In this document: positions 1 through 64,000 of the stretch, in pieces
How the letters are laid out: every line of letters begins with the position of its first letter
Position numbering within the stretch: the first letter of the stretch is position 1
Assembly: GCA_016839765.1 (NCBI GenBank)
Contig: JAEOTP010000043.1
Coordinates: forward strand, 96,001-160,000
Length of the DNA stretch: 64,000 nucleotides
Direction: 5' to 3'
From: Promethearchaeota archaeon
GTDB lineage: Archaea; Asgardarchaeota; Lokiarchaeia; Sigyniarchaeales; SOKP01
Translations under genes and position numbers: made by a program
Notes under the pieces: generated by a model
Told to the model about the DNA's origin: nothing
What the model saw: the letters and a program-made list of their open reading frames with translations, nothing else
Database searches by the model: none

Positions 1-843
1 ACCTGCTCCCGTTACGTTAATATTGTAGAGAGGATATTCAAAATTCCCATTATCCTTCCATTCATAAGGAATGGCATTTTTTTCAGCAAAATCTGCGTAT
101 TCAAATCCACTACTCGTCATATTTAATGGATTAAAAATATTTTCTTGAATATATTCTATCCAAGTTTGATTTGTAACTTTTTCAATTAAATACCCAAGTA
201 ATTGAAAGCCTGCATTAGAATAATGGAATTCCGATCCGGGTCGCCAATGCCAATTATAGTGATCATAATATAGACCATTAGGGTTTAAACTGCCGTTTAG
301 AAACTCTTCTAAAGAAGGTCTATCATCCCATTTAATGATTTCCCCTCCCAAATCCAGATTCTCATTAATCCAATCAATTGTTTGATTATCAAAGTAATAC
401 TCGAGAGACCAAAAAAGGTTGGTTTGTAAACCTGCTTTATGAGTAACAAGCATACGAGTTGTAATAGGTATATTTGGGTAATTAGGATGTCTTACCTCAA
501 ATGGGAGATAGTTGTTGATATCACCGTCTAAATTAACCAAATTACTTTCATTTAGTTGAAGGATTGCGGTTGCTGTAAATGTTTTAGTGATGGAACCAAT
601 CATATATACGGTATCTAAGTCAGGTTGTTCACCAAAGCCTCTTGCCCAAACTATACTATCATTAATAATGATCCCTGCTGCTAATGATGGAATTTCATAT
701 TCTGCCATAATCTTTTGAATTTTAGACTCAAAAGATTCTTGTGGGGGTGGAAGGAAGGTTATAATGAGAATAACTGTGATTCCAGCAGAAATTACACAAG
801 CAATTATAATTAATCCTATAATAATCTTTTTATTCATTTTCAT
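1..843 (-). CDS. Serine hydrolase, beta-lactamase/AmpC-like family, N-terminal membrane anchor; runs off the window edge
   Basis: Hand translation from ATG 843: MKMNKKIIIGLIIIACV...; SxxK motif (IGSITK) and YxN motif (FHYSNAGF). Missing from the ORF track because the stop lies outside the window. Confidence 0.85.
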   Translation of the reverse strand, partial: MKMNKKIIIGLIIIACVISAGITVILIITFLPPPQESFESKIQKIMAEYEIPSLAAGIIINDSIVWARGFGEQPDLDTVYMIGSITKTFTATAILQLNESNLVNLDGDINNYLPFEVRHPNYPNIPITTRMLVTHKAGLQTNLFWSLEYYFDNQTIDWINENLDLGGEIIKWDDRPSLEEFLNGSLNPNGLYYDHYNWHWRPGSEFHYSNAGFQLLGYLIEKVTNQTWIEYIQENIFNPLNMTSSGFEYADFAEKNAIPYEWKDNGNFEYPLYNINVTGAG

Positions 844-1009
844 TTTACCTTCATTTCTAATAGTTAGATTCAACTCGAATTGGATAGAAAAAATACTGAA
901 TAAGTTATTAATTTGATATCATAGAAAACTATTAAATCATTTTGTATTGAACTAAATTTTAATAATTTATAAAAATCAAATTTTAATGCTCCAAATATCT
1001 TAAAATTAT

Positions 1010-1459
1010 ATGGATTCTAATACACAAATCAATGAATTCAACTTTGCTATTAAAAAGCTTTTCCATGGAAGAGTAATGGAAAGAGTTACAGCCGCTAGAA
1101 CACTTGGACATCTTAAAGAGGGTCGTGCTACAAACTTACTCATTAAAGCATTAAATTCAGAAAGAGATTCAATTGTAATTAATAGAATTATTGAAGCAAT
1201 GGGAGAAATAAAAGATCCTAAAGCCACAATTCCAATAATTAACTTCTTAAAAAAAGAATTAGAAAAATCTGAAGATGAGCAAGATAAAACTCGTTTATTC
1301 TTAATAATAGAGACATTAATGAAAATAGGAGATAAAAGAGCTTTAGAACATTTAGGTATACTCTTAGAGTCATGTGATGCAGATATTAGAAAACTAACTG
1401 AGCAAGCTTTTGAGTGTATAGATCCTAGTTTTAAGGAAAATTTAAAACAAAGTAAATAA
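1010..1459 (+). CDS. HEAT/PBS-lyase repeat protein
   Basis: Repeated AARTLG / IIEAMGEI / IETLMKIGDKRALEHL helical units. Confidence 0.75.
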   Translation: MDSNTQINEFNFAIKKLFHGRVMERVTAARTLGHLKEGRATNLLIKALNSERDSIVINRIIEAMGEIKDPKATIPIINFLKKELEKSEDEQDKTRLFLIIETLMKIGDKRALEHLGILLESCDADIRKLTEQAFECIDPSFKENLKQSK

Positions 1460-1505
1460 ATAAAAAACTAAACATTGAAATTGAAAAATTAAATCGTAAA
1501 CGAAA

Positions 1506-1832
1506 GTGAATATTATGTTTCCAGAATTTATTTCAGAGCTTTTTCAAGAAGTAAATGGCAAGAATGATAAACAAGATGTGTCCATTTTCACATTGTCGAC
1601 TTGCATGTGGTGCAAAAAGTGCAAAAGATATCTTAATGAAAAGGAAATCAAGTATAAATATATAGATGTTGATCAAATTACATCAGATCAGAAATCAAAA
1701 ATTTTACAATATTTAAGAGAAAATTACAAACCAGATAGAATCTCATATCCTTTCTTAATATGCGATGATAAATTCGTCGTAGGATATGATCCAAATAGAT
1801 ATGAAGAATTAATGAGGGAGGGTGATAATTAA
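1506..1832 (+). CDS. Glutaredoxin/NrdH-like redoxin
   Basis: TLSTCMWCKK CxxC motif, ISYP cis-Pro motif, VVGY; ATG at 1515 is an alternative start. Confidence 0.85.
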   Translation: MNIMFPEFISELFQEVNGKNDKQDVSIFTLSTCMWCKKCKRYLNEKEIKYKYIDVDQITSDQKSKILQYLRENYKPDRISYPFLICDDKFVVGYDPNRYEELMREGDN

Positions 1833-2199
1833 AGTGAATATGGAAACATATGAGGGTATGCTTGAATATATTAAACAGGTTAGTAAAAAGAATAACTGGA
1901 TTTTAAATAGTCACCAAGATACATTAAATGAATTGATTGACGGCTTAGTAGAAAATAAAAAGAAACATACATATCAATCTTGCCCATGTCGTCTTGCTTC
2001 TGGTGTAAGAGATTTAGATAGAGATATTATTTGTCCCTGTGATTATGCTCCTTTGGATATAAAGGAGTATGGAGCTTGTTATTGCAATCTATATATGCGT
2101 AAAAATTTCTACGAAATTATAGGAAAGGAATATGTTAATATCCCAGAAAGAAGACCTGTTGAAAAGGAAAAAGCAGTACTAGAATCTTTTAATAAATAG
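1822..2199 (+). CDS. Ferredoxin-thioredoxin reductase catalytic-subunit family protein
   Basis: CPC...CPC...CYC signature; likely start is ATG 1840. Confidence 0.9.
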   Translation: MIIKVNMETYEGMLEYIKQVSKKNNWILNSHQDTLNELIDGLVENKKKHTYQSCPCRLASGVRDLDRDIICPCDYAPLDIKEYGACYCNLYMRKNFYEIIGKEYVNIPERRPVEKEKAVLESFNK

Positions 2200-2288
2200 T
2201 ATTTTTTGTTGTTTTTAAGAATTGAATAATTAGAAACCAATTTTTTATAAATAAAACTCTTAAATATTATTTTTTCTCTTTTTATATT

Positions 2289-2447
2289 ATGCCAGATGAA
2301 GAAATTAATGATGATGAATTAAAAGAAGAATTAGATAGGGCTTTTAAGGCTAATGAAGCAAAAAAAGACCACTGTGGAACTGCTCTACCTAGTAATAAAG
2401 AAATAGGTATTCAAAGAACGAACGTAAAATTAAAAAAAGAGGATTAA
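2289..2447 (+). CDS. Small acidic protein (52 aa) with a single Cys, not in the ORF track
   Basis: MPDEEINDDELKEELDRAFKANEAKKDHCGTALPSNKEIGIQRTNVKLKKED*; AT-rich promoter-like sequence upstream, T-tract downstream. Confidence 0.6.
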   Translation: MPDEEINDDELKEELDRAFKANEAKKDHCGTALPSNKEIGIQRTNVKLKKED

Positions 2448-2600
2448 ATTAAAATAATTTTTTTTTATATTTCTTTTCTAATTTTTTTTGATAAATAACT
2501 TCTCAACAATTATAAATAATTACTTTAAAATTCAAAAATTAATATTTTAATATAAATCATTAAATGATGTCTTTATAAGATCATATCTTATAATTGAAGA

Positions 2601-3593
2601 GTGTTTGTTATGAAAGAACGAATTAAAGGAAGAGAAAATTTTCCCACTAAAGAGATTGACCCAGATAATTTCATAGAGGATGAAGAAGTAAAAACTATGG
2701 TTGAAAATATCGATAATATCAAATTTAGTCAGGAGGATTATTATAAAATTTATAATTGTGTACATTGTGGAGAATGTGAATCAGAAGAAGAACGTATTAC
2801 CTTGAAACAAAAATTTCTAAAAGATGGGAATATGGTTGAGGGTCTTGATCAGATGATTGAATGTTTTGAAAAATATCGGACACCTTATCCAACAAATAAA
2901 ATGAGGATAAAAAAGCCGAGAGGGTTAGCAAAAAATTCTAATACCCTATTTTTCATGGGATGTCTTTCTACCATTAGAATACCACGGTATACCGAACATG
3001 CTCTTCAATATCTTATGAAACAAAAGATAGATTTTACCATTTTGGATAAAGAAATATGTTGTGGTTGGCCGTGGTTTGCTAGTGGTTCAATGCGTGAATT
3101 TGAAATTTGCCAAAAGGAAAATCTTGAAATCTTCAATAAATTTGATAAGATCATTTGCTTATGTCCAGCATGCTACTTTTTATTTAATAAGTTTTATAAA
3201 CCAGCTATGGATAAAGATATTAGATTTGAATATATAGTTGATTACCTAAAACCATCCAAAGACCAAAAGCAAGGAGCAGTTGGGGTACAACATTTATGTC
3301 AACTTATGAATAGGGGAAGAGAAGGTGTAGATAAATTTGTAGATAAAATTCTAAAAAAGTCTGGCTATAAAGTAATTGATGTCCCTCATTGGTGTTGTGG
3401 AGGGGGTTTAGGGTATATGCATCGAACTGATATAATCGAAGCTATTGCAAATAAAAGAATGATTGATTTTGATAGAGAAGATATTGATTATATTACAACT
3501 TATTGCGTTAGTTGCTGGTGGATATTAAAACGGTTTAGCAAATTAAGTAAAATAAAGCCAAAAGCTGTAGATTTTTTTGAATTAATCCTATAA
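2601..3593 (+). CDS. CCG-domain Fe-S protein (HdrD/GlpC/HdrB-like), copy 1
   Basis: CVHCGEC; FFMGC..EICCG..CPAC; QHLC..WCCGGG..YCVSC. Confidence 0.85.
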   Translation: MFVMKERIKGRENFPTKEIDPDNFIEDEEVKTMVENIDNIKFSQEDYYKIYNCVHCGECESEEERITLKQKFLKDGNMVEGLDQMIECFEKYRTPYPTNKMRIKKPRGLAKNSNTLFFMGCLSTIRIPRYTEHALQYLMKQKIDFTILDKEICCGWPWFASGSMREFEICQKENLEIFNKFDKIICLCPACYFLFNKFYKPAMDKDIRFEYIVDYLKPSKDQKQGAVGVQHLCQLMNRGREGVDKFVDKILKKSGYKVIDVPHWCCGGGLGYMHRTDIIEAIANKRMIDFDREDIDYITTYCVSCWWILKRFSKLSKIKPKAVDFFELIL

Positions 3594-3628
3594 TTAGAAT
3601 TTCCTTTAAAGATTTAATAAATAAAAAA

Positions 3629-4588
3629 ATGACTTTAAAAAGAAAATACCCCACTCAAGAAGTAAATCCAACTAATTTTTTAACTAATGAAGAAGTATTA
3701 AATCTTCTTGAAACTAAGCACACTTATAAATTTAAACAAAAAGATTTTCACAAACTTTATAATTGTGTTCATTGCAGAGAATGTGGCACCTCTGATGAAA
3801 GAATTTTATTAAAACAGAAATTTTTAAAAGATGGAAATAAAATTGAAGGTTTAGAAGAAGTAAAAAAGATTTATGAAAAATATGGAACTCCATATAAGGA
3901 TAGTAAAAACCGGATTAAATTCCCTAATGGTATCCCTACTAAAAGTGATACACTCCTTTATTTCGGGTGCTTTACAAGTGTTAAAAATCCTAGATATGGG
4001 GAAAATGTTGCGAACTACTTATTAAAACATAATGTTGAATATACCATTTTAAACAAAGAGATATGTTGTGGTTATCCCATTTTAGTCACTGGAATAATAG
4101 ATACCTATTATAAGCTTGTTGAGCGAAATAAGAAGATTTTCAAAGAAAGAGGGTTTAAAAGAATAATAACTGTTTGTCCCAGTTGTTATATGGTCTTTAA
4201 AAAACATTATAGTGATACAGGTATTAAGATAGACTATTTTACTGATTATCTAAAACCAGCTTCTAATAGGAAATCTGGAGATGTCTGTATTCAACATGCC
4301 TGTCCATTGGTATATGACTGTAAACCAGGGATAGATAAACAGATTGAAAACATTTTAAAAAAATCTGGGTATAGGGTTATTGATATTCCTTATTTTTGCT
4401 GTGGTGGCGGTGGAGGGATGCAATTAATCGAAGATACAATTGAAAAGATTGCAAAATTAAGGATGGGTGATTATAGAGGAAATTTCACCACCTACTATTG
4501 TCCTGACTGTGGATGGTTTATTAAGTTTTTCGGAAGAAAGCTAAAGATTAAACCAAAGCCAAAAGATATATGTGAACTTCTACTTTAA
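3629..4588 (+). CDS. CCG-domain Fe-S protein (HdrD/GlpC/HdrB-like), copy 2
   Basis: CVHCREC; YFGC..EICCG..CPSC; QHAC..FCCGGGGG..YCPDC; collinear paralogue of the upstream gene. Confidence 0.85.
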   Translation: MTLKRKYPTQEVNPTNFLTNEEVLNLLETKHTYKFKQKDFHKLYNCVHCRECGTSDERILLKQKFLKDGNKIEGLEEVKKIYEKYGTPYKDSKNRIKFPNGIPTKSDTLLYFGCFTSVKNPRYGENVANYLLKHNVEYTILNKEICCGYPILVTGIIDTYYKLVERNKKIFKERGFKRIITVCPSCYMVFKKHYSDTGIKIDYFTDYLKPASNRKSGDVCIQHACPLVYDCKPGIDKQIENILKKSGYRVIDIPYFCCGGGGGMQLIEDTIEKIAKLRMGDYRGNFTTYYCPDCGWFIKFFGRKLKIKPKPKDICELLL

Positions 4589-4603
4589 TTGAAAATATTA
4601 GTG

Positions 4604-5671
4604 CTAAATCATAGATATTTGGTAAGAATCTTCATGATGAGTATCTATCAGCCGATAAGCTAAATTTTTGAAACAATTTTCTATATTTTCTCCTGTTAAA
4701 GCAGAAGTTTCAAAATATTCAACATTTAATGCCTTTGCTAATCGTATGGCATCCGATTGGCTCACAATTCTTTCTTTGATCAAATCGATTTTATTACCTA
4801 TTAAATAACCTTCAATTTGAGGATTCTTTACAAAATATTTATCAATATCTTGATGCCAGTTAGAGATATGAGCAAAGGATAACGGTTTCGTTACATCATA
4901 AATTAATATAAAAGCACTTGCGGCTTCATAGAACTGCTTTCTTATTGCTTCAAACTTAGTTTGTCCTCCAATATCCCATAAAACTAACTCAACAGAATCA
5001 TCTTGTACATAAAATCTCTTTTGTGTTATGTTAAGTCCCATTGTGGGAACATAAGCCCTCATAAATACATTATCTGTGAATTTTAGAACTGTAGATGTCT
5101 TACCCACTGTTGGATCGCCAAGAATTATGACTTTAAACTTTTTTAAATCTTTTTCTTCAATCTCTTCTTTAATATCATATTCCTCATTAGCTTCTATTAG
5201 GATATTACTCTTGGAACGTAAATAATCAACTGTTTCACACAAGTTATTGCATAATATGATAATTTCTTCAGATAGTTTTTCTTTATCAAGATTATTTTCT
5301 TCAAATTGAATGATTTTTTGAGTTGTCTCATTAAAATATTTATCAATATAACTCATATATCTATAAAAAATAATATCATCTTTTTCATTAAACAAGAAAG
5401 CTAAAGCTGATTTAGCAGTTCCATTCTTTTGAGAAGTAATCTCTCGTTCAAAATATTTAATTACGATTTTTATTTTTAAATGTTTAAAAGGGTAAATTAA
5501 TAATATTTCAGGGATAAATGCTTGATCTCCAGAAAGGAGATTGTTACATTTTAATTCAATAAGGTTTCTAAATTCCCCTGGAATGTCTGATGGATACCAA
5601 AAAACAGATTTTGGCTCATTTACATCATCTAGATTAATATAAAAAATAGCAGGTATGAAATTTAAACTCAT
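4604..5671 (-). CDS. Rab/Ras-like small GTPase with an ~170 aa N-terminal domain
   Basis: G1 GDPTVGKTS, G2 YVPTMG, G3 WDIGGQ, G4 GNKID, G5 ETSAL. Confidence 0.9.
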   Translation of the reverse strand: MSLNFIPAIFYINLDDVNEPKSVFWYPSDIPGEFRNLIELKCNNLLSGDQAFIPEILLIYPFKHLKIKIVIKYFEREITSQKNGTAKSALAFLFNEKDDIIFYRYMSYIDKYFNETTQKIIQFEENNLDKEKLSEEIIILCNNLCETVDYLRSKSNILIEANEEYDIKEEIEEKDLKKFKVIILGDPTVGKTSTVLKFTDNVFMRAYVPTMGLNITQKRFYVQDDSVELVLWDIGGQTKFEAIRKQFYEAASAFILIYDVTKPLSFAHISNWHQDIDKYFVKNPQIEGYLIGNKIDLIKERIVSQSDAIRLAKALNVEYFETSALTGENIENCFKNLAYRLIDTHHEDSYQISMI

Positions 5672-5855
5672 TTTACCTAATTTTAAGATTATCTTAGTAA
5701 ATTTTTTGGTATGATAAAGAATTATTTATTATTTATATTTGATTTAGATGAATGTTATTCAGGTGATATCAGAATGATACTGAAAATGGAAATAAATATA
5801 AAATTTATTGTTATAAAGAAAGTAGATTATAGAAAAAAAAGATTTTAAGGTTTTC

Positions 5856-6338
5856 TTGGTGCCAAAGGACTTTACTATACGTTTAGCAACGATAAAAGAT
5901 GCTAAAGCAGTTCATGAGGTTTTATTAGCTGCTTTTGAAGAATATCGTTGTTTTTATTCTCCAGAAGGATTTGCAGACACTGTTTTATCAGAAGAAAAAG
6001 CAAAAGATCGTATTAAAGAAACGAAAGTATATGTAGCTGTTGATCAACACCGTAAAATAATTGGGACTATTGGTTGGCAGAAATTAAATGAAAATGAAGG
6101 ACATATTCGAGGAATGGGAGTAATACCAAGTCAGCAAGGCAGAGATAGTCCTGCAACATCGCTATTAAGACAAGTAGAAAGAGCTGCTCAGTTAGAAAGT
6201 TGTAAAATCTTGACTCTTGACACAACTGAAATTCTTAAAAGAGCTCAAAACTTTTATGAAAAAAATGGTTTTCAGAAAACTGGGAAAATTGGGGATTTCT
6301 TTGGGTCAATAATTTATGAATTTGCAAAGATATTATAA
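5856..6338 (+). CDS. GNAT family N-acetyltransferase
   Basis: GHIRGMGVIPSQQGR and AQNFYEKNGF motifs. Confidence 0.85.
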   Translation: MVPKDFTIRLATIKDAKAVHEVLLAAFEEYRCFYSPEGFADTVLSEEKAKDRIKETKVYVAVDQHRKIIGTIGWQKLNENEGHIRGMGVIPSQQGRDSPATSLLRQVERAAQLESCKILTLDTTEILKRAQNFYEKNGFQKTGKIGDFFGSIIYEFAKIL

Positions 6339-6476
6339 AAAAACACCAATTTTTAAACTATTAGTTATTCATAACTTAATTTTAATTTTAACGTTAATTA
6401 GCTCAATTTAATTTATAATTTATACAAAAAAAAATTTTAAATCTAAATTCAAATATTCATAATAGATGGTGATTTA

Positions 6477-7169
6477 ATGTTATTTTCCCAAAATGAGATT
6501 GATAATATTAAAAGAGAAATGAGTAAATTGAAGAATAAGGTAATCCTGAAATTGTTTACAGACTTTAAAACTCAAGAAAATAATACGAAAGTACGTAATT
6601 GTATGGGTTGTGAGGGTACTTATGAATTATTGAATAAATTAGTAGAATTTTCAGATGGAAAGTTAATGATTGAAGAGTATTCTATTGAGGAAAACAAAGA
6701 TGAAGCTAAAAAGTACGATGTTAAAAGGATACCTGCAATTTTGTTTGTCGATGAGAATGGTAATGAAGTAATTAGATATTCAGCACACCCAACTGGAGCT
6801 GAATTTGTACCTTTTCTCAATAGCATCCAATACTTTTCAGGAGTAAGACCTTATTATGCCGATCAAATCCTTACACATCTTAAAAAGATTGATAAATCAA
6901 AAATGAAGATTTTTATTACACCTACATGTCCATATTGTCCTGCAACAGTTCCAGTTTTAACTTTGTTCGCGATTATATCCAAAGGAAAGATTTCAGCAGA
7001 AATAATTGACGTTAATTTAAATCCTGACCTTGCTATGAAATACCAAGTTCAGGGAGTCCCTCACACGGTTGTTAATGAAACTGAGAATATTTATGGAATG
7101 TTTACGCCTCAGGATTTACTAGATAAACTTACCAAAGGAAAAAGAGATTTTGGAGGAATGTATGCTTAA
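6477..7169 (+). CDS. Protein disulfide oxidoreductase (PDO/AhpF-NTD-like), copy 1
   Basis: Two thioredoxin folds: CMGC and CPYCP, with RIP and GVP cis-Pro motifs. Confidence 0.85.
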   Translation: MLFSQNEIDNIKREMSKLKNKVILKLFTDFKTQENNTKVRNCMGCEGTYELLNKLVEFSDGKLMIEEYSIEENKDEAKKYDVKRIPAILFVDENGNEVIRYSAHPTGAEFVPFLNSIQYFSGVRPYYADQILTHLKKIDKSKMKIFITPTCPYCPATVPVLTLFAIISKGKISAEIIDVNLNPDLAMKYQVQGVPHTVVNETENIYGMFTPQDLLDKLTKGKRDFGGMYA

Positions 7170-7180
7170 TCTGAATTAGG

Positions 7181-7873
7181 GTGTTAAGAATGTCGCAAGA
7201 TGAAAAATATAAGGAAATTATTAAAAGAGAAATGGCAAAATTAAATAGACCTGTTAAACTTAAAGTAGTTACTTCTCAATCAGCTAAACCAGACGGAACT
7301 AAAATACGAGCATGTATGGATTGTGATCAATTTTTGTCTCTTTTACGAGTATATGAAGAAAATTCAAATGGTCTATTAACTATTGAAGAATTATCAATTG
7401 ATGAAAACCCTGATTTCGCCAAACGGTATGATATTCAACGAGTTCCTACAATATTATTCATTGATGAACAAGGAAGGGAATATATTCGTTATTTAGCAGC
7501 CCCTCAAGGCGGTGAAATCCAACCATTTATCCAAGCAGTCTTTACATTTGCAGGAGCTCCCAATTATTACGAAGCCACAATAAAGAAGAATCTAGATCGC
7601 ATATCTCCCTCTACACTGAAAATCATGATAACTAATCAATGTCCCTATTGCCCTCAGGTTGTTACTATTGCAAACCAATTTGCAATTGCGTCTGAAGGAA
7701 AAGTTAGAACTGTTGTTGTAGATATTATGGCAAATCCAGATATTGGTCAGTATTATGATGCGGCAGGGGTTCCTTACACTATTATAAATGACCAAAAAAC
7801 ACTGGTTGGTATGATTGGACCCAATGAAATCCTAAGGGCATTAATTGGAGGTAATATTCGTGTTCAATATTGA
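7181..7873 (+). CDS. Protein disulfide oxidoreductase (PDO/AhpF-NTD-like), copy 2
   Basis: CMDC and CPYCP motifs; paralogue of the upstream gene. Confidence 0.85.
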   Translation: MLRMSQDEKYKEIIKREMAKLNRPVKLKVVTSQSAKPDGTKIRACMDCDQFLSLLRVYEENSNGLLTIEELSIDENPDFAKRYDIQRVPTILFIDEQGREYIRYLAAPQGGEIQPFIQAVFTFAGAPNYYEATIKKNLDRISPSTLKIMITNQCPYCPQVVTIANQFAIASEGKVRTVVVDIMANPDIGQYYDAAGVPYTIINDQKTLVGMIGPNEILRALIGGNIRVQY

Positions 7874-7874
7874 T

Positions 7875-8804
7875 ATGGAAGGTATTGATTTAGAAAAAAT
7901 ATATGATTTAATTGTCCTAGGAGGAGGACCAACTGCAATTGGTTGCGCGATTTATGCCGCAAGATTCGCAATGGATGTTTTGATTATAGGAAAGATCTTT
8001 GGTGGCCTAATTGCGACAACCCATCTTGTGGAGAATTATCCAGGAATAACCTCAACAAGCGGTCAGGGGTTAATGGAAATGTTCAAGGATCATATGGATT
8101 CATTAAGTATACCATATATATCGGATGAGATAAGAAGTATAGAAAAAATAGACGACTATTTTGTTTTACACTCTTTTTTTCAACAGTTTAAAGCATATAC
8201 AGTTTGTATCGCAACTGGTTCAGAAAGAAAAAAGTTGGGAATTCCAGGTGAAGAAGAATTCGCTGGAAGAGGGGTATCTTACTGTGCAACTTGTGATGGC
8301 CCTTTTTATAAGGATAAAACTGTGTGTGTAATTGGTGGGAGTGATTCAGCTGCAAAAGAAGCTTTATTTTTAGCTCAGAACGTTAAGAAGGTATATATTA
8401 TTTATCGTGGCGAAGAAATTAGAGCCGAGCCAATTAATAAAAAAAGAGTGTATGAAAATGATAAAATTGAAATCATAAATAATACCAATATAGTAGAAAT
8501 TAAAGGAGATACTAAGGTTAAATCAGTTATTTTTGAAAGTGGAAAAGAATTTAAAATAGATGGTGTATTCATCGAAATTGGATCGCTTCCAAATTCAGAT
8601 TTAGCAAAAAAATTAGAAGTAGAAACAAATAAAAAAGGAGAAATTAAGATTAACCGAAAGTCTGAGACTAATGTACCTGGAATATTTGCTGCTGGAGATG
8701 TGGCAGATGCTCCCTTTAAACAAGCGATTACAGGAGTTTCTGAAGGTGTAATTGCCGCTTATTCTGCTTTTGATTACCTAAAGCAAACAAAAATAGAGTA
8801 TTGA
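7875..8804 (+). CDS. trxB: Thioredoxin-disulfide reductase
   Basis: GGGP FAD motif, GRGVSYCATCDG, GGSDSA, FAAGD; alternative starts at 7845 and 7860. Confidence 0.92.
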   Translation: MEGIDLEKIYDLIVLGGGPTAIGCAIYAARFAMDVLIIGKIFGGLIATTHLVENYPGITSTSGQGLMEMFKDHMDSLSIPYISDEIRSIEKIDDYFVLHSFFQQFKAYTVCIATGSERKKLGIPGEEEFAGRGVSYCATCDGPFYKDKTVCVIGGSDSAAKEALFLAQNVKKVYIIYRGEEIRAEPINKKRVYENDKIEIINNTNIVEIKGDTKVKSVIFESGKEFKIDGVFIEIGSLPNSDLAKKLEVETNKKGEIKINRKSETNVPGIFAAGDVADAPFKQAITGVSEGVIAAYSAFDYLKQTKIEY

Positions 8805-9029
8805 TTTCATTTTCTGTTTATTTATTGAATTATTAACTTTAGTTTTTCATTTCGTAATATTAATTTTTGAAATCTAATTCTAAGACAGAGAAAGTAAGGA
8901 TAATAGTGGGATCATAAGTAATCTTTAACATTAAGCAATTTTATTTTGCTTTCTTTTATTTATTCTTTAAGAAGCTCTTATCTTTATTAATTCATAGTTA
9001 GCACTAAAAATTTGACAAGCTCGTTGAAC

Positions 9030-9045
9030 TTACGAAATATCGTAA
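9030..9045. promoter_or_regulatory. Palindromic operator candidate upstream of the ZIP-DtxR operon
   Basis: TTACGA-AATA-TCGTAA, flanked by TTGAA...TTCAA. Confidence 0.5.
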
Positions 9046-9098
9046 AATTCAAATATTCTTTTATACTAATTACAATAAAAAAAAGTGAAAGTGATTAA

Positions 9099-9854
9099 AT
9101 TATTTTAGTATGGATTATTGTCTTTAGCATTTTAGGAAGCTTAGGAGCTATTTGTGCAGCAGCAATATTTATACTCTTTAATGAAAAAGTTCAAAAATTA
9201 ATGATTTCTATCCTACTTTCTTACGCTATTGGAGTTTTACTTACAGCATCTTTATTTGGTTTAATACCTGAAGCAATAGAAAGTGTAGGAGAACCTCATC
9301 TTATAATGCTATTTGTCTTAGGTGGAATATTGTTCTTTTTCATCTTAGAGAAGATCATAATTTGGCGTAATTGCCAAGATGAGGTATGTGATATACATAA
9401 CGCTGCTGGGCCTCTTGTCTTAATAGGTGATGCAGTACACAATTTTACTGATGGTGTTGTTATTGCTGCGGCTTTTTTAACCGATTTTTCAGTTGGTATT
9501 GTAGTTGGTCTTTCTATTCTGATACACGAAATCCCACAGGAGACGGGTGATTTTGGTATTTTGTTACACGGTGGTTATTCACGAAGCAAGGCATTTTTAT
9601 TAAATGCTATTTCAAGTATGGCTACAATTCCATCTGCAATTATTAGTTATTTTGTATTAGATGTGTTCTCCATAGCTGTACCTTATTTATTAGCAATTTC
9701 TGCGGCTAGTTTTATTTATATAGCTTTAACCGATCTTACTCCTCAACTTCACCAAAGGGCTAATCCCAAATACTCAATTCGCCAAATAGTTCTAATCTTA
9801 ACAGGTATAACAACTATGATACTTATCATAATGCTCACTATTCACCAACATTAA
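9099..9854 (+). CDS. ZIP family metal transporter
   Basis: GDAVHNFTDG and HEIPQETGDF motifs; frame open from ATT 9099, adding TM1 (IILVWIIVFSILGSLG) upstream of the track ATG at 9201. Confidence 0.9.
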   Translation: MILVWIIVFSILGSLGAICAAAIFILFNEKVQKLMISILLSYAIGVLLTASLFGLIPEAIESVGEPHLIMLFVLGGILFFFILEKIIIWRNCQDEVCDIHNAAGPLVLIGDAVHNFTDGVVIAAAFLTDFSVGIVVGLSILIHEIPQETGDFGILLHGGYSRSKAFLLNAISSMATIPSAIISYFVLDVFSIAVPYLLAISAASFIYIALTDLTPQLHQRANPKYSIRQIVLILTGITTMILIIMLTIHQH

Positions 9855-9897
9855 AACAACTCATTATTCTTTCATAAATTTCATTTGTGGTTGAAAA

Positions 9898-10320
9898 ATG
9901 CTTGATATTGATAGTAAAGTGTTAAAATATCTATATAAGTATCCAACACAAAAAGTGGGGGAAATTGCAAGAAAATTTGGATTAGCTCATTCCACAATAG
10001 GGAGTTCTGTTAAAAGATTGGAAAAAGAAAATTTAGTTAAATATAAAAGATATCAATTGGTTGAACTTACAGAGAAAGGCAAAGATTTAACTATTGAATT
10101 ATCTAGACACGCGCAATTACTTGAATTATTGCTTTGTAACGAATTAGGAATTACAGCAGAACACGCCCATCAAGAAAGCGAGAAGTTTAATCTGCTATTT
10201 TCATGCGAGACTATTAACAAAATTTGTGAAAAGTATAATCATCCAAAAACATGCCCCTGTGGAGATGTAATAAATAATTCTCCTAATTGTTTCTGTGAAG
10301 AATATACAAGGGAATTTTGA
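9898..10320 (+). CDS. DtxR/MntR family metal-dependent transcriptional regulator
   Basis: wHTH, VELTEKG, RHAQLLE, HPKTCPCG. Confidence 0.88.
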   Translation: MLDIDSKVLKYLYKYPTQKVGEIARKFGLAHSTIGSSVKRLEKENLVKYKRYQLVELTEKGKDLTIELSRHAQLLELLLCNELGITAEHAHQESEKFNLLFSCETINKICEKYNHPKTCPCGDVINNSPNCFCEEYTREF

Positions 10321-10396
10321 TTGTTTTAGATTAAGAACCGAATTATTATAGAATATAATCTAAATAGATAAAAATTAATTTATTTTAGCATATTTA

Positions 10397-10636
10397 ATGA
10401 GTGAAGTAAATAATCAACCTAATATTGAGAGTTATAGATTTCACCATATAGATACTAATAAATGTAAGCAGTGTAAAGATTTTTCATGTGAAGAAGCTTG
10501 TTTCAGAGGAATTTATGAGGTTATTAATAAAAAAAATCAACCAAAATGCATTGTCATTGAAGAACGGGAAGATCGATGTGTTAAATGTCATATTTGTACA
10601 ACTACTTGTAAATTAAGAGCAATTACTATAGATTAA
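10397..10636 (+). CDS. 4Fe-4S ferredoxin
   Basis: CKQCKDFSCEEAC and CVKCHICTTTC. Confidence 0.85.
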   Translation: MSEVNNQPNIESYRFHHIDTNKCKQCKDFSCEEACFRGIYEVINKKNQPKCIVIEEREDRCVKCHICTTTCKLRAITID

Positions 10637-10808
10637 TCTTTTTTACCTATTTTTAATTAGCTTGAATTTCAAAGTAGTAAAGTCATCATTTTTAAGTTAT
10701 TTTTTTCCGATACTTAACGTATTTTATGATTGAAAAATTATAAACAATAAATTACAAAAATTATTATTCAAATTATAAAATCAAAATAATTTTTAGAAGG
10801 AATAGTAT

Positions 10809-11348
10809 ATGATTTCAGAAAAATTAAAACTTGATGATATCGATCGACAAATAATTACTCTAGTACAAGAGGATCCAAATCTCACACATACTCAGATTGC
10901 TGAAAAGATCAATCGATCCCAACCTACAGTAGGTATGCGGATAAAAAAGCTTGAAAAAGAAGGAATACTTCAATTTCAACCAGGAATTAACTTTAAGAAG
11001 GTGCAGCTCCATTTAGCGACTGTTGAAATTAATACCCGTAATCCTGAAGAAGTTTTGGAAATGGGAACGTGTTGCCCATTTATGTTAAATGCTTTTAGGT
11101 TAAGTGGAGATCATAATATTTGTATACTCCTTACTAGTAGTAGTTTAAGTAAACTTGATGCTATTGTTAATTATCATTTTCGAAAAAATCCAGAAGTGAG
11201 TTCAGTATCAATGGAAATAGTTACAGATATAGCAAAAGATTTCGTATTACCTATTGATTTTGATTCTGAACATCATGAGCCTAATGATGAAGTAGGTTGT
11301 GGAGAGAAATGTAAATATAAACTAGCTAAAATGAGAGGAGACATTTAA
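10809..11348 (+). CDS. Lrp/AsnC family regulator
   Basis: LDDIDRQII..IAEKINRSQPTVGMRIKKLE; RLSGDHN. Confidence 0.88.
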   Translation: MISEKLKLDDIDRQIITLVQEDPNLTHTQIAEKINRSQPTVGMRIKKLEKEGILQFQPGINFKKVQLHLATVEINTRNPEEVLEMGTCCPFMLNAFRLSGDHNICILLTSSSLSKLDAIVNYHFRKNPEVSSVSMEIVTDIAKDFVLPIDFDSEHHEPNDEVGCGEKCKYKLAKMRGDI

Positions 11349-11403
11349 TAATAAATTATTCTTAATTAACTCATTAAATTTGAATAAAAAAAAAGATTTT
11401 AGG

Positions 11404-11973
11404 CTATTTTTCTTTCTCTATTTGATCAAACTTATATTTAGGAAGATTTACATTAAGGTTGCAATTTGGTCCACAATTATCTGAATGAAAATCAAACCTT
11501 TCAATTTGAAAATCAATAGGGACAACAAAATCGTGTACAGATTCTATTAGTACATTCGTTTTTACATTAATTACATTTGGATCTTTTCTAAAGCATACAT
11601 CCACTAGTCTTTCAATTGTTTGGAGATCTGAAGCAGATATAAAACATAATAAATTAAATTCACCAGAAATTTTAAAAGCATGATTAATAAAAGGACAATT
11701 CTTAATTTTTTTAACCACCGATTCGACATCTTTAGTAGATATAAACACTATAGCCACTTTTATATCAACCTTTTTAATATTAAATCCAACTTGTTTTGTT
11801 AATAAATTTTTACGCTCTAATTTAATAATTCGAGCGCCAATTGCAGGCTGACTTTTCTCCACTTCGATAGCAATCTGGCTATGAGTAATATCTGGATCAT
11901 TTTCAATCATTTCAATGATTTTGTAATCGTCATCATCAATATTTAATAATTCCTTAAAAGTTTTCTTTATCAT
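11404..11973 (-). CDS. Lrp/AsnC family regulator (convergent paralogue)
   Basis: IDDDDYKII..IAIEVEKSQPAIGARIIKLE; KISGEFN. Confidence 0.88.
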   Translation of the reverse strand: MIKKTFKELLNIDDDDYKIIEMIENDPDITHSQIAIEVEKSQPAIGARIIKLERKNLLTKQVGFNIKKVDIKVAIVFISTKDVESVVKKIKNCPFINHAFKISGEFNLLCFISASDLQTIERLVDVCFRKDPNVINVKTNVLIESVHDFVVPIDFQIERFDFHSDNCGPNCNLNVNLPKYKFDQIEKEK

Positions 11974-12251
11974 CTTTCTAATCTTCTACCTTTTTGGATT
12001 TTGATTAATTATTAATTGATTTATTCCTTGTACCTAGAGAGGGATTTCTAATTTAAATTTTGTTTCTATGAATATAAAATTTAATTATACTTATTATTAA
12101 GAATTATGAATAGTTATGATTAAGATCTTTTATTTTATAAATTATTATCTGGAACACCTTATATTGATAAAGGTTTGTCATTTAAAAAGAGTTAAATCGG
12201 AATAATTTTTTAGCTAAAAGAGACATCTATATATTTATTATGTTTTTGACA

Positions 12252-13223
12252 TTAAAGAATACTGATGAAAAGATTTAATATTACAATGATAATAATAAAT
12301 CCAATCATTCCTATCAAAAATTTTAGAGGTTCTCCTTTTTCTTTCTCAGGAATGACTTCTCTTACAATTATATATAAGATTATTCCTGATATAAAAGAGA
12401 ATGCGATAAATAAAAGCTCAGTGTTAAGATCGATAAAGATTTTAATAATAAACCCAATAAGAATACCAGATATAGCTGAAGTTGCTAATAAATATTTCTT
12501 AATCGATCTGGTATCAATTTCCGGCTTTTCATAAATATCCAAATCAGTAAAAATGATATGGACTTCTGATCTGTTTGTTATAATTGTTCGGAACCAAGCA
12601 AATATAAAAAAGAGTATTCCATCTACAATATTAATTAATAATAATCCTACTAAAATAATACCCACTAGAAAATGATAAATATAATCAGTAAGATATCGAA
12701 ATTTTGATAAATCCTCATTTATATGGTTTTGAATTTTGATCTTATATTTTTGGATTTCATTAATCACGTCTTCTTCTTGTTGATTCAAAGTTGATAGGGT
12801 TTGAGCGATATCTCTTAAAGTATATTCATCTAAATCGCTCTTTTTTAGCTCATTAGTCAATATCTTTTCCATATTTTTTTCAACTGACTCTAAAATCTTT
12901 TCTTTTTCAAGTAATTTTCTCATTCTTTTTTGCGAACGACTCTCTACTTTTTGTAATATCAATTTTTCACTAATATGGATAAAACAAAATCCTAATAAAA
13001 CGAATAGGTATTCTAAAAATTTTAAATGAAAAGGATATTCAGGTAAATTTCCTGCTATTTCAGGTAATACAATTATAAAGAAGTACGCTACTGAAATACC
13101 AGCTATTAATGAGACATGTAATTTAAGATGTTTTTGTTCGTAAAAATCAGCGATAAAAAATAGAACACCAAATACTAAAGATAAAATTAAAACGGTTATT
13201 AAATCAACTAACATTAAATACAA
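12252..13223 (-). CDS. Multi-pass membrane protein, ZIP-like termini, with a coiled-coil insertion
   Basis: SLIAGISVAYFFIIVLPE and AFSFISGIILYIIVREVIPE; central charged heptad region. Confidence 0.65.
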   Translation of the reverse strand: MYLMLVDLITVLILSLVFGVLFFIADFYEQKHLKLHVSLIAGISVAYFFIIVLPEIAGNLPEYPFHLKFLEYLFVLLGFCFIHISEKLILQKVESRSQKRMRKLLEKEKILESVEKNMEKILTNELKKSDLDEYTLRDIAQTLSTLNQQEEDVINEIQKYKIKIQNHINEDLSKFRYLTDYIYHFLVGIILVGLLLINIVDGILFFIFAWFRTIITNRSEVHIIFTDLDIYEKPEIDTRSIKKYLLATSAISGILIGFIIKIFIDLNTELLFIAFSFISGIILYIIVREVIPEKEKGEPLKFLIGMIGFIIIIVILNLFISIL

Positions 13224-13268
13224 TGATTTAATTATAATTTTTTAAAGTTGTCATTATGATTTCTTTAT

Positions 13269-14225
13269 TTGAAACGATTTAAATTATTAGCTTTAGTGAA
13301 AAATATCTACTACCTGAAAATAATGGATTTTTTAATTATATTTTCTTCCAAAGATACTGCTTCAATGAATATGTATGATAAATTATTAAATTCTGAGTCC
13401 TTTTCATTTGGAAATGCCGATTTCGAATGGAATGAAAAACCAGTTTTTAAATTAGAAAAATTTTTAATAGATCAGAATAAAAATTTATATCTCAATGATA
13501 TAGGGATATATCTTGGATTAACAGATGAGAGATTAATATTTTTAGATGAATTAAAATTAAATAAATCTGTTTTTAATCCTGATTTTCTCATATTTGCCAG
13601 CCGTCATACATCTAAGACAGCAAGACCGGCTCTATTAACCCATACTACGGGAAATTGGAGTGACAATATCGAATTTGGAGGACAACCACAAGAAATTTCT
13701 AAATCTAGTGCATTACTTCATAAGGCAGGATTTTTTTCTTTAATAGAACAAGCTACAATTTGGTCTTTAGAAAATTTTGTTATAGATATCGAAGTAACTC
13801 ATCATGGTCCTACAAGTTTAGAAAAACCTTTAATATACATGGAACTTGGTAGTAGTAAAAAAGAATGGGGAGATAATAACGCAGGTGAAATTCTTGCAAA
13901 TGCAATATTAAATACAATTTTTAAATATATACAATTTAAAGAAGGGAGTCAAAATAAAATTGGATTAGGCTTTGGTGGAACTCATTATGCTCCAAATTTG
14001 AATAGATTAATTAGAACAAAAAACATAGCTATATCATTCATTTGTCCAAAATATTTCATTCAAAACTTAAATCATGAAATGATAGAAAAAATGATTCGGA
14101 ATACATTTGAAGATATTGACTTTTTCATAATAGATTGGAAGGGTACAAATTCTGATGATAAAAAACATTTAATTCCAATGTTAGAAGAATTTGAAATTCC
14201 AATAAAAAAGACAAAAGATTTCTAA
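13269..14225 (+). CDS. dtdA: Archaeal D-aminoacyl-tRNA deacylase (GEK1/DTD2 family)
   Basis: FASRH, LTHTTGN, EVTHHGPT, ELGS, GFGGTHYAP; likely start is ATG 13323. Confidence 0.92.
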   Translation: MKRFKLLALVKNIYYLKIMDFLIIFSSKDTASMNMYDKLLNSESFSFGNADFEWNEKPVFKLEKFLIDQNKNLYLNDIGIYLGLTDERLIFLDELKLNKSVFNPDFLIFASRHTSKTARPALLTHTTGNWSDNIEFGGQPQEISKSSALLHKAGFFSLIEQATIWSLENFVIDIEVTHHGPTSLEKPLIYMELGSSKKEWGDNNAGEILANAILNTIFKYIQFKEGSQNKIGLGFGGTHYAPNLNRLIRTKNIAISFICPKYFIQNLNHEMIEKMIRNTFEDIDFFIIDWKGTNSDDKKHLIPMLEEFEIPIKKTKDF

Positions 14226-14248
14226 AAATAAGGTTAATAATAAGGAAG

Positions 14249-15181
14249 CTATTTCAGGTCTGCTTTTATTTTTTCGTAATATTTTACCAAATTCTTAAAT
14301 ACATAATGAGATGCAATATATCCTTGAGTCGCTGCTTTTTCTAATATCTTATTTAAGAATTCAGGATATTCAATGTTTCCTTCTACACTAACATTTAATT
14401 CTCGTATATTATAATAACTCCTCCAAAAAAGGGTAGGCCATTCAACTAAAGGACGAAGAGATTGATTGTATTTTTTATTACCAGTTTCACTCAGTTCTAA
14501 TTCCTTATCAGTTATGTAATAAATTAATTTTCTTTTCTTCGGTCTTTTAGCAACTTCACTTAATTCTGATTCCTTATCGGTGCCGTAATAAACGTATCGT
14601 ATCGTTCTTTTAATAATTCCATCCGTGATGATTTCTTTCAAAAATTTACGTAACCTTGGTAGAGTGATATCAATATTTACCTTTTTCAAATTTTCAAGAA
14701 TTTCTTTTTCTCTCAATCCATTTAACTTTATCCTTATATAACTTCTTGCAATTATATTGTATTTTAATGGTACTGAATCATGATCCAATTGATTATATTG
14801 TACTAAATCACCAAGAATCTTTTTTGCTACAATGTAATTTAAGAGTAATTGATCATGATTCGAAAAATCTTCTTTAAACTGCTTTGAATCATTAAAATAC
14901 AATTGAAATAAAGTAGTTAATAAAGATTTTATAGAATGAAACCCATCTTCAAAAGATAGTCTCACCTCATCTAATACTTTAATCCTATAATCAATATCTT
15001 GTAAAAACTTATCTTTTTCAACAGGGATTTGACGTACAAGATGGGGTTTTTTATTTAATTTTTTTAAATTTCCATCCCATTCCTTTTCAAATCGATAAGA
15101 TTGGGTTTTTGAGATTCCCGAGAGTTTGAAAACAACTTCATAAAGTTTATTTAGAAATCCTTCTTCATCAAGCTTTGTCAT
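14249..15181 (-). CDS. Hypothetical protein, possibly with a wHTH domain
   Basis: Long ORF with coding-like composition; no family recognised. Confidence 0.7.
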   Translation of the reverse strand: MTKLDEEGFLNKLYEVVFKLSGISKTQSYRFEKEWDGNLKKLNKKPHLVRQIPVEKDKFLQDIDYRIKVLDEVRLSFEDGFHSIKSLLTTLFQLYFNDSKQFKEDFSNHDQLLLNYIVAKKILGDLVQYNQLDHDSVPLKYNIIARSYIRIKLNGLREKEILENLKKVNIDITLPRLRKFLKEIITDGIIKRTIRYVYYGTDKESELSEVAKRPKKRKLIYYITDKELELSETGNKKYNQSLRPLVEWPTLFWRSYYNIRELNVSVEGNIEYPEFLNKILEKAATQGYIASHYVFKNLVKYYEKIKADLK

Positions 15182-15423
15182 TCAATAAGAACCCTAACCT
15201 TATTCATTCAAAATTTAGTAGATTAATATTTATTAAACTCAAAAATTTTTAAATCTTCATTAGTTTATCAACAGAAAAAAATAATGTATTAATAATTAAA
15301 AACTAATTTATTTAAGGAATAGATAAAGTAATTTTCTTATTTTTATATCTAAAGTATTTTTCTTATACTAAAAGAAAAAAAAATAATAAATTTGAATAGA
15401 TTTTTATAAATTTATTAAGAACT

Positions 15424-15903
15424 TCACTTAATTTCAGTTGGTCTTCGAAATAATATAATAAGACTATATATACATATCGCAATTACAATACTATCAGCAA
15501 CTATACGCACTGGTAAGACTATACTACTATATCCTGCTATTGATAAGAAGACAACTGCCCGAATTCCAAGAATTAAAGTAAAACTTGCTAATATGAGGAC
15601 TATAATAGTGATAGCTTTACTTCTTTTAAGTACGAGTGTTAAAACACCGAAAGTTACTGAAAAAGCGAGATATATCACACCTATAATAATCATTCCTATT
15701 ACAAAAAATAGGCCAGCTAAAGCTGCCGCAATTCCAAACGCTATAGCTTCTGCGAGATTAGAGGCTGAAACGTCAATTCCAAAATTAAAAAGAACTGCTA
15801 ACGCATTAATCTCAGAAGGCATGAAAGCCATTACTAAAATAGTCATAGAACTTAAAAGTATAATGATACCAGCGACAATTTTTAGACTATCAACTACTGC
15901 CAT
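15424..15903 (-). CDS. Hypothetical four-TM membrane protein
   Basis: Four long hydrophobic segments. Confidence 0.7.
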   Translation of the reverse strand: MAVVDSLKIVAGIIILLSSMTILVMAFMPSEINALAVLFNFGIDVSASNLAEAIAFGIAAALAGLFFVIGMIIIGVIYLAFSVTFGVLTLVLKRSKAITIIVLILASFTLILGIRAVVFLSIAGYSSIVLPVRIVADSIVIAICIYSLIILFRRPTEIK

Positions 15904-16117
15904 ACTAAATAATCACTTTCTTTTTATTTTGTTAAAACTTAAAAATTGAAATTTTATAAAAATAATTTAAGATACATCTTAATTTATAAATTTCTAAAAA
16001 AATGTTAAAATTAAATTTTTCTCGGGCTAGATAGAAAATAAATTGAAATAATAAATTTTTATGACATATTAAATAATTTTAGATCATAGAATCAAAACAA
16101 AATAAAAGGTTAGAATT

Positions 16118-16498
16118 TTGAGAATTGACCATATTGCCGTTGCTTCTAACTCAGAAAACTCCTCTGATAAATTCTTTATTGATTTATTAGGATTAAGAAA
16201 AGTTAGAACTTTTATAGTTAATGAAAATCTGATGGAAAAATTTTTTGGAGTTAAAAAAGAACAGGAAATAATAAGATATTCTGACGAAAAAATCGATATA
16301 GAAGTATTTATTACTAAAGATAATAGCAATGTTAAAGATATTTTCACTCATTCTTGTTTAATTATTGAAGATAGAGATAGATTAGTGTCTAAAGCAAGAT
16401 TAATGGGTTATGATGTAATTAAAGTACCACGAGAAAATAGTGATATTTACTATCTTTTCATTAAAGACTCCTATGGAAATTTATATGAAATTAAATAA
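16118..16498 (+). CDS. VOC/glyoxalase family protein
   Basis: RIDHIAV..FFIDLLGL..FTHSC..FIKDSYGNLYEI. Confidence 0.85.
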   Translation: MRIDHIAVASNSENSSDKFFIDLLGLRKVRTFIVNENLMEKFFGVKKEQEIIRYSDEKIDIEVFITKDNSNVKDIFTHSCLIIEDRDRLVSKARLMGYDVIKVPRENSDIYYLFIKDSYGNLYEIK

Positions 16499-16556
16499 CA
16501 GTAAAACTTTTTAGTCTGAATAATTATTTGAGGAATAGGATAGGATTATTAACTTT

Positions 16557-17366
16557 TTGCCTTATGAATGGAGGAAACTAAAAATGCCAAAATCTTACAA
16601 GCTAAAACTTATACTAGGGGGGGCTAAAGGCTCAGGAAAAACTTCATTCATAAATAACAATGTTGAAAATGATACACCAATTGGAGTTTCCTTTAAACCT
16701 ATAGAATGTTATGCAAATGAATCTGATTCCTATAAATTTGTTATTTGGGACTTAAAAGATAGAGATCGCTTCAAGTTTTTATTCCCATTATTTTGTAGAG
16801 GCGCTTGTGCAGGATTGTTATGTTTTGATATATCAAATAGAAATTCTTTCCTTGAATTGGAAAGTTGGATAAAACTTTTTAAAGAAAGTGCTGGAAATAT
16901 TCCAATTGTTTTAATTGGAACTAAAAATGATTTACAGAGACAAGTCTCAGATGAAGAAATTAAGAAAGTAATTCATCAATTTCACTTAGAAGGTGTATTT
17001 TTTACATCGATTTACGAGGAGAATGATAAAAAAATAGAGATTTTTAAGTATATTGTAGAAAAATTAGAACCTGATTATCCAATAGAAAATTTTACTTTAT
17101 TTACTCCAAAACAACTTGATTCAGAAGAATTTAAAAATTTTGTTAATTACTTTTCAAGATGTCCAATTTGTAAAAAGGAAAATCATTTTGAAAGTTTAAA
17201 GAACCTCTATTTAAGTAGAGATCCAAAAGTAATTGATTTAAAAGAACAATTAGTATATCTTCTTTGTAATTTGGAGGTTTTTAACAGAAAAAATTTAAAA
17301 AATCTATCAATTGGAATACCCTGTTGTAATTGTTATAAAAGCATTTTTGAAGAGAATTACTGTTGA
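16557..17366 (+). CDS. Atypical Rab-like GTPase with a C-terminal Zn-binding domain
   Basis: G1 GAKGSGKTS, degenerate G3 WDLKDR, G4 GTKND; CPIC...CCNC; likely start is ATG 16584 after GGAGG. Confidence 0.82.
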   Translation: MPYEWRKLKMPKSYKLKLILGGAKGSGKTSFINNNVENDTPIGVSFKPIECYANESDSYKFVIWDLKDRDRFKFLFPLFCRGACAGLLCFDISNRNSFLELESWIKLFKESAGNIPIVLIGTKNDLQRQVSDEEIKKVIHQFHLEGVFFTSIYEENDKKIEIFKYIVEKLEPDYPIENFTLFTPKQLDSEEFKNFVNYFSRCPICKKENHFESLKNLYLSRDPKVIDLKEQLVYLLCNLEVFNRKNLKNLSIGIPCCNCYKSIFEENYC

Positions 17367-17778
17367 TTTTTTAGAATTCCTGAATATTTAATAATTTTAA
17401 AATGATCAAAAGCTAATTTTTTAGAATGTAACTCCTCTAATTTAACAATTTCAATAGTAGCCGCGTCATCTTTTGCGAGAGGTTTCTCGTTTTTAGATGC
17501 TGGTTCACACAAAAATGCAACTGTTACGTTATGACCCCTTGGATCTCTTTTGGGATTTGAAAAAACTCCAACTTTTTTATTTTCACTTTAATATTTGTTT
17601 CTTCATAAGCTTCTCGAATACACGCATTTTCAACTGTCTCTCCGATATTAACAAAACCACCAGGTAAAGCTAGTTCTCCTTGAAAGGGAGGATTTTTTCT
17701 ACGAATTAGAACAATTTTATCTTTCACATAAATAATCAGGGCATCAACAGTTAGGAGTGGAGTTTCTGGTTTTGGCAT
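17357..17778 (-). pseudogene. Nudix hydrolase (ADP-ribose pyrophosphatase-like), split by a -1 frameshift at 17572-17578
   Basis: Nudix box GGFVNIGETVENACIREAYEET in frame 0; conserved continuation GVFSNPKRDPRGH...DDA...LAFDH in the -1 frame, to TAA at 17357. Confidence 0.8.
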
Positions 17779-17810
17779 TAAATAAATATACCTCCCAATA
17801 TTACTGTAAT

Positions 17811-18617
17811 TTACTCATCCCATACAGGGGAGTGTAATAAATGTTCTATACGCGTGCGTCTAGGGCGTACGAATCTTGTATGACCCTCTTTGCGTTCTAA
17901 AAGAAGTGTTTTTTCTAGATTAGTCGAATTCACCATATATACTTCTAGATCTCCCTCATGAAGGAAGATATGATTAAAGCATGGAGTATCATCAGCACGG
18001 ACTTTTTTTGATGTAGAGGTACCACAATAGAGGAAAGTTGTAGGTCCTATCACATAGGCATGAGGTACATGGCGATGACCCATTAAGACCAAATCAATTT
18101 CGAATAATTGAGTAAACTCCAGTAACTCCCCCGCATCTTTAACAGTTGTGAACTTTTGACCAGACATTGGAATTGGAATTAAATGATGATGAAGTGCAAT
18201 AACTCTATTTTCTAAAACTCTGTTAAATTGGCGGCCGAGCCAGTCTAACTGTTCATCTCCGCATTCTCCATGACCGATGTCATCTCTAGCACTACAGATT
18301 CCTACTAAAAGGGTATCTTTTTCATCTAAAATGATTTTAGAGCGTCTAGGGCCAATTATTTTCTCAAAGTAAATTAATCCTGAATTCTTTGCATCATGAT
18401 TTCCTGGAACTGCCATGAATTTAGTAATCTCTTTAATTCGCTTCAAAAATGGTGAAAATGATTTAAACTGAACAGTTCTTCCCTTATGTACTATATCTCC
18501 TGTACATACTACTACATCAGGGTGAGAAATTTCTATGTATTTAATTACATTCTCCATGTATTCGGGAACAAATTCACTTCCATAATGAAGATCGGAAATG
18601 TGAATAATTTCAACCAA
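17811..18617 (-). CDS. Metallophosphoesterase (Icc/CpdA-like)
   Basis: HISDLH, TGD, PGNHD, LHHH, GHRH. Confidence 0.9.
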   Translation of the reverse strand: MVEIIHISDLHYGSEFVPEYMENVIKYIEISHPDVVVCTGDIVHKGRTVQFKSFSPFLKRIKEITKFMAVPGNHDAKNSGLIYFEKIIGPRRSKIILDEKDTLLVGICSARDDIGHGECGDEQLDWLGRQFNRVLENRVIALHHHLIPIPMSGQKFTTVKDAGELLEFTQLFEIDLVLMGHRHVPHAYVIGPTTFLYCGTSTSKKVRADDTPCFNHIFLHEGDLEVYMVNSTNLEKTLLLERKEGHTRFVRPRRTRIEHLLHSPVWDE

Positions 18618-18765
18618 AATTTAACACCTTTATATATTTCCTCTTCAGAAAAAATAATTTTTAAGTTTTAATAACTTAAGAATTAAATAATAAGTTCTTA
18701 ATTTAAAATATTTTTAATGAGAATAATTTAGCCTTAAAAATAAATTATATAGAAATTGTTTAATT

Positions 18766-18921
18766 TCAGTTAAATTTTTTGATGGAACTTAAATCTTTTT
18801 GAGTTTGGAATATATTATTTAAAATTTTTTTATCTCTACATTCAATACACATATCATTTACTTTTAAAATTCGAATTTGTCCACATTCGGTGCAAAAGAA
18901 TTCTTGAAAGATTGGTTTCAT
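18766..18921 (-). CDS. Small zinc-finger protein (51 aa), not in the ORF track
   Basis: GGTGA SD then MKPIFQEFFCTECGQIRILKVNDMCIECRDKK...; two CxxC pairs. Confidence 0.7.
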   Translation of the reverse strand: MKPIFQEFFCTECGQIRILKVNDMCIECRDKKILNNIFQTQKDLSSIKKFN

Positions 18922-19229
18922 TACATCACCATTTTTATTATCATAATAAGTTGAAGAATTTTTTCAATTTCCATATTTCTTTGATTAATTATGTAAATAA
19001 TTGATTTTTCAAGAGGAATTTGAGAAACTTCATATTTTAATTTTAATCCTCTTTTCTAGTACTTAAAATCTCTTTATACACTTTTTATCAATTTTAATTC
19101 ATCTAAACTTATATGAATAATACATTTACAAAGATATAAGCAATTTCGCCATAAGATATAGATGCTATATATTCTACATAGAAAATATTTGATGATTAAT
19201 TATTCCTTTTTTATTATCCTTATTTATTA

Positions 19230-22220
19230 TTATCCTTTTTTATTAAAAAATAGTTTTTTAAAGAAGTGCTTTACTACTGTGTCTGTATTTGCAAATTTCT
19301 TTTCAATAAATCCTTGACCATAATCGTATTTTCCGCCCCCTTTACCTTTTAAAAAGCTAGTCTCCTCTTTTATAAAATTTCCCATATGAAAATCTGAATT
19401 TTTTGCAGCTATCGTATCAATCATCCCTGTAATAGCTGTTCCTTTATCATTTTCATTAAAGAAGAGAGTAATTACATTATCTGAATATTTTAAAATATTA
19501 GAGCTAATATTTTGAACTTCTTTTTGATCTAAATTATTGAAGGTAGCAGTTACTAACTTTGAGTTTCCAAAAGATTTAGCATTCTTAATTAGGCTTTCTA
19601 TGTAATCCGTACTTAAATATTTTTTAACTCGATTTAATTTTATCTTTGTTTCATTCCATTCAGAGTAGAATTTCTTAATTTTTGAAGATACTTTTTCTTT
19701 CCTAACATTGAGAAGTCGTGATAATTCTGTTAGTATATCTCCTTCAAAATCTTCTTTTGAAGTTAATTCTAAATCTTCTTTATTATATTTGCCAGATTGG
19801 AGAGCTTTATTTAACTTTTTCCATTTATCTATTAATTCATTTACCCGTCCTACGATACTTGTTTGAGGAACTCTTAATATAGTTTCTAATTCCTTAATAG
19901 CGCTAGCTTCAAGTTTCTTGAGTTCTTCAGTCGCTTTTCCTGCGGTAAAGGTTAATCTTACAATTCCATCTTGAATTTTTTGTGATTTGGTAATTTTTAT
20001 TTTTCCAGTTTCAGAGGTGTTATTTAAATGGGTACCTCCACATGCCTCTACATCAATTCCTGGGACTTCTACTATCCTTAAATACTTCCCAGGAACAGCA
20101 CCACCTTGATAGATTGACATACCATACTCCCGTTCAGCTTCTGATCGTGGTATAAATGATAACTTTAAATCAATTTTTTTATCAACTATTTCATTAGCTT
20201 TATTTTCTATTTCTGTAAGTTTATCATCAGGAATCTGATTATAATGAGTAATATCTAAGTGAGAATTTTTGAGTGTTTTTTTTGCTCCAGCTTGATTCAC
20301 ATGTTCTCCTAGGATTATTCTTGCTGCTGCATTGACAATATGAGTCGCTGTATGATGTTGAGAGAGTTGAGTTCTCCATCCTTTTTCTACTTCTATTTTA
20401 ACGATATCTGCTTCCTTGAATGTTGGTTCTTTTTCCATTACATGGACAATATAATTTCCTTGTTTAAAGACTCCTTTAAATGATTCTCCATTTATTGTTC
20501 CAATATCATGTAGTTGGCCTCCTGAAGTTGGATAGGCTACAGATTGATCCAATATCACATATTTATCAATAATTTTAAGTACCTTAGCTTCATTGGAAAT
20601 TTCATTATAATCATAATAGTAAAGAGATTTAGTTTCGGGAATTCCAGACAAATCTAATTCAATTTCCTTTTCAGTAGCATGGATTTGTTCCTGTTTTTCA
20701 TGCCTTTCAACAACTAGGCTATAGAAATCATCGGGTATTTTTATTGAAATTCCATAGTTCTTTGCTGACTCTTTGACCAACTCTGGACTAATACCCTTGG
20801 AGTCATATAATTCTATTAATTTTTCTGTTGATAATATTCCTTTCTTCAGTTCTTTATCTAAAATTCGTTTTGCTTCTTTCTTGTTCAAATAATACTTTTC
20901 TTTTTCGAAATCCAAGATTTCTTTAATTTCATCTAAATGTAAGGAAAGCTCTGGAAATAATTCCTTTAATTCTAACGCATGCCAAGTACAGACATCTGCC
21001 ACATCTATATTCCATTGGAACTGATCAATAAAACTTATAGCACGTCTGAAAATAACTCTTAAATTATACCCGCCTCCTACATTTGAAGGGAGTTTTCCAT
21101 CATTAATAGCAAAAAGTAAACTTCTCGCATGCTCAGCAATAGAATAAATCGCTGTCATTGGCAAAATATTGTTTTTTAAATCATTTACCTTAAACCCCAG
21201 TTCATTGGCGACTTTTTGCCATGCAGCATCCATATCCTCAACTTCATCAATATTTAAATAAGCAGAATACTTTGAAAATTCATTATATAAATCTAAGTCT
21301 AACTTAATTTTAGTAATTTCTCTTAATTTATGAATTACTTGAGGAAATGTTGCCTCATACATATTTGGAGTCCCTTGAGAAAACCAAGAAACTCTTTCTT
21401 GACCCATTCCCATATCAAGGACTTTTAGTTTTAGTTCTCGTGGGCCTTCAGGAGTTTGTTCATACATTGTGTATACTTGATTAAATAGTTCTACTCCCCG
21501 ACTAAAGAATTCTAGAGAACACCCAAATGAACCACCACCAGCCCATGAATCTTCATGAATAGTTATCTCTTCTTTAGCTAATCCTACACCTTCATAGATA
21601 AAATAATGTATATCCATAAAGAGTTCTCCTTGATTCCATTCTTCTGGTGGAACAAAGGTATGCTGACCAATCATCACGAATCCTGTACAATGACTCCCAG
21701 TAACTCCCACATTTTCTATATCATTGAACCTTAAACAGAATTGGGGTATTATCAACTTTTTAGCTGGGGGTTCAACTTCACCAGTAATTACATATGGTTG
21801 AAAAGCAGAAATTGAAGCTATTGTGAATTCAGAAGTAGGATTCCACCTTGCTACACATGGATATCTATTAATGGGCTTATAACCTCTGGGTTCCAAGATT
21901 TCCACAATTTTTTTCCATACTCCTATAAATGAAAGTTTGACTTGTGAAGGATTATCAACAACTACTTGAAAGCCACCAGAACATGTAGGATCACCGCATA
22001 CTTTTCTTTCTTTAAGTACGGTCCAGAAAAAAGTACCACAACAATCACATTGCTTTCTTATATATCCTAATGCTTGAAGTTCCTCCGTGGGAAAAAAATC
22101 ATCAGGTTTTTTAGAAGCAATTTCTTTAAAGATAGATTTTAATTGCTTGTCAGTTTGAGCTTTCTTAAGTTCTTTCTGGTCCTTATCTGATAGCATCGCA
22201 TTCAATAATGGTTTTTTCAA
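19230..22220 (-). CDS. alaS: Alanine--tRNA ligase, archaeal type
   Basis: YPCVARW, QFCLRFND, DMGMGQER, editing HTATH..CGGTH, C-terminal GKGGG. Confidence 0.97.
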   Translation of the reverse strand: MKKPLLNAMLSDKDQKELKKAQTDKQLKSIFKEIASKKPDDFFPTEELQALGYIRKQCDCCGTFFWTVLKERKVCGDPTCSGGFQVVVDNPSQVKLSFIGVWKKIVEILEPRGYKPINRYPCVARWNPTSEFTIASISAFQPYVITGEVEPPAKKLIIPQFCLRFNDIENVGVTGSHCTGFVMIGQHTFVPPEEWNQGELFMDIHYFIYEGVGLAKEEITIHEDSWAGGGSFGCSLEFFSRGVELFNQVYTMYEQTPEGPRELKLKVLDMGMGQERVSWFSQGTPNMYEATFPQVIHKLREITKIKLDLDLYNEFSKYSAYLNIDEVEDMDAAWQKVANELGFKVNDLKNNILPMTAIYSIAEHARSLLFAINDGKLPSNVGGGYNLRVIFRRAISFIDQFQWNIDVADVCTWHALELKELFPELSLHLDEIKEILDFEKEKYYLNKKEAKRILDKELKKGILSTEKLIELYDSKGISPELVKESAKNYGISIKIPDDFYSLVVERHEKQEQIHATEKEIELDLSGIPETKSLYYYDYNEISNEAKVLKIIDKYVILDQSVAYPTSGGQLHDIGTINGESFKGVFKQGNYIVHVMEKEPTFKEADIVKIEVEKGWRTQLSQHHTATHIVNAAARIILGEHVNQAGAKKTLKNSHLDITHYNQIPDDKLTEIENKANEIVDKKIDLKLSFIPRSEAEREYGMSIYQGGAVPGKYLRIVEVPGIDVEACGGTHLNNTSETGKIKITKSQKIQDGIVRLTFTAGKATEELKKLEASAIKELETILRVPQTSIVGRVNELIDKWKKLNKALQSGKYNKEDLELTSKEDFEGDILTELSRLLNVRKEKVSSKIKKFYSEWNETKIKLNRVKKYLSTDYIESLIKNAKSFGNSKLVTATFNNLDQKEVQNISSNILKYSDNVITLFFNENDKGTAITGMIDTIAAKNSDFHMGNFIKEETSFLKGKGGGKYDYGQGFIEKKFANTDTVVKHFFKKLFFNKKG

Positions 22221-22395
22221 TTTTAATTCATGTATTAAATGAATAAATATGCATTCTCCAAAAACTTTTTGTTTAATTGAATTAAATCCTTAATTTTTAT
22301 ACTTGACATTAAAGTAAAAATTTTTATTTACATAAGAATTGAATTTATTTGCAAAAAAAATTTAGTCTTGAATTAAAAATTGAGGTAGAAATCAA

Positions 22396-22698
22396 ATGGC
22401 TCATATTTTAGTTACGGCATTTAATCCCCCAAACAAGTCAAAGGAATTATTAAAAGTTTATATGTCAAAAGATAAACCTGCATACCCCGATTTCGTAAAA
22501 AAAATACATCATTGGACATCAATGTCTTCAGATGGTCGACATAAAGTCTATGCAGTATATGAATGTCCAGATGATAAAATAATGGAGACTATGAAAGCTA
22601 TATCTAGAAGATATATTATATATGCTTCAGTAGAAGGTTACAGATATTATGGCGAAATATTATTTGATGCTGAGGAAGCTATGAAACTTTTATTTTAA
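22396..22698 (+). CDS. Hypothetical protein
   Basis: GAGGT SD and a 100 aa ORF; no family recognised. Confidence 0.7.
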   Translation: MAHILVTAFNPPNKSKELLKVYMSKDKPAYPDFVKKIHHWTSMSSDGRHKVYAVYECPDDKIMETMKAISRRYIIYASVEGYRYYGEILFDAEEAMKLLF

Positions 22699-22723
22699 TA
22701 ATAAATTATAAATCACTTTTTTT

Positions 22724-23188
22724 TTATAATTCTAAAACTTGAAGTCTTGAATATCCATCTTTTATAAAATCATAATCAAGAAGTTCAAGTTTTTCAGGTA
22801 TTATTTTTAGGATTAATTTTCTCTTTCCTCGGACAATCTTTTGCGCTTTTTTGAATCCATCATCTCCTTCTTTTAAAAAAATTAATTTTTCTCTTCCAGA
22901 TGCTGTAATTTGCATTCCTTGTATTTTTCCTTCTGACATTGGCGTATAGATGCCAATACTAACAATTAGATTTTCTTTAATATTTTCAACTTTCTTTCCA
23001 GGAGCAGGCCCTACATATATATGAAAATTATCAGTATTTTTTTCGATATAAAAGTCCATTGGAGTTGCTCTTGGTACATTCTTTGAGCAAGTACACAATA
23101 CAAGAACCTTTCTTTTCTCTAAAAACATTCGAATCTCCTTTCTCAATTCATTTTCTGGCATTCTATTGCTCATAATAAATTCAACCAT
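22724..23188 (-). CDS. Pyridoxamine 5'-phosphate oxidase-like (split barrel) protein
   Basis: LVLCT..PRATPM..KKVENIKENLIVSI..GMQITA. Confidence 0.75.
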   Translation of the reverse strand: MVEFIMSNRMPENELRKEIRMFLEKRKVLVLCTCSKNVPRATPMDFYIEKNTDNFHIYVGPAPGKKVENIKENLIVSIGIYTPMSEGKIQGMQITASGREKLIFLKEGDDGFKKAQKIVRGKRKLILKIIPEKLELLDYDFIKDGYSRLQVLEL

Positions 23189-23274
23189 TTAATTTAATGC
23201 AATTAAATTATTAATTTATAATACAAGAAAATTGAGAAATTTTTAAAAGTTTTTTAATGCTAATTGAAAAAAAG

Positions 23275-24414
23275 TTATAGGGTAGTAAAATCAGGCTGAG
23301 GAAAATCTGTTCCATTCATAGAAGCTTGGACATAGGGAGATATAGGCCCTCGTCCTAAAGCCATTATTCTAACTTTTGATTTTAAGGAGGGATCCAAAGC
23401 GGTTCCAAATTTGAGTGAAGCTTCCTCAGGAATTTCATCTGTAATAGTGGCAATTATCTTATCAATTTTAGATAAGGATAATTTATGATCACCTGATACA
23501 GAGACTATACATTTATCAACCTGCATAGGATCAGGCTCTAATAGAGGATTATGTAGCGCTAATTTCGCCTTTTTTATCAAATCTGATTCCTCTCCATAAG
23601 ATTCTGTTATTCCAATCAAACCACCGGGAAGCTCACCCTTTTTTTCAAAAATTTTCTTTACATCAGCATAATCAATATTTATCAATCCACAGTTATTAAT
23701 TAGGTTGAGAATTTCGCGAATACACCTGATTAACACTTCATCCATTATTTTAAAACCAGTTAAGATTGGTATTTTTTTATTGAATCTTAAAAGATTATCA
23801 TTAGGTATTGGGATTAAACAATCAGTGTTTTCAATAATTTCCTTTAATCCAGTTTTTGCTCTATTCCTTCTCTCTTTACCTTCAGATGTAAAAGGAATTG
23901 AACAGAATGTAACCACTGTCGCTTTGTTCTTTTTAGCTTCTCTTGCAATGATAGGAGCTGCTCCAGTTCCGGTGCCTCCACCTAAACCAAAAGCTAAAAA
24001 GACCACATCTGCTTTTAATACTTCAGAAATTCTTTCTATATCTTCCTCGGCTGCTGCAGCTCCAATACTAGGGTCATTTCCAGACCCTAAGCCATTACAT
24101 ATTTCTTTACCTATTAGAAGTTTCTTATTCGCATTGGAATAATATAAGTCGTGAGCATCAGTATTAATATTTAAGGTCTCAACGAATTTGCTTCCAATAT
24201 CTTGCATTCTCGATACAGTATTATTCCCAGCACCACCAATCCCTATTACCAAACTTTTGATTTTTAATATTTTAAGTAAGTCTGATAAATATTTATCGTC
24301 ATCTAAATTGGAGGTTTGATTTAGTTTATTTTGACGAGCTATTTCTGTAAATCTTGATCTAACTGATATTCTTGATTTCGCAATTTCAGTTAAATCAAAT
24401 TCCTTATCACTCAT
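23275..24414 (-). CDS. ftsZ: Cell division protein FtsZ
   Basis: GIGGAGNN, INTD, GLGGGTGTGAAP, T7 loop GLINIDYADVK. Confidence 0.95.
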   Translation of the reverse strand: MSDKEFDLTEIAKSRISVRSRFTEIARQNKLNQTSNLDDDKYLSDLLKILKIKSLVIGIGGAGNNTVSRMQDIGSKFVETLNINTDAHDLYYSNANKKLLIGKEICNGLGSGNDPSIGAAAAEEDIERISEVLKADVVFLAFGLGGGTGTGAAPIIAREAKKNKATVVTFCSIPFTSEGKERRNRAKTGLKEIIENTDCLIPIPNDNLLRFNKKIPILTGFKIMDEVLIRCIREILNLINNCGLINIDYADVKKIFEKKGELPGGLIGITESYGEESDLIKKAKLALHNPLLEPDPMQVDKCIVSVSGDHKLSLSKIDKIIATITDEIPEEASLKFGTALDPSLKSKVRIMALGRGPISPYVQASMNGTDFPQPDFTTL

Positions 24415-24604
24415 TTAACTAGCCAAGTCTAATTTATTAATATATAATATCAGTATTATATCAGAATAATATAAGAAAGTATTATTCTTGTATTATAGAA
24501 ATAATACATCAACTCTTATACACCAGGGAAATTGATTTAAATAGAATTTAAGCATGGTTACATTTTTAAACCTCTAAAGTAAATAATAATAACTTCAAAG
24601 TTTA

Positions 24605-24631
24605 GGACAAATAAAGATACGGACAAATAAA
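24605..24631 (+). repeat. Direct repeat GGACAAATAAA x2 in the ftsZ upstream intergenic region
   Basis: Copies at 24605-24615 and 24621-24631; a further GGACAA at 24734. Confidence 0.55.
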
Positions 24632-24806
24632 AGAGGATATAATAAATTTACAACTTTAAATTGATATCTTTTAAAGATAATATAATTCTTAGAAGATTTG
24701 TTAAAATATTTCAATTTGTTCATGAGAATAATAGGACAAGTTATATAAGAATTAAATTTATAAGATTAAATTTTCATGTGTAAGATAATAAGGGGTTTTA
24801 ATTAAA

Positions 24807-25049
24807 ATGGAAATTGATTACAATAAAGACAGCAGTAGACCATCCGTAGATAGCTCAGAAACTAAAGGATCACTTATAAAAGTTAGAGCTATTATAAGTT
24901 GTCCGACTTGTGGGTATATTAAGAAATTCAGAAATCAATTTCCTAGAGAACAATTAGAGTTAATGACTGTTGCTGTAAAAGTTTTTGATTGGATGGTTTG
25001 CTCTAAATGTGGAGAAATACTTAACTTAAATTTAGAGTTTAATATATAG
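24807..25049 (+). CDS. Small zinc-ribbon protein
   Basis: CPTCG and CSKCG. Confidence 0.75.
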   Translation: MEIDYNKDSSRPSVDSSETKGSLIKVRAIISCPTCGYIKKFRNQFPREQLELMTVAVKVFDWMVCSKCGEILNLNLEFNI

Positions 25050-25086
25050 TATTAACTCATTTTAGTTTTTCTCAAATATTAGATTC

Positions 25087-26397
25087 TTAAAGATCAAATT
25101 TAATTTCTCCGTAGGATCCTCCTCCGCCGGGTGTATATTGGATTTCATTATTCCTAAAAGCATTTATAACAGAAGCAATATTTTTATCAAATTTTTCGAT
25201 GCCTGTTATCGGTATATCAATTAAAATCGAAAATTCAGTGCCAAATTTTTCAATTAAACTATTATATTCATTTAATACAGTTTTACTATTAGCACTTTTA
25301 ATCCCTCTTACAGATCGAATTATGTCGATTAGAGGAATAGCGTTAATATACGGAGGGCGATGTTCTGGATGTTTTGGTTTCTCATAGGAAGAAATCGTTT
25401 CAATTCTCTCACTCACACCTAATCTAATTTTAAAATTTTTACCAACTGCTTCCTTACAGCCGGGACAAATCATTTTTTCTTTTGCTACTTGTTTAATGTA
25501 ATCTATTCTCGATTTTAAAGGATCATTTGAGAAGAATAGAATAAAATTATCAGTTATGGTATATTGAGAAAAAATCTCTGAAATACCGCTTTTACTTTTT
25601 TTAAATAAAATCCTTCTCCTACATTTATTACAAAACATATTATAATATTTTCCAAGTTTAGGATGTAATCCTACATTGAGTGTTACTTTCCTCCCTTCTT
25701 TTCTTCTCAAGGCAAGTTCAATCTCATCGAAGGAGGGATTATCGATATCTAATTGATTGAATTCTCGGCCTAAAGAACGTGGATCTTGAGAATGAGCATC
25801 ACTATTACTTAGAAATGTGACATTTTTTAAAGATTCTAAACGATCAGCCAATTCTGTATTAGCAGATAATCCTAATTCCAGAAAAGTTACTTTTTTTACA
25901 GTATCTTGGTAGCAACTTTCTAATGTATTATATTTATTTTGGCGAAATATTGCTTTAAATGGAGTAAATGCATGGGCAGGTCCAATCAAACCACCAGAGT
26001 CGGTTATTAAATCTACTAACTCTGCACCAAATAGATTCACCCTTGGACGCCCTCCCCATTCATCAAGAATATTTTTAGAGTAAGGCTTCAGTTTATTTTG
26101 TATTTGTTTAACAGAATCAAAATTAGGAAAAAGCACCACATGATGGACACTATCTTTATCTTCAATTTCAGTTTGTAAAATAAACGAGATATCCTTATAA
26201 TAATATGCTCTATCACTGTTACGCCTTAAGTTTTCTTCTAAATATTTAAGCCAGTCTGGTTGTAGAGCATCACCAGTACCCAAAATATGAAGCCCTTTCT
26301 TTTTACAGGTTTCTCTCATTGTATCTAAATTTAATGATTTAGATACTGCAATAGAATGTGGTGAATGAATATGAAGATCACAATTAAACAAATCCAT
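25087..26397 (-). CDS. Endonuclease Q / PHP-domain family protein
   Basis: DLHIHS, GTGD, PAHAFTP, ELGLS, SNSDAHS, LGKY, GVSERI, GGGGSYG. Confidence 0.9.
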   Translation of the reverse strand: MDLFNCDLHIHSPHSIAVSKSLNLDTMRETCKKKGLHILGTGDALQPDWLKYLEENLRRNSDRAYYYKDISFILQTEIEDKDSVHHVVLFPNFDSVKQIQNKLKPYSKNILDEWGGRPRVNLFGAELVDLITDSGGLIGPAHAFTPFKAIFRQNKYNTLESCYQDTVKKVTFLELGLSANTELADRLESLKNVTFLSNSDAHSQDPRSLGREFNQLDIDNPSFDEIELALRRKEGRKVTLNVGLHPKLGKYYNMFCNKCRRRILFKKSKSGISEIFSQYTITDNFILFFSNDPLKSRIDYIKQVAKEKMICPGCKEAVGKNFKIRLGVSERIETISSYEKPKHPEHRPPYINAIPLIDIIRSVRGIKSANSKTVLNEYNSLIEKFGTEFSILIDIPITGIEKFDKNIASVINAFRNNEIQYTPGGGGSYGEIKFDL

Positions 26398-26450
26398 TGT
26401 AATTCAATTATTTTAATAAAATAAAAAAGTTAAGAAGACTAATGATTTGT

Positions 26451-27506
26451 TCATTTAAAACTCATTTCTCTGCATTTATTAGCTTTTTCATACAGATGTA
26501 ATTTTTCATAACAAAAAGCTAAAGTTTCACAGAAATCTAAATTTTTAGGTTTCAATTTAAGAAGTTTTTCAAAATGTTGAATTGCTTTTCTATAATCTCT
26601 TTTAATATCGCAATAAATTTCTCCTAACTTCATTCTTGTAGAAGTATTATTAGGATTTTTTAGTAAAGCTTTCTTATAATAATAAACTGCTTTATCGTAA
26701 TCCTGTAATGCATAATAACTAAATCCCAAATTATCATATAATATTGGATCATCTGGTAAAATTTCTAAAGCTTCTTGAAAGCATGTTATGGCTTCTTTAT
26801 ATTTTTCTTTTACGTTATAAGATAGCCCTAAATCATTTAAAGCCTCAACACAAAACGGATCAATCTCTATTGCTCTTTTGTAATAATTTATCGCTAAATC
26901 ATAATTTTCTAATTCAAAAAGAATATCTGCTAATTCACACCATAAATCAGCATTATCAGAATCTAATTCTAATGCTTTTTTATAATAAAGAAGAGCCTTA
27001 TCATAATCTTGTTGATCGTAAGAAAGTATAGCAAGATTATTGTAAAGTAAAGAATCATCTGGATTAATTTTTAAGGCTCTTTCATAGCAATCAGTCGCCA
27101 TATGATACTGCTTCTCTCCTCTATATAATAAAGCCATATTATTTAAAACATCGGTATTACTAGGGTCATATTCTAAAGCTTTCGTGTAATATTCTAATGC
27201 GTTAGGATAATCTTCTTTATCTTCATAAGCAAAACCAATATTGTAGTATACAGTAGCATCTTCAGGTTCCAACTCAAGAGCCTTCTCATAATACTCAATC
27301 GCTTTATCTGATTCTCCTTTCATTGAAAGAGCTAATCCAATATTATTCCAAACTTCAGAAAAATAAGGATATATCTCAACAGCTCTTTGATAACACCTAA
27401 TTGCATTATCAAAATCATTTTCATTATAATAGGCATCCCCTAAATTAATCCACGCATCAGGATCGTCTGAATCTAGCTCAGTTGCCTTAATATAACGTTC
27501 AATCAT
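26451..27506 (-). CDS. TPR repeat protein
   Basis: About ten 34-aa TPR units (W/YxNLG..A..YY.KAL.L.P). Confidence 0.92.
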   Translation of the reverse strand: MIERYIKATELDSDDPDAWINLGDAYYNENDFDNAIRCYQRAVEIYPYFSEVWNNIGLALSMKGESDKAIEYYEKALELEPEDATVYYNIGFAYEDKEDYPNALEYYTKALEYDPSNTDVLNNMALLYRGEKQYHMATDCYERALKINPDDSLLYNNLAILSYDQQDYDKALLYYKKALELDSDNADLWCELADILFELENYDLAINYYKRAIEIDPFCVEALNDLGLSYNVKEKYKEAITCFQEALEILPDDPILYDNLGFSYYALQDYDKAVYYYKKALLKNPNNTSTRMKLGEIYCDIKRDYRKAIQHFEKLLKLKPKNLDFCETLAFCYEKLHLYEKANKCREMSFK

Positions 27507-27575
27507 AGTTTTTGTTTCTTAATTCTATAATTTATAATGAGGGATGCCTATTATTTTTTTAGATTTTACTTAATT

Positions 27576-28616
27576 TTATTCTAAAATCATCATTTTATCT
27601 TGTTTTTGATCTGTTAATAATATTCTAAAATATTCCTTATTATTCCTAAAAATGACTTTTTCCAACTTTCCCTCAACAAGAACAGTTTCTCCTTTAATTG
27701 CATGTTCACAGAATCTTCCTCTGAAGGAATTTATCGTAATAATATCATCCAATTTAATATTTTTTGAAATGCATATATTATTGTAGGCTTTTATGCATTC
27801 TATTTTATAGGAACAAGGTGTAAAGATAGCATTGGAGTCATCAGTGATTTTTGCTTTTAATTTTATTCTTCCCATATTTTTATATGAATAATCATAGTAA
27901 GTTCCTTTCCAATCTTTAGGACTTTTTATATATCTTATAAAAAATTCAAATCTCTTATACATGCCCTGATGGAGTTTCCTTCTCTCACTTTTTAAAAAAT
28001 TTTCAAATGGTATTCCTGAACCTCCTACTCTCCATCCATAATGAGTGCGGTATTCTTCTTTGGAATATTTTCTACAATATTTATCTTTTTCCAGGATAAT
28101 AGCAAGCTTATTTTGGAAATCTCGGCTTATGTCTGTTCCATAAACAATCAAATCAATATCAGATTGATTTTTGCTTAATCCAACCATTTGTGAACCTGTT
28201 ATACCGATTGAACCATATGGGAGTAATGAATTCTCGATAAGTAATTCACAAAGCTCTTTAGAACATTTTTCAAGATGGTTAGGATTAAATTTCTGAGATA
28301 ATTCTTTATAGTATTCTCGTGGGGTATAAATTTCTTTAATATCCTCATTTTTAACACATTGTAGCTCTAAATCGAATTGTTTAGAGAAGAATAAATAATT
28401 TGGATGATTATTTCTTAGGAAGGAGAATCTTTCTTGTAAATCGTAGATCTTTTTAAATTTCTTTCCATTTTTGATTCGATCTCCATCTAGATGAGGATAA
28501 AAACGTATAAAACAAATTTTTCGATCAGAAGGGTGATGGACCCCTTTCACATCGAAAAAAAAGTTATCATTTTTAGTTTCTATATAATCTCCTTCAATTC
28601 CTTTAGGAATTTTCAT
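27576..28616 (-). CDS. Archaeal predicted nucleotidyltransferase with a C-terminal OB-like domain
   Basis: GITGSQMVGL..SDIDLIVYG; EGDYIET..HP..FIRFYP; GKLEKV. Confidence 0.8.
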   Translation of the reverse strand: MKIPKGIEGDYIETKNDNFFFDVKGVHHPSDRKICFIRFYPHLDGDRIKNGKKFKKIYDLQERFSFLRNNHPNYLFFSKQFDLELQCVKNEDIKEIYTPREYYKELSQKFNPNHLEKCSKELCELLIENSLLPYGSIGITGSQMVGLSKNQSDIDLIVYGTDISRDFQNKLAIILEKDKYCRKYSKEEYRTHYGWRVGGSGIPFENFLKSERRKLHQGMYKRFEFFIRYIKSPKDWKGTYYDYSYKNMGRIKLKAKITDDSNAIFTPCSYKIECIKAYNNICISKNIKLDDIITINSFRGRFCEHAIKGETVLVEGKLEKVIFRNNKEYFRILLTDQKQDKMMILE

Positions 28617-28636
28617 AAATCTCCCATTAGTAATAA

Positions 28637-29740
28637 TTAATATTTTGAAGGAGTTTTAGATTTGATTTTATATTTTGGTATCTCTTGAACTTTTTTCAAT
28701 TCTTTCTCAAAATCTCTTTTTTCTCTAAGGAACCTCTCTTTATCTCTTTCTAATTTTTCTCTTTCTCTTCTAATAGCATTTTTTTCAGTGTCTATCATCG
28801 ACTTTTCTTTTACTAAATGCTTATAATCATTATTTAATCTTTTTTGTTTATCTTCCAAATCACGAATCTTGCGTTCTAATGAATAATAAGTATCTTCCGC
28901 TTTAGGAACTTTCCTATTTAGCTCTTTTAATCTTGTTTCTTGTTGTTGTTTCTTTTTTTCCAAATTTCTTACATCATTTTCAATTTTATCTCTAAAGTTT
29001 TCCAAATCTTCTTTTTTTTTATCAATTTCACGAGCTTTAAGATTTAGATCTTTTTTTTTAATACGATTTTTTTCTTTTTCATCTTTTAATTTTCTTTTTT
29101 CATCATCAATCCGGTTTTTTTCATCAAAAATGTTTTTTCTTAGATCATTGATTTCTTTATTTAAATTATCCCTTTCTTTTGAAAGATGTTTGATTTCATT
29201 TCTCAACTCCATTAATTCATTTTCTAATTTTTCAATTGTTCTCTCTAATGCATTTTCTCTTCTTTCCATTCCAGGTATTTTGGTTTTAATCTCTTTAACA
29301 CGAACTTCTGCTCTTGCTTTTTCTCTTTCTAAATATTTTTTCTCACTTTCTAAAGCGTCTTTTAGTCTATCTAACTTTTCTTGATATTTATCTAGGTCGG
29401 CATTTTTTTGATCTAACTCTCTTTCTTTTAAACTTAGATTATTTCTATGTTGCTTTATTCCATTTTTCATTCTTTCTAATTCACTTTTTAACTTTTCACG
29501 TTGGTTTAGAAGATTTTTGACTTCAAGTTCTTTCTCTTTTCTCTTTTTTTCAAGTTCTTTTATATTATCTTGATACCCTTCAAGTTTTTTAATAACCTTT
29601 TCCCAATCGCTTTTTTCTCTGTTTAACTTTATCCTTTCTTCCTTTATCTTTTTAAGTAGTCTTGTATCTTGAATAATTTCGATTTCTTCTTCTGGCGTTT
29701 TCTCTCGAATTTGATACTTAGGAATTGGTTTATCATTCAT
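28637..29740 (-). CDS. Long coiled-coil protein with an internal duplication and matching terminal motifs
   Basis: K/E/R-rich heptads; IPKYQIREKTP at the N-terminus and IPKYKIKSKTP at the C-terminus. Confidence 0.8.
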   Translation of the reverse strand: MNDKPIPKYQIREKTPEEEIEIIQDTRLLKKIKEERIKLNREKSDWEKVIKKLEGYQDNIKELEKKRKEKELEVKNLLNQREKLKSELERMKNGIKQHRNNLSLKERELDQKNADLDKYQEKLDRLKDALESEKKYLEREKARAEVRVKEIKTKIPGMERRENALERTIEKLENELMELRNEIKHLSKERDNLNKEINDLRKNIFDEKNRIDDEKRKLKDEKEKNRIKKKDLNLKAREIDKKKEDLENFRDKIENDVRNLEKKKQQQETRLKELNRKVPKAEDTYYSLERKIRDLEDKQKRLNNDYKHLVKEKSMIDTEKNAIRREREKLERDKERFLREKRDFEKELKKVQEIPKYKIKSKTPSKY

Positions 29741-29944
29741 GATATTTCTTTAATTCATTTAATTTCTTAATTAAATTATATTAATATTAACTCTAAAGTG
29801 TTTGCAATTTGAAATTAGGCTCTTTTTGTATTTCTTGTAGATTCTATTTATATATTATAACTTCCATTATTTTTATTAAGAAATTACAAAAAATAATTAA
29901 AAAACTCAATAAAATTAATAATTCGAATAATTAGGTGTTTTTTT

Positions 29945-30373
29945 ATGGAGTTTGATGAAGAATTTGATGAAGAGTTTGATGATGAATTTGATGAAGAACT
30001 TGATGAAGAACTTGATGAAGAATTAGAAGAACCTTCTGCAAAAACTCCAGCGGAAGAGGTTAAAGCTAAAACTCCAGCGGAAGAGGTTAAAGCTAAAACT
30101 CCAGCAGTTAAAGCTTTTTCGGCAGGAAAAAAGATTTCAGTTTATTTTATGTCGACAATAGGTCCTGGTGAAAAAAAGCAAAAATTACTCATAAACACAG
30201 GAAACAGCGTTGGGGATATAAAAGAGACTGTTGCGAATTTATTTGGTTTAGATCCTGCTGATTTTCATTTATCTTCAGGTGGAATTACCATGGATGAGAG
30301 TTCAAATGTAAGTGAATATAACGTGAATGATGGAGAAGATATACTATTAATTCCAGCAAGTACTGCTGGTTAA
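29945..30373 (+). CDS. Ubiquitin-like modifier 1 with an acidic, repetitive N-terminal tail; ends -STAG
   Basis: Beta-grasp pattern SVGDIKETVANLFGLDPADFHLSSGG..VSEYNVNDGEDILLI; terminal Gly; E1/E2/JAMM/RING genes nearby. Confidence 0.88.
   Translation: MEFDEEFDEEFDDEFDEELDEELDEELEEPSAKTPAEEVKAKTPAEEVKAKTPAVKAFSAGKKISVYFMSTIGPGEKKQKLLINTGNSVGDIKETVANLFGLDPADFHLSSGGITMDESSNVSEYNVNDGEDILLIPASTAG
29948..30028 (+). repeat. Degenerate 12-bp coding tandem repeat encoding (F/L)DEE
   Basis: TTTGATGAAGAA / CTTGATGAAGAA units, about six copies. Confidence 0.85.
30041..30105 (+). repeat. 27-bp coding tandem repeat encoding KTPAEEVKA (two exact copies plus a partial one)
   Basis: AAAACTCCAGCGGAAGAGGTTAAAGCT at 30041 and 30068; partial copy at 30095. 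Confidence 0.92.
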
Positions 30374-30390
30374 AAAAAATCATTATCCTA

Positions 30391-31200
30391 TTAGTTTTTC
30401 TTTTTTAAATTTTTTTCTTTTCTTGATGGAATCAGAGCAATTTCGTCATCATCATCAATAGCATAATCTTTTATTTGTGAGTTTTCATGCAATAATATTC
30501 CTCCAGAGGATAAAAGAAAATCTTCTAAATTATAGTCAAATAATGTTCCAATTCTTTCTTTAACACTAAATATTAATTCTGTTGTATCAATTATAATGAT
30601 TTTTGTTTTTTCACCTGGCTCAACTAATGATCTTATATAAACTCGTATCTGGTCTTCCTTTTCAATAAAATTTGTAGGAGGTGTATAAATTATCCCCTCG
30701 TCAGTCTTATCCCTGTTTTTCAACATATTTTCGATTAATATTTTTCTCTCGTGTTTATCAAAATACAACATTTCTCTGATAAACATTATTTTATCCATTT
30801 TTGATAATTCTAAAAGATTTATTTTTTCTAATTCTTCCCCACTAAACACAGAAAAAATATATTTATTAATTATTTCCATATTATCATATGATTCATTTGA
30901 TTCAACATAATCTTCTATTGAAGGCATGACATCAATATAATCCTCAATAAGATCAATAGGTTTTTTTTTAATCGATTTTTGTTTTTTGACATATTTTTTC
31001 TCGCTTTTCCTCTCATCCTCACTACTCGCAGATTGAATAATTGTATAGATAGTACTGGTGGATAGTACTGAGACACTACCGATAACTAGAAAGAGAAATA
31101 AAGGAATACTTTCTATATGGAATAAGAAAAAAGCCATATAGATAATTACAAAAATAATATAAAGGGTTATAATACTTAAAACTCTATTTTTTTTCTTCAT
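30391..31200 (-). CDS. Membrane-anchored protein (2 TM) with a C-terminal UBL domain lacking the terminal Gly
   Basis: VYIRSLVEPGEK..VKERIGTLF..DFLLSSGG..IKDYAIDDDDEIALIP aligns to both modifiers; ends SRKEKNLKKKN. Confidence 0.82.
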   Translation of the reverse strand: MKKKNRVLSIITLYIIFVIIYMAFFLFHIESIPLFLFLVIGSVSVLSTSTIYTIIQSASSEDERKSEKKYVKKQKSIKKKPIDLIEDYIDVMPSIEDYVESNESYDNMEIINKYIFSVFSGEELEKINLLELSKMDKIMFIREMLYFDKHERKILIENMLKNRDKTDEGIIYTPPTNFIEKEDQIRVYIRSLVEPGEKTKIIIIDTTELIFSVKERIGTLFDYNLEDFLLSSGGILLHENSQIKDYAIDDDDEIALIPSRKEKNLKKKN

Positions 31201-31255
31201 GATTTTTTATTAAATTATTATCTAAATTTCTAATATATAATTTAAAATTTAAATT

Positions 31256-31280
31256 CCATTGGAATGAATTTGAAGTTTTT
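31256..31280 (-). promoter_or_regulatory. 25-bp motif, copy A, upstream of the membrane-UBL gene
   Basis: Minus strand reads AAAAACTTCAAATTCATTCCAATGG, identical to plus strand 32121-32145. Confidence 0.7.
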
Positions 31281-31284
31281 ATTT

Positions 31285-31956
31285 TCATACACCTTGCATT
31301 TTTTTTCTAACTTTAGAATATTTATCTGTATCTAATTGGAATGTAATTCTTTTTTTTTCTTTTTCAATTTTTATTAATTTCAGTTTTTTTAAAACATATA
31401 AATATTTTTTAATTATATTATGATTCTTTTTTAAGTTAGTTGCTATTTCTGTAATTTTTAATGCTTTATCTTCCTTTTTCATAAAATTAATTATTTCTTG
31501 AACAATAGCCAAATTTAAATAATAATAGAGCTCGTCAAGTTCTGGATTTGAATCGTATTTATAAATAATTCTTCGATTGTTAATTTTTTTTGATCTAACA
31601 AATCGAAATTTTTCCAAACAAGATAGATGCCATAAAGCTTGATTACTTCCGATATTTAGAGCATTCATTATTTCATTAATATTTGACGGATTTTTCTTTA
31701 TGTAATTAAAGATTTCATTCCTTACTGGATGTTCAATAATATTATTTTTCATCAATTTTGTTCCAGGAATGATCATTCTCTTTTTAATAAGATTTTTAAT
31801 GGTAATTTCAATCCTAGCTTTATTGATAAAGGGATTTGATTTTACCCTATTACTAATAAATACAACAATGTTTTGTATTGAAAAGAATGGTTTTTTTTCT
31901 AAATATTCTTTTACTAATTCAAGAATAATAGATTCGACATTATTCATAGAGTTCAT
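31285..31956 (-). CDS. Tandem winged-helix (ArsR-like) transcriptional regulator
   Basis: HPVRNEIFNYIKKNP..EIMNALNIG..WHLSCLE and a second HTH, ITEIATNLKKNHNIIKKYL. Confidence 0.85.
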   Translation of the reverse strand: MNSMNNVESIILELVKEYLEKKPFFSIQNIVVFISNRVKSNPFINKARIEITIKNLIKKRMIIPGTKLMKNNIIEHPVRNEIFNYIKKNPSNINEIMNALNIGSNQALWHLSCLEKFRFVRSKKINNRRIIYKYDSNPELDELYYYLNLAIVQEIINFMKKEDKALKITEIATNLKKNHNIIKKYLYVLKKLKLIKIEKEKKRITFQLDTDKYSKVRKKMQGV

Positions 31957-32120
31957 AACCCTATACTTTTATAATGTTAAAATATTTGGATTTTGTAAAT
32001 ATATATTCTTTCTGCAACATTATTTTACACCTTATATAATTATTAGGCATTCATTCAATTTATAATATCATTTCTTAGGCATCCAAATAAGTTTCTTTTT
32101 ATTTTAAGTTAAAAAACTAA

Positions 32121-32145
32121 AAAAACTTCAAATTCATTCCAATGG
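32121..32145 (+). promoter_or_regulatory. 25-bp motif, copy B, upstream of the Ubl2-E1-E2-JAMM-E3 genes
   Basis: AAAAACTTCAAATTCATTCCAATGG, followed almost immediately by TATA-like TTTTATAA. Confidence 0.7.
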
Positions 32146-32225
32146 GTTTTATAATATCGTTTTAATGCGATTTTATTAAACTTAAAAAATAAAAAATTAC
32201 AAAATAAAAAAAAGTCGTGAAATAA

Positions 32226-32552
32226 ATGAGTTTTGAAGAAGATTTTGATGAGGAATTAGAACCTGTTAAATCTAAAACACCATCTACCAAAATTCCTTCA
32301 GCAGGAAAGAAATTGACTTTATACTTTACGTCAACCATTGGACCTGGTGAAAAGAAGGAAAAATTAACGGTAAATGATGCTAATCATGTAAGTGATATTA
32401 AGGAAACATTAGGAAATTTATATGGCCTTGATCCTAATGATTTTCACTTATCATCTGGTGGAGTTACTATGGATGAAAATAGTCAATTAAAAGATTATAA
32501 TTTAAATGATGGCGACGATATTCTTTTGATTCCTGCGAGTACTGCTGGGTAA
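32226..32552 (+). CDS. Ubiquitin-like modifier 2 with a short acidic tail; ends -STAG
   Basis: Close paralogue of 29945-30373: VSDIKETLGNLYGLDPNDFHLSSGG..LKDYNLNDGDDILLIPASTAG. Confidence 0.9.
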   Translation: MSFEEDFDEELEPVKSKTPSTKIPSAGKKLTLYFTSTIGPGEKKEKLTVNDANHVSDIKETLGNLYGLDPNDFHLSSGGVTMDENSQLKDYNLNDGDDILLIPASTAG

Positions 32553-32631
32553 ACTTATATAATTTTCTACATAAAGTATAATATGAAGGCATTAAGTCCT
32601 TCATTTTTTTTTATTTTTATTATTATTATTA

Positions 32632-33867
32632 ATGGTGATAATATTGGATAAAGATTCAGATTTTTTTGCAAAAGCATTGTCAGTAAAAGAGAGAGATTTG
32701 TATGATCGCCAGTTTCGTCTCGAGGGCTGGTCCCAAAAATTAGTAAAAAACTCGAGAGTGTTAATTGTTGGTGTAGGAGGTTTAGGATGTGAAATTGCTA
32801 AAAATTTAGCCATGTTAGGGTTAGGCCAATTAGATCTTGTTGATTTAGATATCATTGAACATTCTAATTTGAATCGTCAAATTCTTTTCACAGATGCGAA
32901 GATAGGAGAACCTAAGGCAGTTGTTGCTGCTCGAAAACTAAAGGAAATTAACCCTAATATTATTGTTAAGGGATATCATACATCTCTAGAAAGATTAAAT
33001 CCTGCATTATATCAAGCTGCTGAAGTTGTAATTGGGGGCCTTGATTCAATGAATGCGCGCTTGAACTTAAATGCTCAATGCATAAGATTTAGAAAACCAC
33101 TCGTAGATGCAGGAGTATCAGGTTATCATGGTCATATTTACACTATCTTTCCGTATCAAAATGCTTGTTATGAGTGCAATCCATTACCAGTAAGTGAAAG
33201 TGATGAAATGGCAGCTTGTACAGTTGTTGGAGTCCCCAGAAAAAGGATTCATTGTGTTTTTAAAGGAGATATGGCATTTAAAGAAAAGTTTGATAGAGAT
33301 CCAAATCCAAAAGATATAAATGATATTAAATTTATTCAAAAAGTTGCAAATGAATTGGTCAATAAACATAATTTCTTACCTGAATACACTAAAGATGATA
33401 TCATAAAAATCATTGATAGGCATGATCCTGGAATAATTACCATAAATGCAGTTATTTCTGCTTTACAATCACATGAGGTAGTAAAAATTCTTCATTGGAA
33501 AAAAGGTCATAAAGGATTAGGAGAACCTATTAAAAATTATGTGATTTTTAATGCCATGACGATGAAATTATACCATATTGAAAAAACGAGAAATCCAGAA
33601 TGTTCTCAATGTGGTAAATCTGTTAGAAGAGTAGCTATAAAAATGAGGTCTCAATCGCCATGTATAAATATAATTAAGATATTAAAGAAAAACGGATTTG
33701 AATTGGAGCCTGATTTTGAACCTGTGCTAACCTTATTGGATTTCAATGATATTAAAGTAATTGATTTAGAACAGAATACTATTGAAAACGGTTTAAGAAA
33801 TTACGAATTTATTACAGTTGCAGGGTTTAAGGGTGGAGAAATTTATGTAACCTTAAAATTAAAATGA
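32632..33867 (+). CDS. Ubiquitin-like activating enzyme E1 (Uba2/Uba3-like)
   Basis: LYDRQ, GVGGLGCE, DLDIIEHSNLNRQ, CYEC...CSQC Zn site, catalytic ACTVVGVPRKRIHC, C-terminal extension. Confidence 0.93.
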   Translation: MVIILDKDSDFFAKALSVKERDLYDRQFRLEGWSQKLVKNSRVLIVGVGGLGCEIAKNLAMLGLGQLDLVDLDIIEHSNLNRQILFTDAKIGEPKAVVAARKLKEINPNIIVKGYHTSLERLNPALYQAAEVVIGGLDSMNARLNLNAQCIRFRKPLVDAGVSGYHGHIYTIFPYQNACYECNPLPVSESDEMAACTVVGVPRKRIHCVFKGDMAFKEKFDRDPNPKDINDIKFIQKVANELVNKHNFLPEYTKDDIIKIIDRHDPGIITINAVISALQSHEVVKILHWKKGHKGLGEPIKNYVIFNAMTMKLYHIEKTRNPECSQCGKSVRRVAIKMRSQSPCINIIKILKKNGFELEPDFEPVLTLLDFNDIKVIDLEQNTIENGLRNYEFITVAGFKGGEIYVTLKLK

Positions 33868-33973
33868 AATTGTAGTCAAAAAATATATTTTATAAAAGTT
33901 TAATGAAAAAAAACATATATAAAAGAGAAAATTTTTATTATAAAAGCAGAGTAAAACAAAAAGGGTTGAGAAA

Positions 33974-34501
33974 ATGAGTATAAGAAGTAGTCGCGTTTCC
34001 CGCGATTTTGCTGGATTAAAAAAAATGCTTAAAGTTGGTACTATAGTTCAACTAAAACCATTTAATTCTAAAAAAAAGAGCATTGATCATTTAGCTATCA
34101 CAATTAAAGGCCCTAAAGGTACTGTCTTTGCTGGGGGACTTTTTAAACTAGAAATGAGATTCCCTGCTCAGTATCCTAAGCAGCCTCCTTTTGTAAGAAT
34201 GCATACTCCAATTTGGCATCCAAATTTTTGGCCAAAACCAAGTGAATACAAAGGAAAGAGAAATATTTGTCTAGCATTAATAGACCCTTCCTTAATTGGG
34301 AAAAAGGGTGGATGGAGTCCTTCAAAAACCGCTGTTACAGTAGTTCAAGCAATAATTGCTATGTTAAATACCCGGGGTAAATATGTAAACCCAACAGATG
34401 TTTTTAATAAAAAAGCAGCAATAGAAATGATGAAAAATCCTAAATTTTTCGAGAAAAAAGTTAAAAATTTAGTGAAGAAGTACGCTAAGAACAAGTGGTG
34501 A
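33974..34501 (+). CDS. Ubiquitin-conjugating enzyme E2 (UBC fold)
   Basis: GPKGTVFAGGLF..FPAQYPKQPP..IWHPN..ICL..WSPS. Confidence 0.95.
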   Translation: MSIRSSRVSRDFAGLKKMLKVGTIVQLKPFNSKKKSIDHLAITIKGPKGTVFAGGLFKLEMRFPAQYPKQPPFVRMHTPIWHPNFWPKPSEYKGKRNICLALIDPSLIGKKGGWSPSKTAVTVVQAIIAMLNTRGKYVNPTDVFNKKAAIEMMKNPKFFEKKVKNLVKKYAKNKW

Positions 34502-34508
34502 AATCATA

Positions 34509-35315
34509 ATGAATATTGATGAGAAGAAAAACAATTTAATCAAAGAAGCAATAAAGCAAAAAATTAAAGAGAAAATTAAAAAAGAATTACTTGAAGAGAT
34601 ATATACCGAATTACAATTAGAAGAAGAATTAAGGGAAGAAATAACTTCTGAACTTATTGAAACCCAGCCATTAGAGCATTCAGAAACAGTTAAAGCCAAA
34701 CTTGAACCCATACCAATGGAACCGGTAAAAACATATGCTAAGAATGATAAAGCTGAAGCAAAAGTAGCTCTAACAGTAAAAGCTGTCCTTAAGATCGCTA
34801 GTCATTCATTAAAATATGCTCATTCTAAAATTCGAAGAGAGGAATGGGTTGAAGTGATAGGATTACTCGCTGGAAAATTTGACAATACTAAAGGAGTCCT
34901 TCATGTGGAAGATGCCTATCCAATGGGACATGGTACAGCAGTTTATGCTGAAATTAAAGATTATAAAAATTATGTTAGAGCTTTTAAAGACATAAAAAAG
35001 AACAGCCTTTTTATTTGTGGATGGTATCATTCCCATCCTTCTTATGGATGTTTTATGTCTAAAGAAGATTTAGGAACTCAAGCAAGATACCAAAAATTAT
35101 GGGATAAAGCAATTGCGCTAGTTATAGATCCATACCAAATTGATGGCACTTCATTGGGTTTTGAAATCTATCGTGCGAATTTTAAAACAAATAAGTGGTT
35201 TTCAGTACCATTTGATATTAAAGGATATTTAGATGTGAGAATGTTGCCGGAAATTTTGGAATTTATGAATCCAATCATTGAAGGTAAACCTGTTTATTTA
35301 GAATATGATGAATGA
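34509..35315 (+). CDS. JAMM/MPN+ isopeptidase (Rpn11/CSN5-like) with an N-terminal coiled region
   Basis: EVIGLLAG...GWYHSHPSYGCFMSKED..TQ..ALVIDP. Confidence 0.93.
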   Translation: MNIDEKKNNLIKEAIKQKIKEKIKKELLEEIYTELQLEEELREEITSELIETQPLEHSETVKAKLEPIPMEPVKTYAKNDKAEAKVALTVKAVLKIASHSLKYAHSKIRREEWVEVIGLLAGKFDNTKGVLHVEDAYPMGHGTAVYAEIKDYKNYVRAFKDIKKNSLFICGWYHSHPSYGCFMSKEDLGTQARYQKLWDKAIALVIDPYQIDGTSLGFEIYRANFKTNKWFSVPFDIKGYLDVRMLPEILEFMNPIIEGKPVYLEYDE

Positions 35316-35338
35316 TATTTTTTGGTGAAAATTAAACA

Positions 35339-36490
35339 ATGGTTAAAAAGAAGGGTTTAGCAATAATATTTATTGTTTTTCTAATAATTGGTATAATACA
35401 TAGTTCTATCTCAATTTCCTTAAATATTTTTTTAACTTGGATATTTATTGGTTTATGGATAATTTTTACGATTAAGATTTTTGAAAATATAAAGCAGCAT
35501 CGCGAATTCAATTCACCACATAATACTGCTTTTTTTGTAATCATCCCTTTATTCATCGGAATTTTTTACTCCATTTGGGGGTATTTTACAGGTATATTGG
35601 GTGAAAACCTTCTTGAAGGCTCAAATATATATTTTAGTTGGTGGAGTCTCATTTTTGGATTTCCATTTATAATATATGGTTCTTATTCTTTATATCGTTG
35701 TTTTAAGAAATATAATGTAATCTATTTTGGAACCAAGTCAGTAAAAGCTAGGACATTAGGATATATTTTAACTTCCACAGTTATTCTTTTTATAATAATT
35801 TATTGGGTAATGTTTTATAGTGTTATAGAATTTTATGATTCTCTATTAACCCCTCTTCATTTTTCTTTAAATCTAAATCTTCTATTATTATTCATTGCAT
35901 CATTATTGATCTTTATTATTTTTGGATTAGCTAGTTCACATAGAACACTTCCAACATTAACTCGGGATTACATTGCTCAACGTACTAGAAGAATAAATTC
36001 ATTAAGTACTCCTACAATTCAAAGGCAAAGGGTACGTACAACAACTAGAACTACTCCATCACCTTCAAGAAGAACTGTGACTCAAACAACGAGGTCTAGA
36101 TCTCATTCATCGAGAACAACACCTACTTCCCAAAGGCAAAAAACTAGAACAACAAAAACTACTAGAACTAGAGCCGTAAAAACAACTTCAAAAGCTATAA
36201 ATTTAGATAAATATAAACCAAGAGCATCATATCTGTCAGAAGATGATTTTAAATGTATTTTTTGTTTTAAGCTGCCAAAACTACCCGATGATAATGGCAG
36301 AGGGATAATTGTATGTCCAAATTGTAGATATCCGGCTCATGCTGATGAATTTAAAGATTGGCTAAGAACCTCAAATCTCTGTTCAAGATGTAGTACTCCC
36401 ATTCCATCCAGATTTAAACATAATCCTAGAATAATTAGTATAAAAAATTATCAAATAGTCTATAGGCATTTTTTAAAGAAGAAAAGATAA
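35339..36490 (+). CDS. Multi-pass membrane protein with a C-terminal RING-variant domain (putative E3 ligase)
   Basis: About 6 TM helices, an R/T/S-rich linker, then C-x2-C-x16-C-x2-C-x4-H-x2-E-x10-C-x2-C with the RING Trp (KDWL). Confidence 0.85.
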   Translation: MVKKKGLAIIFIVFLIIGIIHSSISISLNIFLTWIFIGLWIIFTIKIFENIKQHREFNSPHNTAFFVIIPLFIGIFYSIWGYFTGILGENLLEGSNIYFSWWSLIFGFPFIIYGSYSLYRCFKKYNVIYFGTKSVKARTLGYILTSTVILFIIIYWVMFYSVIEFYDSLLTPLHFSLNLNLLLLFIASLLIFIIFGLASSHRTLPTLTRDYIAQRTRRINSLSTPTIQRQRVRTTTRTTPSPSRRTVTQTTRSRSHSSRTTPTSQRQKTRTTKTTRTRAVKTTSKAINLDKYKPRASYLSEDDFKCIFCFKLPKLPDDNGRGIIVCPNCRYPAHADEFKDWLRTSNLCSRCSTPIPSRFKHNPRIISIKNYQIVYRHFLKKKR

Positions 36491-36495
36491 TTAAG

Positions 36496-37455
36496 CTAAT
36501 TTTTTAATTTGATATTGTTTCTTAAATCTCCGATAGTAGTCACTAACTCTGCATAAACATTGTGCGGATGAATTGATTCAAAACTCTCAATTTTAAAGAT
36601 AACTTTAAAATCATCCTCTAAATTTGGAAAATTTCTTATAATAAAATTCTTAGCCATTTCTCTAATTACATCTTCGGCAAATAATGGTTTTAAATGAGCA
36701 CTTCTGACTAGTTTAGCTTCCTCTGGTCTTTTTAATACAGATTGCATTTTTCCGCTCATTGAATCTTCAATAATTTCAATAATATCTAACACATCAATCT
36801 TATGATTATTTAAATCCTTTATTTGCACTATTATAGTTCCATTTGATCTTTGATTATGTGAGCTAAAGGGTAAAATGTTGAGAAGTTTTTGTACTGTATC
36901 ATCAGGAATATTTATATCACTTCTATTTTTAATAATTTCTTCAGCATATTCTTGACTCATTTCCTTTGCACACGGACAAACTGTCATTCCAACGGCGCTT
37001 GCTCCAATAAAGTAATTAAAGTCAATTTTTTTCTGTTGGTTCTTCCAAGCTTTCACAAATGAACTTATATTATACGCTTTTTGTATTGTTCGTTGCTTAT
37101 CATCTTTTGCTTGGACTATAATTTTGCCCTCTAGTTTAACTTCAACTTTTTCAGTATATGAATGTTTTTGTAATAATTTTCGAGCAATCCTATCTCCTAC
37201 TACTTCTACAGAGGGAGTTGGCTTGAATATTACTTCATTTATGATTTCCTCAATAGTTTCAGATGTTCGAGACATATGGATTCCTCTTTTGTGTCTAGGT
37301 AATGAAATTAATGCGGAAATTATAGGATAAAAAGAATATTTTTTATTTTCTTGAATGATATCTACTTTTTTTTCTACTCCTACAATTCCTACTTTATCTA
37401 TAGGAATGTCTACTGTCGAAATTGAGTCTTGTAAATCCTTTTTAAACAGATTGAT
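36496..37455 (-). CDS. mptA: GTP cyclohydrolase MptA (FolE2 family)
   Basis: RGIHMSR, GMTVCPCA, SHNQR, LKRPEE, FAEDVIR, ESIHPHN; conserved N-terminus DLQD..IDKVGIVGV lies upstream of the track ATG at 37275. Confidence 0.92.
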   Translation of the reverse strand: MNLFKKDLQDSISTVDIPIDKVGIVGVEKKVDIIQENKKYSFYPIISALISLPRHKRGIHMSRTSETIEEIINEVIFKPTPSVEVVGDRIARKLLQKHSYTEKVEVKLEGKIIVQAKDDKQRTIQKAYNISSFVKAWKNQQKKIDFNYFIGASAVGMTVCPCAKEMSQEYAEEIIKNRSDINIPDDTVQKLLNILPFSSHNQRSNGTIIVQIKDLNNHKIDVLDIIEIIEDSMSGKMQSVLKRPEEAKLVRSAHLKPLFAEDVIREMAKNFIIRNFPNLEDDFKVIFKIESFESIHPHNVYAELVTTIGDLRNNIKLKN

Positions 37456-37552
37456 TAAAAATCACCGATATTTATTTGCTTCTACCAATTCTAATAATTA
37501 TTATTCAATTAAATTATTTTTTGATATAATGTAAAATTAATTTTGTTTTTTT

Positions 37553-38716
37553 ATGTACAGTTCAGAAATTTTTAGCAATTATGGTTTAATTGGTGATAAC
37601 TTAGAACTAAAAAGAGATATTAAATTAGAAATTGATGAAAATGGTAATTTTAAGGGTATTTCGTATAAAAATGTAGGAAATACGGTCCACCTTTCAGATA
37701 ATAATTCAAATTTATTATTAGTACCCGGATTAATCAATTCTCACATTCATATAGGAGATAGTTTTGCCAAGGAACAAGGGTTTAATAAATCTTTAAAGGA
37801 AGCTGTCGCTCCCCCAAATGGAATTAAGCATCTCCTATTAAAACAAGCTCCAAAAGAAGAGAAAATAAAAGGGATAAAAAAGGCAATACAGGAAATATTT
37901 TCAAATGGAATTACTTTTTTTATCGATTTTAGGGAAGGGGGATTTGATGGACTTAAGATTTTATATGAATTTATTGAAAGAGAAAAAATTATTGATTCTT
38001 TTATTTTAGGAAGATATAGAGAGAAAGAAGAGATAAAAAAGATTTTCAAATTAGCAGATGGGGTAGGTTTACCCAGTTATAAAGGTATACATCCAGAAGT
38101 TAAAAAAATCCTAAGAAAATGTAAAGCGGAGACTGGAAAAATTGTTGCTTGTCATGTTGCTGAATTAAAAAGGAATAGTAGTTTAATAAATCAAATTTTT
38201 AATGATAATATAGTCGATATCTTCATTCATGGAACTCATTTCATTAAAAAAGATTTAAAACTTTTAGTACAAAAAAATAAAGCCTTAATTTTATGCCCAC
38301 GTTGTAATGGATATTTTGGAGCTGGTTTTCCACCAATAACTAATATTTTAAAACTAAAAATACCCTTAGCAATCGGAACAGATAATGTAATGGCTAATAG
38401 TCCTGATTTATTTGAAGAATTGCGGTACTTATACCGGATCTTAAGAGTGATGGACAAGAACATAAAAGTAACAGGGAAAGATTTGCTAAAGATGGTTACA
38501 ATTAATGCTGCTAAAATCTTTAATGTTGAAAGTCGGATAGGTTCGATATCAGAAGGGAAAAATGCGAATTTCTTTATAATTGATTTAAATAATCCTAATT
38601 ATTATACACCAAAATTAAATATTGATACGTTTTATGCCTTAATCATTGGAAGAACTAATTCATTTAATATTAAAAAAACATATGTAAGGGGTAAACTTGT
38701 CCATGAAAAACGCTAA
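37553..38716 (+). CDS. Amidohydrolase family metal-dependent deaminase
   Basis: PGLINSHIHIGD, HVAE, IHGTH, GTDN. Confidence 0.88.
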   Translation: MYSSEIFSNYGLIGDNLELKRDIKLEIDENGNFKGISYKNVGNTVHLSDNNSNLLLVPGLINSHIHIGDSFAKEQGFNKSLKEAVAPPNGIKHLLLKQAPKEEKIKGIKKAIQEIFSNGITFFIDFREGGFDGLKILYEFIEREKIIDSFILGRYREKEEIKKIFKLADGVGLPSYKGIHPEVKKILRKCKAETGKIVACHVAELKRNSSLINQIFNDNIVDIFIHGTHFIKKDLKLLVQKNKALILCPRCNGYFGAGFPPITNILKLKIPLAIGTDNVMANSPDLFEELRYLYRILRVMDKNIKVTGKDLLKMVTINAAKIFNVESRIGSISEGKNANFFIIDLNNPNYYTPKLNIDTFYALIIGRTNSFNIKKTYVRGKLVHEKR

Positions 38717-39368
38717 AAAACCTTATATTATTTTAAATGCAGCCATGACGATAGATGGGAAGATTTCCTCAAAAGAGGGAGATTCTGAAATATCAGATGA
38801 AGAGGATTGGAAAGAAGTTCATAAACTTAGAACTCAAGTAGATGCGATTATGGTTGGAAAAAATACAATTTTAAAGGATAATCCTAAACTTCATATTAAA
38901 TTTTATGAACATAAAGGTTATTATCGTATTGTTATAGATAGTAACTTATCCATTCCAATTGATTCACAGGTGATAAATTTTAAGCCAGAAACCTATCCTA
39001 CAATAATATGTACTACAGAAAATGTACATCAAGAAAAAGTTAAAGAATTTGAAGCTAAAAACATAAAAGTAATGAGGAACGGAAAAAGTTCACGCGTAGA
39101 TCTTAAAAAGTCAATGTCAAATTTATATAATTTAGGGATTAAATCTGTTCTTCTAGAAGGTGGAGGGAATCTAAATTGGAGTTTTATTAAGGAAGATTTG
39201 GTGGATGAAATAAGACTAACTATAGCACCATGGATTATAGGAGGAAAAAGTTCTATCACGTTAGCTGATGGTGATGGCTTTGAAAATATGCTCCAAGCTC
39301 AAAGGTTTAAACTCGTTGATCTTAATCATAGGGAGGATTATGTTATTTTAAAATATAAAAGATGGTAA
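38697..39368 (+). CDS. arfC: 2,5-diamino-6-ribosylamino-4(3H)-pyrimidinone 5'-phosphate reductase (archaeal RibD2/Rib7)
   Basis: AMTIDGKI, DAIMVGKNTILKDNPKL, LLEGGG. Confidence 0.9.
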   Translation: MSMKNAKKPYIILNAAMTIDGKISSKEGDSEISDEEDWKEVHKLRTQVDAIMVGKNTILKDNPKLHIKFYEHKGYYRIVIDSNLSIPIDSQVINFKPETYPTIICTTENVHQEKVKEFEAKNIKVMRNGKSSRVDLKKSMSNLYNLGIKSVLLEGGGNLNWSFIKEDLVDEIRLTIAPWIIGGKSSITLADGDGFENMLQAQRFKLVDLNHREDYVILKYKRW

Positions 39369-39369
39369 A

Positions 39370-40482
39370 ATGAGTAAAAATACAAATTATTATAAAAATC
39401 TTTCAATCCGAAAACTAAAAGAAAAAGTAACACAGATAAAATCCTCATTACCAGATGAGAGTCGACATACTATCACGTTTTCAAAAAATTTCACCTTATC
39501 TTTATCAAATTATTGCCAAAATGAATGTAAATATTGTTTTTATAATTATAAAGTTCCTAAACTAGAGGGTAACGGTAATGTCATTCTTATAGGAAATGAG
39601 CAAATTATTACACTGATTCAAAAAGCCATAAAGTCAAATTGTAAGGAAGCTTTATTAATGTCTGGAGAAAGACCAGATAGCTTCATTGAGGTTAAACGAG
39701 AATTAAGAGAGAGAAAATGTAATGATTATATGCATTTTATTATTGTTATTTGTTCTTATCTTTTGGATTTTAAACTCTTGCCTCATACCAACTTTGGAGT
39801 ACTTACTTTTGAGGAATTAGATAAATTAAAAAATTTTAATGCCAGTATGGGGCTAATGTTAGAAAGCACTAGCTTAGAATTATTCAAAAAAGGTGGAGTT
39901 CATGAATTATCGCCAGGTAAATTACCAGAAAAAAGAATAGCCCATATTAAGAATGCGGGAAAGTTAAAAATTCCGTTCACCACAGGTTTATTATTAGGAA
40001 TAGGTGAAAATTTCGAAGATAGGATTAGAGATCTTAACTTAATCAAAGAAATTTATGAAGAATATGGCCATATTCAGGAAGTCATAATACAAAATTTTGT
40101 AGGAAAAGAAGGAATTCAATATCATCCAGAATATCCCATATCAATTGAAGAAACTCTAAAAATAGCAGGTATTGCAAAACTTATATTTGGAAACGAGATA
40201 GCCATCCAAGTACCTCCTAATTTAATACGAGGATATGAGAAAGAAGCAATCGAGTTAGGAGTCAATGATTTTGGAGGGATATCTCCATTTACAATTGATT
40301 TTATCAATCCTGATCATTTATGGCCTCAAATTAATAATTTAAAAACTATTTGTAGGAATTTAGGTTATAAACTTAAAGAAAGATTTCCAATTTATGAAAA
40401 ATATATACAAAAATCAGAATTCTGTCCAGTAAATATTAAAAAAATTATAGATAATATTAATTTAAATGGTACAGATTTATAG
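39370..40482 (+). CDS. cofG: FO synthase subunit 1 (radical SAM)
   Basis: ITFSKN..CQNECKYC, LPHTN, SMGLMLE, PFTTGLLLGIGE, QVPPNL. Confidence 0.93.
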   Translation: MSKNTNYYKNLSIRKLKEKVTQIKSSLPDESRHTITFSKNFTLSLSNYCQNECKYCFYNYKVPKLEGNGNVILIGNEQIITLIQKAIKSNCKEALLMSGERPDSFIEVKRELRERKCNDYMHFIIVICSYLLDFKLLPHTNFGVLTFEELDKLKNFNASMGLMLESTSLELFKKGGVHELSPGKLPEKRIAHIKNAGKLKIPFTTGLLLGIGENFEDRIRDLNLIKEIYEEYGHIQEVIIQNFVGKEGIQYHPEYPISIEETLKIAGIAKLIFGNEIAIQVPPNLIRGYEKEAIELGVNDFGGISPFTIDFINPDHLWPQINNLKTICRNLGYKLKERFPIYEKYIQKSEFCPVNIKKIIDNINLNGTDL

Positions 40483-41590
40483 TCAAATTAGGCAAAATAT
40501 TAAATCGATTTTGAAGAAGACTCTCGAATCAGAAGAAATTACTTCTCAAGAAGCTTTAGAACTTCTTAATGTGACAGGAAAAGAATTTAGAGCATTACAA
40601 GCTACGGCAGATGAAATTTGTTTTAAGAAAAAGCAGAATATTGTCACATTTGTAATAAATAGGAATATAAATTTTACAAATATTTGCCAAAAAGGTTGTA
40701 AATTTTGTTCCTTCAGTGTTCCTATTGCAAGTAAAGAAGGGTTTTTATTAACCATTGAGGAAGTAAGAAAGAAAGTTCAGGAAGCCCAAATTAATGGCTG
40801 TTCTGAAGTATGTATTCAAGGTGGCATACATCCTAAATTAAAATTTGATTTTTATCTTGATATTTTAAAAACTGTAAAAAAAGTAAATCCAGAGATTCAT
40901 ATACACGCATTCTCACCTCAAGAAATATATTATATGTCTAAATTATCAGGCAATAACATTGAAGATACTCTAAAAATTTTGAAAAAATCAGGTTTAGATT
41001 CAATACCGGGTACTGCTGCTGAAATTTTGGTTGATAAAATAAGAAAAATTATATGTCCAAATAAAGTAAGCACATCTGAATGGATTAACATCATATCTAT
41101 AGCTCATAACTTAGGAATACCCACCACATCAACAATTATGTATGGACATATTGAAGAGTTGGAAGACAGAATTAAACATTTAGAAATTATAAGAAATATT
41201 CAGAAAGAGACCCATGGGTTTACTGAATTTGTGCCTTTACCTTTTGTTAAAGAAAAACCAATGTTAGCTAGATTAAAAGATTTTCCATTACGATTGAGTT
41301 ATGGAATGGCAGACTTGAAATTATTTTGTGTAGCAAGATTGTTTTTTAATAATTATATTGATAATTTACAATGTTCGTGGGTAAAATTAGGACCAAAATT
41401 CGCACAAGTATCTCTTAATTATGGAGTCAATGACTTTTCAGGAACATTAATGGAAGAGAATATCTCAAAGAGTGCTGGTGCTGAATTTGGAGAATATTTA
41501 TCACCAGATGAAATCATTAAAATCATAAAAAGTGCTGGGAAACGACCAGCTCAAAGAAATACGTTATATAATATTGTAAAATATTTTTAG
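40466..41590 (+). CDS. cofH: FO synthase subunit 2 (radical SAM)
   Basis: NRNINFTNICQKGCKFC, PGTAAEIL, TIMYGH, FTEFVPLPF, SWVKLG, GTLMEENIS. Confidence 0.93.
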   Translation: MVQIYSQIRQNIKSILKKTLESEEITSQEALELLNVTGKEFRALQATADEICFKKKQNIVTFVINRNINFTNICQKGCKFCSFSVPIASKEGFLLTIEEVRKKVQEAQINGCSEVCIQGGIHPKLKFDFYLDILKTVKKVNPEIHIHAFSPQEIYYMSKLSGNNIEDTLKILKKSGLDSIPGTAAEILVDKIRKIICPNKVSTSEWINIISIAHNLGIPTTSTIMYGHIEELEDRIKHLEIIRNIQKETHGFTEFVPLPFVKEKPMLARLKDFPLRLSYGMADLKLFCVARLFFNNYIDNLQCSWVKLGPKFAQVSLNYGVNDFSGTLMEENISKSAGAEFGEYLSPDEIIKIIKSAGKRPAQRNTLYNIVKYF

Positions 41591-41609
41591 AGTCAGCGCT
41601 TCTGTTAAT

Positions 41610-43475
41610 TTAATAAGTTTCATGTGTTTGTAGATAGTTTAAAATATAACGTTGTGCAATTAAATCCGAGCTAACCTTACCTAAGACTTCACCATCTTTA
41701 ACTACCGGCATTGCAGATATTTGAAATTGTTCTAATTCTCGAATAATATCTAAAATTGCAAAATCAGGTGTGGCGCTAATTACTTCTTTCGTCATAATTT
41801 TATCAAGCGAAACATCTTGTATACCTTCAGCAGTAGATTTGGTAATATCCCAATCAGTCATAACGCCTACAAGCTTACCTTCAGAGAGTACAGCAACTAT
41901 TCCACTGTTTTTTTCAATCATTAATGATGCTGCTTCTTGCACACTACTATTTACATCAATAGTAGGTATTGGAACCATAATATCTTTAGCTGTTCTTTCA
42001 CTTTCTTTTGCTGTTAGGCGTTGTAGACTTATATTTTCTGCTGCAACACAAGGAAGTATATCTGGGTTCCTTGATAATAAATCCACTAATTCAATCATAT
42101 TACGGCTAACTACCTCTTTTCTATAACCCTCACCGGCTACTAAACGCTTTTTTGATAATTCTTCAAATTCTTTAGCGTGATTAGCTAACCAATTTTCAAC
42201 AGCCTTACGGTTTCCAAGATATTCTTCAGGTATTTGGAGATGATCAGGTGTTTTTATTAAATGTTCTTGGGCAGCATAGATTACTCCCCCAGAATTCACT
42301 AAGTAGTCATTTGCAATCATAACTCCTTTTTCACGATATACAATTTGTTCCATACGTATTCGAGCAGATTTCCTATTTGGGTCAGGGGAATAAGTATTTG
42401 CGCCCTCAACTATTACTGACCAATTTCCCATTCTTTTTACTAGCATTGAAGGAGCTTCAGTTGGCCATACCCCCAAATAATTAAATACAGGAGCTGCAGG
42501 TATTAAACAAAAGCCATCTTCGAGTAATAAATTATTTGAATTTGTTGAGAATTTTGTAGGATGTTTATAACCTTCTAAAATAACATTACTCTGAAAATAG
42601 GAAGTAGTAACAAAACCCTCTTTCTTCCATAAATTATATAATTCTAATACTGGTAAACCGGATTCATTATATAAATACCCTTCTAAGTCGCTAATTCCTG
42701 TAATTTTAACTAAAGGAATTCTTTCTTTTAATATACGTGCAGCATGAGCACCAACAGCACCAAAACCTTGAATTAAAATTGTGAGTTTTTCTAATTTTGG
42801 AATTTTCAAATTTGCGAATTGAGGTAGAACACGCAATCTAGGCATTATTTCTAACAGTGTTTGTAGAGCAGTCACTACACCTCCAGCAGCAGCTCCAAGT
42901 TCATCAATACGATTTCCACCCATATCTGCTGGTTTTGATACGGCACTATCTAGTCCATTTTCAATCGCAATTGTTTTCATATCAGAATCATTAGTCCCTA
43001 CATCAGGTCCAGGTACATATATATCCCTATAACGTTGGATTAAGCGTGCAAATCCTTTAATTGTCTCATCATGTTGTTCTTTTGAGATGTTTCTCTCTGC
43101 AACTATACCTGATTTTCCACCCCCATATGGAAGATTAGCTGCTGCATTTTTAAGAGTCATTCCACGAGCTAAATTGTAAATATCTGATGGTGTGATATCT
43201 GGGAGCATTCGAATTCCTCCCATAGAAGGGCTTCCCATGGCAAGAGAATCTACAATTAAATATCCGCCAATTTCTAATGGAGATTTTTCGTCCCACATAC
43301 AACTAACTAGTTTAGGACCAACTTTATCAGTAATAACTCCTAAACGTGAAAGAAGATGTACATCTAAATTACTAAATTCTAAATAACACCTTCCATTCTC
43401 TCTTTTAAGTCGAGTTTTAAGGGTAACTTCTGGGAGTCTTTCCTTGAGAAAAGCATCCATATTTTTTGGAATCAT
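41610..43475 (-). CDS. Glu/Leu/Phe/Val dehydrogenase family protein with a C-terminal CBS pair
   Basis: GGIRM, MTLKNA, GGGKSGI, GPDVGT, QGFGAVG, EGAN, NSGGV; two CBS domains. Confidence 0.88.
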   Translation of the reverse strand: MIPKNMDAFLKERLPEVTLKTRLKRENGRCYLEFSNLDVHLLSRLGVITDKVGPKLVSCMWDEKSPLEIGGYLIVDSLAMGSPSMGGIRMLPDITPSDIYNLARGMTLKNAAANLPYGGGKSGIVAERNISKEQHDETIKGFARLIQRYRDIYVPGPDVGTNDSDMKTIAIENGLDSAVSKPADMGGNRIDELGAAAGGVVTALQTLLEIMPRLRVLPQFANLKIPKLEKLTILIQGFGAVGAHAARILKERIPLVKITGISDLEGYLYNESGLPVLELYNLWKKEGFVTTSYFQSNVILEGYKHPTKFSTNSNNLLLEDGFCLIPAAPVFNYLGVWPTEAPSMLVKRMGNWSVIVEGANTYSPDPNRKSARIRMEQIVYREKGVMIANDYLVNSGGVIYAAQEHLIKTPDHLQIPEEYLGNRKAVENWLANHAKEFEELSKKRLVAGEGYRKEVVSRNMIELVDLLSRNPDILPCVAAENISLQRLTAKESERTAKDIMVPIPTIDVNSSVQEAASLMIEKNSGIVAVLSEGKLVGVMTDWDITKSTAEGIQDVSLDKIMTKEVISATPDFAILDIIRELEQFQISAMPVVKDGEVLGKVSSDLIAQRYILNYLQTHETY

Positions 43476-43590
43476 AATCTAAATCCATTTAAAATATAGG
43501 TTATTATTGTTTAGGTATGTTAACTAATATGAGTCTTTCTAATTTAAAAGTGTCTCGTTTTAAATTTTAATAATAAATTGTATTTAAATT

Positions 43591-43647
43591 TGAAATATTA
43601 AATTAGTTTTTATTCAGGAGATGAAATATTAAATTAGTTTTTATTCA
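43591..43647 (+). repeat. 26-bp direct repeat x2
   Basis: TGAAATATTAAATTAGTTTTTATTCA at 43591-43616 and 43622-43647. Confidence 0.85.
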
Positions 43648-45215
43648 TCTTGAATATAAGATTTACCCATAAGTAAGCAATTCTCTGCTTTATTTAGCTC
43701 TCTTCCTAAGTAATTTATATGATATAAATCTTCAGTTAGTTTAAATTGAATAATTTTTTTACTTAACGCTTCTGCATCATCTCCTATAAAAATTTGATCT
43801 AATTTATGCTCATTAGAATAAAATAATACGTAAATTTTCTTAGCATAATGGTTAATATATATCCTAAAATACCCATTTTTATCAGGATTATAATCTAGAT
43901 TTAGTTTCTTTACAATAATAGCTTCCTCTTGATCAATTTTCGGTATTTTTTGGGATTTCTTCTTTTTAGCTTTAAAAATGCTAATTCCTAAATTTATTGG
44001 AGGCATATTTTTATTTTTTGCCAAATAATTGAGCTTAATACAATCTTTTAACTCTCTTACACCTCCCATTAATTTAGTGCTATGTTCGACAGTAAAAACA
44101 ACACCCATATCTAATTCAATTGCTATACTTGCCAAAAGACCATTAATACCAACAGAATCAATATCCATTAGCTCTACCACATTTGAAATTCCAAAAAACA
44201 TCGGTAATTCGTATTTTATGTAATTTTCTTTAACCACTTTTTGTTTATATAAAAAATAGGTTTCCAAAGAATTGCACATTCCTGGAGAAATCGGCGTTTC
44301 TAATAATGGATCAGCAATTAATTTCTCGAAACCATGGTTATGAAGTTCGTCTATCAAATCAAATAATTTTTTTACTCTTGTTTCCGGTTCTTTAGGGAAA
44401 TAAGCTGCTTTAACGTTTGTGGGTAAAATCACTATTGGGATATCTTTAGGTAAATTTAAACAAGTTTTATAATTTCCAGCATCAAGACTAAGAATCATAT
44501 CGATGTCTTCATCAACTGCGGCAAAAATCTCATTTTTTTCCATTGAATCTATGCTAATTAAAACATTAAAATTTTTTCTGATAAGGTTAATAATTTCTTT
44601 AATTCTATTTGGATTAGGCTTATTCGAAACACAGCCAAGATCTATAATATCAGCACCAGATTCTACATAGTGTTGCACTTTTTTAAGTATGTTTTTATCA
44701 CTCCTCTCAGTACAGTTAACGATTTCAGCAATAACTGGGGGAGGCAAATTACGTCCTATTATTAGATCTGATTTTTCTTCATTAATGTAGAATGTATGAT
44801 GAGATATATTATTTTTTGCTATTCCATATTGTTCTTTAATAATCTCTTGATATTCTTTTTCACCAGAAATCTCAAAAAGTTTATTAGCAGGGATTTTATT
44901 CGATAAATTGATATTTTGTAGGTTTTCAAAAATTACTGGTAATTCTGAGGCAAATTCAGGACCTTTTCGTACTTTGAGGGAATATTTTCTTTCTAATGAC
45001 GAACTTTCCCATTGTACAAACCCAGGAAGTAAAACTAGTTCATAATCAGAAATAGGGATTTCAGAGATAATTTGGTCTACCATCTCCTCTGATAGAAATG
45101 CTGAAATTGAAATCTGAGCTTTATAAACTTCAATTTCTAAATTCTTGATAGGTTGTACTATTTTTTTTATTAGAGGATAACTATTTAAACCGGTAATGAT
45201 TAGAATTTTAGGAAT
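43641..45215 (-). CDS. Archaeal dihydropteroate synthase-like protein with a C-terminal DUF4346-like domain
   Basis: IAEI, GADIIDLG, ISIDS, IADPLL, GISNVVELMDIDSVGIN, YLGRELNKAE; family N-terminus KILIITG lies upstream of the track ATG at 45083. Confidence 0.88.
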   Translation of the reverse strand: MPKILIITGLNSYPLIKKIVQPIKNLEIEVYKAQISISAFLSEEMVDQIISEIPISDYELVLLPGFVQWESSSLERKYSLKVRKGPEFASELPVIFENLQNINLSNKIPANKLFEISGEKEYQEIIKEQYGIAKNNISHHTFYINEEKSDLIIGRNLPPPVIAEIVNCTERSDKNILKKVQHYVESGADIIDLGCVSNKPNPNRIKEIINLIRKNFNVLISIDSMEKNEIFAAVDEDIDMILSLDAGNYKTCLNLPKDIPIVILPTNVKAAYFPKEPETRVKKLFDLIDELHNHGFEKLIADPLLETPISPGMCNSLETYFLYKQKVVKENYIKYELPMFFGISNVVELMDIDSVGINGLLASIAIELDMGVVFTVEHSTKLMGGVRELKDCIKLNYLAKNKNMPPINLGISIFKAKKKKSQKIPKIDQEEAIIVKKLNLDYNPDKNGYFRIYINHYAKKIYVLFYSNEHKLDQIFIGDDAEALSKKIIQFKLTEDLYHINYLGRELNKAENCLLMGKSYIQDE

Positions 45216-46326
45216 TTAAATCACTTAATAATTTTTTTTTATCAAATGGAATATAAATATCATCTAAAATTGAACCCGTCGCTTCTTTTATTTTTAAATT
45301 GTCTATTATTGGTTTAAACCTTCCTCCTAACAATCCATTCGCTATGAAAGCAGCGCCTTGAGCAGCATGTTTTGATAAGAGACTATATGATTTCATCAGT
45401 TTTACAGGGGCAATATCATTTAGATTTACTAAAATCTTTTCTCTTAAATATTTCAAATCAGCTCCTCTCCCTGCAATAAGTATTTCTTTTATCTTCTGTT
45501 TTTCAGAAAACGAGGAAGATATCGCATATACTGCTTTCTTAACACTAGAAATGTATGCATTCAGAGCAATATTGGTCTGTTCATCTCTTTGAGCCAATAA
45601 AGCAATTTCTTTTAAACTTAGATCTTCATATCCAGCAATATATGATACTCCACCTTTGTAAATATTCTTCTTTTTAATTGTTTTAATAAGATAAGCCAGT
45701 TCTCCATCAAGACTACCACATGCTCTAAATCCCATAATATTAGACCCCCCAATACCATCAATTATTTGCCCATTTTCAATTGCTAAAACTGCAGTAAACC
45801 CATAACCTATCTCAACCATAATAAAATTAGTTTTTTCAGGACCAATATTTAATCTTTCCATTTGATCCCTAATTCCTGTAACTGTAGAACATAGCTTATC
45901 AGCTGTACCCATATCTATTTTATTGATTTTTCTATATCGTGGAATGGTGGGTAAATGCTTGACGCCAGGAACAATTACTCCAGGTATTTTTTCAGATTTT
46001 ATTAAGCGTAGGACTTCACCTAAACCTATTAATTTATTTTTTTCTTCTTTATTAAATTTTAAAAGAGTAAAAAAAATGTCTTTTTCAGTCAATTCATCGA
46101 CTTTTTTGAGAGGAAGGCCAAATCCACTAGGAGCGACCATCAAATCAATATTTTGAATAGATTTAATGATAGAAATAGCTTTATTTGGTTCTTTTATTAA
46201 TTCTTTTGAAGGAATAGAAGCATCTAATATAATTTCATCGCTATCTAATCCAAAAAAATCCCAACTAAGAGAGCCAGGATCTATGCCTAGGACTTTCATC
46301 TTGAGCTGAGATATAGATCTTCTCAT
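45208..46326 (-). CDS. DUF1464 family (ASKHA, butyrate-kinase-like) protein
   Basis: GIDPGS, APSGFGLP, NKIDMGTADK, IIDGIGG, LDGELAY; likely start is ATG 46299. Confidence 0.85.
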   Translation of the reverse strand: MRRSISQLKMKVLGIDPGSLSWDFFGLDSDEIILDASIPSKELIKEPNKAISIIKSIQNIDLMVAPSGFGLPLKKVDELTEKDIFFTLLKFNKEEKNKLIGLGEVLRLIKSEKIPGVIVPGVKHLPTIPRYRKINKIDMGTADKLCSTVTGIRDQMERLNIGPEKTNFIMVEIGYGFTAVLAIENGQIIDGIGGSNIMGFRACGSLDGELAYLIKTIKKKNIYKGGVSYIAGYEDLSLKEIALLAQRDEQTNIALNAYISSVKKAVYAISSSFSEKQKIKEILIAGRGADLKYLREKILVNLNDIAPVKLMKSYSLLSKHAAQGAAFIANGLLGGRFKPIIDNLKIKEATGSILDDIYIPFDKKKLLSDLNS

Positions 46327-46533
46327 TCTATTAAAATCAGATATTTTTGAAATTATCTATATATGAAAGTATAACAATTCTTTTTATATTTATTAGTTTA
46401 AAACTATTGCTTAAGAAATCATTATAACTTAGTCACCAAATATTAAATATCTCAAAAGTTTTGTTTCTTAAAATTTAAATTAAATCTTAGAATTTCTAAA
46501 ATTACTAATAAATTAAATTAAAACTATAAATTT

Positions 46534-47079
46534 ATGGTGGAAAAAATTACTATTGTAAATGTGTTTGTCTGTAAAATTTGTGGAGAAGCTTATATTGGGG
46601 ATAAAGCTCCAAGTCGTTGTCCCTTTTGTGGAGCTTATAAAAAATATTTGGTCAAAGGGAAAGATTATAATGATACTGGTGATTGGGATGTTGAACTTAA
46701 TGGTAAGGATCGAGCTAATGCTGAAAGGGCTTTAGAAGTCGAGGTGTCTAATACAATTTTCTATAAATGTGCAAGTAAAAAGACTCCAAAACTAGAGGGT
46801 CAAAAGTTATTTAAAATCTTAGCAAAAGTAGAAAACGAACATGCTTCTGTCTGGAAAAAAATACTCAAATTAGATAAGGTGGAACTTCCTGAATATGATG
46901 CATGTGCTTCTGAATATAAACCTAATCTTGAAGAATCACATTCTCGAGAAGAGAGAGCAATAAAATTTTATAATCAAGCTGCATCAGAATCTTCAAATCC
47001 TCGTTTGAAAGAGATTTTTGAAGCATTTGTAGAAGTAGAAACGGATCATCTTAATTTATCTGAACAGAGACTCAAATAA
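46534..47079 (+). CDS. Rubrerythrin-like protein with an N-terminal rubredoxin domain (reverse arrangement)
   Basis: CKICG..CPFCGA, then EVE..FY..ENEH..EE..FY..ETDH. Confidence 0.88.
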   Translation: MVEKITIVNVFVCKICGEAYIGDKAPSRCPFCGAYKKYLVKGKDYNDTGDWDVELNGKDRANAERALEVEVSNTIFYKCASKKTPKLEGQKLFKILAKVENEHASVWKKILKLDKVELPEYDACASEYKPNLEESHSREERAIKFYNQAASESSNPRLKEIFEAFVEVETDHLNLSEQRLK

Positions 47080-47081
47080 AT

Positions 47082-47100
47082 CTTTTTTCTTTTTTTTTTT
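47082..47100 (+). terminator. Archaeal oligo-T terminator candidate
   Basis: CTTTTTTCTTTTTTTTTTT directly after the rubrerythrin stop codon. Confidence 0.5.
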
Positions 47101-47182
47101 ACTAATAATAAAATTCTATTTTAGAAAGTTTTTTAGCAATTCAGAACTTAAGAATTTAGAGTTCATTTTTCAAGTTGATTTT

Positions 47183-47893
47183 ATGGAAGTAAATTTTCAA
47201 GAACTTGGATTTAAAAAAGGTTATTTATATGAAATATTAGCTACTACCTTTTCAATTAAAAGAAATGAACTTATCCCAAATACGTCGTGTATGGGAATTA
47301 GAATAAGGGACAATAATGAAATAAGCATTGAACCTTATCCTAATACGAATACTTATAAAAATTTAAAACAAAATTCTCTGATTTGTATTAATTTTGTAGA
47401 AAGCATATTTTTATATGCTTTAGCAGCACTGAAGGGACTACATCTCTCTGAAAAATATAGAATTTTCCCTATAGAATATTATAATTATTATGACATTAGA
47501 GAGTATAATAAATCAATAAGTAAGATTCCATACATTAATCAAGCGTGGGCAATATTATTTTGCGAAATTAAAAAAGAATCACAATTAACTAGGAAAGATA
47601 TTTTTGGAGAAATTAATCTTTCCGAATTTATATTAAATATTCTATCACTGGTAAAAATTAAAGAATCATATAAACTCTTTAATAGAGCTGAAAATTTAAC
47701 TTTAGAAACATTAATTTTGACCACAAGGTTGAAGATTGCCTTTGAAACATATAATAGTGATTTAATTACATATTTTCAAGGTAAGATTGAAGAAAATGTT
47801 AAGAATATAAGACGGTTTGGTAAAAATCAAGATGCACTTAAAGCTATAGAACTTATAGAAGAATATATTCGTGAGTTAAAATCATCTATTTAA
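47183..47893 (+). CDS. DUF447 family protein
   Basis: YEILATT..PNTSCMGI..TNTYKNL..FNRAE. Confidence 0.8.
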   Translation: MEVNFQELGFKKGYLYEILATTFSIKRNELIPNTSCMGIRIRDNNEISIEPYPNTNTYKNLKQNSLICINFVESIFLYALAALKGLHLSEKYRIFPIEYYNYYDIREYNKSISKIPYINQAWAILFCEIKKESQLTRKDIFGEINLSEFILNILSLVKIKESYKLFNRAENLTLETLILTTRLKIAFETYNSDLITYFQGKIEENVKNIRRFGKNQDALKAIELIEEYIRELKSSI

Positions 47894-48276
47894 GTAATTT
47901 TTTCAATATACATTAATGGATATTCAAGTTTTTCTATCCACTCTACTTTCGCTAGAACTTTTACTGATTTATATTCAACTTCGATCGCTGCTTTAATTAT
48001 TTTACCTGATATTTCATCATATGCAAATTCAGTTGATTTATCTCCTATTATTTTATTTTGATCAAGTTTTATTTTAACACTTTTAACATAAGGTTGGCAA
48101 GATATAGAAGCTTCAATTCCTCTCTCAATAGAATTAATAGTCTCTTTATTTGAAGATATAGGAAGCCCACATAATATATGATAAAGTGCACCTAATTTTA
48201 TTCCTATTTCAAAACAAGCTCTTTCTCTTTCAGAGAGATCAGATGAAAATAAGTTTTCATGATTATTTATTGACAT
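47890..48276 (-). CDS. mptD: Archaeal dihydroneopterin aldolase
   Basis: SERERACFEIGIKLGALYH..QPYV..LEYPLMYI. Confidence 0.88.
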   Translation of the reverse strand: MSINNHENLFSSDLSERERACFEIGIKLGALYHILCGLPISSNKETINSIERGIEASISCQPYVKSVKIKLDQNKIIGDKSTEFAYDEISGKIIKAAIEVEYKSVKVLAKVEWIEKLEYPLMYIEKIT

Positions 48277-49289
48277 TAATCATCATCTAAATATTCAATT
48301 TTAGCTCCACAGTTATTAGGTTTACAAATATATATATGTCCTCCTGTTCCTTTCAATCGTATTTGAACTTCTTTTAATAAATTATTGGCTTCAGAGTCAG
48401 ATTCTGTAATTCCTATTACGCTAGGCCCAAAAGACGACATACCATAAGCTTTCAATCCATATTCTTCGAAAAAATTCAAAATATCTTTTACAATATTGTG
48501 TTGTAGACTTATTTCAATTTTTTTAAAACCTATATTCTGAATTCTTTTTATGCCTTCCCCAAAACATTCTAAATCCTGTTTTATTATTCCAGGGATAACT
48601 TTCATTAAAATTTGATGAGAGACTTCATTTACTTCTTCTTTCGGAATTGGAGCATAATTTTGAAATATACTTATCTCCTCATCTCCATATGCTCCTTTTC
48701 CTATATTTGGGATAACAAGCACAAATCTCCAATTTTCTGGGATAGAATATCTAATAATTGTCAGCGCAGGATCAGCACTTTTTGAGGCTGAAGAAGGTAA
48801 AAAAGTTTCTTTTTCTTTTCCCTTTCCAAAATCATGTCCCGCATCTAAAATAAAGCCTCCTTTATCAAAACCACGCCACCCAATTCCAGATGTTCCCCCT
48901 CTTTCTACAATTTTAGTTAATTCTTTTAGCGATATCTGATTAATATTTTTCAATCGAGTTATGGCAGTAGCAATTGCTAAAGATAATTGGGTTTTTGAAC
49001 CTAAACCTACATGACTAGGATAATATCTTTTTAGATGGAAATGAAAATTTTTATTACTAATATTAAATAGCTTAAATACTTTTGAGGCTTTCTCATTGAT
49101 AACCTCTATTGATTCTCGATAATACTTATGGGCTTCTATTTTAAATTCTTTGGCATTATTAGTTGCTTCAAAGACGACATTAGGGCGATCTAACATTAGG
49201 CCAATTCCCCCATCTACTCTACCAGTGTAACCGTTTTCATCTATCAGTGAAAGGTGTATCCTACATGGAGCAGTTATTCTAATTTTCAT
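48276..49289 (-). CDS. mptG: Beta-ribofuranosylaminobenzene 5'-phosphate synthase (GHMP family)
   Basis: PCRIHLSLID..GRVDGGIG, HVGLGSKTQ, RGGTSGIG, GMSSFGP. Confidence 0.92.
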   Translation of the reverse strand: MKIRITAPCRIHLSLIDENGYTGRVDGGIGLMLDRPNVVFEATNNAKEFKIEAHKYYRESIEVINEKASKVFKLFNISNKNFHFHLKRYYPSHVGLGSKTQLSLAIATAITRLKNINQISLKELTKIVERGGTSGIGWRGFDKGGFILDAGHDFGKGKEKETFLPSSASKSADPALTIIRYSIPENWRFVLVIPNIGKGAYGDEEISIFQNYAPIPKEEVNEVSHQILMKVIPGIIKQDLECFGEGIKRIQNIGFKKIEISLQHNIVKDILNFFEEYGLKAYGMSSFGPSVIGITESDSEANNLLKEVQIRLKGTGGHIYICKPNNCGAKIEYLDDD

Positions 49290-49401
49290 GATTAATTATT
49301 TAAAATTTAGAACTATGAATTAGAATTTTCAAAAAAATATAAATATAGCATAATGATTAAGATTCAGATAAGATTTATTTATCCTTAGAAAAAGGAAATT
49401 A

Positions 49402-49524
49402 GCAGACCAAACAATTAAGGAACAAGCTCTTTCTATTGGAGTAGAAAGTTTTAAAGAGAAACCCTTTACCCTAAAAAGATTATTTAATAATATTGAAAAA
49501 GTAATCAATACAATTAATGTTTAA
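49402..49524 (+). pseudogene. Remnant of a CheY-like receiver domain (C-terminal third)
   Basis: ADQTIKEQALSIGVESFKEKPFTLKRLFNNIEKV*; in-frame stop at 49369 and no ATG/GTG/TTG start. Confidence 0.65.
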
Positions 49525-49593
49525 TGTATCTTTTCATAATATTGTTATTTTATGTATTTTTTTTTATTGAACTAATTTCTTAATAGAATATAT

Positions 49594-50997
49594 TTGAATG
49601 TGAGAAAATTGAGTGATTTAGAAGGTTTAACTCGGAATTTGTTAAAAAAGGGAAATACTGATGAAGAGATTATTGAAAGATTGATCCAAGAATATATTGA
49701 TTTTAAAATTATAGATGAGGATTTAGCTTCTAAATATGCAAAAGCAATTTTAGAAGAATGCAAAAAAAGCGATCTGAACTCTGTAGGTGATCCTTTTATA
49801 AAGGAATTATTGGAAATTAACATTTCTAATGTATCTGTGGGCAAACAGGGTGTTGGTTGTCGTGGTGCAGGGGATTTTTTTGTTCATAAATTAATAGCAG
49901 AGTTATCAGAAACCGAATATAAAGCATTTTTATCTCCAACTTCTTTAGATGATGCTGGTGCTGTTCGATTAAGTGACATTAAAGGATTTAGAAATGATTT
50001 ATCTGATAAAGGGGATTTAATAATTGTTTCGAAAATGGAAGGAATACACTCACGCCTGAGTGATTTTCCTTTTATATGTGGTTTTCATGTAACTCGTGCT
50101 GCATTAAGAGATTTGTATGTGAAAGGAGCAAAACCAATTTCAATAATGATAGACGCTCACTTAGGAGATGATGCTGATGTGAGTAAATTATTTGATTTTA
50201 TGGCGGGAGTTTCTGCTGTCTCAGAATTAACGAAAGTACCCATAACAGCAGGATCCACATTAAGAATAGGTGGAGATATGGTTATAGGGGATCGTTTTGT
50301 TGGTGGAATTGGGGCTGTGGGATTAACTAAAAGAATTTTAGCTAGGAGAAATATAAAACCAGGAGATAGAATACTGATGACAGAAGGAGCAGGTGGAGGT
50401 ACAATTACGACAACAGCTATTTACTCTGGAAATCATGAGGTTGTGAAAGAAACGCTAAATATTAAATTTTTAGAGGCTTGTGAATTTATTCTTGATTCTG
50501 AGCATGTTAAGGATATTCGTTCTATGTGTGATGTGACTAATGGAGGGTTAAGAGGAGATCTATATGAAATAAATTATGAAGCTAGATGCGGTGTTGTAGT
50601 ATACGAAGATATAATCAAAAGATTAGTTAATTCTCACGTTCTGGATATGTTAAATAAAGTAGGAGTAGATTATTTAGGAGTTTCTTTAGATGCTCTTCTA
50701 ATTTATTGTCATGAAGATGCTAGTGAACTAATTATTTCTGATTTTAAAAAACGTAATATTCAATGTGCAGAAATTGGATATGTGGATAACTCAAATCAAG
50801 TTAATATTGTATATGAAAATAACATAAAGGAGGAAATTTTGCCAAGATTTCGTGAATCTGCTTATACTAAAATAAAACAAGAAATTGGAGAAGATTCTCC
50901 CAAACATAAAGAAGAGATGGAAAATCAGATCGAGGAGGCTGCATTGAAAGCCTTGGAAAAACGTAAAAAAATTATTGAATATATAAAAAAGATTTAA
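49594..50997 (+). CDS. AIR synthase-related (PurM/HypE-like) protein
   Basis: DLEG, GVGCRGAGDFFVH, DDAG, EGIHSRLSDFP, DVTNGGLRGD. Confidence 0.85.
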   Translation: MNVRKLSDLEGLTRNLLKKGNTDEEIIERLIQEYIDFKIIDEDLASKYAKAILEECKKSDLNSVGDPFIKELLEINISNVSVGKQGVGCRGAGDFFVHKLIAELSETEYKAFLSPTSLDDAGAVRLSDIKGFRNDLSDKGDLIIVSKMEGIHSRLSDFPFICGFHVTRAALRDLYVKGAKPISIMIDAHLGDDADVSKLFDFMAGVSAVSELTKVPITAGSTLRIGGDMVIGDRFVGGIGAVGLTKRILARRNIKPGDRILMTEGAGGGTITTTAIYSGNHEVVKETLNIKFLEACEFILDSEHVKDIRSMCDVTNGGLRGDLYEINYEARCGVVVYEDIIKRLVNSHVLDMLNKVGVDYLGVSLDALLIYCHEDASELIISDFKKRNIQCAEIGYVDNSNQVNIVYENNIKEEILPRFRESAYTKIKQEIGEDSPKHKEEMENQIEEAALKALEKRKKIIEYIKKI

Positions 50998-50998
50998 C

Positions 50999-51829
50999 TT
51001 ATTTATCTTCTAAATTTAGAATTTCATTCAAGGAACCTGACCTATATCCTTCCAAATCAATTGTAATATAATAAAAACCAAGCTTTTTAAATTTATTTGT
51101 GATTCTTTTAAAATTTTCATTATTTAATATAGTTGGTATATCTTTAGATAATACTTCTATTCGAGCTAATTTTTCATCATGCAATCTAACTCGTAACTGC
51201 TTTAAATTAAATGTTTTTTTCAAGAATTTTTCTCCTTCTCTTATCATCTCTAACTTTTCTTCATCAATAATTTGGTTATAGGGAATACGTGAAGAGAAAC
51301 ATGCCATTGAAGGTTTAGATTGCACTTCTAAATTGTAAAACTTTGATATTTCTCTGATTTCTTCCTTATTTATATTAAAATCAATATATGGGGTACAAAT
51401 ATTTAATTCTTGTAATGCTTGCATTCCTGGTCTATAATCTGACAGATCGTCAATATTTGAGCCATCTAGAATTATATCAAAATTTTTAGATTCTTTGATT
51501 TTAATAATGTCATTATATAAACCTGTTTTACAAATATAACATCTATTTTTGGGATTATTTTTAAAAGTTCCATCAATTAAGGGGTCACGGTTAATAATAA
51601 GATGATTGATATTATAACTATTTGCAAATCTTTTTGCTTCTTCAATTTCTTCATCAGGATAAAGAAGAGATTTTTCCGTGATAAGGAGTGTTTCTTTAGC
51701 ATATTTCTCTGAAAGAAATGCTAAAAGGGAACTATCTACACCTCCTGAAAAAGCAACTATTACTTTTTTTCCTTCTAAAAAAGAAATTATACTCTTTAAC
51801 TTTTTTTCCAACTTATTAGGTAAGTCCAA
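50999..51829 (-). CDS. larE: ATP-dependent sacrificial sulfur transferase LarE family
   Basis: PP-loop AFSGGVDS, NRCYICK, DYRPG, ACFSSR, LRVR, GYRSGSLN. Confidence 0.9.
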   Translation of the reverse strand: MDLPNKLEKKLKSIISFLEGKKVIVAFSGGVDSSLLAFLSEKYAKETLLITEKSLLYPDEEIEEAKRFANSYNINHLIINRDPLIDGTFKNNPKNRCYICKTGLYNDIIKIKESKNFDIILDGSNIDDLSDYRPGMQALQELNICTPYIDFNINKEEIREISKFYNLEVQSKPSMACFSSRIPYNQIIDEEKLEMIREGEKFLKKTFNLKQLRVRLHDEKLARIEVLSKDIPTILNNENFKRITNKFKKLGFYYITIDLEGYRSGSLNEILNLEDK

Positions 51830-51997
51830 AGTTTTTCATAAATTATTTACATTAATATCTAATAATGAAAATTATTGATCTATACTTATAAAAAAAGAAA
51901 AAAAGCATTAATACTCTAGCTCAAAATCCAAAGAATAAGATCATTATTCAGAATCACTTTAACAAACTTTATATCTATTAGAACAATAAAAAATCTT

Positions 51998-52129
51998 ATG
52001 GAAAAAAAGAATATAATTATTATTAGTGTTGTTGCTTCTATAGTAGTAATCGTTGCTATAATTTTAATTCTTCTCTTTACTGTAGGTGGTCTTGGCGGCG
52101 GCGGGGGCGGCGGCACTATTTTTGGATAA
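51998..52129 (+). CDS. Small single-TM peptide with a poly-Gly C-terminus (43 aa), not in the ORF track
   Basis: MEKKNIIIISVVASIVVIVAIILILLFTVGGLGGGGGGGTIFG*. Confidence 0.65.
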   Translation: MEKKNIIIISVVASIVVIVAIILILLFTVGGLGGGGGGGTIFG

Positions 52130-52294
52130 TGCTTAGTGAATAATAGTAAAGAATTTTAATATTCGAGGAATTTATATGCCTACTAACGGATATATGATTA
52201 GTTCAATTTAGGAATTAATTCACATAGAGTAATCATTTTAATTTTAAATAATTCAATCAAGGTTCTCATTTAATTTTTAAAGCAAAGATTTAAA

Positions 52295-52348
52295 TATAGT
52301 ATTTTTTTTATACTATATAATACATAGTATTGAATAAACACTATTCAA
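52295..52348. promoter_or_regulatory. Array of inverted repeats, PadR operator candidate
   Basis: TATAGTAT-N7-ATACTATA; TACTAT-N7-ATAGTA; ATTGAATA-N5-TATTCAAT. Confidence 0.6.
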
Positions 52349-52386
52349 TCAAAAATTAAAAGAACTAATCAAAGAAGGATGTAAAA

Positions 52387-52905
52387 ATGATAAAACGTGT
52401 TAAAGGTTTTGATCCTGAATTTTTTGATTATGCGTCGAAATTTGAATCTGAAATAAATAGAGGGATTTCAACCCTTTGCATTTTATCTATTATCAATCGG
52501 TATGGCAATGAAGGTGTACATGGGTATCAGATATCAAAAGACTTGCAGGAACAAACGAGAGAAATATTAATAATTGAAGAGGGAACATTATATCCAATCT
52601 TAAGAAAATTAGAAGACGACGGTATAATAAAGGCTGAAAGGGAAAAAGTTGGGAGGAAACGGAAATTTTATTTTATGACAGAAAATGGAATAAAAGTATA
52701 TAATTACTTATCAGGGTTTTTCTCTAAACTTACTGAAGCAATTGCACCTTTATTTGATGTAAATGTAAATTTAAAACTCGAAAAATATTTATATTGTCCA
52801 ATGTGTGCAAATAAGATTGATTTAACTAGTGTAGAAGTCAATTTTTGTGATGTATGTGGGCATAATATTAGTAAAGAATTAAAAGACCGAGGTTTTGAGA
52901 AATGA
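52387..52905 (+). CDS. PadR family regulator with a C-terminal zinc ribbon
   Basis: HGYQI..EEGTLYPILRKLE..RKFYFMTENG; CPMC..CDVCG. Confidence 0.92.
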   Translation: MIKRVKGFDPEFFDYASKFESEINRGISTLCILSIINRYGNEGVHGYQISKDLQEQTREILIIEEGTLYPILRKLEDDGIIKAEREKVGRKRKFYFMTENGIKVYNYLSGFFSKLTEAIAPLFDVNVNLKLEKYLYCPMCANKIDLTSVEVNFCDVCGHNISKELKDRGFEK

Positions 52906-53891
52906 GTGAAAAAAATATGGATGATTTAGTGGGAGCCTATATTAAAGAAGTCAAGAAGGTCCTTCCAGAATGGTTAAAAAACAAAAAAGAACATAAAGAA
53001 ATCTTAGCTGATCTTGAGGAACATATCTGGGAAAAAGCGAATGAGTTATCAGATACAGGGCAGGCTACAGAAGATTCTGTCCAAATGGCTATAGCTCATA
53101 TGGGGACTCCAAAGAGTATAGCAAAAGAATATAAACGAAGAGGCACACCAAAAGTATATATTACGAAGGAAATGTGGCCACTTTACCTCAGGGTATTGAC
53201 TATTGTATTTGCTGTTATAATCATAGTGAATATTATTGGTTTAATAATGAACATTGTTTCTGGTACAACTGATTTGGGAGAATTAATAGGTGGTTTATTC
53301 TCAAGTATTCAAAGTGGATTATTTATTTCATTTGCAATCATTTCGATTATTTTTGTAGGGTTATCGATGGAGGGTTATTTCCCTGAAGATTTTAAGTCTA
53401 AAAAGCGGGCTGAAAAGGAACAAATCAGAGTTGAGGCGGGATTACCACCAAAACCATTCATAAAACCCGTAGGTGAAATTATTGGTGGAGGGATCGGATT
53501 AGTTATTGGTATTTTATTTGTATTTCAGCCATTTCCTACCTACTTGTTTGAAGTTGAATTTCTTTTACTACTGCGTTTTTTTGGGATTTTTATGATTACC
53601 AGTGGCTCTCTAGATATAACGAGAGGCATTCTAGGAAATACTCAACCAAGTACCCATCAAGTAATACATATAATTAAAATAGGACTGAAATTAGGAATTA
53701 TACCATTTTTGATTATCTTGATGAATCGTCCTGATATCTTTCCATGGTTTTCAGAACCATGGGTTCATATAGGAATTCCACCCGAATTTCTGGAACCTTA
53801 TAGGATTGGTATGATCGCATTGATTGTATTCGTTACATTATTAAATCTCGATGATATCTATAAAATTTGGAAAATTCAAAAATATAAATAA
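52902..53891 (+). CDS. HAAS-domain multi-pass membrane protein
   Basis: YIKEVKKVLP..EILADLEEHI..AIAHMGTPKSIAKEY followed by TM helices; overlaps the padR stop. Confidence 0.8.
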   Translation: MSEKNMDDLVGAYIKEVKKVLPEWLKNKKEHKEILADLEEHIWEKANELSDTGQATEDSVQMAIAHMGTPKSIAKEYKRRGTPKVYITKEMWPLYLRVLTIVFAVIIIVNIIGLIMNIVSGTTDLGELIGGLFSSIQSGLFISFAIISIIFVGLSMEGYFPEDFKSKKRAEKEQIRVEAGLPPKPFIKPVGEIIGGGIGLVIGILFVFQPFPTYLFEVEFLLLLRFFGIFMITSGSLDITRGILGNTQPSTHQVIHIIKIGLKLGIIPFLIILMNRPDIFPWFSEPWVHIGIPPEFLEPYRIGMIALIVFVTLLNLDDIYKIWKIQKYK

Positions 53892-53909
53892 ATCAATTTT
53901 TTTCTTTTT

Positions 53910-54647
53910 TTATTTTTCTATTTCTTTAATTTGATTTAGCATTATTAGGAGGCATGGAATTGCCCAAACTAATGTGGCAAATAACATTATCCACTCGAGA
54001 AAAAATCTCGTGACTGAAGGTGGCGGACATAAATATAAAATCCCAGCTGTAATTGGACCTAATACCATATATATTCCTAAAAATCTAGGAATTCTTGTTT
54101 GATTGAGAAAAATGACAATACCAGAAAATAAAGCTCCAAAAATTAAACCCGTAAAAAGAGTAATTGAGAAAATCAAATGTAATTCTAATATTGTCGGGTG
54201 ATCTACACTAAATACCCCAACACCAAAGAAACTTATTGAAGAAAGGATTAGAAAAAATAGACTGATATTGGTTAACCTTTTTATAGTTGAAAATGATACT
54301 TTCTTTGAAATCATATTATTTGGATTTAAATTGCTTTTTGTATGATTTATTAAAGTTCGTTTGATAAAGTAAGAATATATTGGAACTTGAAGAACTGCGG
54401 TTATCATGAAAGTAATATCTAATATGAATGGAGCAGGAGTATATCTAAATGATCCCAAATCACTTATGAAATTATCCCAAATATTATAGCCTCTTGGACC
54501 AAAATTAAAAGCAATTACTGTAGCAATAAGTAATCCTAATAAAAAAATGAATAATGAACTTATTATACAAAATTTTACAGCTTTTTCATTTATAAATTTG
54601 TTATAAATCTTTTTAAATTTAATCATAGTCCGATTTAATTGACTCAT
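53910..54647 (-). CDS. DUF998/Frag1-like membrane protein
   Basis: YNIWDNFISDLG, GVGVFS..LH, FLEW. Confidence 0.75.
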   Translation of the reverse strand: MSQLNRTMIKFKKIYNKFINEKAVKFCIISSLFIFLLGLLIATVIAFNFGPRGYNIWDNFISDLGSFRYTPAPFILDITFMITAVLQVPIYSYFIKRTLINHTKSNLNPNNMISKKVSFSTIKRLTNISLFFLILSSISFFGVGVFSVDHPTILELHLIFSITLFTGLIFGALFSGIVIFLNQTRIPRFLGIYMVLGPITAGILYLCPPPSVTRFFLEWIMLFATLVWAIPCLLIMLNQIKEIEK

Positions 54648-54719
54648 TTACTATTATAATTAATTTTAGGCTTTAAAATTGACTAAAAACTAAAATTAAA
54701 AAAAAAGAAAAGAAATATT

Positions 54720-56012
54720 TTAATATTCTTTTTTCAAATTCTGAAATTTATAAATTTTATAGAAATTGCTAACCATTCCTATGATAATTCCTACTACTAT
54801 TGCAATTATTACCCAGAAGTAAATAATATATGCTAAATTACTAGAGTCTAATGGTATGATTGGAACGGTACCACCTGAGAATAAAGAAATTGGAAAAATA
54901 TGGGGTTTATCTATCAAGAAAAGAAACAAAGGAATATATCCCGCATTATAAATTGTTAATATTCCTAAAGTTATTTGTTGCCCGGTATAATTTCCAACTC
55001 CAGCAGCTAATCTAACAAGATTAAATAAACCACTTATAAAAATCAAAAGTCCAAATAATTTAAGCCAATCAAGAAATTCTATATGAAATAAAACAATTTC
55101 AGCAAAGGGTTGTATTATTAAGAATAATCCGAAGATTATTCCACCAGCAGCACCAAAAATCAGTTGTCCTACTGTAACTGGTTGCTTTTTTTTTAATTCT
55201 CTTTTTGCTTTGGCAATTTCTTTTTTTTCTTCTCTTCGGCGTTTTGCTTTTTCTAATCTCTCTTCTCTACGTATTTTTGACTCTAATAACCTTTGTTCTC
55301 TGCGTAATTCTGCAGCTGCTAATCTTTCTTGCCTCAAAGCTTCAATTTCAGTTAATTTATGTTCTGTTCTAGCTCGAGATTCAGCAATTATAACTTTAGC
55401 TCTTTCTCTGGATTGTTCAAGACTTTCTTTAGTATACTCTTTAGTTTCTTGTAATTCCCGTTCTGAGAGATGAAATGGAAAAACTAAAGCAAGCCTAGAT
55501 GGTATAACTCCAAAATCTTCAGGAAGAAACCCCTGCATAGAAAAAAATACAAAAACTATAGTTATTACGACTGCTGTGATTAAACAACCAATCCAAATAC
55601 CAGTAAACATACCTCCTAAGGTTTCCAACCACATCCCGGGTTGGAAGATAAACTTAAAAATGGCAATTATTATATTTATAATAAGCACTACAGCAAAAAA
55701 GAAGAACATTGTTCTTAAATAGAATTCAAAAAGTTCTTCAGTTATATATAGTTTTGGAGTACCACGTTTTTTGTAAATCCTAGCAATACTCTCAGGAGAG
55801 CCAATTTGTATTAATGCTTGTTGAATATCTGCCGCAGTTGGGTCTTCACCACCAGCAATATTTATTGCTTCATTTAAAATTTGATTATTTAGATCATCTA
55901 ATATCAGTCTGACTTCTTCTTTTTTTGGTTTTAACCATTCTGGTAATTTCTTTCTTACTTGTTCAAGATAATTATTAATCATTTCATTTTCCGAATAACT
56001 CATATTTATCAA
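54720..56012 (-). CDS. HAAS-domain membrane protein, paralogue with a charged coiled-coil insertion
   Basis: YLEQVRKKLPEWL..GSPESIARIYKKRGTPKLYIT..SMQGFLPEDF. Confidence 0.8.
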   Translation of the reverse strand: MINMSYSENEMINNYLEQVRKKLPEWLKPKKEEVRLILDDLNNQILNEAINIAGGEDPTAADIQQALIQIGSPESIARIYKKRGTPKLYITEELFEFYLRTMFFFFAVVLIINIIIAIFKFIFQPGMWLETLGGMFTGIWIGCLITAVVITIVFVFFSMQGFLPEDFGVIPSRLALVFPFHLSERELQETKEYTKESLEQSRERAKVIIAESRARTEHKLTEIEALRQERLAAAELRREQRLLESKIRREERLEKAKRRREEKKEIAKAKRELKKKQPVTVGQLIFGAAGGIIFGLFLIIQPFAEIVLFHIEFLDWLKLFGLLIFISGLFNLVRLAAGVGNYTGQQITLGILTIYNAGYIPLFLFLIDKPHIFPISLFSGGTVPIIPLDSSNLAYIIYFWVIIAIVVGIIIGMVSNFYKIYKFQNLKKEY

Positions 56013-56189
56013 CTTTAAAATTAATTTTTCCTTAAGGAAATGAGTTTCCCTTTATAATAAAAAATAATTCAAATAGTTTATTAAAAAAATTGGAGACCAA
56101 TTTTCGATATTATCTTTAATTGGAAGTATGGTATTTATAAAAATCCAAAATATAATATATGATAATAAAAAAGCATTTTTTCTTAAGAT

Positions 56190-57617
56190 TTGACTAAAAA
56201 CCCAATGGATTCTCAAGAAATTAGGAATCGTAGAAAATTTGGAATGCATTTAACATCAAAAGACATATTTTATAAATACATCTATCCTGAAATAAAACAA
56301 GATTTCAATAACTATATTTGGGTTGATCTTTATGCTGGTGAAGGAAATTTAATTTTACCAATCTTAAATTTTATCTCTCAAAATGAGAGAAAATATTTTT
56401 TCTTAAATCATATCTTTTTATTTGATATACAAAAAGAAATGGTTAATAGATGTATTAAAAATGCTGAATCTTATGGAATATCTGAGGTAATTGCAAAACA
56501 AAATATTTTGATTAGGGACAATCTTGAAAGTTTTCCAGAATTTCTAAAACAAAAGAATTTTCCAGTCTACCATATAACTAATCCACCATATCTTTATTTG
56601 GGATACATCAAAAAGCATTCTGAAACTCAAAAACTACTCCATTATTTTAAAAAGGATAATAATGGTTATCAAGATCTATATCAAATTGCTATGCTAAATG
56701 ATTTAAGAAGCGGAATTGAAGATCTGGTTTATATTATTCCTTCAAACTTTTTATATGGGGCTTCAGTATCCAATAAATTCAGATTAGATTTCTTGAGGCA
56801 CTATAAAATTCTTAAGATGATTATTTTTGAGACTAAAATATTTGAATTCACCGGTACAAACATATGTATTGGTTTTTTTAAAAAAAGGAAAAAACCTAAG
56901 ATAAAAGATTTGAAATTTTCAGGTATGAAAATAAAAAAGCAAAATGAAATTTCTCATAAAGAATACATCTTAAAATTCCAATATAAATATAGAGCCGGTT
57001 ATGAATTTGATGAATTTTTAAAGAACTATCGTACAAGCTATCCCTTAAAAGTGAATTATTATCTCTTAAAGGATAAAGTGTTAAAAAATTTAGGGAGTAG
57101 CGAAATTGACGTAATTGATGCTAATCAATATATCAATAATAAGTATAAAAAGTTAAAGCTCAAAGTTAATGAAAAATTGAAACAAAAATTAGAATCAAAC
57201 ATATTATATATAAGGACTGTTGATACAGGTTCAAATCATGGGAGAGTTGGTTTAGGAATCATTAAAGCTGATTTTAATGTTAATGGAATTCTAGTATCTG
57301 GAAATACTTATCGAACCCATCCAATTCAAATATTTTTTGAGCCCCAGCTTTCATTAGAAGATCAGATTTTAATTAAAGATTATTTCAATTTTATTTTAGA
57401 ATTATTTAGAGACCATCTGGACAGTGAATTTCTTACTACCTATAAGTATTCAAACGCAGATTATACAAGAAAGTATTTAGGATTGACTCAAACAAGAAAA
57501 TTAATTGAAACCTTCCCATATAAAAATTTAACAGCTGACAAAAAAGAAAGTTTGAGAAAATCCATAAAAAACAAACAATTTAATGAAATTTTGAAAATAT
57601 TAACTCTTTTTAACTAA
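56190..57617 (+). CDS. N6-adenine/N4-cytosine DNA methyltransferase, orphan
   Basis: Motif I DLYAGEGNL precedes motif IV ITNPPY (gamma order); YIIPSNFL; FEFT. Confidence 0.85.
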   Translation: MTKNPMDSQEIRNRRKFGMHLTSKDIFYKYIYPEIKQDFNNYIWVDLYAGEGNLILPILNFISQNERKYFFLNHIFLFDIQKEMVNRCIKNAESYGISEVIAKQNILIRDNLESFPEFLKQKNFPVYHITNPPYLYLGYIKKHSETQKLLHYFKKDNNGYQDLYQIAMLNDLRSGIEDLVYIIPSNFLYGASVSNKFRLDFLRHYKILKMIIFETKIFEFTGTNICIGFFKKRKKPKIKDLKFSGMKIKKQNEISHKEYILKFQYKYRAGYEFDEFLKNYRTSYPLKVNYYLLKDKVLKNLGSSEIDVIDANQYINNKYKKLKLKVNEKLKQKLESNILYIRTVDTGSNHGRVGLGIIKADFNVNGILVSGNTYRTHPIQIFFEPQLSLEDQILIKDYFNFILELFRDHLDSEFLTTYKYSNADYTRKYLGLTQTRKLIETFPYKNLTADKKESLRKSIKNKQFNEILKILTLFN

Positions 57618-58491
57618 TCTTTATGCTAGCAAGCAAGAAAGCTATTAACCCTAAAAATGCCCCAATTTTTAGAAGTAAACTAATTTTTTTGAAGCTCTCT
57701 TTAGTTAGTTTAGAAGAAATCATTAGTAGTACAGCATATCCCACATCAACTAATCCAAAAATTATTGAAATCAAAAACAAAATGGGATTAATAATTGGAG
57801 TAAAATATGGCAGAATAAAAAATATTATTGCAGTGAGTGAAAAAACAACAGCAATTATTGCAGATTTTTTAAGACCAATTCTAATTGCCAAGGTTTTGAC
57901 GTTTTGCTCTTTATCTCCTTCAATATCTTCACATCCTTTTATGACTTCGCGTGATAGGAGTAAAAAAAATGAAGTTATAAAGAAGTAATAAATGTAAGGG
58001 GGAATAATTGAATTATTTAATATAGCTCCATAAATTAATCCAATAGAGAAAGAAATACTAACGATAATGTTTCCAAGAAAACCGCTTTTCTTTCCCCATT
58101 TTGCATAGACCCATCCAATAAATCCAAAGAATACAGCAAGGATGATATTTAGAAATCCAATATTAAAGAAAAAACTATGAAAGATAGCTAATCCTACACC
58201 TATTCCATAAGTCGTTAAAAAAATTATTTTTGCTTGCTTTATAGTAATTCTCCCGCTTGGAATTGGCCTTTCTGGACGATTTATTTTATCTATTTCAAGA
58301 TCATATATATCGTTAATAACCATCCCTGAGCCAGCAACAAAAAAGTAAGTGATTACTCCAAGAATTATATTTATTATAACAAGATAAGCTGATATATTAG
58401 TTCTTGTATTTAATATACCAATTATAACCGTTAAACTTCCCATAATATCATTTATTGGGCGGAGTATTTCAATTATATCCTTGATTTTCAT
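57610..58491 (-). CDS. Digeranylgeranylglyceryl phosphate synthase (UbiA family)
   Basis: INDIYDLEIDKINRPERPIPSG; REVIKGCEDIEGD. Confidence 0.9.
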   Translation of the reverse strand: MKIKDIIEILRPINDIMGSLTVIIGILNTRTNISAYLVIINIILGVITYFFVAGSGMVINDIYDLEIDKINRPERPIPSGRITIKQAKIIFLTTYGIGVGLAIFHSFFFNIGFLNIILAVFFGFIGWVYAKWGKKSGFLGNIIVSISFSIGLIYGAILNNSIIPPYIYYFFITSFFLLLSREVIKGCEDIEGDKEQNVKTLAIRIGLKKSAIIAVVFSLTAIIFFILPYFTPIINPILFLISIIFGLVDVGYAVLLMISSKLTKESFKKISLLLKIGAFLGLIAFLLASIKIS

Positions 58492-58514
58492 TCCAGGTAT
58501 AACCTTCTTAAAAT

Positions 58515-59342
58515 TTATTTTAATGGGTAACTCTTTTTACAGTTTTTAGCTGTATCCTTAATCTCATCGATTATAGTTTTTAATGAAGAACCATTATCTT
58601 TTAAAATATGGTTCTCTAAATATGTACCCATTACTATGATGCCCGCTCCTGCTTCAACAAAATCTCTAGCAACATCTTCAGTAGTAACTCCTCCTCCCGC
58701 CATGATAGGAATATTTAACATATTAGAACAGAGACGAATAGTTTCTGAAGGTATTCTTTCACATCCAGAACCAGCTTCTAAATAGAGTAATTTAAAGCCT
58801 ATCATTTCTGCTGCTAAGGCGTAAGCTGCTGTTAACTTTGGTTTATTTCTGGGAAGCAATTTAGCTCTTCCAATCCATCCAGCAGTTCCTCCAGGTTCAA
58901 TTATTAAATAAGCAGTTGAGATAGGTTCAATATTTAATACCCTAATTGTATAGGAAGCAAGTGCTTGACTTCCAATAATATTATTTGGATCCTCAGAATT
59001 TAAAAGAGACATAAACAAAATAGCATCTGCTTCTTTAGAGATATTACTTATTCCACCAGGAAATAAAATTATTGGTAAGTCGATTTTTTCTTTTATTGCA
59101 ATAATTGTATCATCAACAAAACGCTGATCAAAAACAGTACTTCCTCCAATGAGAATTGCGTCAGTACCTGCTTCGTGAGCACATTCTGCCATTTTAGCTG
59201 CTTTTTTTGGATGTTGTTTAACTGGATCAGGATCAATTAAAGAAAAGTGTAAAGCACCTTCTTTATTGATTTTATTTATAAGATGTTCATAGGTGCTCAT
59301 CTCTAAAGATTTACTTGTCAAAATATCAGCCATATAATTCAC
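58515..59342 (-). CDS. Geranylgeranylglyceryl phosphate synthase
   Basis: LIDPD, ILIGGS, ILFPG, FMSLLNS, LYLEAGSG, GGG. Confidence 0.93.
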   Translation of the reverse strand: MNYMADILTSKSLEMSTYEHLINKINKEGALHFSLIDPDPVKQHPKKAAKMAECAHEAGTDAILIGGSTVFDQRFVDDTIIAIKEKIDLPIILFPGGISNISKEADAILFMSLLNSEDPNNIIGSQALASYTIRVLNIEPISTAYLIIEPGGTAGWIGRAKLLPRNKPKLTAAYALAAEMIGFKLLYLEAGSGCERIPSETIRLCSNMLNIPIMAGGGVTTEDVARDFVEAGAGIIVMGTYLENHILKDNGSSLKTIIDEIKDTAKNCKKSYPLK

Positions 59343-59352
59343 TTTTTAATAA

Positions 59353-60747
59353 TTAATTTACTTTTTTAGTATTTATTAACATTTTTCTAATTTTATCATA
59401 AACTTGAGTTACTTTATTTTTCCATTCTTCAAATTCATGAATATTTTTAGGAAAGTTCCTATACAACTTTGAAATTTCTTTCATTCTAATTCTTAAATAA
59501 TTTAAATCTAACAATAAATTAGGTTGAGCGATTCCTTTAATCGCTTTATTAACCATATTTAAGAGTGATAAATTCAAACCTCCAGTTGATGAGATTTCTA
59601 ATATTTCTTCCCCACTTAATAAATCTTTTTCTAAGCCAAAATTTAATTCAGCATTAGTCATAACTTGTAAAGTCATTCTAAGTAAATCCAATGCAGCAAA
59701 TTCTGCTCCAAAGCTAGTCATAACCTTATGATTATAATCCCACAGAGAATTAATAGTGAGATCCCCGTTTTCAATAGCGTTTATAGCAGTTTTTGCAGCA
59801 AATAAGCCAGCCCTCATTGAGGGATCTATGCCCCCGCCATGCAATGGATTAACTTGGCAAGCAGCATCTCCTATAATTAGTATCCCATTAGCTGTGCAAG
59901 ACCAAAGCGGCCTTCTTACAGGCACTAGACCTCCTCCAGAAGAGATTATATCATAATTCGATGTTAATATGAATTGATTGAAAACATTTTTCTTATAATA
60001 CTCCTTTATTTCACTTTTGTATTCAGGAAAGGTGCCTATACCTATATTTACAGAAGATTCATTTTTTGGAAAATACCAGATATAACCACCAGGAGCTTTT
60101 TCTTGATCTAAGATGATTGAAATGTACTCTGGATCTTGAACTTGAAGATTTTGAGGTGAAAATTTAACTATTTCTCGGAAGCATAAAATTGTATCTTCAC
60201 GAGAAATTGTTTTTTCGATTAATTCGCTGTTTATTTTTTTCCTTAAAGGTGAATAAAAACCAGATGCATCAATTAGGATTTTAGATTTTAATTCTGTCTT
60301 TTCTCCATTTTTTAATTTAACTATTACACCAGATACAGTATCTTGTTTATATAATAAATCTAAAGCCATTGTCTTATCTAGAAATTGCTTTACTCCCGCA
60401 TCCAATGCTTCATTTAGGAGTCTTTGTCCAAATTCCAGTCTATTCACAATATAACCTGCTTGTTTTGGATCAAATAAATCAATACATTTTTTTAAATTAG
60501 GTGAATACAATTTAGCCCCCTTGATATGACAAGAAAGCTCTTTTCCTCGTGGGGCATTTATTTTAAGGAATTCAAATACTTCAGTCCCTACAGCATCCCC
60601 GCATATCTTATCGCCGACTTTATCTTTTTCTTTACTATCAAGGAGACAAACCTCTAATCCTTTTTTAGCAGCAAATCTAGCTGCTGTAGCACCTCCAGTT
60701 CCAGATCCAACAACGATTATATCAAAAAATTTTTTAATTGGTTCCAT
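59353..60747 (-). CDS. Geranylgeranyl reductase family (DGGGPL reductase)
   Basis: GSGTGG, KICGDA, PGGYIWYFPK, IGDAACQVNPLHGGGI. Confidence 0.92.
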   Translation of the reverse strand: MEPIKKFFDIIVVGSGTGGATAARFAAKKGLEVCLLDSKEKDKVGDKICGDAVGTEVFEFLKINAPRGKELSCHIKGAKLYSPNLKKCIDLFDPKQAGYIVNRLEFGQRLLNEALDAGVKQFLDKTMALDLLYKQDTVSGVIVKLKNGEKTELKSKILIDASGFYSPLRKKINSELIEKTISREDTILCFREIVKFSPQNLQVQDPEYISIILDQEKAPGGYIWYFPKNESSVNIGIGTFPEYKSEIKEYYKKNVFNQFILTSNYDIISSGGGLVPVRRPLWSCTANGILIIGDAACQVNPLHGGGIDPSMRAGLFAAKTAINAIENGDLTINSLWDYNHKVMTSFGAEFAALDLLRMTLQVMTNAELNFGLEKDLLSGEEILEISSTGGLNLSLLNMVNKAIKGIAQPNLLLDLNYLRIRMKEISKLYRNFPKNIHEFEEWKNKVTQVYDKIRKMLINTKKVN

Positions 60748-60800
60748 TATACGTGAATATTTGTTATTTGGGTTATATGAAATAAAAAGAATAATTTGAA

Positions 60801-61550
60801 TTATATTAAAGTTAAGAGAAATATGATTAAAGTTGTTAAAATCGGTACTGTTAAATCATCCCAGGTACTTGGAGAAAAAAGTTCAATTATAGTTGCTAAT
60901 GCACTAGTAATTAATGATAATATTAAAGCAGACTCGATGGGAATATGTACTTGAGTTATTGGATTTGTAACCCCTAGTACCGTAAAAGCAATAAAGCATA
61001 TGATGAAACCGCTTACAAAAAAGGTTAAAGAGCCTTCTAAAGTTCTGGTAGAATTTATCCATGGTATTTTTATTTTTATCTTTCCAAATCTTTTTCCTAT
61101 TATAGAAGCAAGGGTGTCAGAAATTATCATTAACATTATCCCTGCAATTGGGAAATAAAGCTGATTAGGGGCAAAAATAACGAAAGACATTATTAATATT
61201 AAAATAGATAGACAATAATGAAATGGTCCTTGAAGATAACCCACTTTTTCTTCTGCTTCTTCTCCAATTGAATCGTATAATTCTTTTAATTGTTTAATTT
61301 TAGATTTTTTTGAACTTAATAATACCAAAACGGTAAGAGTACCCGCAATTATAACTGGCCACCATTTCCAATTAAAATAAGGACTTGAAAACACAGATAA
61401 TCCGGCAAATAAGTGTACTGCCTTTCGAGCATGAAATTTTGAAATTTTTTCTCTTTTTTTTAATTGAACAGGTAAAAGAATAGTAGCAAATATATAGAGA
61501 TAAGTTATTAATACAATCAGTAAATCGAATAAATAATCCATTGAAATCAA
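60801..61550 (-). CDS. Phytol/dolichol kinase-like CTP-dependent membrane kinase (VTE5/SEC59/DGK1 family)
   Basis: ARKAVHLFAG, GPFHY, SDTLASIIGKRFG, RTLEGS, DDLTVP. Confidence 0.88.
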   Translation of the reverse strand: MISMDYLFDLLIVLITYLYIFATILLPVQLKKREKISKFHARKAVHLFAGLSVFSSPYFNWKWWPVIIAGTLTVLVLLSSKKSKIKQLKELYDSIGEEAEEKVGYLQGPFHYCLSILILIMSFVIFAPNQLYFPIAGIMLMIISDTLASIIGKRFGKIKIKIPWINSTRTLEGSLTFFVSGFIICFIAFTVLGVTNPITQVHIPIESALILSLITSALATIIELFSPSTWDDLTVPILTTLIIFLLTLI

Positions 61551-61815
61551 GGAGATTTTTAATTATTATTTTAATTATGCCAGAGAAAATTTTATTTTTT
61601 AAAAATAAAATCCCACTAACTATAATATTAAGTGTTACAATTATGATGAGAATAAAAACCTAACTAATAAAGGGAGAAATCAATACACTACCAATTAAAT
61701 TTTACCAATTTAACCGATAAATATATCTTTTTAATTCCAAATTATTTCTTTTCTTCAATAAATATTAATTTCTTTGAAATATTTTGAAGAATTATAACTT
61801 TTCGAGGAATTATTA

Positions 61816-63852
61816 ATGGTTGAAGAGATTTCAGAGGAAGAATTGAAAAAACTTCCTTTTATGAACTCTAATCTTGATTTAGAAGAGAGAGTAGATGATT
61901 TATTGCAAAGATTAACCATTGAAGAGAAATTTAAACTCTGTTCAGGAACTCGTGGATTTGAAACAAGGAAAATTAACAGTTTGGGGATTAAGCCTTTTAA
62001 AATGACTGATGGGCCTCATGGTATCGCTTTTGATAGTTCAATTGGTAAATTAGGAACATATTTTCCAACAGCAATTTGTAGATCTGCTACTTGGAATCCT
62101 GAGTTATCACGTAAGTTTGGTATAGCTTTAGCAGAAGAAGTAAGAGATATCGGGTATCATATGCTTTTAGGGCCTGGAATTAATATCATTAGAACACCCT
62201 TATGTGGGAGAAATTTTGAATATCAAACAGAAGACCCCTTTTTGAATATTAAGATGGCGATACCTGTTGTAAAGGGGATTCAAAGTCAGAAGATTGCTGC
62301 CTGTGCAAAACATTACATATGTAATAATCAAGAAACAAATAGACTAAGAGTTAGTTCAGAAATAAGTGAAAGAGCACTCCAAGAAATATATCTTCCAGCA
62401 TTCAAAGCAGTTGTGAAGGAAGGAGAAGTTTGGTCTGTCATGTCTTGTTATAACAAAATAAATGGAATATATGGTAGTGAAAATAAGGACCTTCTAAGAG
62501 AAAGATTGATGGAAGATTGGGGTTTTCTTGGTTTTGTAGTTTCTGATTGGGAAGCTACAACGTATATTAATAAGACAGAAGATTGTGTTAATGCGGGTTT
62601 AAGCCTTGAAATGCCAATAGCTCGTAGATACAGAAGAAAGAGGCTCAATAATGCATTAACTGTTGGTAAAATTAGCGAAAAAACAATCAATAGCAATTTA
62701 AAGAGATTATTACGGGTTATGTTTTTTACGGGGTTGTTTGATAATGAAGATTCATTGCCTTCAGGAAGTCGAAATTCTAGAGAACATCAAGATATTGCGC
62801 GAAAAATAGCTGAGGAAGGAATAGTTCTTCTTAAAAATGATAATAATTTACTTCCTCTCAACTTAGGCAAACTTAAAACAATAGCAATACTTGGTCCTAA
62901 TGTTGATAAGAAAATGGCATATGGTGGTGGTAGTTCAGGAATACAGTGCCCTTATGAAATCACTCCACTTCAAGGAATAAAAGAAATTTGTAAGGAAAAA
63001 GTTGAAATAAATAGTTCTCCGGCAGATGCGAATCTTGCTATTATAGTGGCTGGTTTTAACCATGAGCGAGGAATGGATTCTGAATTTGTGGATAGAAAAT
63101 TGTTTAATTTACCAGAAGATCAAATAAGATTAATAAATAAGGTTACGGATGAAAATTCTAATACGATAGTAATTTTGATCAATGGAGGACCTATAGGAAT
63201 GGAAGATTGGATTGATAAAGTCCCAGTACTAGTAGAGGCATGGTATCCCGGTATGGAAGGTGGGCGTGCTATAGCAAATATCATTTTTGGTGATGTAAAT
63301 CCTTCTGGTAAATTACCTGTTAGTTTTCCAAAAAAACTTACAGATTCCCCAGCCCATAAATCTTCAAAAACTTACCCCGGTAATGATAAGGTATATTATG
63401 ATGAAGGAATTTTTGTGGGATATCGTTATTTTGATAAGTATAATATTGAGCCTCTTTTTCCATTTGGCTATGGATTATCTTATACTGAATTTATTTATGA
63501 AAGCCTTAAAATAGATAAACTCAAATTTGCAAAGGGGGAAAGAATAAATATTTCTATAGATATTATAAATTCTGGTGGCTATTTTGGTGCAGAAATTGTC
63601 CAATTATATATTCAAGATATTGAATCCAGTGTAGAACGTCCAATTAAAGAGTTAAAGGGTTTTAAGAAAGTGAATTTAAGACCCAATGAGAAAAGTACCT
63701 TAAGATTTGAATTAAGTGAAGAAGATTTTGCATTTTTCGATGAGAGAATTAATTCTTGGATAATAGAAAAGGGTCTTTTTAATATTTTAATAGGAAGTTC
63801 GTCAAGAGATATTAGATTACAAGCTCAAGTTGAATATATAAGTACTGAATAA
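61816..63852 (+). CDS. Glycoside hydrolase family 3 beta-glucosidase with an Fn3-like domain
   Basis: TDGPHG, GRNFEYQTEDP, KHY, VVSDW, AWYPG, PFGYGLSYT. Confidence 0.95.
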   Translation: MVEEISEEELKKLPFMNSNLDLEERVDDLLQRLTIEEKFKLCSGTRGFETRKINSLGIKPFKMTDGPHGIAFDSSIGKLGTYFPTAICRSATWNPELSRKFGIALAEEVRDIGYHMLLGPGINIIRTPLCGRNFEYQTEDPFLNIKMAIPVVKGIQSQKIAACAKHYICNNQETNRLRVSSEISERALQEIYLPAFKAVVKEGEVWSVMSCYNKINGIYGSENKDLLRERLMEDWGFLGFVVSDWEATTYINKTEDCVNAGLSLEMPIARRYRRKRLNNALTVGKISEKTINSNLKRLLRVMFFTGLFDNEDSLPSGSRNSREHQDIARKIAEEGIVLLKNDNNLLPLNLGKLKTIAILGPNVDKKMAYGGGSSGIQCPYEITPLQGIKEICKEKVEINSSPADANLAIIVAGFNHERGMDSEFVDRKLFNLPEDQIRLINKVTDENSNTIVILINGGPIGMEDWIDKVPVLVEAWYPGMEGGRAIANIIFGDVNPSGKLPVSFPKKLTDSPAHKSSKTYPGNDKVYYDEGIFVGYRYFDKYNIEPLFPFGYGLSYTEFIYESLKIDKLKFAKGERINISIDIINSGGYFGAEIVQLYIQDIESSVERPIKELKGFKKVNLRPNEKSTLRFELSEEDFAFFDERINSWIIEKGLFNILIGSSSRDIRLQAQVEYISTE

Positions 63853-63938
63853 TTGTTTTTGTTTTTTATTGTAAAAATTAATTTTTTATCGGTCAAAATC
63901 TATTATCACATGTTAAAAGAAAAAAATCTAACACAATT

Positions 63939-64000
63939 ATGAAACCCTTTTCATTATTGATTAAACCTGCCTCTGCTGATTGTAATTTAAGGTGTGATTA
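63939..64000 (+). CDS. N-terminus of an anaerobic sulfatase maturase-like radical SAM protein (runs off the window)
   Basis: MKPFSLLIKPASADCNLRCD..., the start of CxxxCxxC. Confidence 0.75.
   Translation, partial: MKPFSLLIKPASADCNLRCD

Follow-up and report, generated by a model that had tools for sequence, protein, structure and literature searches.

The locus lies in a 64,000-nucleotide window of a contig from a Promethearchaeota archaeon of the Asgard class Lokiarchaeia, and positions below are those of the whole window. It encodes the classes of a ubiquitin-type cascade together: ubiquitin-like (Ubl) modifiers, an E1 with a catalytic Cys region, an E2 with HPN motif and Cys, and a JAB protein. 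A 367-residue coiled-coil protein (28637..29740, reverse strand), a candidate substrate or partner of the system, has a disordered head (residues 1–25), a long single helix (26–352) and a disordered tail. It carries a short motif built around Lys-Thr-Pro (K-T-P) at both ends, with the lysines K14 (29693..29710, reverse) and K362 (28649..28666, reverse), each of these lysines invariant in 23 orthologues, and degenerate internal copies at a rod proline (K154-I-P; 29273..29290, reverse) and at a second one (K277-V-P; 28904..28921, reverse). In most loci that reach the coiled-coil gene it is divergent from a Ubl gene; the exceptions are L121, where it is upstream and co-oriented, and L081 and L082, where it lies downstream of the operon. 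Ubl1 (29945..30373, forward) has a long acidic tail with three motif copies at K33, K42 and K51 (30032..30103, forward), a ubiquitin-fold domain and an Ala-Gly end. Ubl2 (32226..32552, forward) has a short acidic tail, with a motif copy at K17 and a degenerate K-I-P at K22 (32265..32297, forward), and likewise a ubiquitin-fold domain and an Ala-Gly end. Between the two modifier genes lie a membrane-anchored Ubl-domain protein (30391..31200, reverse), which has neither a terminal Gly nor the motif and served as an internal control, and a winged-helix regulator (31285..31956, reverse). The remaining genes, all on the forward strand, encode the ThiF-domain E1 activating enzyme (32632..33867), the E2 conjugating enzyme (33974..34501), whose HPN motif is invariant and whose Cys99 is preceded by a conserved insertion of seven residues, the JAB/MPN isopeptidase (34509..35315), and a multi-helix hydrophobic protein (35339..36490) with a C-terminal cluster of Cys and His that reads as RING-like, making it a candidate E3. 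One ligand position of that cluster is a Glu; the protein is conserved across loci, and a Pfam search with it gave no match. The modifier matches the Pfam ubiquitin family above the cut-off (28.2 bits) and Rad60-SLD below it (21.9 bits); its C-terminus is Ala-Gly in all orthologues, a single Gly and not di-Gly.

Within the source genome, six K-T-P tripeptides occur in Ubl1, Ubl2 and the coiled-coil protein, against 0.11 expected, and none of 20,000 composition shuffles of these three proteins gave even four. The peptides quoted in a preliminary description of this DNA were all found in the three proteins, and the identity of K-S-K-T-P-S between Ubl2 and the coiled-coil protein, to which it drew attention, holds: the hexapeptide is present in these two members of the proteome only, and in 0 of 30 shuffled proteomes. 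Its DNA copies in the two genes differ at three synonymous positions, which excludes a recent copying of DNA between them. The three Ubl1 copies all sit in a perfect 27-bp tandem repeat (30041–30105) and therefore do not count as independent. Of the six copies, the first in Ubl1 and the N-terminal one in the coiled-coil protein do not fit the longer pattern K-x-K-T-P, which shows no enrichment in the proteome (11 seen, 12.1 expected). The strict pattern gave 25 proteome matches against 14.9 expected, five of them within this locus.

Across Asgard relatives the motif holds up as genuine, well above anything that chance would give. An orthologue survey of 80 loci found the strict motif in all 53 coiled-coil proteins, 67 of 79 Ubl2 and 33 of 55 Ubl1 sequences, and in none of the E1 (64), E2 (61), JAB (58), RING (41) or membrane-anchored Ubl (58) sequences; unrelated neighbours had it once in 293. 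The preliminary description would have given up its idea had orthologues lacked the motif; it is kept Asgard-wide, and its restriction to the conjugatable modifiers, in their tails, and to one co-inherited partner is borne out. Across Asgard families its consensus reads hydrophobic-x-[S/T/E/A]-K-[T/V/I]-P; the one first put forward, hydrophobic-K-x-K-T-P, was discarded because its first K is variable, being kept in 31% of modifier orthologues and interchanging freely with Arg; in the coiled-coil protein the position two before the motif K is K in 45 cases and R in 36. Its mapping onto the SUMO pattern psi-K-x-E is likewise unsupported, the constant lysine being the second K, that of K-T-P, three residues after the hydrophobic position. 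In distant families a disordered Pro/Lys-rich neighbour replaces the coiled-coil protein and carries 5–9 copies (shuffle mean about 1). Gly-ending paralogues that have no motif occur at L131, L173 and L176, so the motif is dispensable for modifier status. No coiled-coil orthologue was found in five genomes without Ubl, which represent two genera only; weak coiled-coil matches there belong to a separate family that has no motif. In a search of the ESM Atlas for look-alikes of the coiled-coil protein, all scores were below 0.9.

The motif lysine hardly ever changes among relatives. The coiled-coil protein has 75 lysines, of which only K14 and K362 are invariant, and Arg is seen somewhere among orthologues at 58 of the 75. 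The residue preceding [T/V]-P is K in 183 of 202 cases in Ubl tails and in 99 of 106 at coiled-coil ends, and never Arg, counts of K versus Arg that are overstated because the sequences are related. Around the rod prolines of 40 coiled-coil orthologues, a K stands two residues earlier in 57 of 66 cases. The codons for the K, T and P of the motif vary freely at synonymous positions, and the motif K is under strict selection. The core lysine K46 of the Ubl domain is also invariant.

Structure prediction of a complex of E2, Ubl and the coiled-coil tail gave a score of 0.33, in a range where predictions are more often wrong than right, against 0.00 for the best control, a control with the E2 replaced included. 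Contacts agreed by at least 75% between runs, with a partner pLDDT of at least 53. In calibration, the mark was reached by 58 of 80 solved pairs and 2 of 110 mismatched pairs; at scores of 0.60 or less it was reached by only 7 solved complexes, together with both mismatches. A three-chain prediction differs from that calibration set, and the score of 0.33 came with no interface output. The modelling suggested in the preliminary description separated the complex from its controls at an unreliable score, and it gives weak support to a complex between E2 and motif. The value of 0.00 for the E2-replaced control was not counted against binding by the Ubl.

We consider it somewhat likelier than not (about 55%) that the motif is the conjugation-site consensus of an Asgard E1-E2-RING-JAB system and that its K is the acceptor, allowing tail-linked chains and a dedicated substrate. 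The motif is common to modifiers and coiled-coil protein and its lysine is nearly unchanging, both of which make it a probable attachment site; the locus encodes an intact cascade, a conserved Gly ends the modifiers, and the motif lies in disordered segments. In such a scheme the terminal Gly of the modifier would be its point of activation by E1 and E2, and E2, by itself or together with the RING-like membrane protein, would bind the extended motif. The modifier would then be ligated onto the motif K at either end of the rod-shaped coiled-coil protein, chains would grow through the copies that the modifier tails themselves carry, and JAB would process precursors and strip tags off. On sequence grounds, the coiled-coil protein is a first candidate for a natural target of this tagging system.

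A strictly kept lysine would equally fit a binding pocket or a different lysine modification, and the repetition of a single site within a tail is also compatible with avidity in non-covalent binding. The motif could accordingly be a docking peptide that fits a pocket of E2, JAB, the RING-like protein or some further reader, with the coiled-coil protein as scaffold or tether and the lysine kept by an acidic pocket. This is a lesser but substantial possibility: one to four copies per modifier tail and the many copies in disordered partners are typical of multivalent binding, the beta-branched residue ahead of the Pro, like the hydrophobic one at -3, would be well suited to a peptide bound in extended form, and the E2 model is as compatible with docking as with conjugation. 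Against it, the motif K is never replaced by Arg, although a neighbouring position shows Arg; Arg is usually accepted at the basic position of a docking motif. Binding of the motif to the ubiquitin-fold domain itself, in the manner of a SUMO-interacting motif, would produce self-inhibition or head-to-tail non-covalent polymers nucleated by the coiled-coil protein. The motif does always lie about 3–25 residues from the Ubl domain and accompanies it into several fusion proteins, but that spacing varies, the Ubl2 tail is unstructured in a single-chain model (pLDDT about 50), and the membrane-anchored Ubl has the fold and no motif, so that this is a very doubtful reading.

Slightly less doubtful, though still improbable, is that the motif serves another modification regulating the system, either proline-directed Thr phosphorylation, the T-P switch raised in the preliminary description, or Lys methylation or acetylation. 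Small lysine modifications would likewise forbid a change of K to R, two weak protein-kinase matches exist in the genome, and in the K-x-P of Ubl tails Pro is preceded by Thr more often than by any other residue (166 of 224). Replacement of Thr there by Val or Ile (24) is, however, commoner than by Ser (8), which argues against a phospho-switch; some paralogues carry only K-V-P or K-I-P, some paralogues and partners have no K-T-P at all, and the L171 partner has nine motif copies, none with Thr. No kinase or lysine-modifying enzyme co-travels in the neighbourhoods examined. That the motif reflects chance or the common low-complexity composition of Lys/Pro-rich tails is refuted by the orthologue data and scarcely credible: K-T-P is no rarity in the genome (140 seen against 130 expected) and one DNA repeat yields all three Ubl1 copies, but the motif is conserved phylum-wide despite synonymous divergence, whereas in the best-placed match outside the locus, at the N-terminus of aIF2-alpha, K, T or P is already lost among members of the genus, which on that comparison makes it a true chance match.

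Read as an acceptor site, the motif invites comparison with SUMO, and by analogy the balance tips towards a logic like that of SUMO consensus lysines, with another motif and not in a SUMO pathway. The likening of the tail layout to yeast Smt3, made in the preliminary description, stands as a parallel: tail consensus lysines K11, K15 and K19 build chains there (PMC5319795), as does K11 in human SUMO2/3, and psi-K-x-D/E is read by Ubc9 (PMC5319795, PMC4866545). Common to both are a flexible N-terminal tail with repeated lysine motifs on a ubiquitin-fold modifier, the same motif on a putative substrate, and paralogues with and without the motif, as with SUMO2/3 and SUMO1. In the Asgard system, in contrast, a hydrophobic residue stands at -3, a beta-branched residue and Pro follow the K, and psi-K-x-D/E is not the conserved pattern, its acidic +2 position being Pro; there is a single terminal Gly, a single-chain E1, JAB instead of a Ulp protease, and a co-encoded dedicated partner. 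The E2 matches best to Ubc15 (59.9 bits), Ube2T (about 52) and Cdc34 (about 51), with Ubc9 at 47.2, as judged by bit scores alone; the E1 matches Uba1, Sae2 and Uba3 about equally (131–136 bits); and the modifier's top fold matches are ISG15- and ubiquitin-type domains, with SUMO at most 2 Z units away. By these matches, none of the three, E2, E1 or modifier, is particularly close to its SUMO-pathway counterpart. UFM1 homologues have been reported in Asgard archaea (PMC12962969), and a single terminal Gly is shared with UFM1, but the E1 is far nearer to Uba1, Sae2 and Uba3 than to Uba5 (about 61 bits), the E2 has a canonical HPN, unlike UFC1-type enzymes, and UFM1 is absent among the 50 fold matches listed for the modifier.

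Among archaeal systems, the ubiquitylation operon of Caldiarchaeum subterraneum encodes ubiquitin, E1-like, E2-like, small RING and Rpn11 proteins (PMC5654768, PMC6043591). It resembles the present locus in grouping the same cascade classes and in pro-forms with short C-terminal extensions, found here in many orthologues. Its ubiquitin ends in di-Gly and is linked into chains at core lysines, its small RING protein is soluble, and descriptions of the operon include no native substrate; here, two paralogous modifiers end in Ala-Gly and have acidic tails that bear the motif, the RING-like protein is a membrane protein, and a neighbouring gene product carries the motif as well. In Caldiarchaeum the cascade acted on several lysines of Rad50, a foreign substrate, in an E3-dependent manner (PMC5654768), so such enzymes need not follow a site consensus. 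The part of a Lokiarchaeota survey considered here likewise places Ub, E1, E2 and JAB in a discrete region, separate from the ESCRT cluster, and in that part mentions neither a motif in the tail nor a coiled-coil partner nor an acceptor site (PMC9192718). Neither the motif in an Asgard context nor a natural substrate or site consensus for an Asgard Ubl cascade was found in the searched literature, largely outside subscription journals.

A broader proposal can be made tentatively: a large Asgard branch may possess a motif-directed Ubl pathway that is independent of SUMO and has an acceptor consensus of its own. Tail-linked chains would then be built on both ends of a dedicated rod scaffold, or along a disordered one, and capped by motif-less paralogues, and cargo domains could be attached through C-terminal Ubl fusions. 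A substrate candidate and exact lysines (K14 and K362, and K17 of Ubl2) are now named, so that the question of Asgard Ubl targets becomes reducible to one in vitro experiment. If such a motif-directed pathway exists, SUMO-style site recognition and chain logic occur outside eukaryotes, and two hallmarks of SUMO, the choice of lysine by sequence and the linking of chains through the tail, would have arisen, or already existed, in the archaeal relatives of eukaryotes.

Ubl1 (29945-30373) and Ubl2 (32226-32552), the two ubiquitin-like modifiers, are encoded on the forward strand, divergently from the gene for the coiled-coil protein (28637-29740, reverse strand). Between Ubl1 and Ubl2 lie the gene for a membrane-anchored Ubl protein (30391-31200, reverse strand) and then that for a winged-helix regulator, while Ubl2 is followed, in order, by genes for an E1, an E2, a JAB protein and a membrane protein whose end is RING-like. 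Beyond the three Ubl domains of this locus, the genome gives no Pfam ubiquitin match. Behind the coiled-coil gene, throughout the genus and not in other families, are genes for a 346-residue protein resembling a nucleotidyltransferase (27576-28616, reverse strand; no Pfam match) and a TPR protein (26451-27506, reverse strand). A pair of 31-bp elements (31250-31280 and 32121-32151; 94% match, inverted on the forward strand) lies upstream of both Ubl2 and the membrane-Ubl gene and adjoins a TATA-like run; a genome search with its 20-bp core, allowing up to two mismatches, returned only these two sites, and most family-level relatives checked keep it. It is a probable shared operator for the two genes, on which the winged-helix regulator perhaps acts.

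The motif shared by these modifiers and the coiled-coil protein is real and conserved. All the peptides quoted in the preliminary description are present in the sequence, and the three proteins hold six K-T-P copies where 0.11 are expected, with none of 20,000 shuffles reaching four or more. The three copies in Ubl1 fall within a 27-bp tandem repeat and so count as one event; a separate 12-bp tandem repeat (6.2 copies, 29951-30024) encodes the acidic tail of Ubl1, and its length differs among relatives. No other protein of the proteome contains the hexamer common to Ubl2 and the coiled-coil protein, and three synonymous changes separate the two stretches of DNA that encode it. The longer K-x-K-T-P form originally proposed fits four of the six copies and not the other two, and a proteome scan found no genome-wide enrichment of that pattern alone.

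The Ubl family was present in 122 of 301 genomes sampled from the phylum, spread over eight families, and the E2 subfamily that goes with it has a largely overlapping distribution. Conservation in orthologues was upheld for the core of the motif: K-[T/V]-P is found in 104 of 112 Ubl tails, and K14, P16, K362 and P364 are invariant in 23 coiled-coil orthologues (26-73% identity, 281-569 residues), K14 and K362 being the only invariant lysines among 75. Arginine replaces the motif lysine before [T/V]-P in 0 of 202 and 0 of 106 cases, counts that come from related sequences and overstate independence; tail alignment columns were anchored on the motif, and per-sequence counts do not depend on alignment. 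The first lysine of the proposed hydrophobic-K-x-K-T-P consensus proved variable, being about as often arginine at the coiled-coil ends and retained in 31% of Ubl2 orthologues, and K-x-K-[T/V]-P occurs in only 52 of the 112 tails. Corrected accordingly, the motif reads hydrophobic-x-[S/T/E/A]-K-[T/V/I]-P.

Across 80 further loci the strict motif was present in all 53 coiled-coil proteins, in 67 of 79 Ubl2 and in 33 of 55 Ubl1 proteins, and absent from E1 (0/64), E2 (0/61), JAB (0/58), RING-like (0/41), membrane Ubl (0/58) and regulator (0/61) proteins; other neighbours carried it once in 293. The membrane Ubl also lacks the terminal glycine. In five genomes of two genera that lack the Ubl, no coiled-coil orthologue was found, only a different, motif-less coiled-coil family. 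In distant families, a disordered Pro/Lys-rich neighbour of 204-286 residues with 5-9 motif copies replaces the coiled-coil protein. A match at the aIF2-alpha N-terminus was rejected as chance, K, T and P all changing within the genus.

The coiled-coil protein is modeled as a single helix (residues 26-352), and the two main motif copies lie in the disordered segments on either side of it. Both rod prolines lie within degenerate copies (K154, K277), which are conserved less than the end copies; in a set of 40 orthologues, a lysine stands two residues ahead of the proline at 57 of 66 rod prolines. Ubl2 is predicted to combine a ubiquitin fold with a disordered tail. The E2 has HPN, Cys99 and, immediately before the cysteine, a conserved insertion missing from known E2s; we infer that this E2 reads the motif.

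The motif lysine is a likely acceptor, the reading that best fits the pattern, because the lysine is strict, without arginine, and disordered in position, because its carriers are the conjugatable modifiers and a single co-inherited partner, and because Smt3 offers a precedent, its main chain sites being three consensus lysines of the tail (PMC5319795). Its main rival, a non-covalent docking role for the motif, is less probable. The proposed phospho-switch at the threonine is disfavored, since Val/Ile replaces it more often than Ser (24 against 8) and some motif carriers have no Thr copy at all. The suggested modeling of E2 with the peptide, run as three chains (the E2, the Ubl core and a piece of the coiled-coil protein comprising its 32 C-terminal residues), gave weak support, scoring 0.33 against 0.00 for the best control, with no interface given, at least 75% of contacts shared between runs and partner pLDDT of at least 53. 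In calibration, the mark was reached by 58 of the 80 solved pairs and by 2 of the 110 mismatched ones, but scores of 0.60 or below held only seven solved complexes together with both mismatches; the prediction shifts the odds little.

Other cassettes and copies were seen. Contig C33 of this genome carries a second small cassette (L163:5628-7904) of JAB, E1-like and E2-like genes and an 87-residue protein that ends in Gly-Gly plus three residues and has neither tail nor motif. Contig C23 (L162:7213-14000) encodes a second E2, kin to that of the locus, with genes for a 524-residue E1-like protein and a long helical protein nearby; this second E2 also occurs in genomes without the Ubl operon. Stand-alone, motif-bearing Ubl2 copies sit apart from the operon amid unrelated genes (L250, L272, L275, L276, L280 and L283, around 6001-6333). 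L245, labeled Nanopelagicaceae bacterium, has this Ubl at 87% identity and is probably mislabeled or a mixed bin.

This cascade type is already known from Caldiarchaeum (PMC5654768), and a ubiquitin region of Lokiarchaeal genomes is on record (PMC9192718); our literature search found no description of the motif or of the coiled-coil partner. The architecture resembles that of SUMO, including motif-less paralogues within one family. By the tests made on these sequences the system is not a SUMO pathway, because it has a single terminal glycine, psi-K-x-E was not found, the E2 matches Ubc15, Ube2T and Cdc34 better than Ubc9, and the E1 is equally near to Uba1, Sae2 and Uba3. The Ubl domain also occurs at the C-terminus of unrelated proteins (L081:9691-11448, L121:2264-3718, L119:10072-11583, L098:6583-7506, L135:12703-14658, L133:13770-14660 and L142:7012-7695), with a Pfam vWA domain or regions resembling an ATPase fragment, a roadblock-like domain or a Cys-rich domain; since the terminal Ala-Gly is retained in most of them and the motif in some, these fusions may be conjugatable cargo. 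Motif-less Ubl paralogues with an acidic tail and terminal glycine (L131:7505-7876, L173:1604-1924 and L176:3790-4098) each adjoin a motif-bearing paralogue; they recall SUMO1, a chain terminator (PMC4866545), and are candidate chain terminators themselves.

Follow-up and report, generated by a model that had tools for sequence, protein, structure and literature searches.

Two ubiquitin-like proteins with an Ala-Gly end and repeat-built acidic tails beside E1, E2 and JAMM genes in a Promethearchaeota genome

Results

Gene content of the locus

The window, which is the whole stretch of 64,000 nucleotides analysed here, contains two genes for ubiquitin-like proteins, Ubl1 and Ubl2, and a set of genes for candidate conjugation enzymes. 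The features of the locus are listed below with their coordinates in the window.

28637..29740, minus strand: coiled-coil protein, encoded divergently to Ubl1; each of its ends bears a K-T-P motif (REKTPEE, IKSKTPSKY)
29945..30373, plus strand: Ubl1, 142 aa, a predicted ubiquitin-fold modifier in which a disordered tail of 63 aa precedes a beta-grasp core of 79 aa (ORF, Pfam, AF2)
29951..30024, plus strand: 12-bp tandem array, unit TTTGATGAAGAA (TRF: 6.2 copies, 90% matches), encoding (F/L)-D-E-E
30038..30118, plus strand: 27-bp tandem array (TRF: 2.4 copies, 100% matches over 30041-30105) with K-x-K-T-P motifs
30344..30370, plus strand: C-terminal LLIPASTAG of Ubl1, the Gly being followed at once by the stop codon
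30391..31200, minus strand: third Ubl-domain paralogue (269 aa), anchored in the membrane; it ends in IPSRKEKNLKKKN and lacks a terminal Gly; TM-like segment at residues 5-50
31250..31280, minus strand: 31-nt element upstream of the membrane-Ubl gene, an inverted copy (94% complementary) of the element upstream of Ubl2
31285..31956, minus strand: winged-helix regulator (ArsR/HTH_5-type, Pfam), located between the two Ubl arms
32121..32151, plus strand: 31-nt element, 75-105 nt before the Ubl2 start
32226..32552, plus strand: Ubl2, a 108-aa paralogue with a 29-aa tail and a core, at the head of the enzyme genes
32583..32612, plus strand: terminator-like hairpin and T-run between Ubl2 and the E1 gene
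32632..33867, plus strand: E1 (ThiF family), 411 aa; GxGGxG at residue 47, CxxC at 179 and 324, candidate catalytic Cys196
33974..34501, plus strand: E2 (UQ_con), 175 aa; HPN at residues 82-84, Cys99; net charge +28
34509..35315, plus strand: JAMM/Rpn11-like metalloprotease, 268 aa; HxHx7Sx2D motif intact
35339..36490, plus strand: multi-TM protein whose S/T-rich linker (about 100 aa) is polybasic and whose C-terminus bears a Cys-rich, RING-like finger

The Ubl1 gene is flanked by one divergent and one convergent gene. The core of the 31-nt element, TTCATTCCAATGG, has just two exact occurrences in the window and is conserved in three relatives (G013, G022 and G019); the element is absent upstream of Ubl1. 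A scan for sigma-70 promoters was uninformative in this archaeon of 26% G+C (18 sites vs 21.5 expected), and the transcription units were instead judged by gene arrangement and the conserved upstream element. On these grounds, Ubl1 and Ubl2 are probably transcribed separately, as a reading of the sequence alone (hereafter the sequence-only reading) had proposed: Ubl1 sits between its divergent and convergent neighbours and lacks the element that Ubl2 and the membrane-Ubl gene have in common. The latter gene stays adjacent to Ubl1 across the genus. Because its product has no terminal Gly, this third paralogue evidently cannot be conjugated.

The two modifiers and their fold

Both open reading frames end in ...DILLIPASTAG with TAA immediately after, as the sequence-only reading had stated, and the final nine residues are the same in the two proteins. 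The description of similar cores with dissimilar tails also holds, as Ubl1 and Ubl2 are 69% identical and the difference resides in the N-terminal tails, with 63 aa ahead of the core in one and 29 aa in the other. The Pfam ubiquitin model (PF00240) scores Ubl2 at 28.2 bits and Ubl1 at 24.2 bits, against a curated cut-off of 25.4. Structure prediction, which had been suggested as a check, gave a confident beta-grasp core for Ubl1 (AF2 pLDDT above 90 at residues 63-137; element order b-b-a-b-(helix)-b) and a low-confidence tail (43-58). In a Foldseek search, the Ubl1 model matched CsUb, ubiquitin, ISG15 and NEDD8 with a probability of 1.00, and its top match was the C. subterraneum ubiquitin 6fno_D, a ubiquitin bound to its Rpn11 homologue. 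Therefore, according to AF2 and Foldseek, the fold of about 75 residues that belongs to the ubiquitin family is present in Ubl1, and both proteins are classed as ubiquitin-fold proteins. The activated Gly-Gly end of that family is not, and both proteins finish in Ser-Thr-Ala-Gly.

Ubl1 and Ubl2 are functional genes under purifying selection, because the dN/dS of the core is 0.10 for Ubl1 and 0.056 for Ubl2 and because conservation of the gene trio extends to 22 of the 24 genomes of the genus, in which matches were found.

The Ala-Gly end and its extensions

The sequence-only reading had noted a single terminal Gly in place of Gly-Gly and had named its conservation among homologues as a point to be checked. 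The residue and the Ala before it (A141 and G142 of Ubl1) are invariant across 63 diverse homologues (alignment A3) and in about 240 close ones (~300 in all). The further claim that the two proteins are made in mature form stands for the present genome, in which the ORF ends reveal no propeptide on either, but it does not stand for the family: among the Ubl2 orthologues, 75 of 120 have 1-7 extra residues after the Gly, and among those of Ubl1, 22 of 119 do. These post-Gly residues differ among orthologues in number (0-7) and identity, and they are the product of stop-codon changes over the same 3′ DNA. Moreover, two relatives are head-to-tail precursors of three units (P0241, found on two assemblies) and two units (P0242), with junctions of the form STAG|next tail, and N-terminal domain fusions ending in STAG also occur in the family. 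Because many orthologues are extended and poly-Ubl precursors exist, trimming after the Gly appears to be part of the biology of the family, though it is needless in this genome. The proposal that no processing is required and that the JAMM enzyme acts only in deconjugation consequently fails to generalise.

The cascade enzymes

The genes for E1, E2 and the JAB protease form one co-directional run, and their catalytic motifs are intact. The clustering of a ubiquitin-fold gene with E1-, E2-, RING- and Rpn11-like JAMM genes, which serves as the criterion of a Caldiarchaeum-type operon, is present. The E1 is closest to UBA1, UBA2 and UBA3 (E about 1e-38), with UBA5 at 1e-16 and with MoeB and ThiF also among its matches; it resembles UBA3 in its inserted Cys region and in being extended at the C-terminus. 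The E2 has a UQ_con match of 90 bits and the HPN motif, and the closest solved structure to the JAMM protein is the C. subterraneum Rpn11 homologue 6fjv. The RING-like finger has no Pfam match and was recognised by its Cys pattern alone.

These enzymes bear on two other assignments of the Ubls. Membership of the E1 in the ThiF family, together with its MoeB and ThiF matches, might suggest that Ubl1 and Ubl2 are sulfur carriers of the MoaD/ThiS/SAMP type rather than protein modifiers. However, such carriers end in Gly-Gly, whereas the genes for E2, JAMM and the RING-like protein share the gene run here, the E1 has the UBA3-like features, and poly-Ubl precursors and STAG-ending domain fusions suit a conjugated tag. 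We regard the sulfur-carrier assignment as highly improbable. A pathway like that of UFM1 or ATG8/ATG12 is suggested by the single C-terminal Gly, which the mature forms of those modifiers share, and by a P-x4-G spacing that recalls UFM1; the sequence-only reading had drawn this parallel. The likeness proves superficial. UFM1 and ATG8/ATG12 belong to other families and use non-canonical E1s (UBA5, ATG7) and E2s (UFC1, ATG3/10) that are absent here. Neither PF03671, PF02991 nor APG12 gave a match at E up to 0.1, the E1 fits UBA1/2/3 far better than UBA5, the E2 is a UBC protein with Cys and with the HPN motif that UFC1-type E2s lack, and the fold neighbours of Ubl1 are ubiquitin, ISG15 and NEDD8. 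An assignment to this pathway is scarcely credible.

In terms of net charge, the modifiers and their presumed partners lie at opposite ends of the proteome, with Ubl1 at percentile 0.1 and Ubl2 at 1.0, and with the E2 at 99.7 and the TM-RING protein at 97.9. The linker of this E3-like protein has a net charge of +14 to +21 in 12 relatives, and its polybasic composition is kept across families. Segments next to a membrane are often polybasic for reasons of topology, and the opposite charges amount to a correlation only.

A second cascade occurs in the same genome. Contig C33 encodes a JAB-E1-E2 set and an 87-aa ubiquitin-fold protein ending in RVIGG+YSY, which was missed by the Pfam search and identified by fold prediction. 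Genome-wide, there are six ThiF-family genes and three UQ_con genes, including two further E1/E2 pairs (on C23 and C33), and these other pairs mean that Ubl1 could be served elsewhere.

Composition and dynamics of the tails

The composition of the tails is as first read: Ubl1 has six (F/L)DEE units, 21 D or E residues among its first 29, and exact 27-bp repeats, and Ubl2 has a short version. The acidic units run FDEE, FDEE, FDDE, FDEE, LDEE, LDEE and (LEEP), and the 27-bp units translate to AKTPAEEVK twice and then to AKTPAVKAF. The Ubl2 tail, FEEDFDEELEP plus VKSKTPSTKIPS, is a shortened form. An exact 27-bp tandem duplication combined with a six-fold 12-bp array is far beyond chance. The tails are disordered, and in them a polyanionic (F/L)-D-E-E array leads into one to three K-x-K-T-P units that adjoin the core. 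In alignment A3, K51 and P53 of Ubl1 are nearly invariant. The pattern K[SA]KTP occurs five times in about 2844 ORFs, four of them in this locus, and K-T-P as such is not enriched across the proteome (137 observed vs 136.6 expected).

Three assignments of the tail were examined and rejected. An LIR/AIM motif in the acidic array would require [WFY]-x-x-[LIV], and the spacing is F-x-x-x-(F/L); a FFAT motif would require an EFFDA core, which is absent; and weak Pfam matches in the Ubl1 tail (eIF3_subunit and the Spt5 CTD nonapeptide, E 0.02-0.05) are taken to be low-complexity noise.

Repeat copy number, which the sequence-only reading had proposed to compare, differs among relatives by whole units, in the 12-bp array by exact multiples of 12 nt. 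The nearest relative, G019, is short of exactly one 27-nt unit. At a core dS of 0.04, the difference in the tail of a relative amounts to 2 x 12 nt and 1 x 27 nt exactly, and unit-exact indels are seen at a core dS of 0.04-0.15. Within one genome, both 27-nt copies carry the same synonymous variant (GCG/GCG here, GCA/GCA in G013). Of 114 Ubl1 homologues, 85 have a tail length of 2 mod 4, and tail length differs in 9 of 11 clusters of near-identical proteins. A point on the other side is that the steps inside these clusters include sizes other than multiples of 4. Both arrays probably gain and lose in-frame units quickly through replication slippage or unequal exchange, and the outcome in Ubl1 would be a bounded length polymorphism. 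Of the claim that tail length is tuned by repeat slippage, the slippage is borne out by the whole-unit changes of 24 nt and 27 nt at a core dS of 0.04, but the adaptive tuning is not, because the data describe instability within bounds.

It might be argued that the tails are neutral disordered spacers or solubility tags, of which only the composition is constrained, so that repeat number drifts and a long tail does the same job as a short one. Even proteins that are almost identical differ in tail length, and they do so in no visible pattern; AF2 gives the tail no structure; and units of 12 and 27 nt preserve the frame, which makes changes cheap. However, different families of the order, and even poly-Ubl units and domain fusions, retain an acidic-hydrophobic period of 4 together with the K-T-P element. 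The Ubl1 tail always falls within 42-66 aa and is lost in no homologue, and that of Ubl2 is 29 aa in 80 of 119. The opposite charge extremes of modifier and E2/E3 also stand against neutrality. We consider the neutral explanation unlikely, yet it is the most credible of the alternatives discussed here.

Duplication history

In another family of the order, a single Ubl gene adjoins the same coiled-coil neighbour and precedes the E1 gene (coiled-coil | Ubl -> E1), and in the tree, the Ubl2 clade has a support of 100/99. On this evidence, Ubl1 appears to have kept both the long acidic tail of the ancestor and its original place next to the coiled-coil gene, and Ubl2 appears to be a genus-level duplicate that leads the run of enzyme genes and whose tail is reduced, length-stable and derived. 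The idea that the long tail is an expansion of a short one is thereby reversed, since the long acidic tail is ancestral and that of Ubl2 is its reduced derivative.

Discussion

We consider it likely, judging by sequence and gene arrangement, that Ubl1 and Ubl2 are conjugation-competent modifiers of a Lokiarchaeial Ala-Gly class that are served by the adjacent cascade and whose tails are shaped by repeat slippage. The adjacent E1 (Cys196) would most likely adenylate and thioesterify the terminal Gly of the Ubls, and the charged Ubl would pass to the adjacent E2 (Cys99) and then to lysines with the help of the membrane RING-like protein. The Rpn11-like JAMM may undo the modification. In relatives, it may also remove read-through extensions and cut poly-Ubl precursors after the Gly; in this genome, no trimming should be needed because the stop codon directly follows the Gly. 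Because their last nine residues are identical, Ubl1 and Ubl2 probably use the same cascade.

Ubl1 may instead work outside the adjacent cascade, either with another E1/E2 pair or as a non-conjugated acidic regulator or decoy. Its own transcription unit, without the 31-nt element of Ubl2 and the membrane-Ubl gene, and the further E1/E2 pairs on C23 and C33 are compatible with this possibility. However, the C33 set owns a Gly-Gly Ubl, the end of Ubl1 matches that of Ubl2, Ala-Gly is invariant in Ubl1 orthologues, and other families place a single Ubl1-type gene directly upstream of the orthologous E1. We therefore judge a separate role for Ubl1 to be improbable.

For the adjacent-cascade proposal, the acidic array may offer a multivalent electrostatic handle that the unusually basic E2 and the membrane E3, through its polybasic linker, or else readers would bind. 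AF2 gives the tail no contact with anything else. Lysines of the K-x-K-T-P units may be acceptor sites in the fashion of SUMO tails, and the penultimate Ala may hold this cascade apart from the Gly-Gly ubiquitin cascade elsewhere in the genome. Taken jointly, these suggestions would describe, for Loki-type Asgard archaea, a SUMO-like second pathway beside a Gly-Gly ubiquitin, in which a tag aimed at K-x-K-T-P, a consensus also present in its own tail, could build chains, the valency of an (F/L)DEE array that binds the polybasic E2, the membrane E3 or readers would evolve through repeat slippage, and Ala would provide insulation. This joint reading is speculative, and we doubt that it holds in full. 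If true, consensus-directed tagging and insulated parallel Ubl pathways would be older than eukaryotes.

The resemblance to SUMO (Smt3, SUMO1-3) lies in a beta-grasp core with a disordered N-terminal tail that has acidic residues and lysines, and in paralogues that differ mainly in this tail. SUMO ends in T-G-G, and Ubl1 and Ubl2 end in T-A-G. The differences are the missing Gly-Gly and a tandem-repeat tail whose length exceeds that of SUMO three- to fivefold. In addition, PF11976 (Rad60-SLD) scores 21.9 bits for Ubl2 against a cut-off of 23.8 and does not match Ubl1, and SUMO2 is a distant fold neighbour of Ubl1 (rank 50). It is unlikely that the acidic tail folds back in the manner of SUMO1, which does so on a basic groove, because the Ubl core is acidic too (net -7, -8). 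The acidic N-termini of SUMO proteins have been described as regulatory disordered elements (bioRxiv 10.1101/2024.01.04.574143).

The ubiquitin operon of Candidatus Caldiarchaeum subterraneum comprises CsUb, an E1-like and an E2-like protein, a small RING finger protein and CsRpn11 (PMC5654768, PMC6043591). The present locus shares with it the clustering of a ubiquitin-fold gene with E1, E2, RING-like and Rpn11-like JAMM genes, and relatives in the Ala-Gly family share short C-terminal propeptides after the reactive Gly. However, CsUb has Gly-Gly, a nine-residue propeptide and no N-terminal tail, whereas Ala-Gly and, in Ubl1, a long acidic repeat tail are found here, along with two free paralogues, a membrane-anchored one and a multi-TM RING-like protein.

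The type II BilABCD systems (BilA/BilB/BilC/BilD) have a similar end. According to their description (PMC10557695), their Ubl has one universally conserved Gly after Ala, followed by up to nine non-conserved residues, and the systems comprise a JAMM protein, an E1 with a CYS domain and an E2; the BilA of Ensifer aridi ends in V-A-G|A and is trimmed by the JAMM and conjugated by E1 and E2 (PMC10557695). The same pattern, one conserved Gly plus a few variable residues (0-7 here) with JAMM, E1 and E2 in the operon, is present in the Ala-Gly family. In contrast, BilABCD serves bacterial defence and lacks both a RING partner and a repeat tail at the N-terminus. The head-to-tail units of P0241 (three) and P0242 (two), which need to be cut after the reactive Gly, recall eukaryotic polyubiquitin genes, but the units have diverged, the tail of each unit acts as a spacer between cores, and such genes are absent from the genome of the window.

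The gene cluster itself is already known in Lokiarchaeota (PMC9192718). In the literature searched, we found no description of an Ala-Gly or single-Gly Asgard ubiquitin or of repeat tails; this analysis adds how the repeats change, how the two genes arose by duplication and how their charge complements that of E2 and E3. Sequence comparison marks the Ala-Gly system as a distinct variant of the known archaeal ubiquitin systems. Asgard ubiquitin systems serve to reconstruct the origin of eukaryotic ubiquitin signalling, and this class breaks the Gly-Gly rule while keeping an E1, an E2 and a JAMM of canonical type together with a SUMO-like tail architecture. The class stands beside a Gly-Gly ubiquitin in one cell and would therefore offer a natural prokaryotic example of two Ubl pathways insulated from each other. 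Proteomics based on the di-Gly remnant would be blind to this tag, because trypsin would leave a remnant of 19 residues from Ubl2 and of about 49 from Ubl1. Furthermore, the natural series of tails from 42 to 66 residues is a ready test set for the role of a disordered tail in a modifier.

Gene content of the locus

The ubiquitin-like proteins Ubl1 and Ubl2 belong to a locus that extends from 28637 to 36490 of the window, and the Ala-Gly system that is encoded there is a real, conserved feature. The window has a G+C content of about 29%, its close homologues carry Promethearchaeota or Lokiarchaeota labels, and the source genome (3.3 Mb) is 96% complete.

Features of the locus
28637-29740, minus strand: coiled-coil protein, first gene of the locus, divergent from Ubl1
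29945-30373, plus strand: Ubl1, 142 aa; the ORF ends ...DILLIPASTAG, with the stop codon directly next
29951-30024, in Ubl1: 12-bp array, 6.2 copies (Tandem Repeats Finder)
30041-30105, in Ubl1: 27-bp array, 2.4 copies, 100% matches (Tandem Repeats Finder)
Between Ubl1 and the regulator gene, minus strand: membrane-anchored 269-aa protein with a C-terminal Ubl domain, ending IPSRKEKNLKKKN
Between the membrane Ubl gene and Ubl2, minus strand: winged-helix regulator
32226-32552, plus strand: Ubl2, 108 aa; the ORF ends ...DILLIPASTAG, with the stop codon directly next
32632-33867, 3′ of Ubl2: ThiF-family E1 with GxGGxG, two CxxC motifs and Cys196
33974-34501, after E1: UQ_con E2 with HPN and Cys99
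34509-35315, after E2: JAB/JAMM protease, HxHx7Sx2D motif intact
35339-36490, last gene of the locus: multi-TM protein (TM-RING) with a Cys-rich RING-like finger

Housekeeping genes (GTP cyclohydrolase, RibD, radical-SAM CofH-like) follow past 36490. Ubl1 and Ubl2 are 69% identical and diverge mainly N-terminal of the core, where their tails measure 63 and 29 residues, respectively. Because of its ending, IPSRKEKNLKKKN, the membrane Ubl-domain protein is not conjugatable. When the ORF ends, the repeat arrays and the acidic count were rechecked, the observations of the sequence-only reading were right in all details, and its interpretation was supported in part only.

The reactive C-terminal end

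Ser-x-Ala-Gly is preserved throughout the family. STAG is invariant among 120 close Ubl2 homologues, the Ubl1 homologues (n = 119) end in IPAS[T/V/I]AG, and a scan of 1.8 billion representatives showed that the IPxS(T)AG motif is retained down to approximately 40% identity. Conservation of the terminal Gly in homologues had been set as a check, and the residue proved invariant across a 63-sequence alignment, in which A141 and G142 are two of only seven invariant columns. The residues after the Gly are not conserved. An extension of one to seven residues (such as YF, RLI, K, LN or QDKHRFF) is found in 75 of the 120 Ubl2 and 22 of the 119 Ubl1 homologues, and the single Ubls in other families of the order continue from STAG with C, M, I, K, R or MP. 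In the DNA, the extensions arise from small stop-codon changes over the same 3′ sequence; GGG TAA ACT TAT ATA A in the window corresponds to GGT AGA CTT ATA TAA in the relative G007 and to TAC TTT TAA in others. Moreover, two relatives encode head-to-tail precursors, P0241 (L055:59-1177) with three units and P0242 with two, and P0241 is present on two short contigs of two assemblies. Their junctions, marked here by a slash, read ...IPHSTAG/SEYM..., ...IPFSTAG/ADDDFEDF... and ...IPHSQAG/ADDFEDL..., and every unit has an acidic, KSKTP-bearing tail of its own.

Such an invariant Gly with arbitrary residues after it is characteristic of a C-terminus that a protease first exposes and that is then activated. 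The proposal that both Ubls are made mature, so that the JAMM enzyme acts only in deconjugation, therefore stands for the window's genome with regard to maturity, and the restriction of JAMM cannot be carried over to the family in view of the extensions and precursors of the relatives. Judging from these sequences, the pathway as a whole would include trimming, although the window's genome encodes mature Ubls. An experimental precedent for an Ala-Gly end that operates with a CYS-domain E1, an E2 and a JAMM protease is provided by the bacterial BilA system (PMC10557695). BilA of E. aridi ends in V-A-G/A and is cut after the Gly by BilC, and the BilA family has a conserved Gly followed by at most nine non-conserved residues (PMC10557695).

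The gene organisation of P0241 and P0242 is an archaeal one that resembles polyubiquitin. The same Ubl module also forms the C-terminal part of larger proteins, in which its ...S(T/R/H)AG end is free (P0257, P0267, P0272 and P0244, the last being L044, G018:C6). These fusions are of the types HerA-like ATPase-Ubl, CDC48_N-VWA-Ubl and a domain of about 200 aa without a Pfam match joined to the Ubl.

Relationship to other ubiquitin-like systems

The single terminal Gly had suggested a likeness to UFM1 and ATG8. The single Gly does not place the system with either of them: we found no such Pfam matches, and both E1 and E2 belong to the canonical type. For E1, the nearest matches are active adenylation domains (UBA1, UBA2 and UBA3, E ~1e-38), with UBA5 far weaker (~1e-16); E2 matches ordinary UBCs, and JAMM is closest to the Rpn11 homologue of Caldiarchaeum subterraneum. 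According to the AlphaFold2 model built from the 63-sequence alignment, residues 63-137 of Ubl1 form a confident beta-grasp, and residues 1-60 are of low confidence. The best structural match is the C. subterraneum ubiquitin complexed with its Rpn11 homologue; ubiquitin, ISG15 and NEDD8 come next. The description that fits the Ala-Gly system best is that of a variant Caldiarchaeum-type archaeal ubiquitin operon (PMC5654768, PMC6043591). A Lokiarchaeal ubiquitin gene cluster is already known (PMC9192718), and the literature searched yielded no paper describing the Ala-Gly end, the tails or the paralogues.

Other cascade genes in the same genome

In the whole genome, PF00240 matches three Ubl modules, all of them in this locus, and there are six ThiF-family and three UQ_con genes in total. 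Genes outside the locus include the following.

L053 (G000:C33:160001-165000), second Ubl cascade: 627-1115(+), 1151-2023(+), 2077-2634(+), 2640-2900(-)
L054 (G000:C23:9001-15000), third E2 and a ThiF-family E1: 1059-1505(+), 3454-5025(-)

The C33 set comprises a JAB protease, a 291-aa ThiF E1, a UQ_con-like E2 and an adjoining 87-aa ORF ending ARVIGG-YSY. This Gly-Gly Ubl is unrecognised by Pfam; its fold is predicted to be that of ubiquitin, and the structural alignment gives about 25% identity to the eukaryotic protein. [RK]V[VI]GG is retained in 119 of 120 close homologues and has 0-10 variable residues behind it. Two further copies of this type occur in the genome (C95, C76). The Gly-Gly type was found in 8 of the 24 genus genomes, and the Ala-Gly type in 22. 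By gene content, the Ala-Gly and Gly-Gly cascades coexist in the window's genome, and we infer that the penultimate residue would keep them apart. On C23, about 2 kb separates the third E2 (UQ_con, 87 bits) from a 523-aa ThiF-family E1, and no Ubl was identified adjoining this pair.

Repeat arrays and the history of the paralogues

The arrays of Ubl1 are translated as FDEE, FDEE, FDDE, FDEE, LDEE and LDEE, followed by two copies of AKTPAEEVK and one AKTPAVKAF, and Asp or Glu accounts for 21 of the first 29 residues. Repeat copy number was compared across relatives as had been suggested, and whole-unit differences of 12 and 27 nt were found. In the nearest relative, G019 (Ubl1 core dS 0.039), the Ubl1 tail is shorter by exactly 24 nt, or two 12-nt units, and by exactly 27 nt, or one unit; in G013 and G022 (dS 0.15), it is shorter by exactly 12 nt. 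Both 27-nt copies carry one synonymous variant per genome (GCG/GCG in the window, GCA/GCA in G013), which points to recent duplication or homogenisation. Ubl1 homologues that are at least 89% identical have 125, 129, 136 or 138 residues, compared with 142 in the window, and when homologues are clustered at 92% core identity or above, 9 of 11 clusters vary in tail length. Tail length equals 2 mod 4 in 85 of 114 homologues, and the hydrophobic residues of the acidic array are most often spaced by 4. The sequence-only reading had considered tail length to be tuned by repeat slippage; the unit-exact indels between near relatives lend slippage good support, and adaptive tuning was not supported.

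A single Ubl is present in other families of the order; it is of the Ubl1 type (EKKQKLL, an acidic (L/F)DE(D/E) array, two SKTP units) and sits between the coiled-coil gene and E1. A maximum-likelihood tree groups the Ubl2 sequences in one clade (support 100/99), which sits on a long stem within the Ubl1 sequences of the genus. From this tree and the single-Ubl layout, we consider Ubl1 to retain the ancestral place and tail and Ubl2 to be a genus-level duplicate that heads the enzyme genes. No Ubl2 match was obtained at E up to 0.001 in three single-contig genomes of the same order (G032, G033, G038); therefore, with the Ubl2 query, the Ala-Gly system was not found order-wide. Both paralogues are under purifying selection (median core dN/dS 0.10 for Ubl1 and 0.056 for Ubl2), which speaks against a dead copy in the case of Ubl1. 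Tail length is stable in Ubl2, with 29 residues in 80 of 119 homologues, and Ubl1 tails range from 42 to 66 residues.

A possible role of the tail

Two features of the tail, the acidic-hydrophobic period and a K-T-P element that precedes the first strand by about 10 residues, persist across the order, in every poly-Ubl precursor unit and in several domain fusions, which indicates that the tail is not noise. The motif K[SA]KTP occurs five times in approximately 2844 genome ORFs, and four of these occurrences fall within Ubl1, Ubl2 and the C-terminal end of the coiled-coil neighbour; plain K-T-P is not enriched, its proteome count being at expectation. This neighbour has K-T-P motifs at its N- and C-terminal ends (REKTPEE, IKSKTPSKY), and its orthologue in another family (L031:473-1324, minus strand) has two N-terminal and three C-terminal ones. 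For net charge per residue, Ubl1 and Ubl2 lie at the 0.1 and 1.0 percentiles of the proteome, and the opposite extreme is occupied by E2 (99.7 percentile, net +28 over 175 aa) and the TM-RING protein (97.9). An S/T-rich polybasic linker of some 100 residues precedes the RING-like finger; its net charge is +14 to +21 in 12 relatives (L057-L068), families with unrelated linker sequence included. As the most economical reading, we infer that the tail may be a charge handle, in which the polyanionic array would offer the basic E2 and E3, or readers, an electrostatic and multivalent hold, and that the lysines of K-x-K-T-P could be acceptor sites, like those of SUMO tails.

Regulation

Ubl1 lies between divergent and convergent genes and must therefore have its own promoter, which agrees with the separate promoters proposed earlier. 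A 31-nt element with the core TTCATTCCAATGG is located 75-105 nt upstream of Ubl2 (32121-32151), and an inverted, 94% complementary copy (31250-31280) lies upstream of the membrane Ubl gene, such that the two copies bracket the winged-helix regulator gene. No copy precedes Ubl1, and the element is conserved in the three nearest relatives (G013, G022, G019). This inverted repeat is a candidate operator. At 32583-32612, after the stop codon of Ubl2 and before the E1 gene begins, there is a terminator-like hairpin (7 bp, 3 G-C pairs) with T8 behind it, a possible attenuation point that would allow the modifier to be produced in larger amounts than the enzymes.

Follow-up and report, generated by a model that had tools for sequence, protein, structure and literature searches.

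The window, i.e. the whole stretch of 64,000 nucleotides of archaeal DNA analysed here (G+C content about 29%; assigned to Promethearchaeota, class Lokiarchaeia, by the labels of its closest homologues), carries a cluster of ubiquitin-related genes and raises the question of what purpose is served by a copy of the modifier that is anchored in the membrane, lacks a conjugatable end, and is nevertheless kept next to the genes of the conjugation enzymes. The first-pass annotation of this gene had proposed a decoy or adaptor, which would recruit or inhibit the E1, E2, or JAMM enzyme at the membrane. As an account of the main function, that proposal was not borne out, since the strongest evidence for a partner concerns a winged-helix transcription regulator and since the interaction face of the ubiquitin-like (UBL) domain has diverged from that of the modifiers. 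The membrane UBL protein is instead probably a membrane-tethered anti-activator of the operon's own regulator, with the UBL domain serving as the input.

Two genes on the minus strand, those of the membrane UBL protein and of the regulator, are flanked by a convergent gene of Ubl1 on one side and by a divergent operon on the other side, with the latter comprising Ubl2, E1, E2, JAMM, and a membrane RING-like protein (Table 1). The genome, which is 96% complete, has no ubiquitin-family matches other than Ubl1, Ubl2, and the membrane UBL gene; two more E2-family matches are found elsewhere in it (G000:C23:10059-10484 and G000:C33:162272-162520).

Table 1. Features of the ubiquitin-like cluster, with positions counted from the first nucleotide of the window.
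Feature	Positions	Strand	Basis
Ubl1, AG-ended modifier paralogue, convergent with the membrane UBL gene; without upstream element	29945..30373	+	
Membrane UBL gene, TM-TM-middle module-UBL, 269 aa	30391..31200	-	ORF list, homologues, AlphaFold2
Basic tail in place of the conjugatable ASTAG end	30394..30426	-	Tail alignment
Ubiquitin-fold domain, residues 183-258, Ubl1/Ubl2 paralogue, dN/dS 0.16	30427..30654	-	Pfam, Foldseek, alignment
Middle module with a terminal three-helix bundle, residues 84-165; predicted partner, the winged-helix regulator	30706..30951	-	
TM hairpin, residues about 7-25 and 33-55	31036..31182	-	Hydrophobicity, AlphaFold2, topology
31-bp element with TATA-like tract at its end, about 80 nt before the start of the membrane UBL gene	31250..31280	-	
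Regulator with three winged helices, 223 aa; predicted to pair with the module	31285..31956	-	Pfam, synteny, complex model
Second element copy, at the head of the conjugation operon, about 105 nt ahead of Ubl2	32121..32151	+	
Ubl2, AG-ended modifier	32226..32552	+	
E1-like enzyme, ThiF family	32632..33867	+	Pfam
E2 (UQ_con)	33974..34501	+	Pfam
JAMM protease	34509..35315	+	Pfam
Polytopic membrane protein, C-terminal RING-like zinc finger, candidate E3	35339..36490	+	Weak zf-RING match only, E 0.12

Both modifiers have acidic N-terminal tails, an Ala-Gly (AG) end, and an alanine where ubiquitin has Arg72, a feature shared with NEDD8. Their terminal ASTAG corresponds to ubiquitin positions 72–76 in an alignment extended by hand, and the AG end is kept in 72 of 72 and 64 of 64 sequences, respectively. 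The third residue of this tail is Thr, Ile, or Val in Ubl1 and is invariant in Ubl2, and 16 of the 64 Ubl2 homologues carry an extension after the Gly that resembles a pro-form. Three and two tandem AG-family Ubl domains are present in P0133 and P0146, respectively, which are poly-Ubl precursors. An AG-ended Ubl is also found C-terminal to other domains (L084:6619-7401, L085:5602-6444, L086:5770-6660, L083:5583-6506, L087:2264-3718, and L094:10072-11583), namely a Cys-containing finger with a coiled coil, a Roadblock-like domain, and an ATPase-like domain. With the conjugatable end kept, such fusions could lead to the attachment of whole domains to targets. A long coiled-coil gene (28637-29740 of the window) is oriented divergently to Ubl1 in almost every locus, and it also adjoins the operon in genomes without the membrane UBL protein (L087, L092).

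The two N-terminal transmembrane helices assigned by the first-pass annotation are confirmed by Kyte–Doolittle hydrophobicity (19-residue windows, 2.7 at residue 7 and 1.8–1.9 at residues 29–37) and by an AlphaFold2 model with helices spanning residues 3–26 and 32–64. The N terminus is basic, with a mean of 3.5 Lys/Arg and no Asp/Glu, the eight-residue loop between the helices is neutral, and the segment that follows them is basic again, a pattern that implies a hairpin with both ends in the cytoplasm. TM2 is similar to the anchor helix of the related surface proteins described below. The protein has 410 homologues of near-constant length, and its full-length form is present in 45 of the 68 genomes of its own Lokiarchaeia family and in none of the 232 other Asgard genomes searched. 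Related genomes carry the same operon without the membrane UBL gene (L084, L087, L092, L093, and L095), which makes the gene a later addition; being limited to one family, it is a lineage-specific invention rather than an ancestor of MUB, HERP, or TMUB1, and an example of membrane-anchored, non-conjugated ubiquitin folds that originated independently in archaea. Every domain of the protein is under purifying selection (dN/dS 0.16–0.40), with the lowest values, 0.16 each, found for the middle module and for the UBL. No HTH was detected in the 269 residues by a Pfam search.

The C-terminal domain folds as ubiquitin (Foldseek E about 1e-5, rmsd 1.2–2.4 Å), matches PF00240 with E 3e-4, and shares 38% identity with Ubl2 (E 2e-15) and 34% with Ubl1 (E 5e-14). 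Its assignment as a paralogue of the two modifiers, together with the PGEK, DFxLSSGG, and LIP motifs, thus stands, and it is the best conserved part of the protein, with a mean column identity of 0.81. In a tree that rests on few columns and has weak deep forks, this UBL groups as a single clade (98/98) that sits with the Asgard AG-ended domains and is separated from eukaryote-type rows (99/95). All 29 UBL domains match PF00240, none of them has a UBX match in Pfam, and the loop that would carry an FPR motif reads SSGG. Homologues of Ufm1 have been described in Asgard archaea (PMC12962969); the genome analysed here yields no match to PF03671 at E 10, and the identification of the modifiers as Ufm1 is rejected at the sequence level.

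The tails of 123 homologues of the membrane UBL protein agree with its description as non-conjugatable. In none of them is AG found at the position that it occupies in the modifiers, three have a Gly at the position of the terminal Gly, one ends in Gly, and none contains a Cys. By the known mechanism of E1, a protein in which AG never occupies the modifier's position cannot be activated. A cryptic Gly processing site within the tail is ruled out by the same set of sequences. The annotated tail, SRKEKNLKKKN, is indeed a basic replacement of ASTAG, but it is not conserved as a whole, with only S-R-K and the 0–4 residues that follow being kept and with the last five residues being species-specific. 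Residues 262–269 are modelled as short and unstructured, with pLDDT under 50. Six invariant residues are peculiar to this UBL (R186, R190, L192, T199, Y223, and A255). On the face equivalent to the Ile44 patch of ubiquitin and its rim, five of the seven positions (190, 192, 229, 236, and 255) differ from the modifier and each of these differences is fixed, which suggests a specialised domain and not a faithful mimic.

The region between the anchor and the UBL had been annotated as a helical middle region. Helical it is, but it proves to be a mobile domain in its own right and not a spacer. This module, often accompanied by TM2, is found as the C-terminal cytoplasmic tail in many surface proteins, which reach 2500 residues and have ectodomains that are β-propeller-like or β-helix-like; it also occurs in tandem copies, behind a RING-like zinc finger, or as stand-alone proteins of 80–100 residues, and it is almost confined to the same Lokiarchaeia family. 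A genome may encode as many as 20 single-pass surface proteins that end in the module, and a triple winged-helix gene lies next to every one of them (L130-L169 and L088-L091; for example P0153, P0165, P0169, P0188, P0195, and P0230). Many of these proteins have a RING-like zinc finger inserted between the transmembrane helix and the module. Stand-alone modules of 82–95 residues without a transmembrane segment (L151:2650-2937, L155:8739-9002, and L169:2633-2881) are possibly soluble anti-regulators. No clear match to the module was obtained in Pfam, in a PDB sequence profile search (best E 0.15), in Foldseek (best E 2.8), or in the ESM Atlas. For the three-helix bundle, the best VIA-align score (Z 5.7, rmsd 2.6, 52 aligned) was to designed proteins, and UBA and CUE domains are not among the structural matches listed, though kinship with them may still exist; blank searches of this kind prove neither a new fold nor an absence of kinship.

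The expected co-occurrence of the membrane UBL gene with the operon is seen in the adjacency of Ubl2 in 68 of 70 assessable loci and in a shared promoter element that is unique in the genome. Position in the cluster by itself is weak evidence, because the whole region is syntenic and the housekeeping flanks (FtsZ, CofG/H) are equally conserved. In each of the 75 loci for which upstream sequence is available, the regulator gene lies directly upstream of the membrane UBL gene, and it stays there where the enzyme operon lies elsewhere (L043, L060, L080, and L081). One of these loci, L043 (CP070805.1), keeps the membrane gene, a shortened regulator, and the element without adjacent Ubl genes, and a 517-residue ORF with a Ubl-like N terminus is located nearby. 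The pairing extends beyond the operon. Among 44 loci chosen for the module only, related ones of which are not independent samples, a regulator of the same family is found on the same strand in 37 (25 downstream, 11 upstream, and 1 fused). Conversely, 39 of the 43 strong regulator copies in five genomes have a module within 6 kb, against 2–9% expected by chance. Four ORFs of a single genome (G270) fuse the transmembrane segment, module, and regulator, with L154 read directly and the other three identified by coordinates. Short regulators of 110–190 residues without the third winged helix are found beside module genes, often just behind the element (L090, L132, L136, L140, L142, L144, L157, and L159), and are possibly dominant-negative or adaptor forms.

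A complex of the module with the regulator was modelled with ESMFold2 from paired 53-row alignments, giving ipSAE values of 0.80, 0.80, and 0.78, compared to 0.02 for the best of three controls. At least 83% of the contacts agree between the runs, and the pLDDT of the partner is at least 85. The ipSAE mark is reached by 58 of 80 solved and by 2 of 110 mismatched pairs, a calibration that is only rough for self-made alignments. The module has no solved homologue from which the prediction could have drawn. Among solved structures, the regulator has a single sequence relative, the lone domain 5duk. In the model, strand 114–117 of the module pairs with the first winged helix of the regulator, and the second recognition helix, of which the invariant W109 is part, lies under the bundle (F140). 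The third winged helix is free of the interface and has a more basic recognition helix (3.25 vs 1.09 Lys/Arg). In the pairs found outside the operon, interface columns are more conserved than the rest (p 0.025 and 0.036); the correlation of module and regulator identities (Mantel r 0.8) is confounded by shared ancestry and carries no evidential weight. On the strength of the genomic association and of the model, binding of the module to the first and second winged helices of the regulator is very likely. Tethering would account for the arrangement no less well than sequestration, given the free third winged helix and the existence of fusions that would need proteolysis for release.

The two copies of the 31-bp element are 94% complementary. 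A conserved part of about 21 bases contains two TxC(C)A-like half sites spaced by one turn of the helix, and five variable bases separate it from a TATA-like tract. Of 76 loci, 67 have kept the element ahead of the membrane UBL gene, and 67 of 68 have kept it ahead of Ubl2; Ubl1, the regulator, and E1 are not preceded by it. A profile search of the genome returned only two strong sites, both of them in this cluster (46.7 and 43.6 bits), followed by a site of 18.9 bits; a general heat-shock or proteostasis regulon is rejected, since there is no strong copy elsewhere in the genome. A scan for sigma-70-type promoters is uninformative for an archaeon. The element moves with Ubl2 when the operon is relocated or Ubl2 is duplicated (L096, L097, and L099), and none was seen in the loci without the regulator pair (L084-L087 and L092-L095); in the divergent loci L080 and L081 its score is below or at the threshold. 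Related sites occur near module–regulator pairs outside the operon (16, as compared to 0 in five shuffles). These associations make it likely that the regulator is the protein that reads the element, which could also be read by a different factor. The layout resembles that of the sites of TFB-RF1, a TFB-recruiting activator, which lie upstream of a weak BRE (PMC5937170), and by analogy suggests activation.

The preferred mechanism, membrane-tethered anti-activation, can be outlined as follows. The hairpin, a well-supported assignment from the sequence, would hold the module and the UBL at the cytoplasmic face, where the module would engage the regulator. There is about an even chance that the latter is an activator restrained in this manner. 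Its release would switch on both the conjugation operon and the gene of the tether, and such co-induction of the membrane UBL protein would make the loop one of negative feedback. In the related proteins the input is presumably received by the large extracellular domain; here its place is taken by a cytoplasmic, non-conjugatable copy of the modifier, a replacement that points to an internal signal, namely the state of the ubiquitin-like or proteolytic machinery. The tether may be removed or remodelled, and the regulator thereby freed, when the conjugation or degradation machinery recognises the UBL or when free Ubl competes with it. Contact between the UBL and a pathway enzyme is possibly the input step of the regulator and not the main function. 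We can speculate, quite tentatively, that it is turnover or occupancy of this membrane-bound copy by the co-encoded E1, E2, or membrane RING protein that releases the activator of the pathway. If so, the locus would be the archaeal counterpart of systems in which transcription factors are kept at membranes and released in a ubiquitin-dependent manner, and it would rest on an undescribed receptor–regulator signalling family, present in as many as 20 copies in a Lokiarchaeia genome. For the control of Asgard ubiquitin systems, the locus provides a named candidate regulator, operator, and membrane partner, all of them small, and the wider pairs of surface receptors and winged-helix proteins, some with a RING-like finger next to the module, are a candidate transmembrane signalling system in Lokiarchaeia.

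A membrane co-activator or scaffold resembling a split ToxR, in which the module keeps the regulator permanently at the membrane with its third winged helix on DNA and the UBL acts as a switch of the complex through conformation or dimerisation, would make good use of the exposed, more basic third recognition helix, and it has precedents in the four fusions and in the membrane-bound transcription regulators that are common in archaea (PMC10269533). However, most pairs are separate genes, the second recognition helix is covered in the model, and the TM-less modules and the short regulators lacking the third winged helix in the same loci are better suited to titration; we regard this arrangement as unlikely. 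About as unlikely, or marginally more so, is the decoy or adaptor as the main job. The strong conservation of the UBL with its motifs, the promoter element common to the operon and the membrane UBL gene, the co-encoded membrane RING protein, and the precedent of MUBs, which inhibit the charging of E2 at the membrane (PMC4996978), all speak for it. It leaves unexplained the middle domain, which is not a spacer, as well as the invariant pairing with the regulator and the complex model; fixed differences at most positions of the Ile44-equivalent face are unexpected in a faithful decoy, and the operon occurs in related genomes without this gene.

The UBL might alternatively be a handle for extraction, docking an AAA+ ATPase or the proteasome in a UBX- or degron-like manner that is unrelated to transcription of the operon. 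In eukaryotes, Cdc48 is recruited by non-conjugatable ubiquitin folds that sit at the C terminus of membrane hairpins (Ubx2/FAF2), and the short unstructured tail and the Lys-rich linker (residues 62–83) would suit such a role, but neither a UBX match nor an FPR loop is present and the link to the regulator would have no explanation; as a function on its own this is improbable, and as a mechanism of input it is already contained in the anti-activator reading. The chance joining of a membrane protein to a modifier copy that is neutral or in decay would fit the narrow distribution and the fact that the core operon can dispense with the gene, yet 410 homologues of near-constant length, purifying selection, invariant residues of its own, and a conserved element of its own contradict this explanation, which is hardly credible.

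The searched literature, which covered few subscription papers, contains no description of the membrane UBL protein or of the middle module, and the closest systems differ in several respects. Proteins such as HERP/Usa1, TMUB1, and Ubx2/FAF2 also combine transmembrane segments with a cytoplasmic, non-conjugated ubiquitin fold, and are found beside a polytopic RING protein. The likeness to the protein described here includes the polytopic RING neighbour, but only the generic fold is held in common, whereas the archaeal UBL groups with the Asgard AG-ended modifiers and its protein has a transcription factor as its predicted partner. Sequestration of transcription factors at the membrane is known from anti-sigma factors such as RseA and from the Mlc-PtsG and MtlR-EIIMtl pairs, the last of these being discussed in PMC13421365. 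There, too, a small cytoplasmic domain binds a soluble regulator (as predicted here), regulator and tether are neighbours, and the tether is co-induced with the targets (as would be the case here); what differs is the archaeal setting, the triple winged-helix regulator, the undescribed binding module, and an input domain that is a paralogue of the operon's own modifier. The architecture of transmembrane transcription regulators (ToxR, CadC, and ArnR; PMC10269533) is matched by the fused relatives in G270, whereas the membrane UBL protein itself has no DNA-binding domain and the system is split over two genes.

The ubiquitin operons of Caldiarchaeum subterraneum and of Asgard archaea, as far as they are presented in the available parts of the sources (PMC5654768, PMC6043591, PMC9192718, and 10.1101/2023.07.25.550441), likewise combine a modifier, E1, E2, JAMM, and RING in one cluster and have C-terminally extended pro-forms. 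Compared with these, the modifiers of the present cluster end in Ala-Gly instead of Gly-Gly and the RING protein is polytopic; those parts make no mention of a membrane UBL paralogue or of a regulator of the operon. MUB/UBL3 proteins provide a membrane-bound ubiquitin fold without a di-Gly end that is tied to the conjugation pathway; MUBs are small, are prenylated at a CAAX box, and bind the backside of E2 with a lap-bar loop (PMC4996978). The membrane UBL protein, in turn, is held by an N-terminal hairpin, has no Cys in its tail and hence no CAAX box, and includes an additional module predicted to bind the regulator, so that its classification as a MUB-type protein fails on the anchor. Most likely, it works like a membrane anti-regulator, and its likeness to MUB, HERP, and TMUB1 is limited to a membrane-bound, non-conjugated ubiquitin fold.

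Follow-up and report, generated by a model that had tools for sequence, protein, structure and literature searches.

Comparison with known ubiquitin-like systems

Operons that join ubiquitin to an E1-like enzyme, an E2-like enzyme, the small RING protein srfp and Rpn11 are known from Candidatus Caldiarchaeum subterraneum and from Asgard archaea (PMC5654768), and a helarchaeal cascade has been described (10.1101/2023.07.25.550441). According to the 2017 supplement, small RING proteins were the only kind known from archaea (PMC5654768). The locus considered here lies in a window of 64,000 nucleotides of a Promethearchaeota archaeon (contig JAEOTP010000043.1), the whole stretch of DNA that was analyzed, and encodes a RING protein with six transmembrane (TM) segments, which we call TM-RING. 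Asgard archaea are the group closest to eukaryotes, and to our knowledge every archaeal E3 that has been reconstituted is a small soluble RING. A literature search, with some subscription papers outside its reach, found no description of a six-TM RING family.

Comparison of the TM-RING locus with the srfp/Rpn11 operons reveals the same components side by side—a ubiquitin-like modifier (Ubl), a UBA-type E1, an HPN/Cys E2, a JAMM protease and a RING—and TM-RING shares with srfp the conserved Trp and a RING spacing that includes an additional Cys pair. While srfp is a small soluble RING, TM-RING proteins measure 360-465 aa, and their RING is fused to a six-TM bundle through a long tether, presents Glu at the sixth ligand position and Arg in loop 2, and lacks the linchpin Arg. 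The modifier differs as well, as it ends in Ala-Gly instead of diglycine and carries an acidic N-terminal tail.

Among eukaryotic ligases, Hrd1/synoviolin and gp78/AMFR share with TM-RING an N-terminal polytopic domain followed by a cytoplasmic RING, and their RINGs are weak matches of our RING profile (E 0.013-0.5). However, Hrd1 has eight TMs against six, homology of the TM regions is undetectable beyond noise-level structural scores, and the RING-H2 pattern C3H2C3 departs from the C4-H-E-C2 of TM-RING. No Hrd3/SEL1L- or Der1-like gene was recognized among the neighbors examined. MARCH and Doa10 resemble TM-RING in the four Cys, the His at the fifth ligand position and the membrane embedding. 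The RING of TM-RING is not a RING-CH, which is spaced C-x-C-x7-H-x2-C and N-terminal, whereas that of TM-RING is spaced C-x2-C-x4-H-x2-E and C-terminal. The TM-RING system appears to work like the C. subterraneum/Asgard cascade and to be laid out like Hrd1-type ligases, and it falls outside both classes, since it is not a small RING, its modifier lacks diglycine, and its ligands follow neither C3H2C3 nor RING-CH.

The operon and its probable conjugation cascade

The gene order at the locus is Ubl, E1, E2, JAMM and then TM-RING. Two modifiers are encoded, Ubl-A (29945..30373, + strand), whose longer acidic tail carries three KTP motifs, and Ubl-B (32226..32552, +), with KTP in its acidic N-terminal tail; both terminate in IPASTAG. 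The E1 (32632..33867, +) is of the UBA1/UBA2/UBA3 type by its best structure matches (E ~1e-38), with UBA5 at just ~7e-16. The E2 (33974..34501, +; UQ_con E 1.2e-25) is a standard HPN/Cys enzyme with Cys99, loop 4 YPKQPP and loop 7 WSPS. The JAMM/JAB isopeptidase (34509..35315, +; JAB E 1.7e-15; motif E...HxH-x7-S-x2-D) ends 23 bp upstream of the TM-RING gene (35339..36490, +; 383 aa), the last of the unit. E1, E2 and JAMM keep their catalytic motifs, so that the linked genes have the makeup of an archaeal ubiquitin operon. A structure-defined Asgard 'Ufm1' has been reported (PMC12962969). By its sequence and structure matches, the locus does not resemble the UFM1 system, whose modifier ends in a single Gly: the modifier here matches the ubiquitin family and has no Ufm1 Pfam match, the E1 is closer to UBA1/2/3 than to UBA5, and the HPN-bearing E2 matches ubiquitin E2s and is not of the UFC1 type.

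This arrangement is conserved. JAMM lies directly upstream of TM-RING in 98 of the 99 loci with sufficient flank (105 loci in total, 80 of which are close kin and hence not independent). E2 is found within the TM-RING locus in 80/80, E1 in 79/80 and Ubl in 78/80, homologues at 20-30% identity included, and the distant loci show the same gene order or a simple rearrangement of it. The S-T-A-G terminus is invariant in 24/24 aligned Ubls and reads S-[T/I/V]-A-G across loci. In the window's genome (96% complete), the three Ubl domains of the TM-RING locus are the sole Pfam ubiquitin matches.

Two further genes stand on the opposite strand within the locus. One encodes a membrane-anchored protein (30391..31200, -) whose C-terminal Ubl domain is related to the STAG Ubls; it has no terminal Gly and is kept in close Loki kin only. 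The other, a winged-helix protein (31285..31956, -), is divergent from the operon and conserved in close kin. Downstream of TM-RING (36496-41590), a FolE2 GTP cyclohydrolase comes first (by Pfam), adjoining in most close kin, followed by amidohydrolase-like and RibD-like reductase genes and two radical-SAM genes that resemble CofG/CofH by motif only. Elsewhere in the genome, contig C23 encodes a second E2 (169 aa; C23:9999-10508) and, about 2 kb from it, an ORF of 524 aa whose nucleotide-binding motif is E1/ThiF-like (C23:12454-14028); no Pfam ubiquitin gene was found near them. Three paralogous proteins of 84-87 aa (C33:162640-162903, C76:10558-10812 and C95:2917-3177) end at or near Gly-Gly (W-A-[R/K]-V-[I/V]-G-G) and are possible ubiquitin-fold modifiers missed by Pfam ubiquitin.

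Membrane bundle and topology

Hydropathy of the query and 121 aligned relatives defines six membrane segments within residues 7-198, and the AF2 model presents six long, high-confidence helices across this region. The bundle (aa 1-198; 35339..35932, +) is predicted as N-in/C-in, with conserved cytoplasmic loops bearing REFNSPxN and an RCFKKY beta-hairpin. A conserved helix follows TM6 (aa 209-223; 35963..36007, +), in which Y211, R215 and L222 are invariant among close kin. Averaged over the family, K+R amounts to 1.7 (N-terminus), 2.7 (loop 2-3), 5.7 (loop 4-5) and 5.8 (following TM6); loops 3-4 and 5-6, both of them acidic, have 0.3 and 0.4. This positive-inside bias and the six passes place both termini, and the RING with them, in the cytoplasm and not outside the cell. 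The features named in the original prediction—about six N-terminal TMs, an R/T/S-rich linker, and a RING at 36254-36391 with Trp and the order C-C-C-C-H-E-C-C—are all borne out.

Four other multi-TM proteins of the window's genome (C6:41400-42593, C43:19150-19902, C76:7840-8838 and C95:3304-4344) carry at their C-terminus a RING-like motif whose ligands are all Cys and whose last Cys pair is preceded by Trp; they form a second, unrelated-looking membrane zinc-finger set.

The RING domain and the glutamate at ligand position 6

The RING domain (36254..36391, +) presents C306, C309, C326, C329, H334, E337, C348 and C351 at the ligand positions. Its predicted model and profile match agree with a cross-brace RING/U-box fold: the family profile hits RING-H2 ligases, with Glu aligned on the sixth ligand of RNF24 (E 1.1e-5), and fold-search lists for the modeled RING part are filled by RING/U-box structures. 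The window's protein passes no Pfam cut-off on its own; at E<=0.1, Prok-RING_1 (PF14446) matches 29/106 family members (best 8e-5), zf-RING_16 matches 32/106 (best 9e-4) and zf-RING_2 matches 20/106 (best 1e-5). Unlike the TM-RING family, none of these Pfam models includes a TM bundle.

Seven of the eight zinc ligands are present and invariant, and the remaining position, the sixth, is taken by the family-defining Glu337, encoded by the GAA codon at 36347..36349 (+). Glu occupies this position in 120/120 close homologues, in 96 of the 97 distant members with an intact motif (the remaining one has Ala) and in 104/105 loci. In the five nearest soluble RINGs, ligand 6 is His, and the window's genome also encodes soluble RINGs with His and with Cys there. 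Ligand 6 thus appears to vary among archaeal RINGs, and most simply the membrane family fixed Glu, from His. Since the other ligands of the Glu337 site (C306, C309 and H334) are invariant in the RING alignment, we infer that this is a Cys2-His-Glu zinc site; the second site of the domain would be Cys4. Among RING ligands Glu is unusual, and it is conceivable, if rather unlikely, that the first site is degenerate, with one zinc bound and E337 engaged in a salt bridge or an E2/Ubl surface, an arrangement compatible with ligase activity. The homologue with Ala would suit such a site, as would the zinc-free U-box structures, which score level with RINGs against the RING model; but the invariance of C306, C309 and H334 would be hard to account for without metal, E337 aligns with the sixth ligand of RNF24, and Asp never replaces it in the sequences seen.

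The predicted RING-E2 interface

In C. subterraneum, I30 and W58 of srfp are needed for activity, R69 at the linchpin position matters for it, and mutation of P67/Y68 in the E2 abolished it (PMC5654768). The positions of I30 and W58 are occupied in TM-RING by F308, the loop 1 hydrophobic residue, and W341, the helix Trp, so that the E2-contact residues of RING E3s are present in the sequence; the Trp recurs in 102/102 RING motifs. The remainder of the surface is different. Loop 2, with its near-invariant R350, reads [S/A/P]-R-C-[N/S/D/G] in 105/105 loci, and none of the 105 has the canonical Pro-hydrophobic pair or an Arg following the last Cys; S-R replaces P-hydrophobic, and the linchpin position holds S/N/D (Ser in the window's protein). 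On the side of the operon E2, the key position of loop 4 is Lys/Arg in most Loki sequences and aromatic (Tyr) in just 10/96. The E2-contacting Trp of the original prediction is confirmed; the departures from the canonical pattern in loop 2, at the linchpin and in loop 4 of the E2 had escaped it. By its residues, this interface is clearly remodeled (Arg in loop 2, no linchpin Arg) around the retained F308/W341, and activation probably departs in detail from that of canonical RING-E2 pairs.

The Arg-rich linker and candidate acceptor motifs

The predicted disordered Arg/Ser/Thr linker (aa 225-290; 36011..36208, +) connects the bundle to the RING; the model leaves residues 243-282 disordered, and Thr, Arg and Ser make up 60% of aa 200-290. 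It is basic in all members (net charge +8 to +28, median +17) and depleted of Lys, with none in aa 137-267. Its K/(K+R) of 0.15 compares with a median of 0.73 for comparable windows of the proteome and is the lowest among 28 disorder-like stretches. Across loci the median is 0.17 versus 0.73 for E1/E2/JAMM of the same locus, and lower in 104/104. In the disordered Ubl tails, the basic residues are almost only Lys. In eukaryotes, Lys-poor regions are described as guarding ligases against self-ubiquitylation (PMC10665810; 10.1101/2023.01.18.524605). By analogy, the Lys-poor linker gives indirect support to lysine conjugation beside the RING; the Arg-for-Lys bias could also reflect binding of lipid or nucleic acid. 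The electrostatic capture of acidic N-terminal Ubl tails by this linker, as originally proposed, now seems doubtful. Both charges are conserved, the tails being acidic in each lineage examined, yet a weak test shows no co-variation between them (Spearman coefficients of -0.16 and 0.11 for 85 loci, and of -0.07 and 0.26 for 19 distant ones). The E2, being basic too, would be an equally good partner for the tails, and capture leaves the preference for Arg over Lys unaccounted for; avoidance of Lys is the stronger signal.

The Ubl tails carry the motif psi-x-x-K-[T/I]-P, whose K-T-P is kept in 90% or more of the aligned Ubls. The motif is also seen in neighbor genes of distant lineages (loci L084, L087-L089, L092-L094 and L099) and, as K[TI]P, at both ends of a coiled-coil protein (28637..29740, -), a candidate substrate or partner, in 47/51 homologues. 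Three proteins of the window's genome have two copies, and two of the three are encoded at the TM-RING locus. The motif may mark acceptor lysines, as in SUMO chains, or it may serve docking or phosphorylation. This pattern favors motif-directed tagging at the membrane over general quality control.

Distribution and a RING-less paralogue

Searched against 1.84 billion representatives, TM-RING had 120 matches, and the full-length members among them extend to identities of about 24%. Relatives with names are almost all Asgard archaea; the closest loci belong to Promethearchaeota/Lokiarchaeia assemblies, and Helarchaeota, Borrarchaeum and Ca. Lokiarchaeum ossiferum are among the named members. The cultured L. 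ossiferum carries the whole operon, its TM-RING (UYP46707.1) being labeled in UniRef merely 'RING-type domain-containing protein'. Of the 33 families in a 400-genome sample of the phylum, 12 have both the full-length TM-RING (E<1e-30) and the STAG-Ubl (E<=1e-15), and the other 21 have neither one. Two single-contig genomes of the same order as the window's (4.3-4.4 Mb, 92-93% complete) have no full-length TM-RING and no STAG Ubl, which suggests that the operon was lost as a unit in some Lokiarchaeia.

The membrane domain also exists by itself. A RING-less six-TM paralogue of 181-206 aa, homologous to the membrane domain of TM-RING (hhalign 97.4%, E 1.3e-11), lies beside or near the TM-RING gene in non-Loki lineages (L082:3168-3743, L084:6180-6800, L086:8140-8718, L087:8471-9055, L097:10206-10793, L101:11297-11884 and L104:8948-9526), with named examples from Hodarchaeales and Heimdallarchaeota; it was not found in the window's genome.

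Proposed role and alternatives

TM-RING is probably a membrane-anchored RING E3 that serves a dedicated ubiquitin-like cascade of Asgard archaea, a reading drawn from sequences and models. It is inherited as a unit with the Ala-Gly Ubl, E1, E2 and JAMM protease, and the six TM helices are predicted to hold the RING in the cytoplasm on a flexible tether of ~70 residues. In the proposed mechanism, the E1 would charge the E2 with Ubl-AG, and the RING would bind E2~Ubl and promote the tagging of lysines in proteins on the inner side of the membrane, the first candidate acceptors being the K-T-P lysines of the Ubl tails (giving chains) and of both ends of the coiled-coil protein. The JAMM protease would mature the Ubl where a propeptide is present, and remove it. 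By keeping Arg and not Lys, the tether could stay basic for binding the membrane surface or a partner and itself remain untagged. The conserved cytoplasmic loops and the RING-less copy of other lineages suggest that the TM bundle may be more than an anchor, acting in oligomerization or substrate selection.

Against a membrane E3 stand the absence of the canonical loop 2 and linchpin Arg, an E2 loop 4 that is rarely aromatic, and the second E2 and other RING proteins of the genome, which could serve the cascade. The non-canonical loop 2, linchpin and E2 loop 4 would fit a scaffold or receptor that brings the E2, the JAMM or Ubl-tagged proteins to the membrane, its RING serving as a structural or dimerization module and transfer being driven by the E2 on K-T-P motifs, much as Ubc9 drives transfer on SUMO consensus sites. 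The motif common to Ubl tails and coiled-coil protein suggests such motif-directed transfer, and the RING is weakly similar to the zinc fingers of IFT144/WDR19 and to Pfam zf-RING_16, families whose RING-like folds are partly structural. Nevertheless, we consider a non-catalytic RING unlikely, as the conserved W341/F308 surface, the Lys-depleted tether beside the RING, the strict linkage to the E2 and best profile matches that are active RING-H2 ligases all fit a ligase. Still less probable is that TM-RING is a true homologue or forerunner of Hrd1/gp78-type ERAD ligases, handing misfolded membrane proteins to Cdc48 and the proteasome. Of the two roles originally offered, that of a prokaryotic analogue of membrane E3s is likely, given the cytoplasmic RING and the fixed E1-E2-JAMM-Ubl operon, while that of a precursor of Hrd1, gp78, MARCH or Doa10 found no support: the bundle has no recognized fold and no sequence or Pfam link to any of them, Foldseek gave no match to them, and VIA-align scores against HRD1 are at noise level and in two different registers. 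Doa10/MARCH6 does not appear among the listed rows of the fold searches. There is an outside chance that the bundle is a remote homologue of the Hrd1 membrane core (TM3-8), the ligase with its Hodarchaeales RING-less partner being a surviving relative of the ERAD ancestor; if so, ubiquitylation and extraction of membrane proteins would be older than the ER.

Significance

The TM-RING observation is real and conserved, and by its sequence features the system is a membrane variant of the archaeal RING cascade. Its RING domain, E1, E2 and Ubl are all small and soluble, which makes the system open to direct test, with K-T-P as a candidate acceptor motif. A Cys2-His-Glu site combined with an altered loop 2 would broaden the known chemistry of E2 activation by RINGs. 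A membrane-anchored ligase of this kind, ancestral to ERAD or not, would show that ubiquitin-like tagging organized at the membrane arose in the archaeal relatives of eukaryotes.
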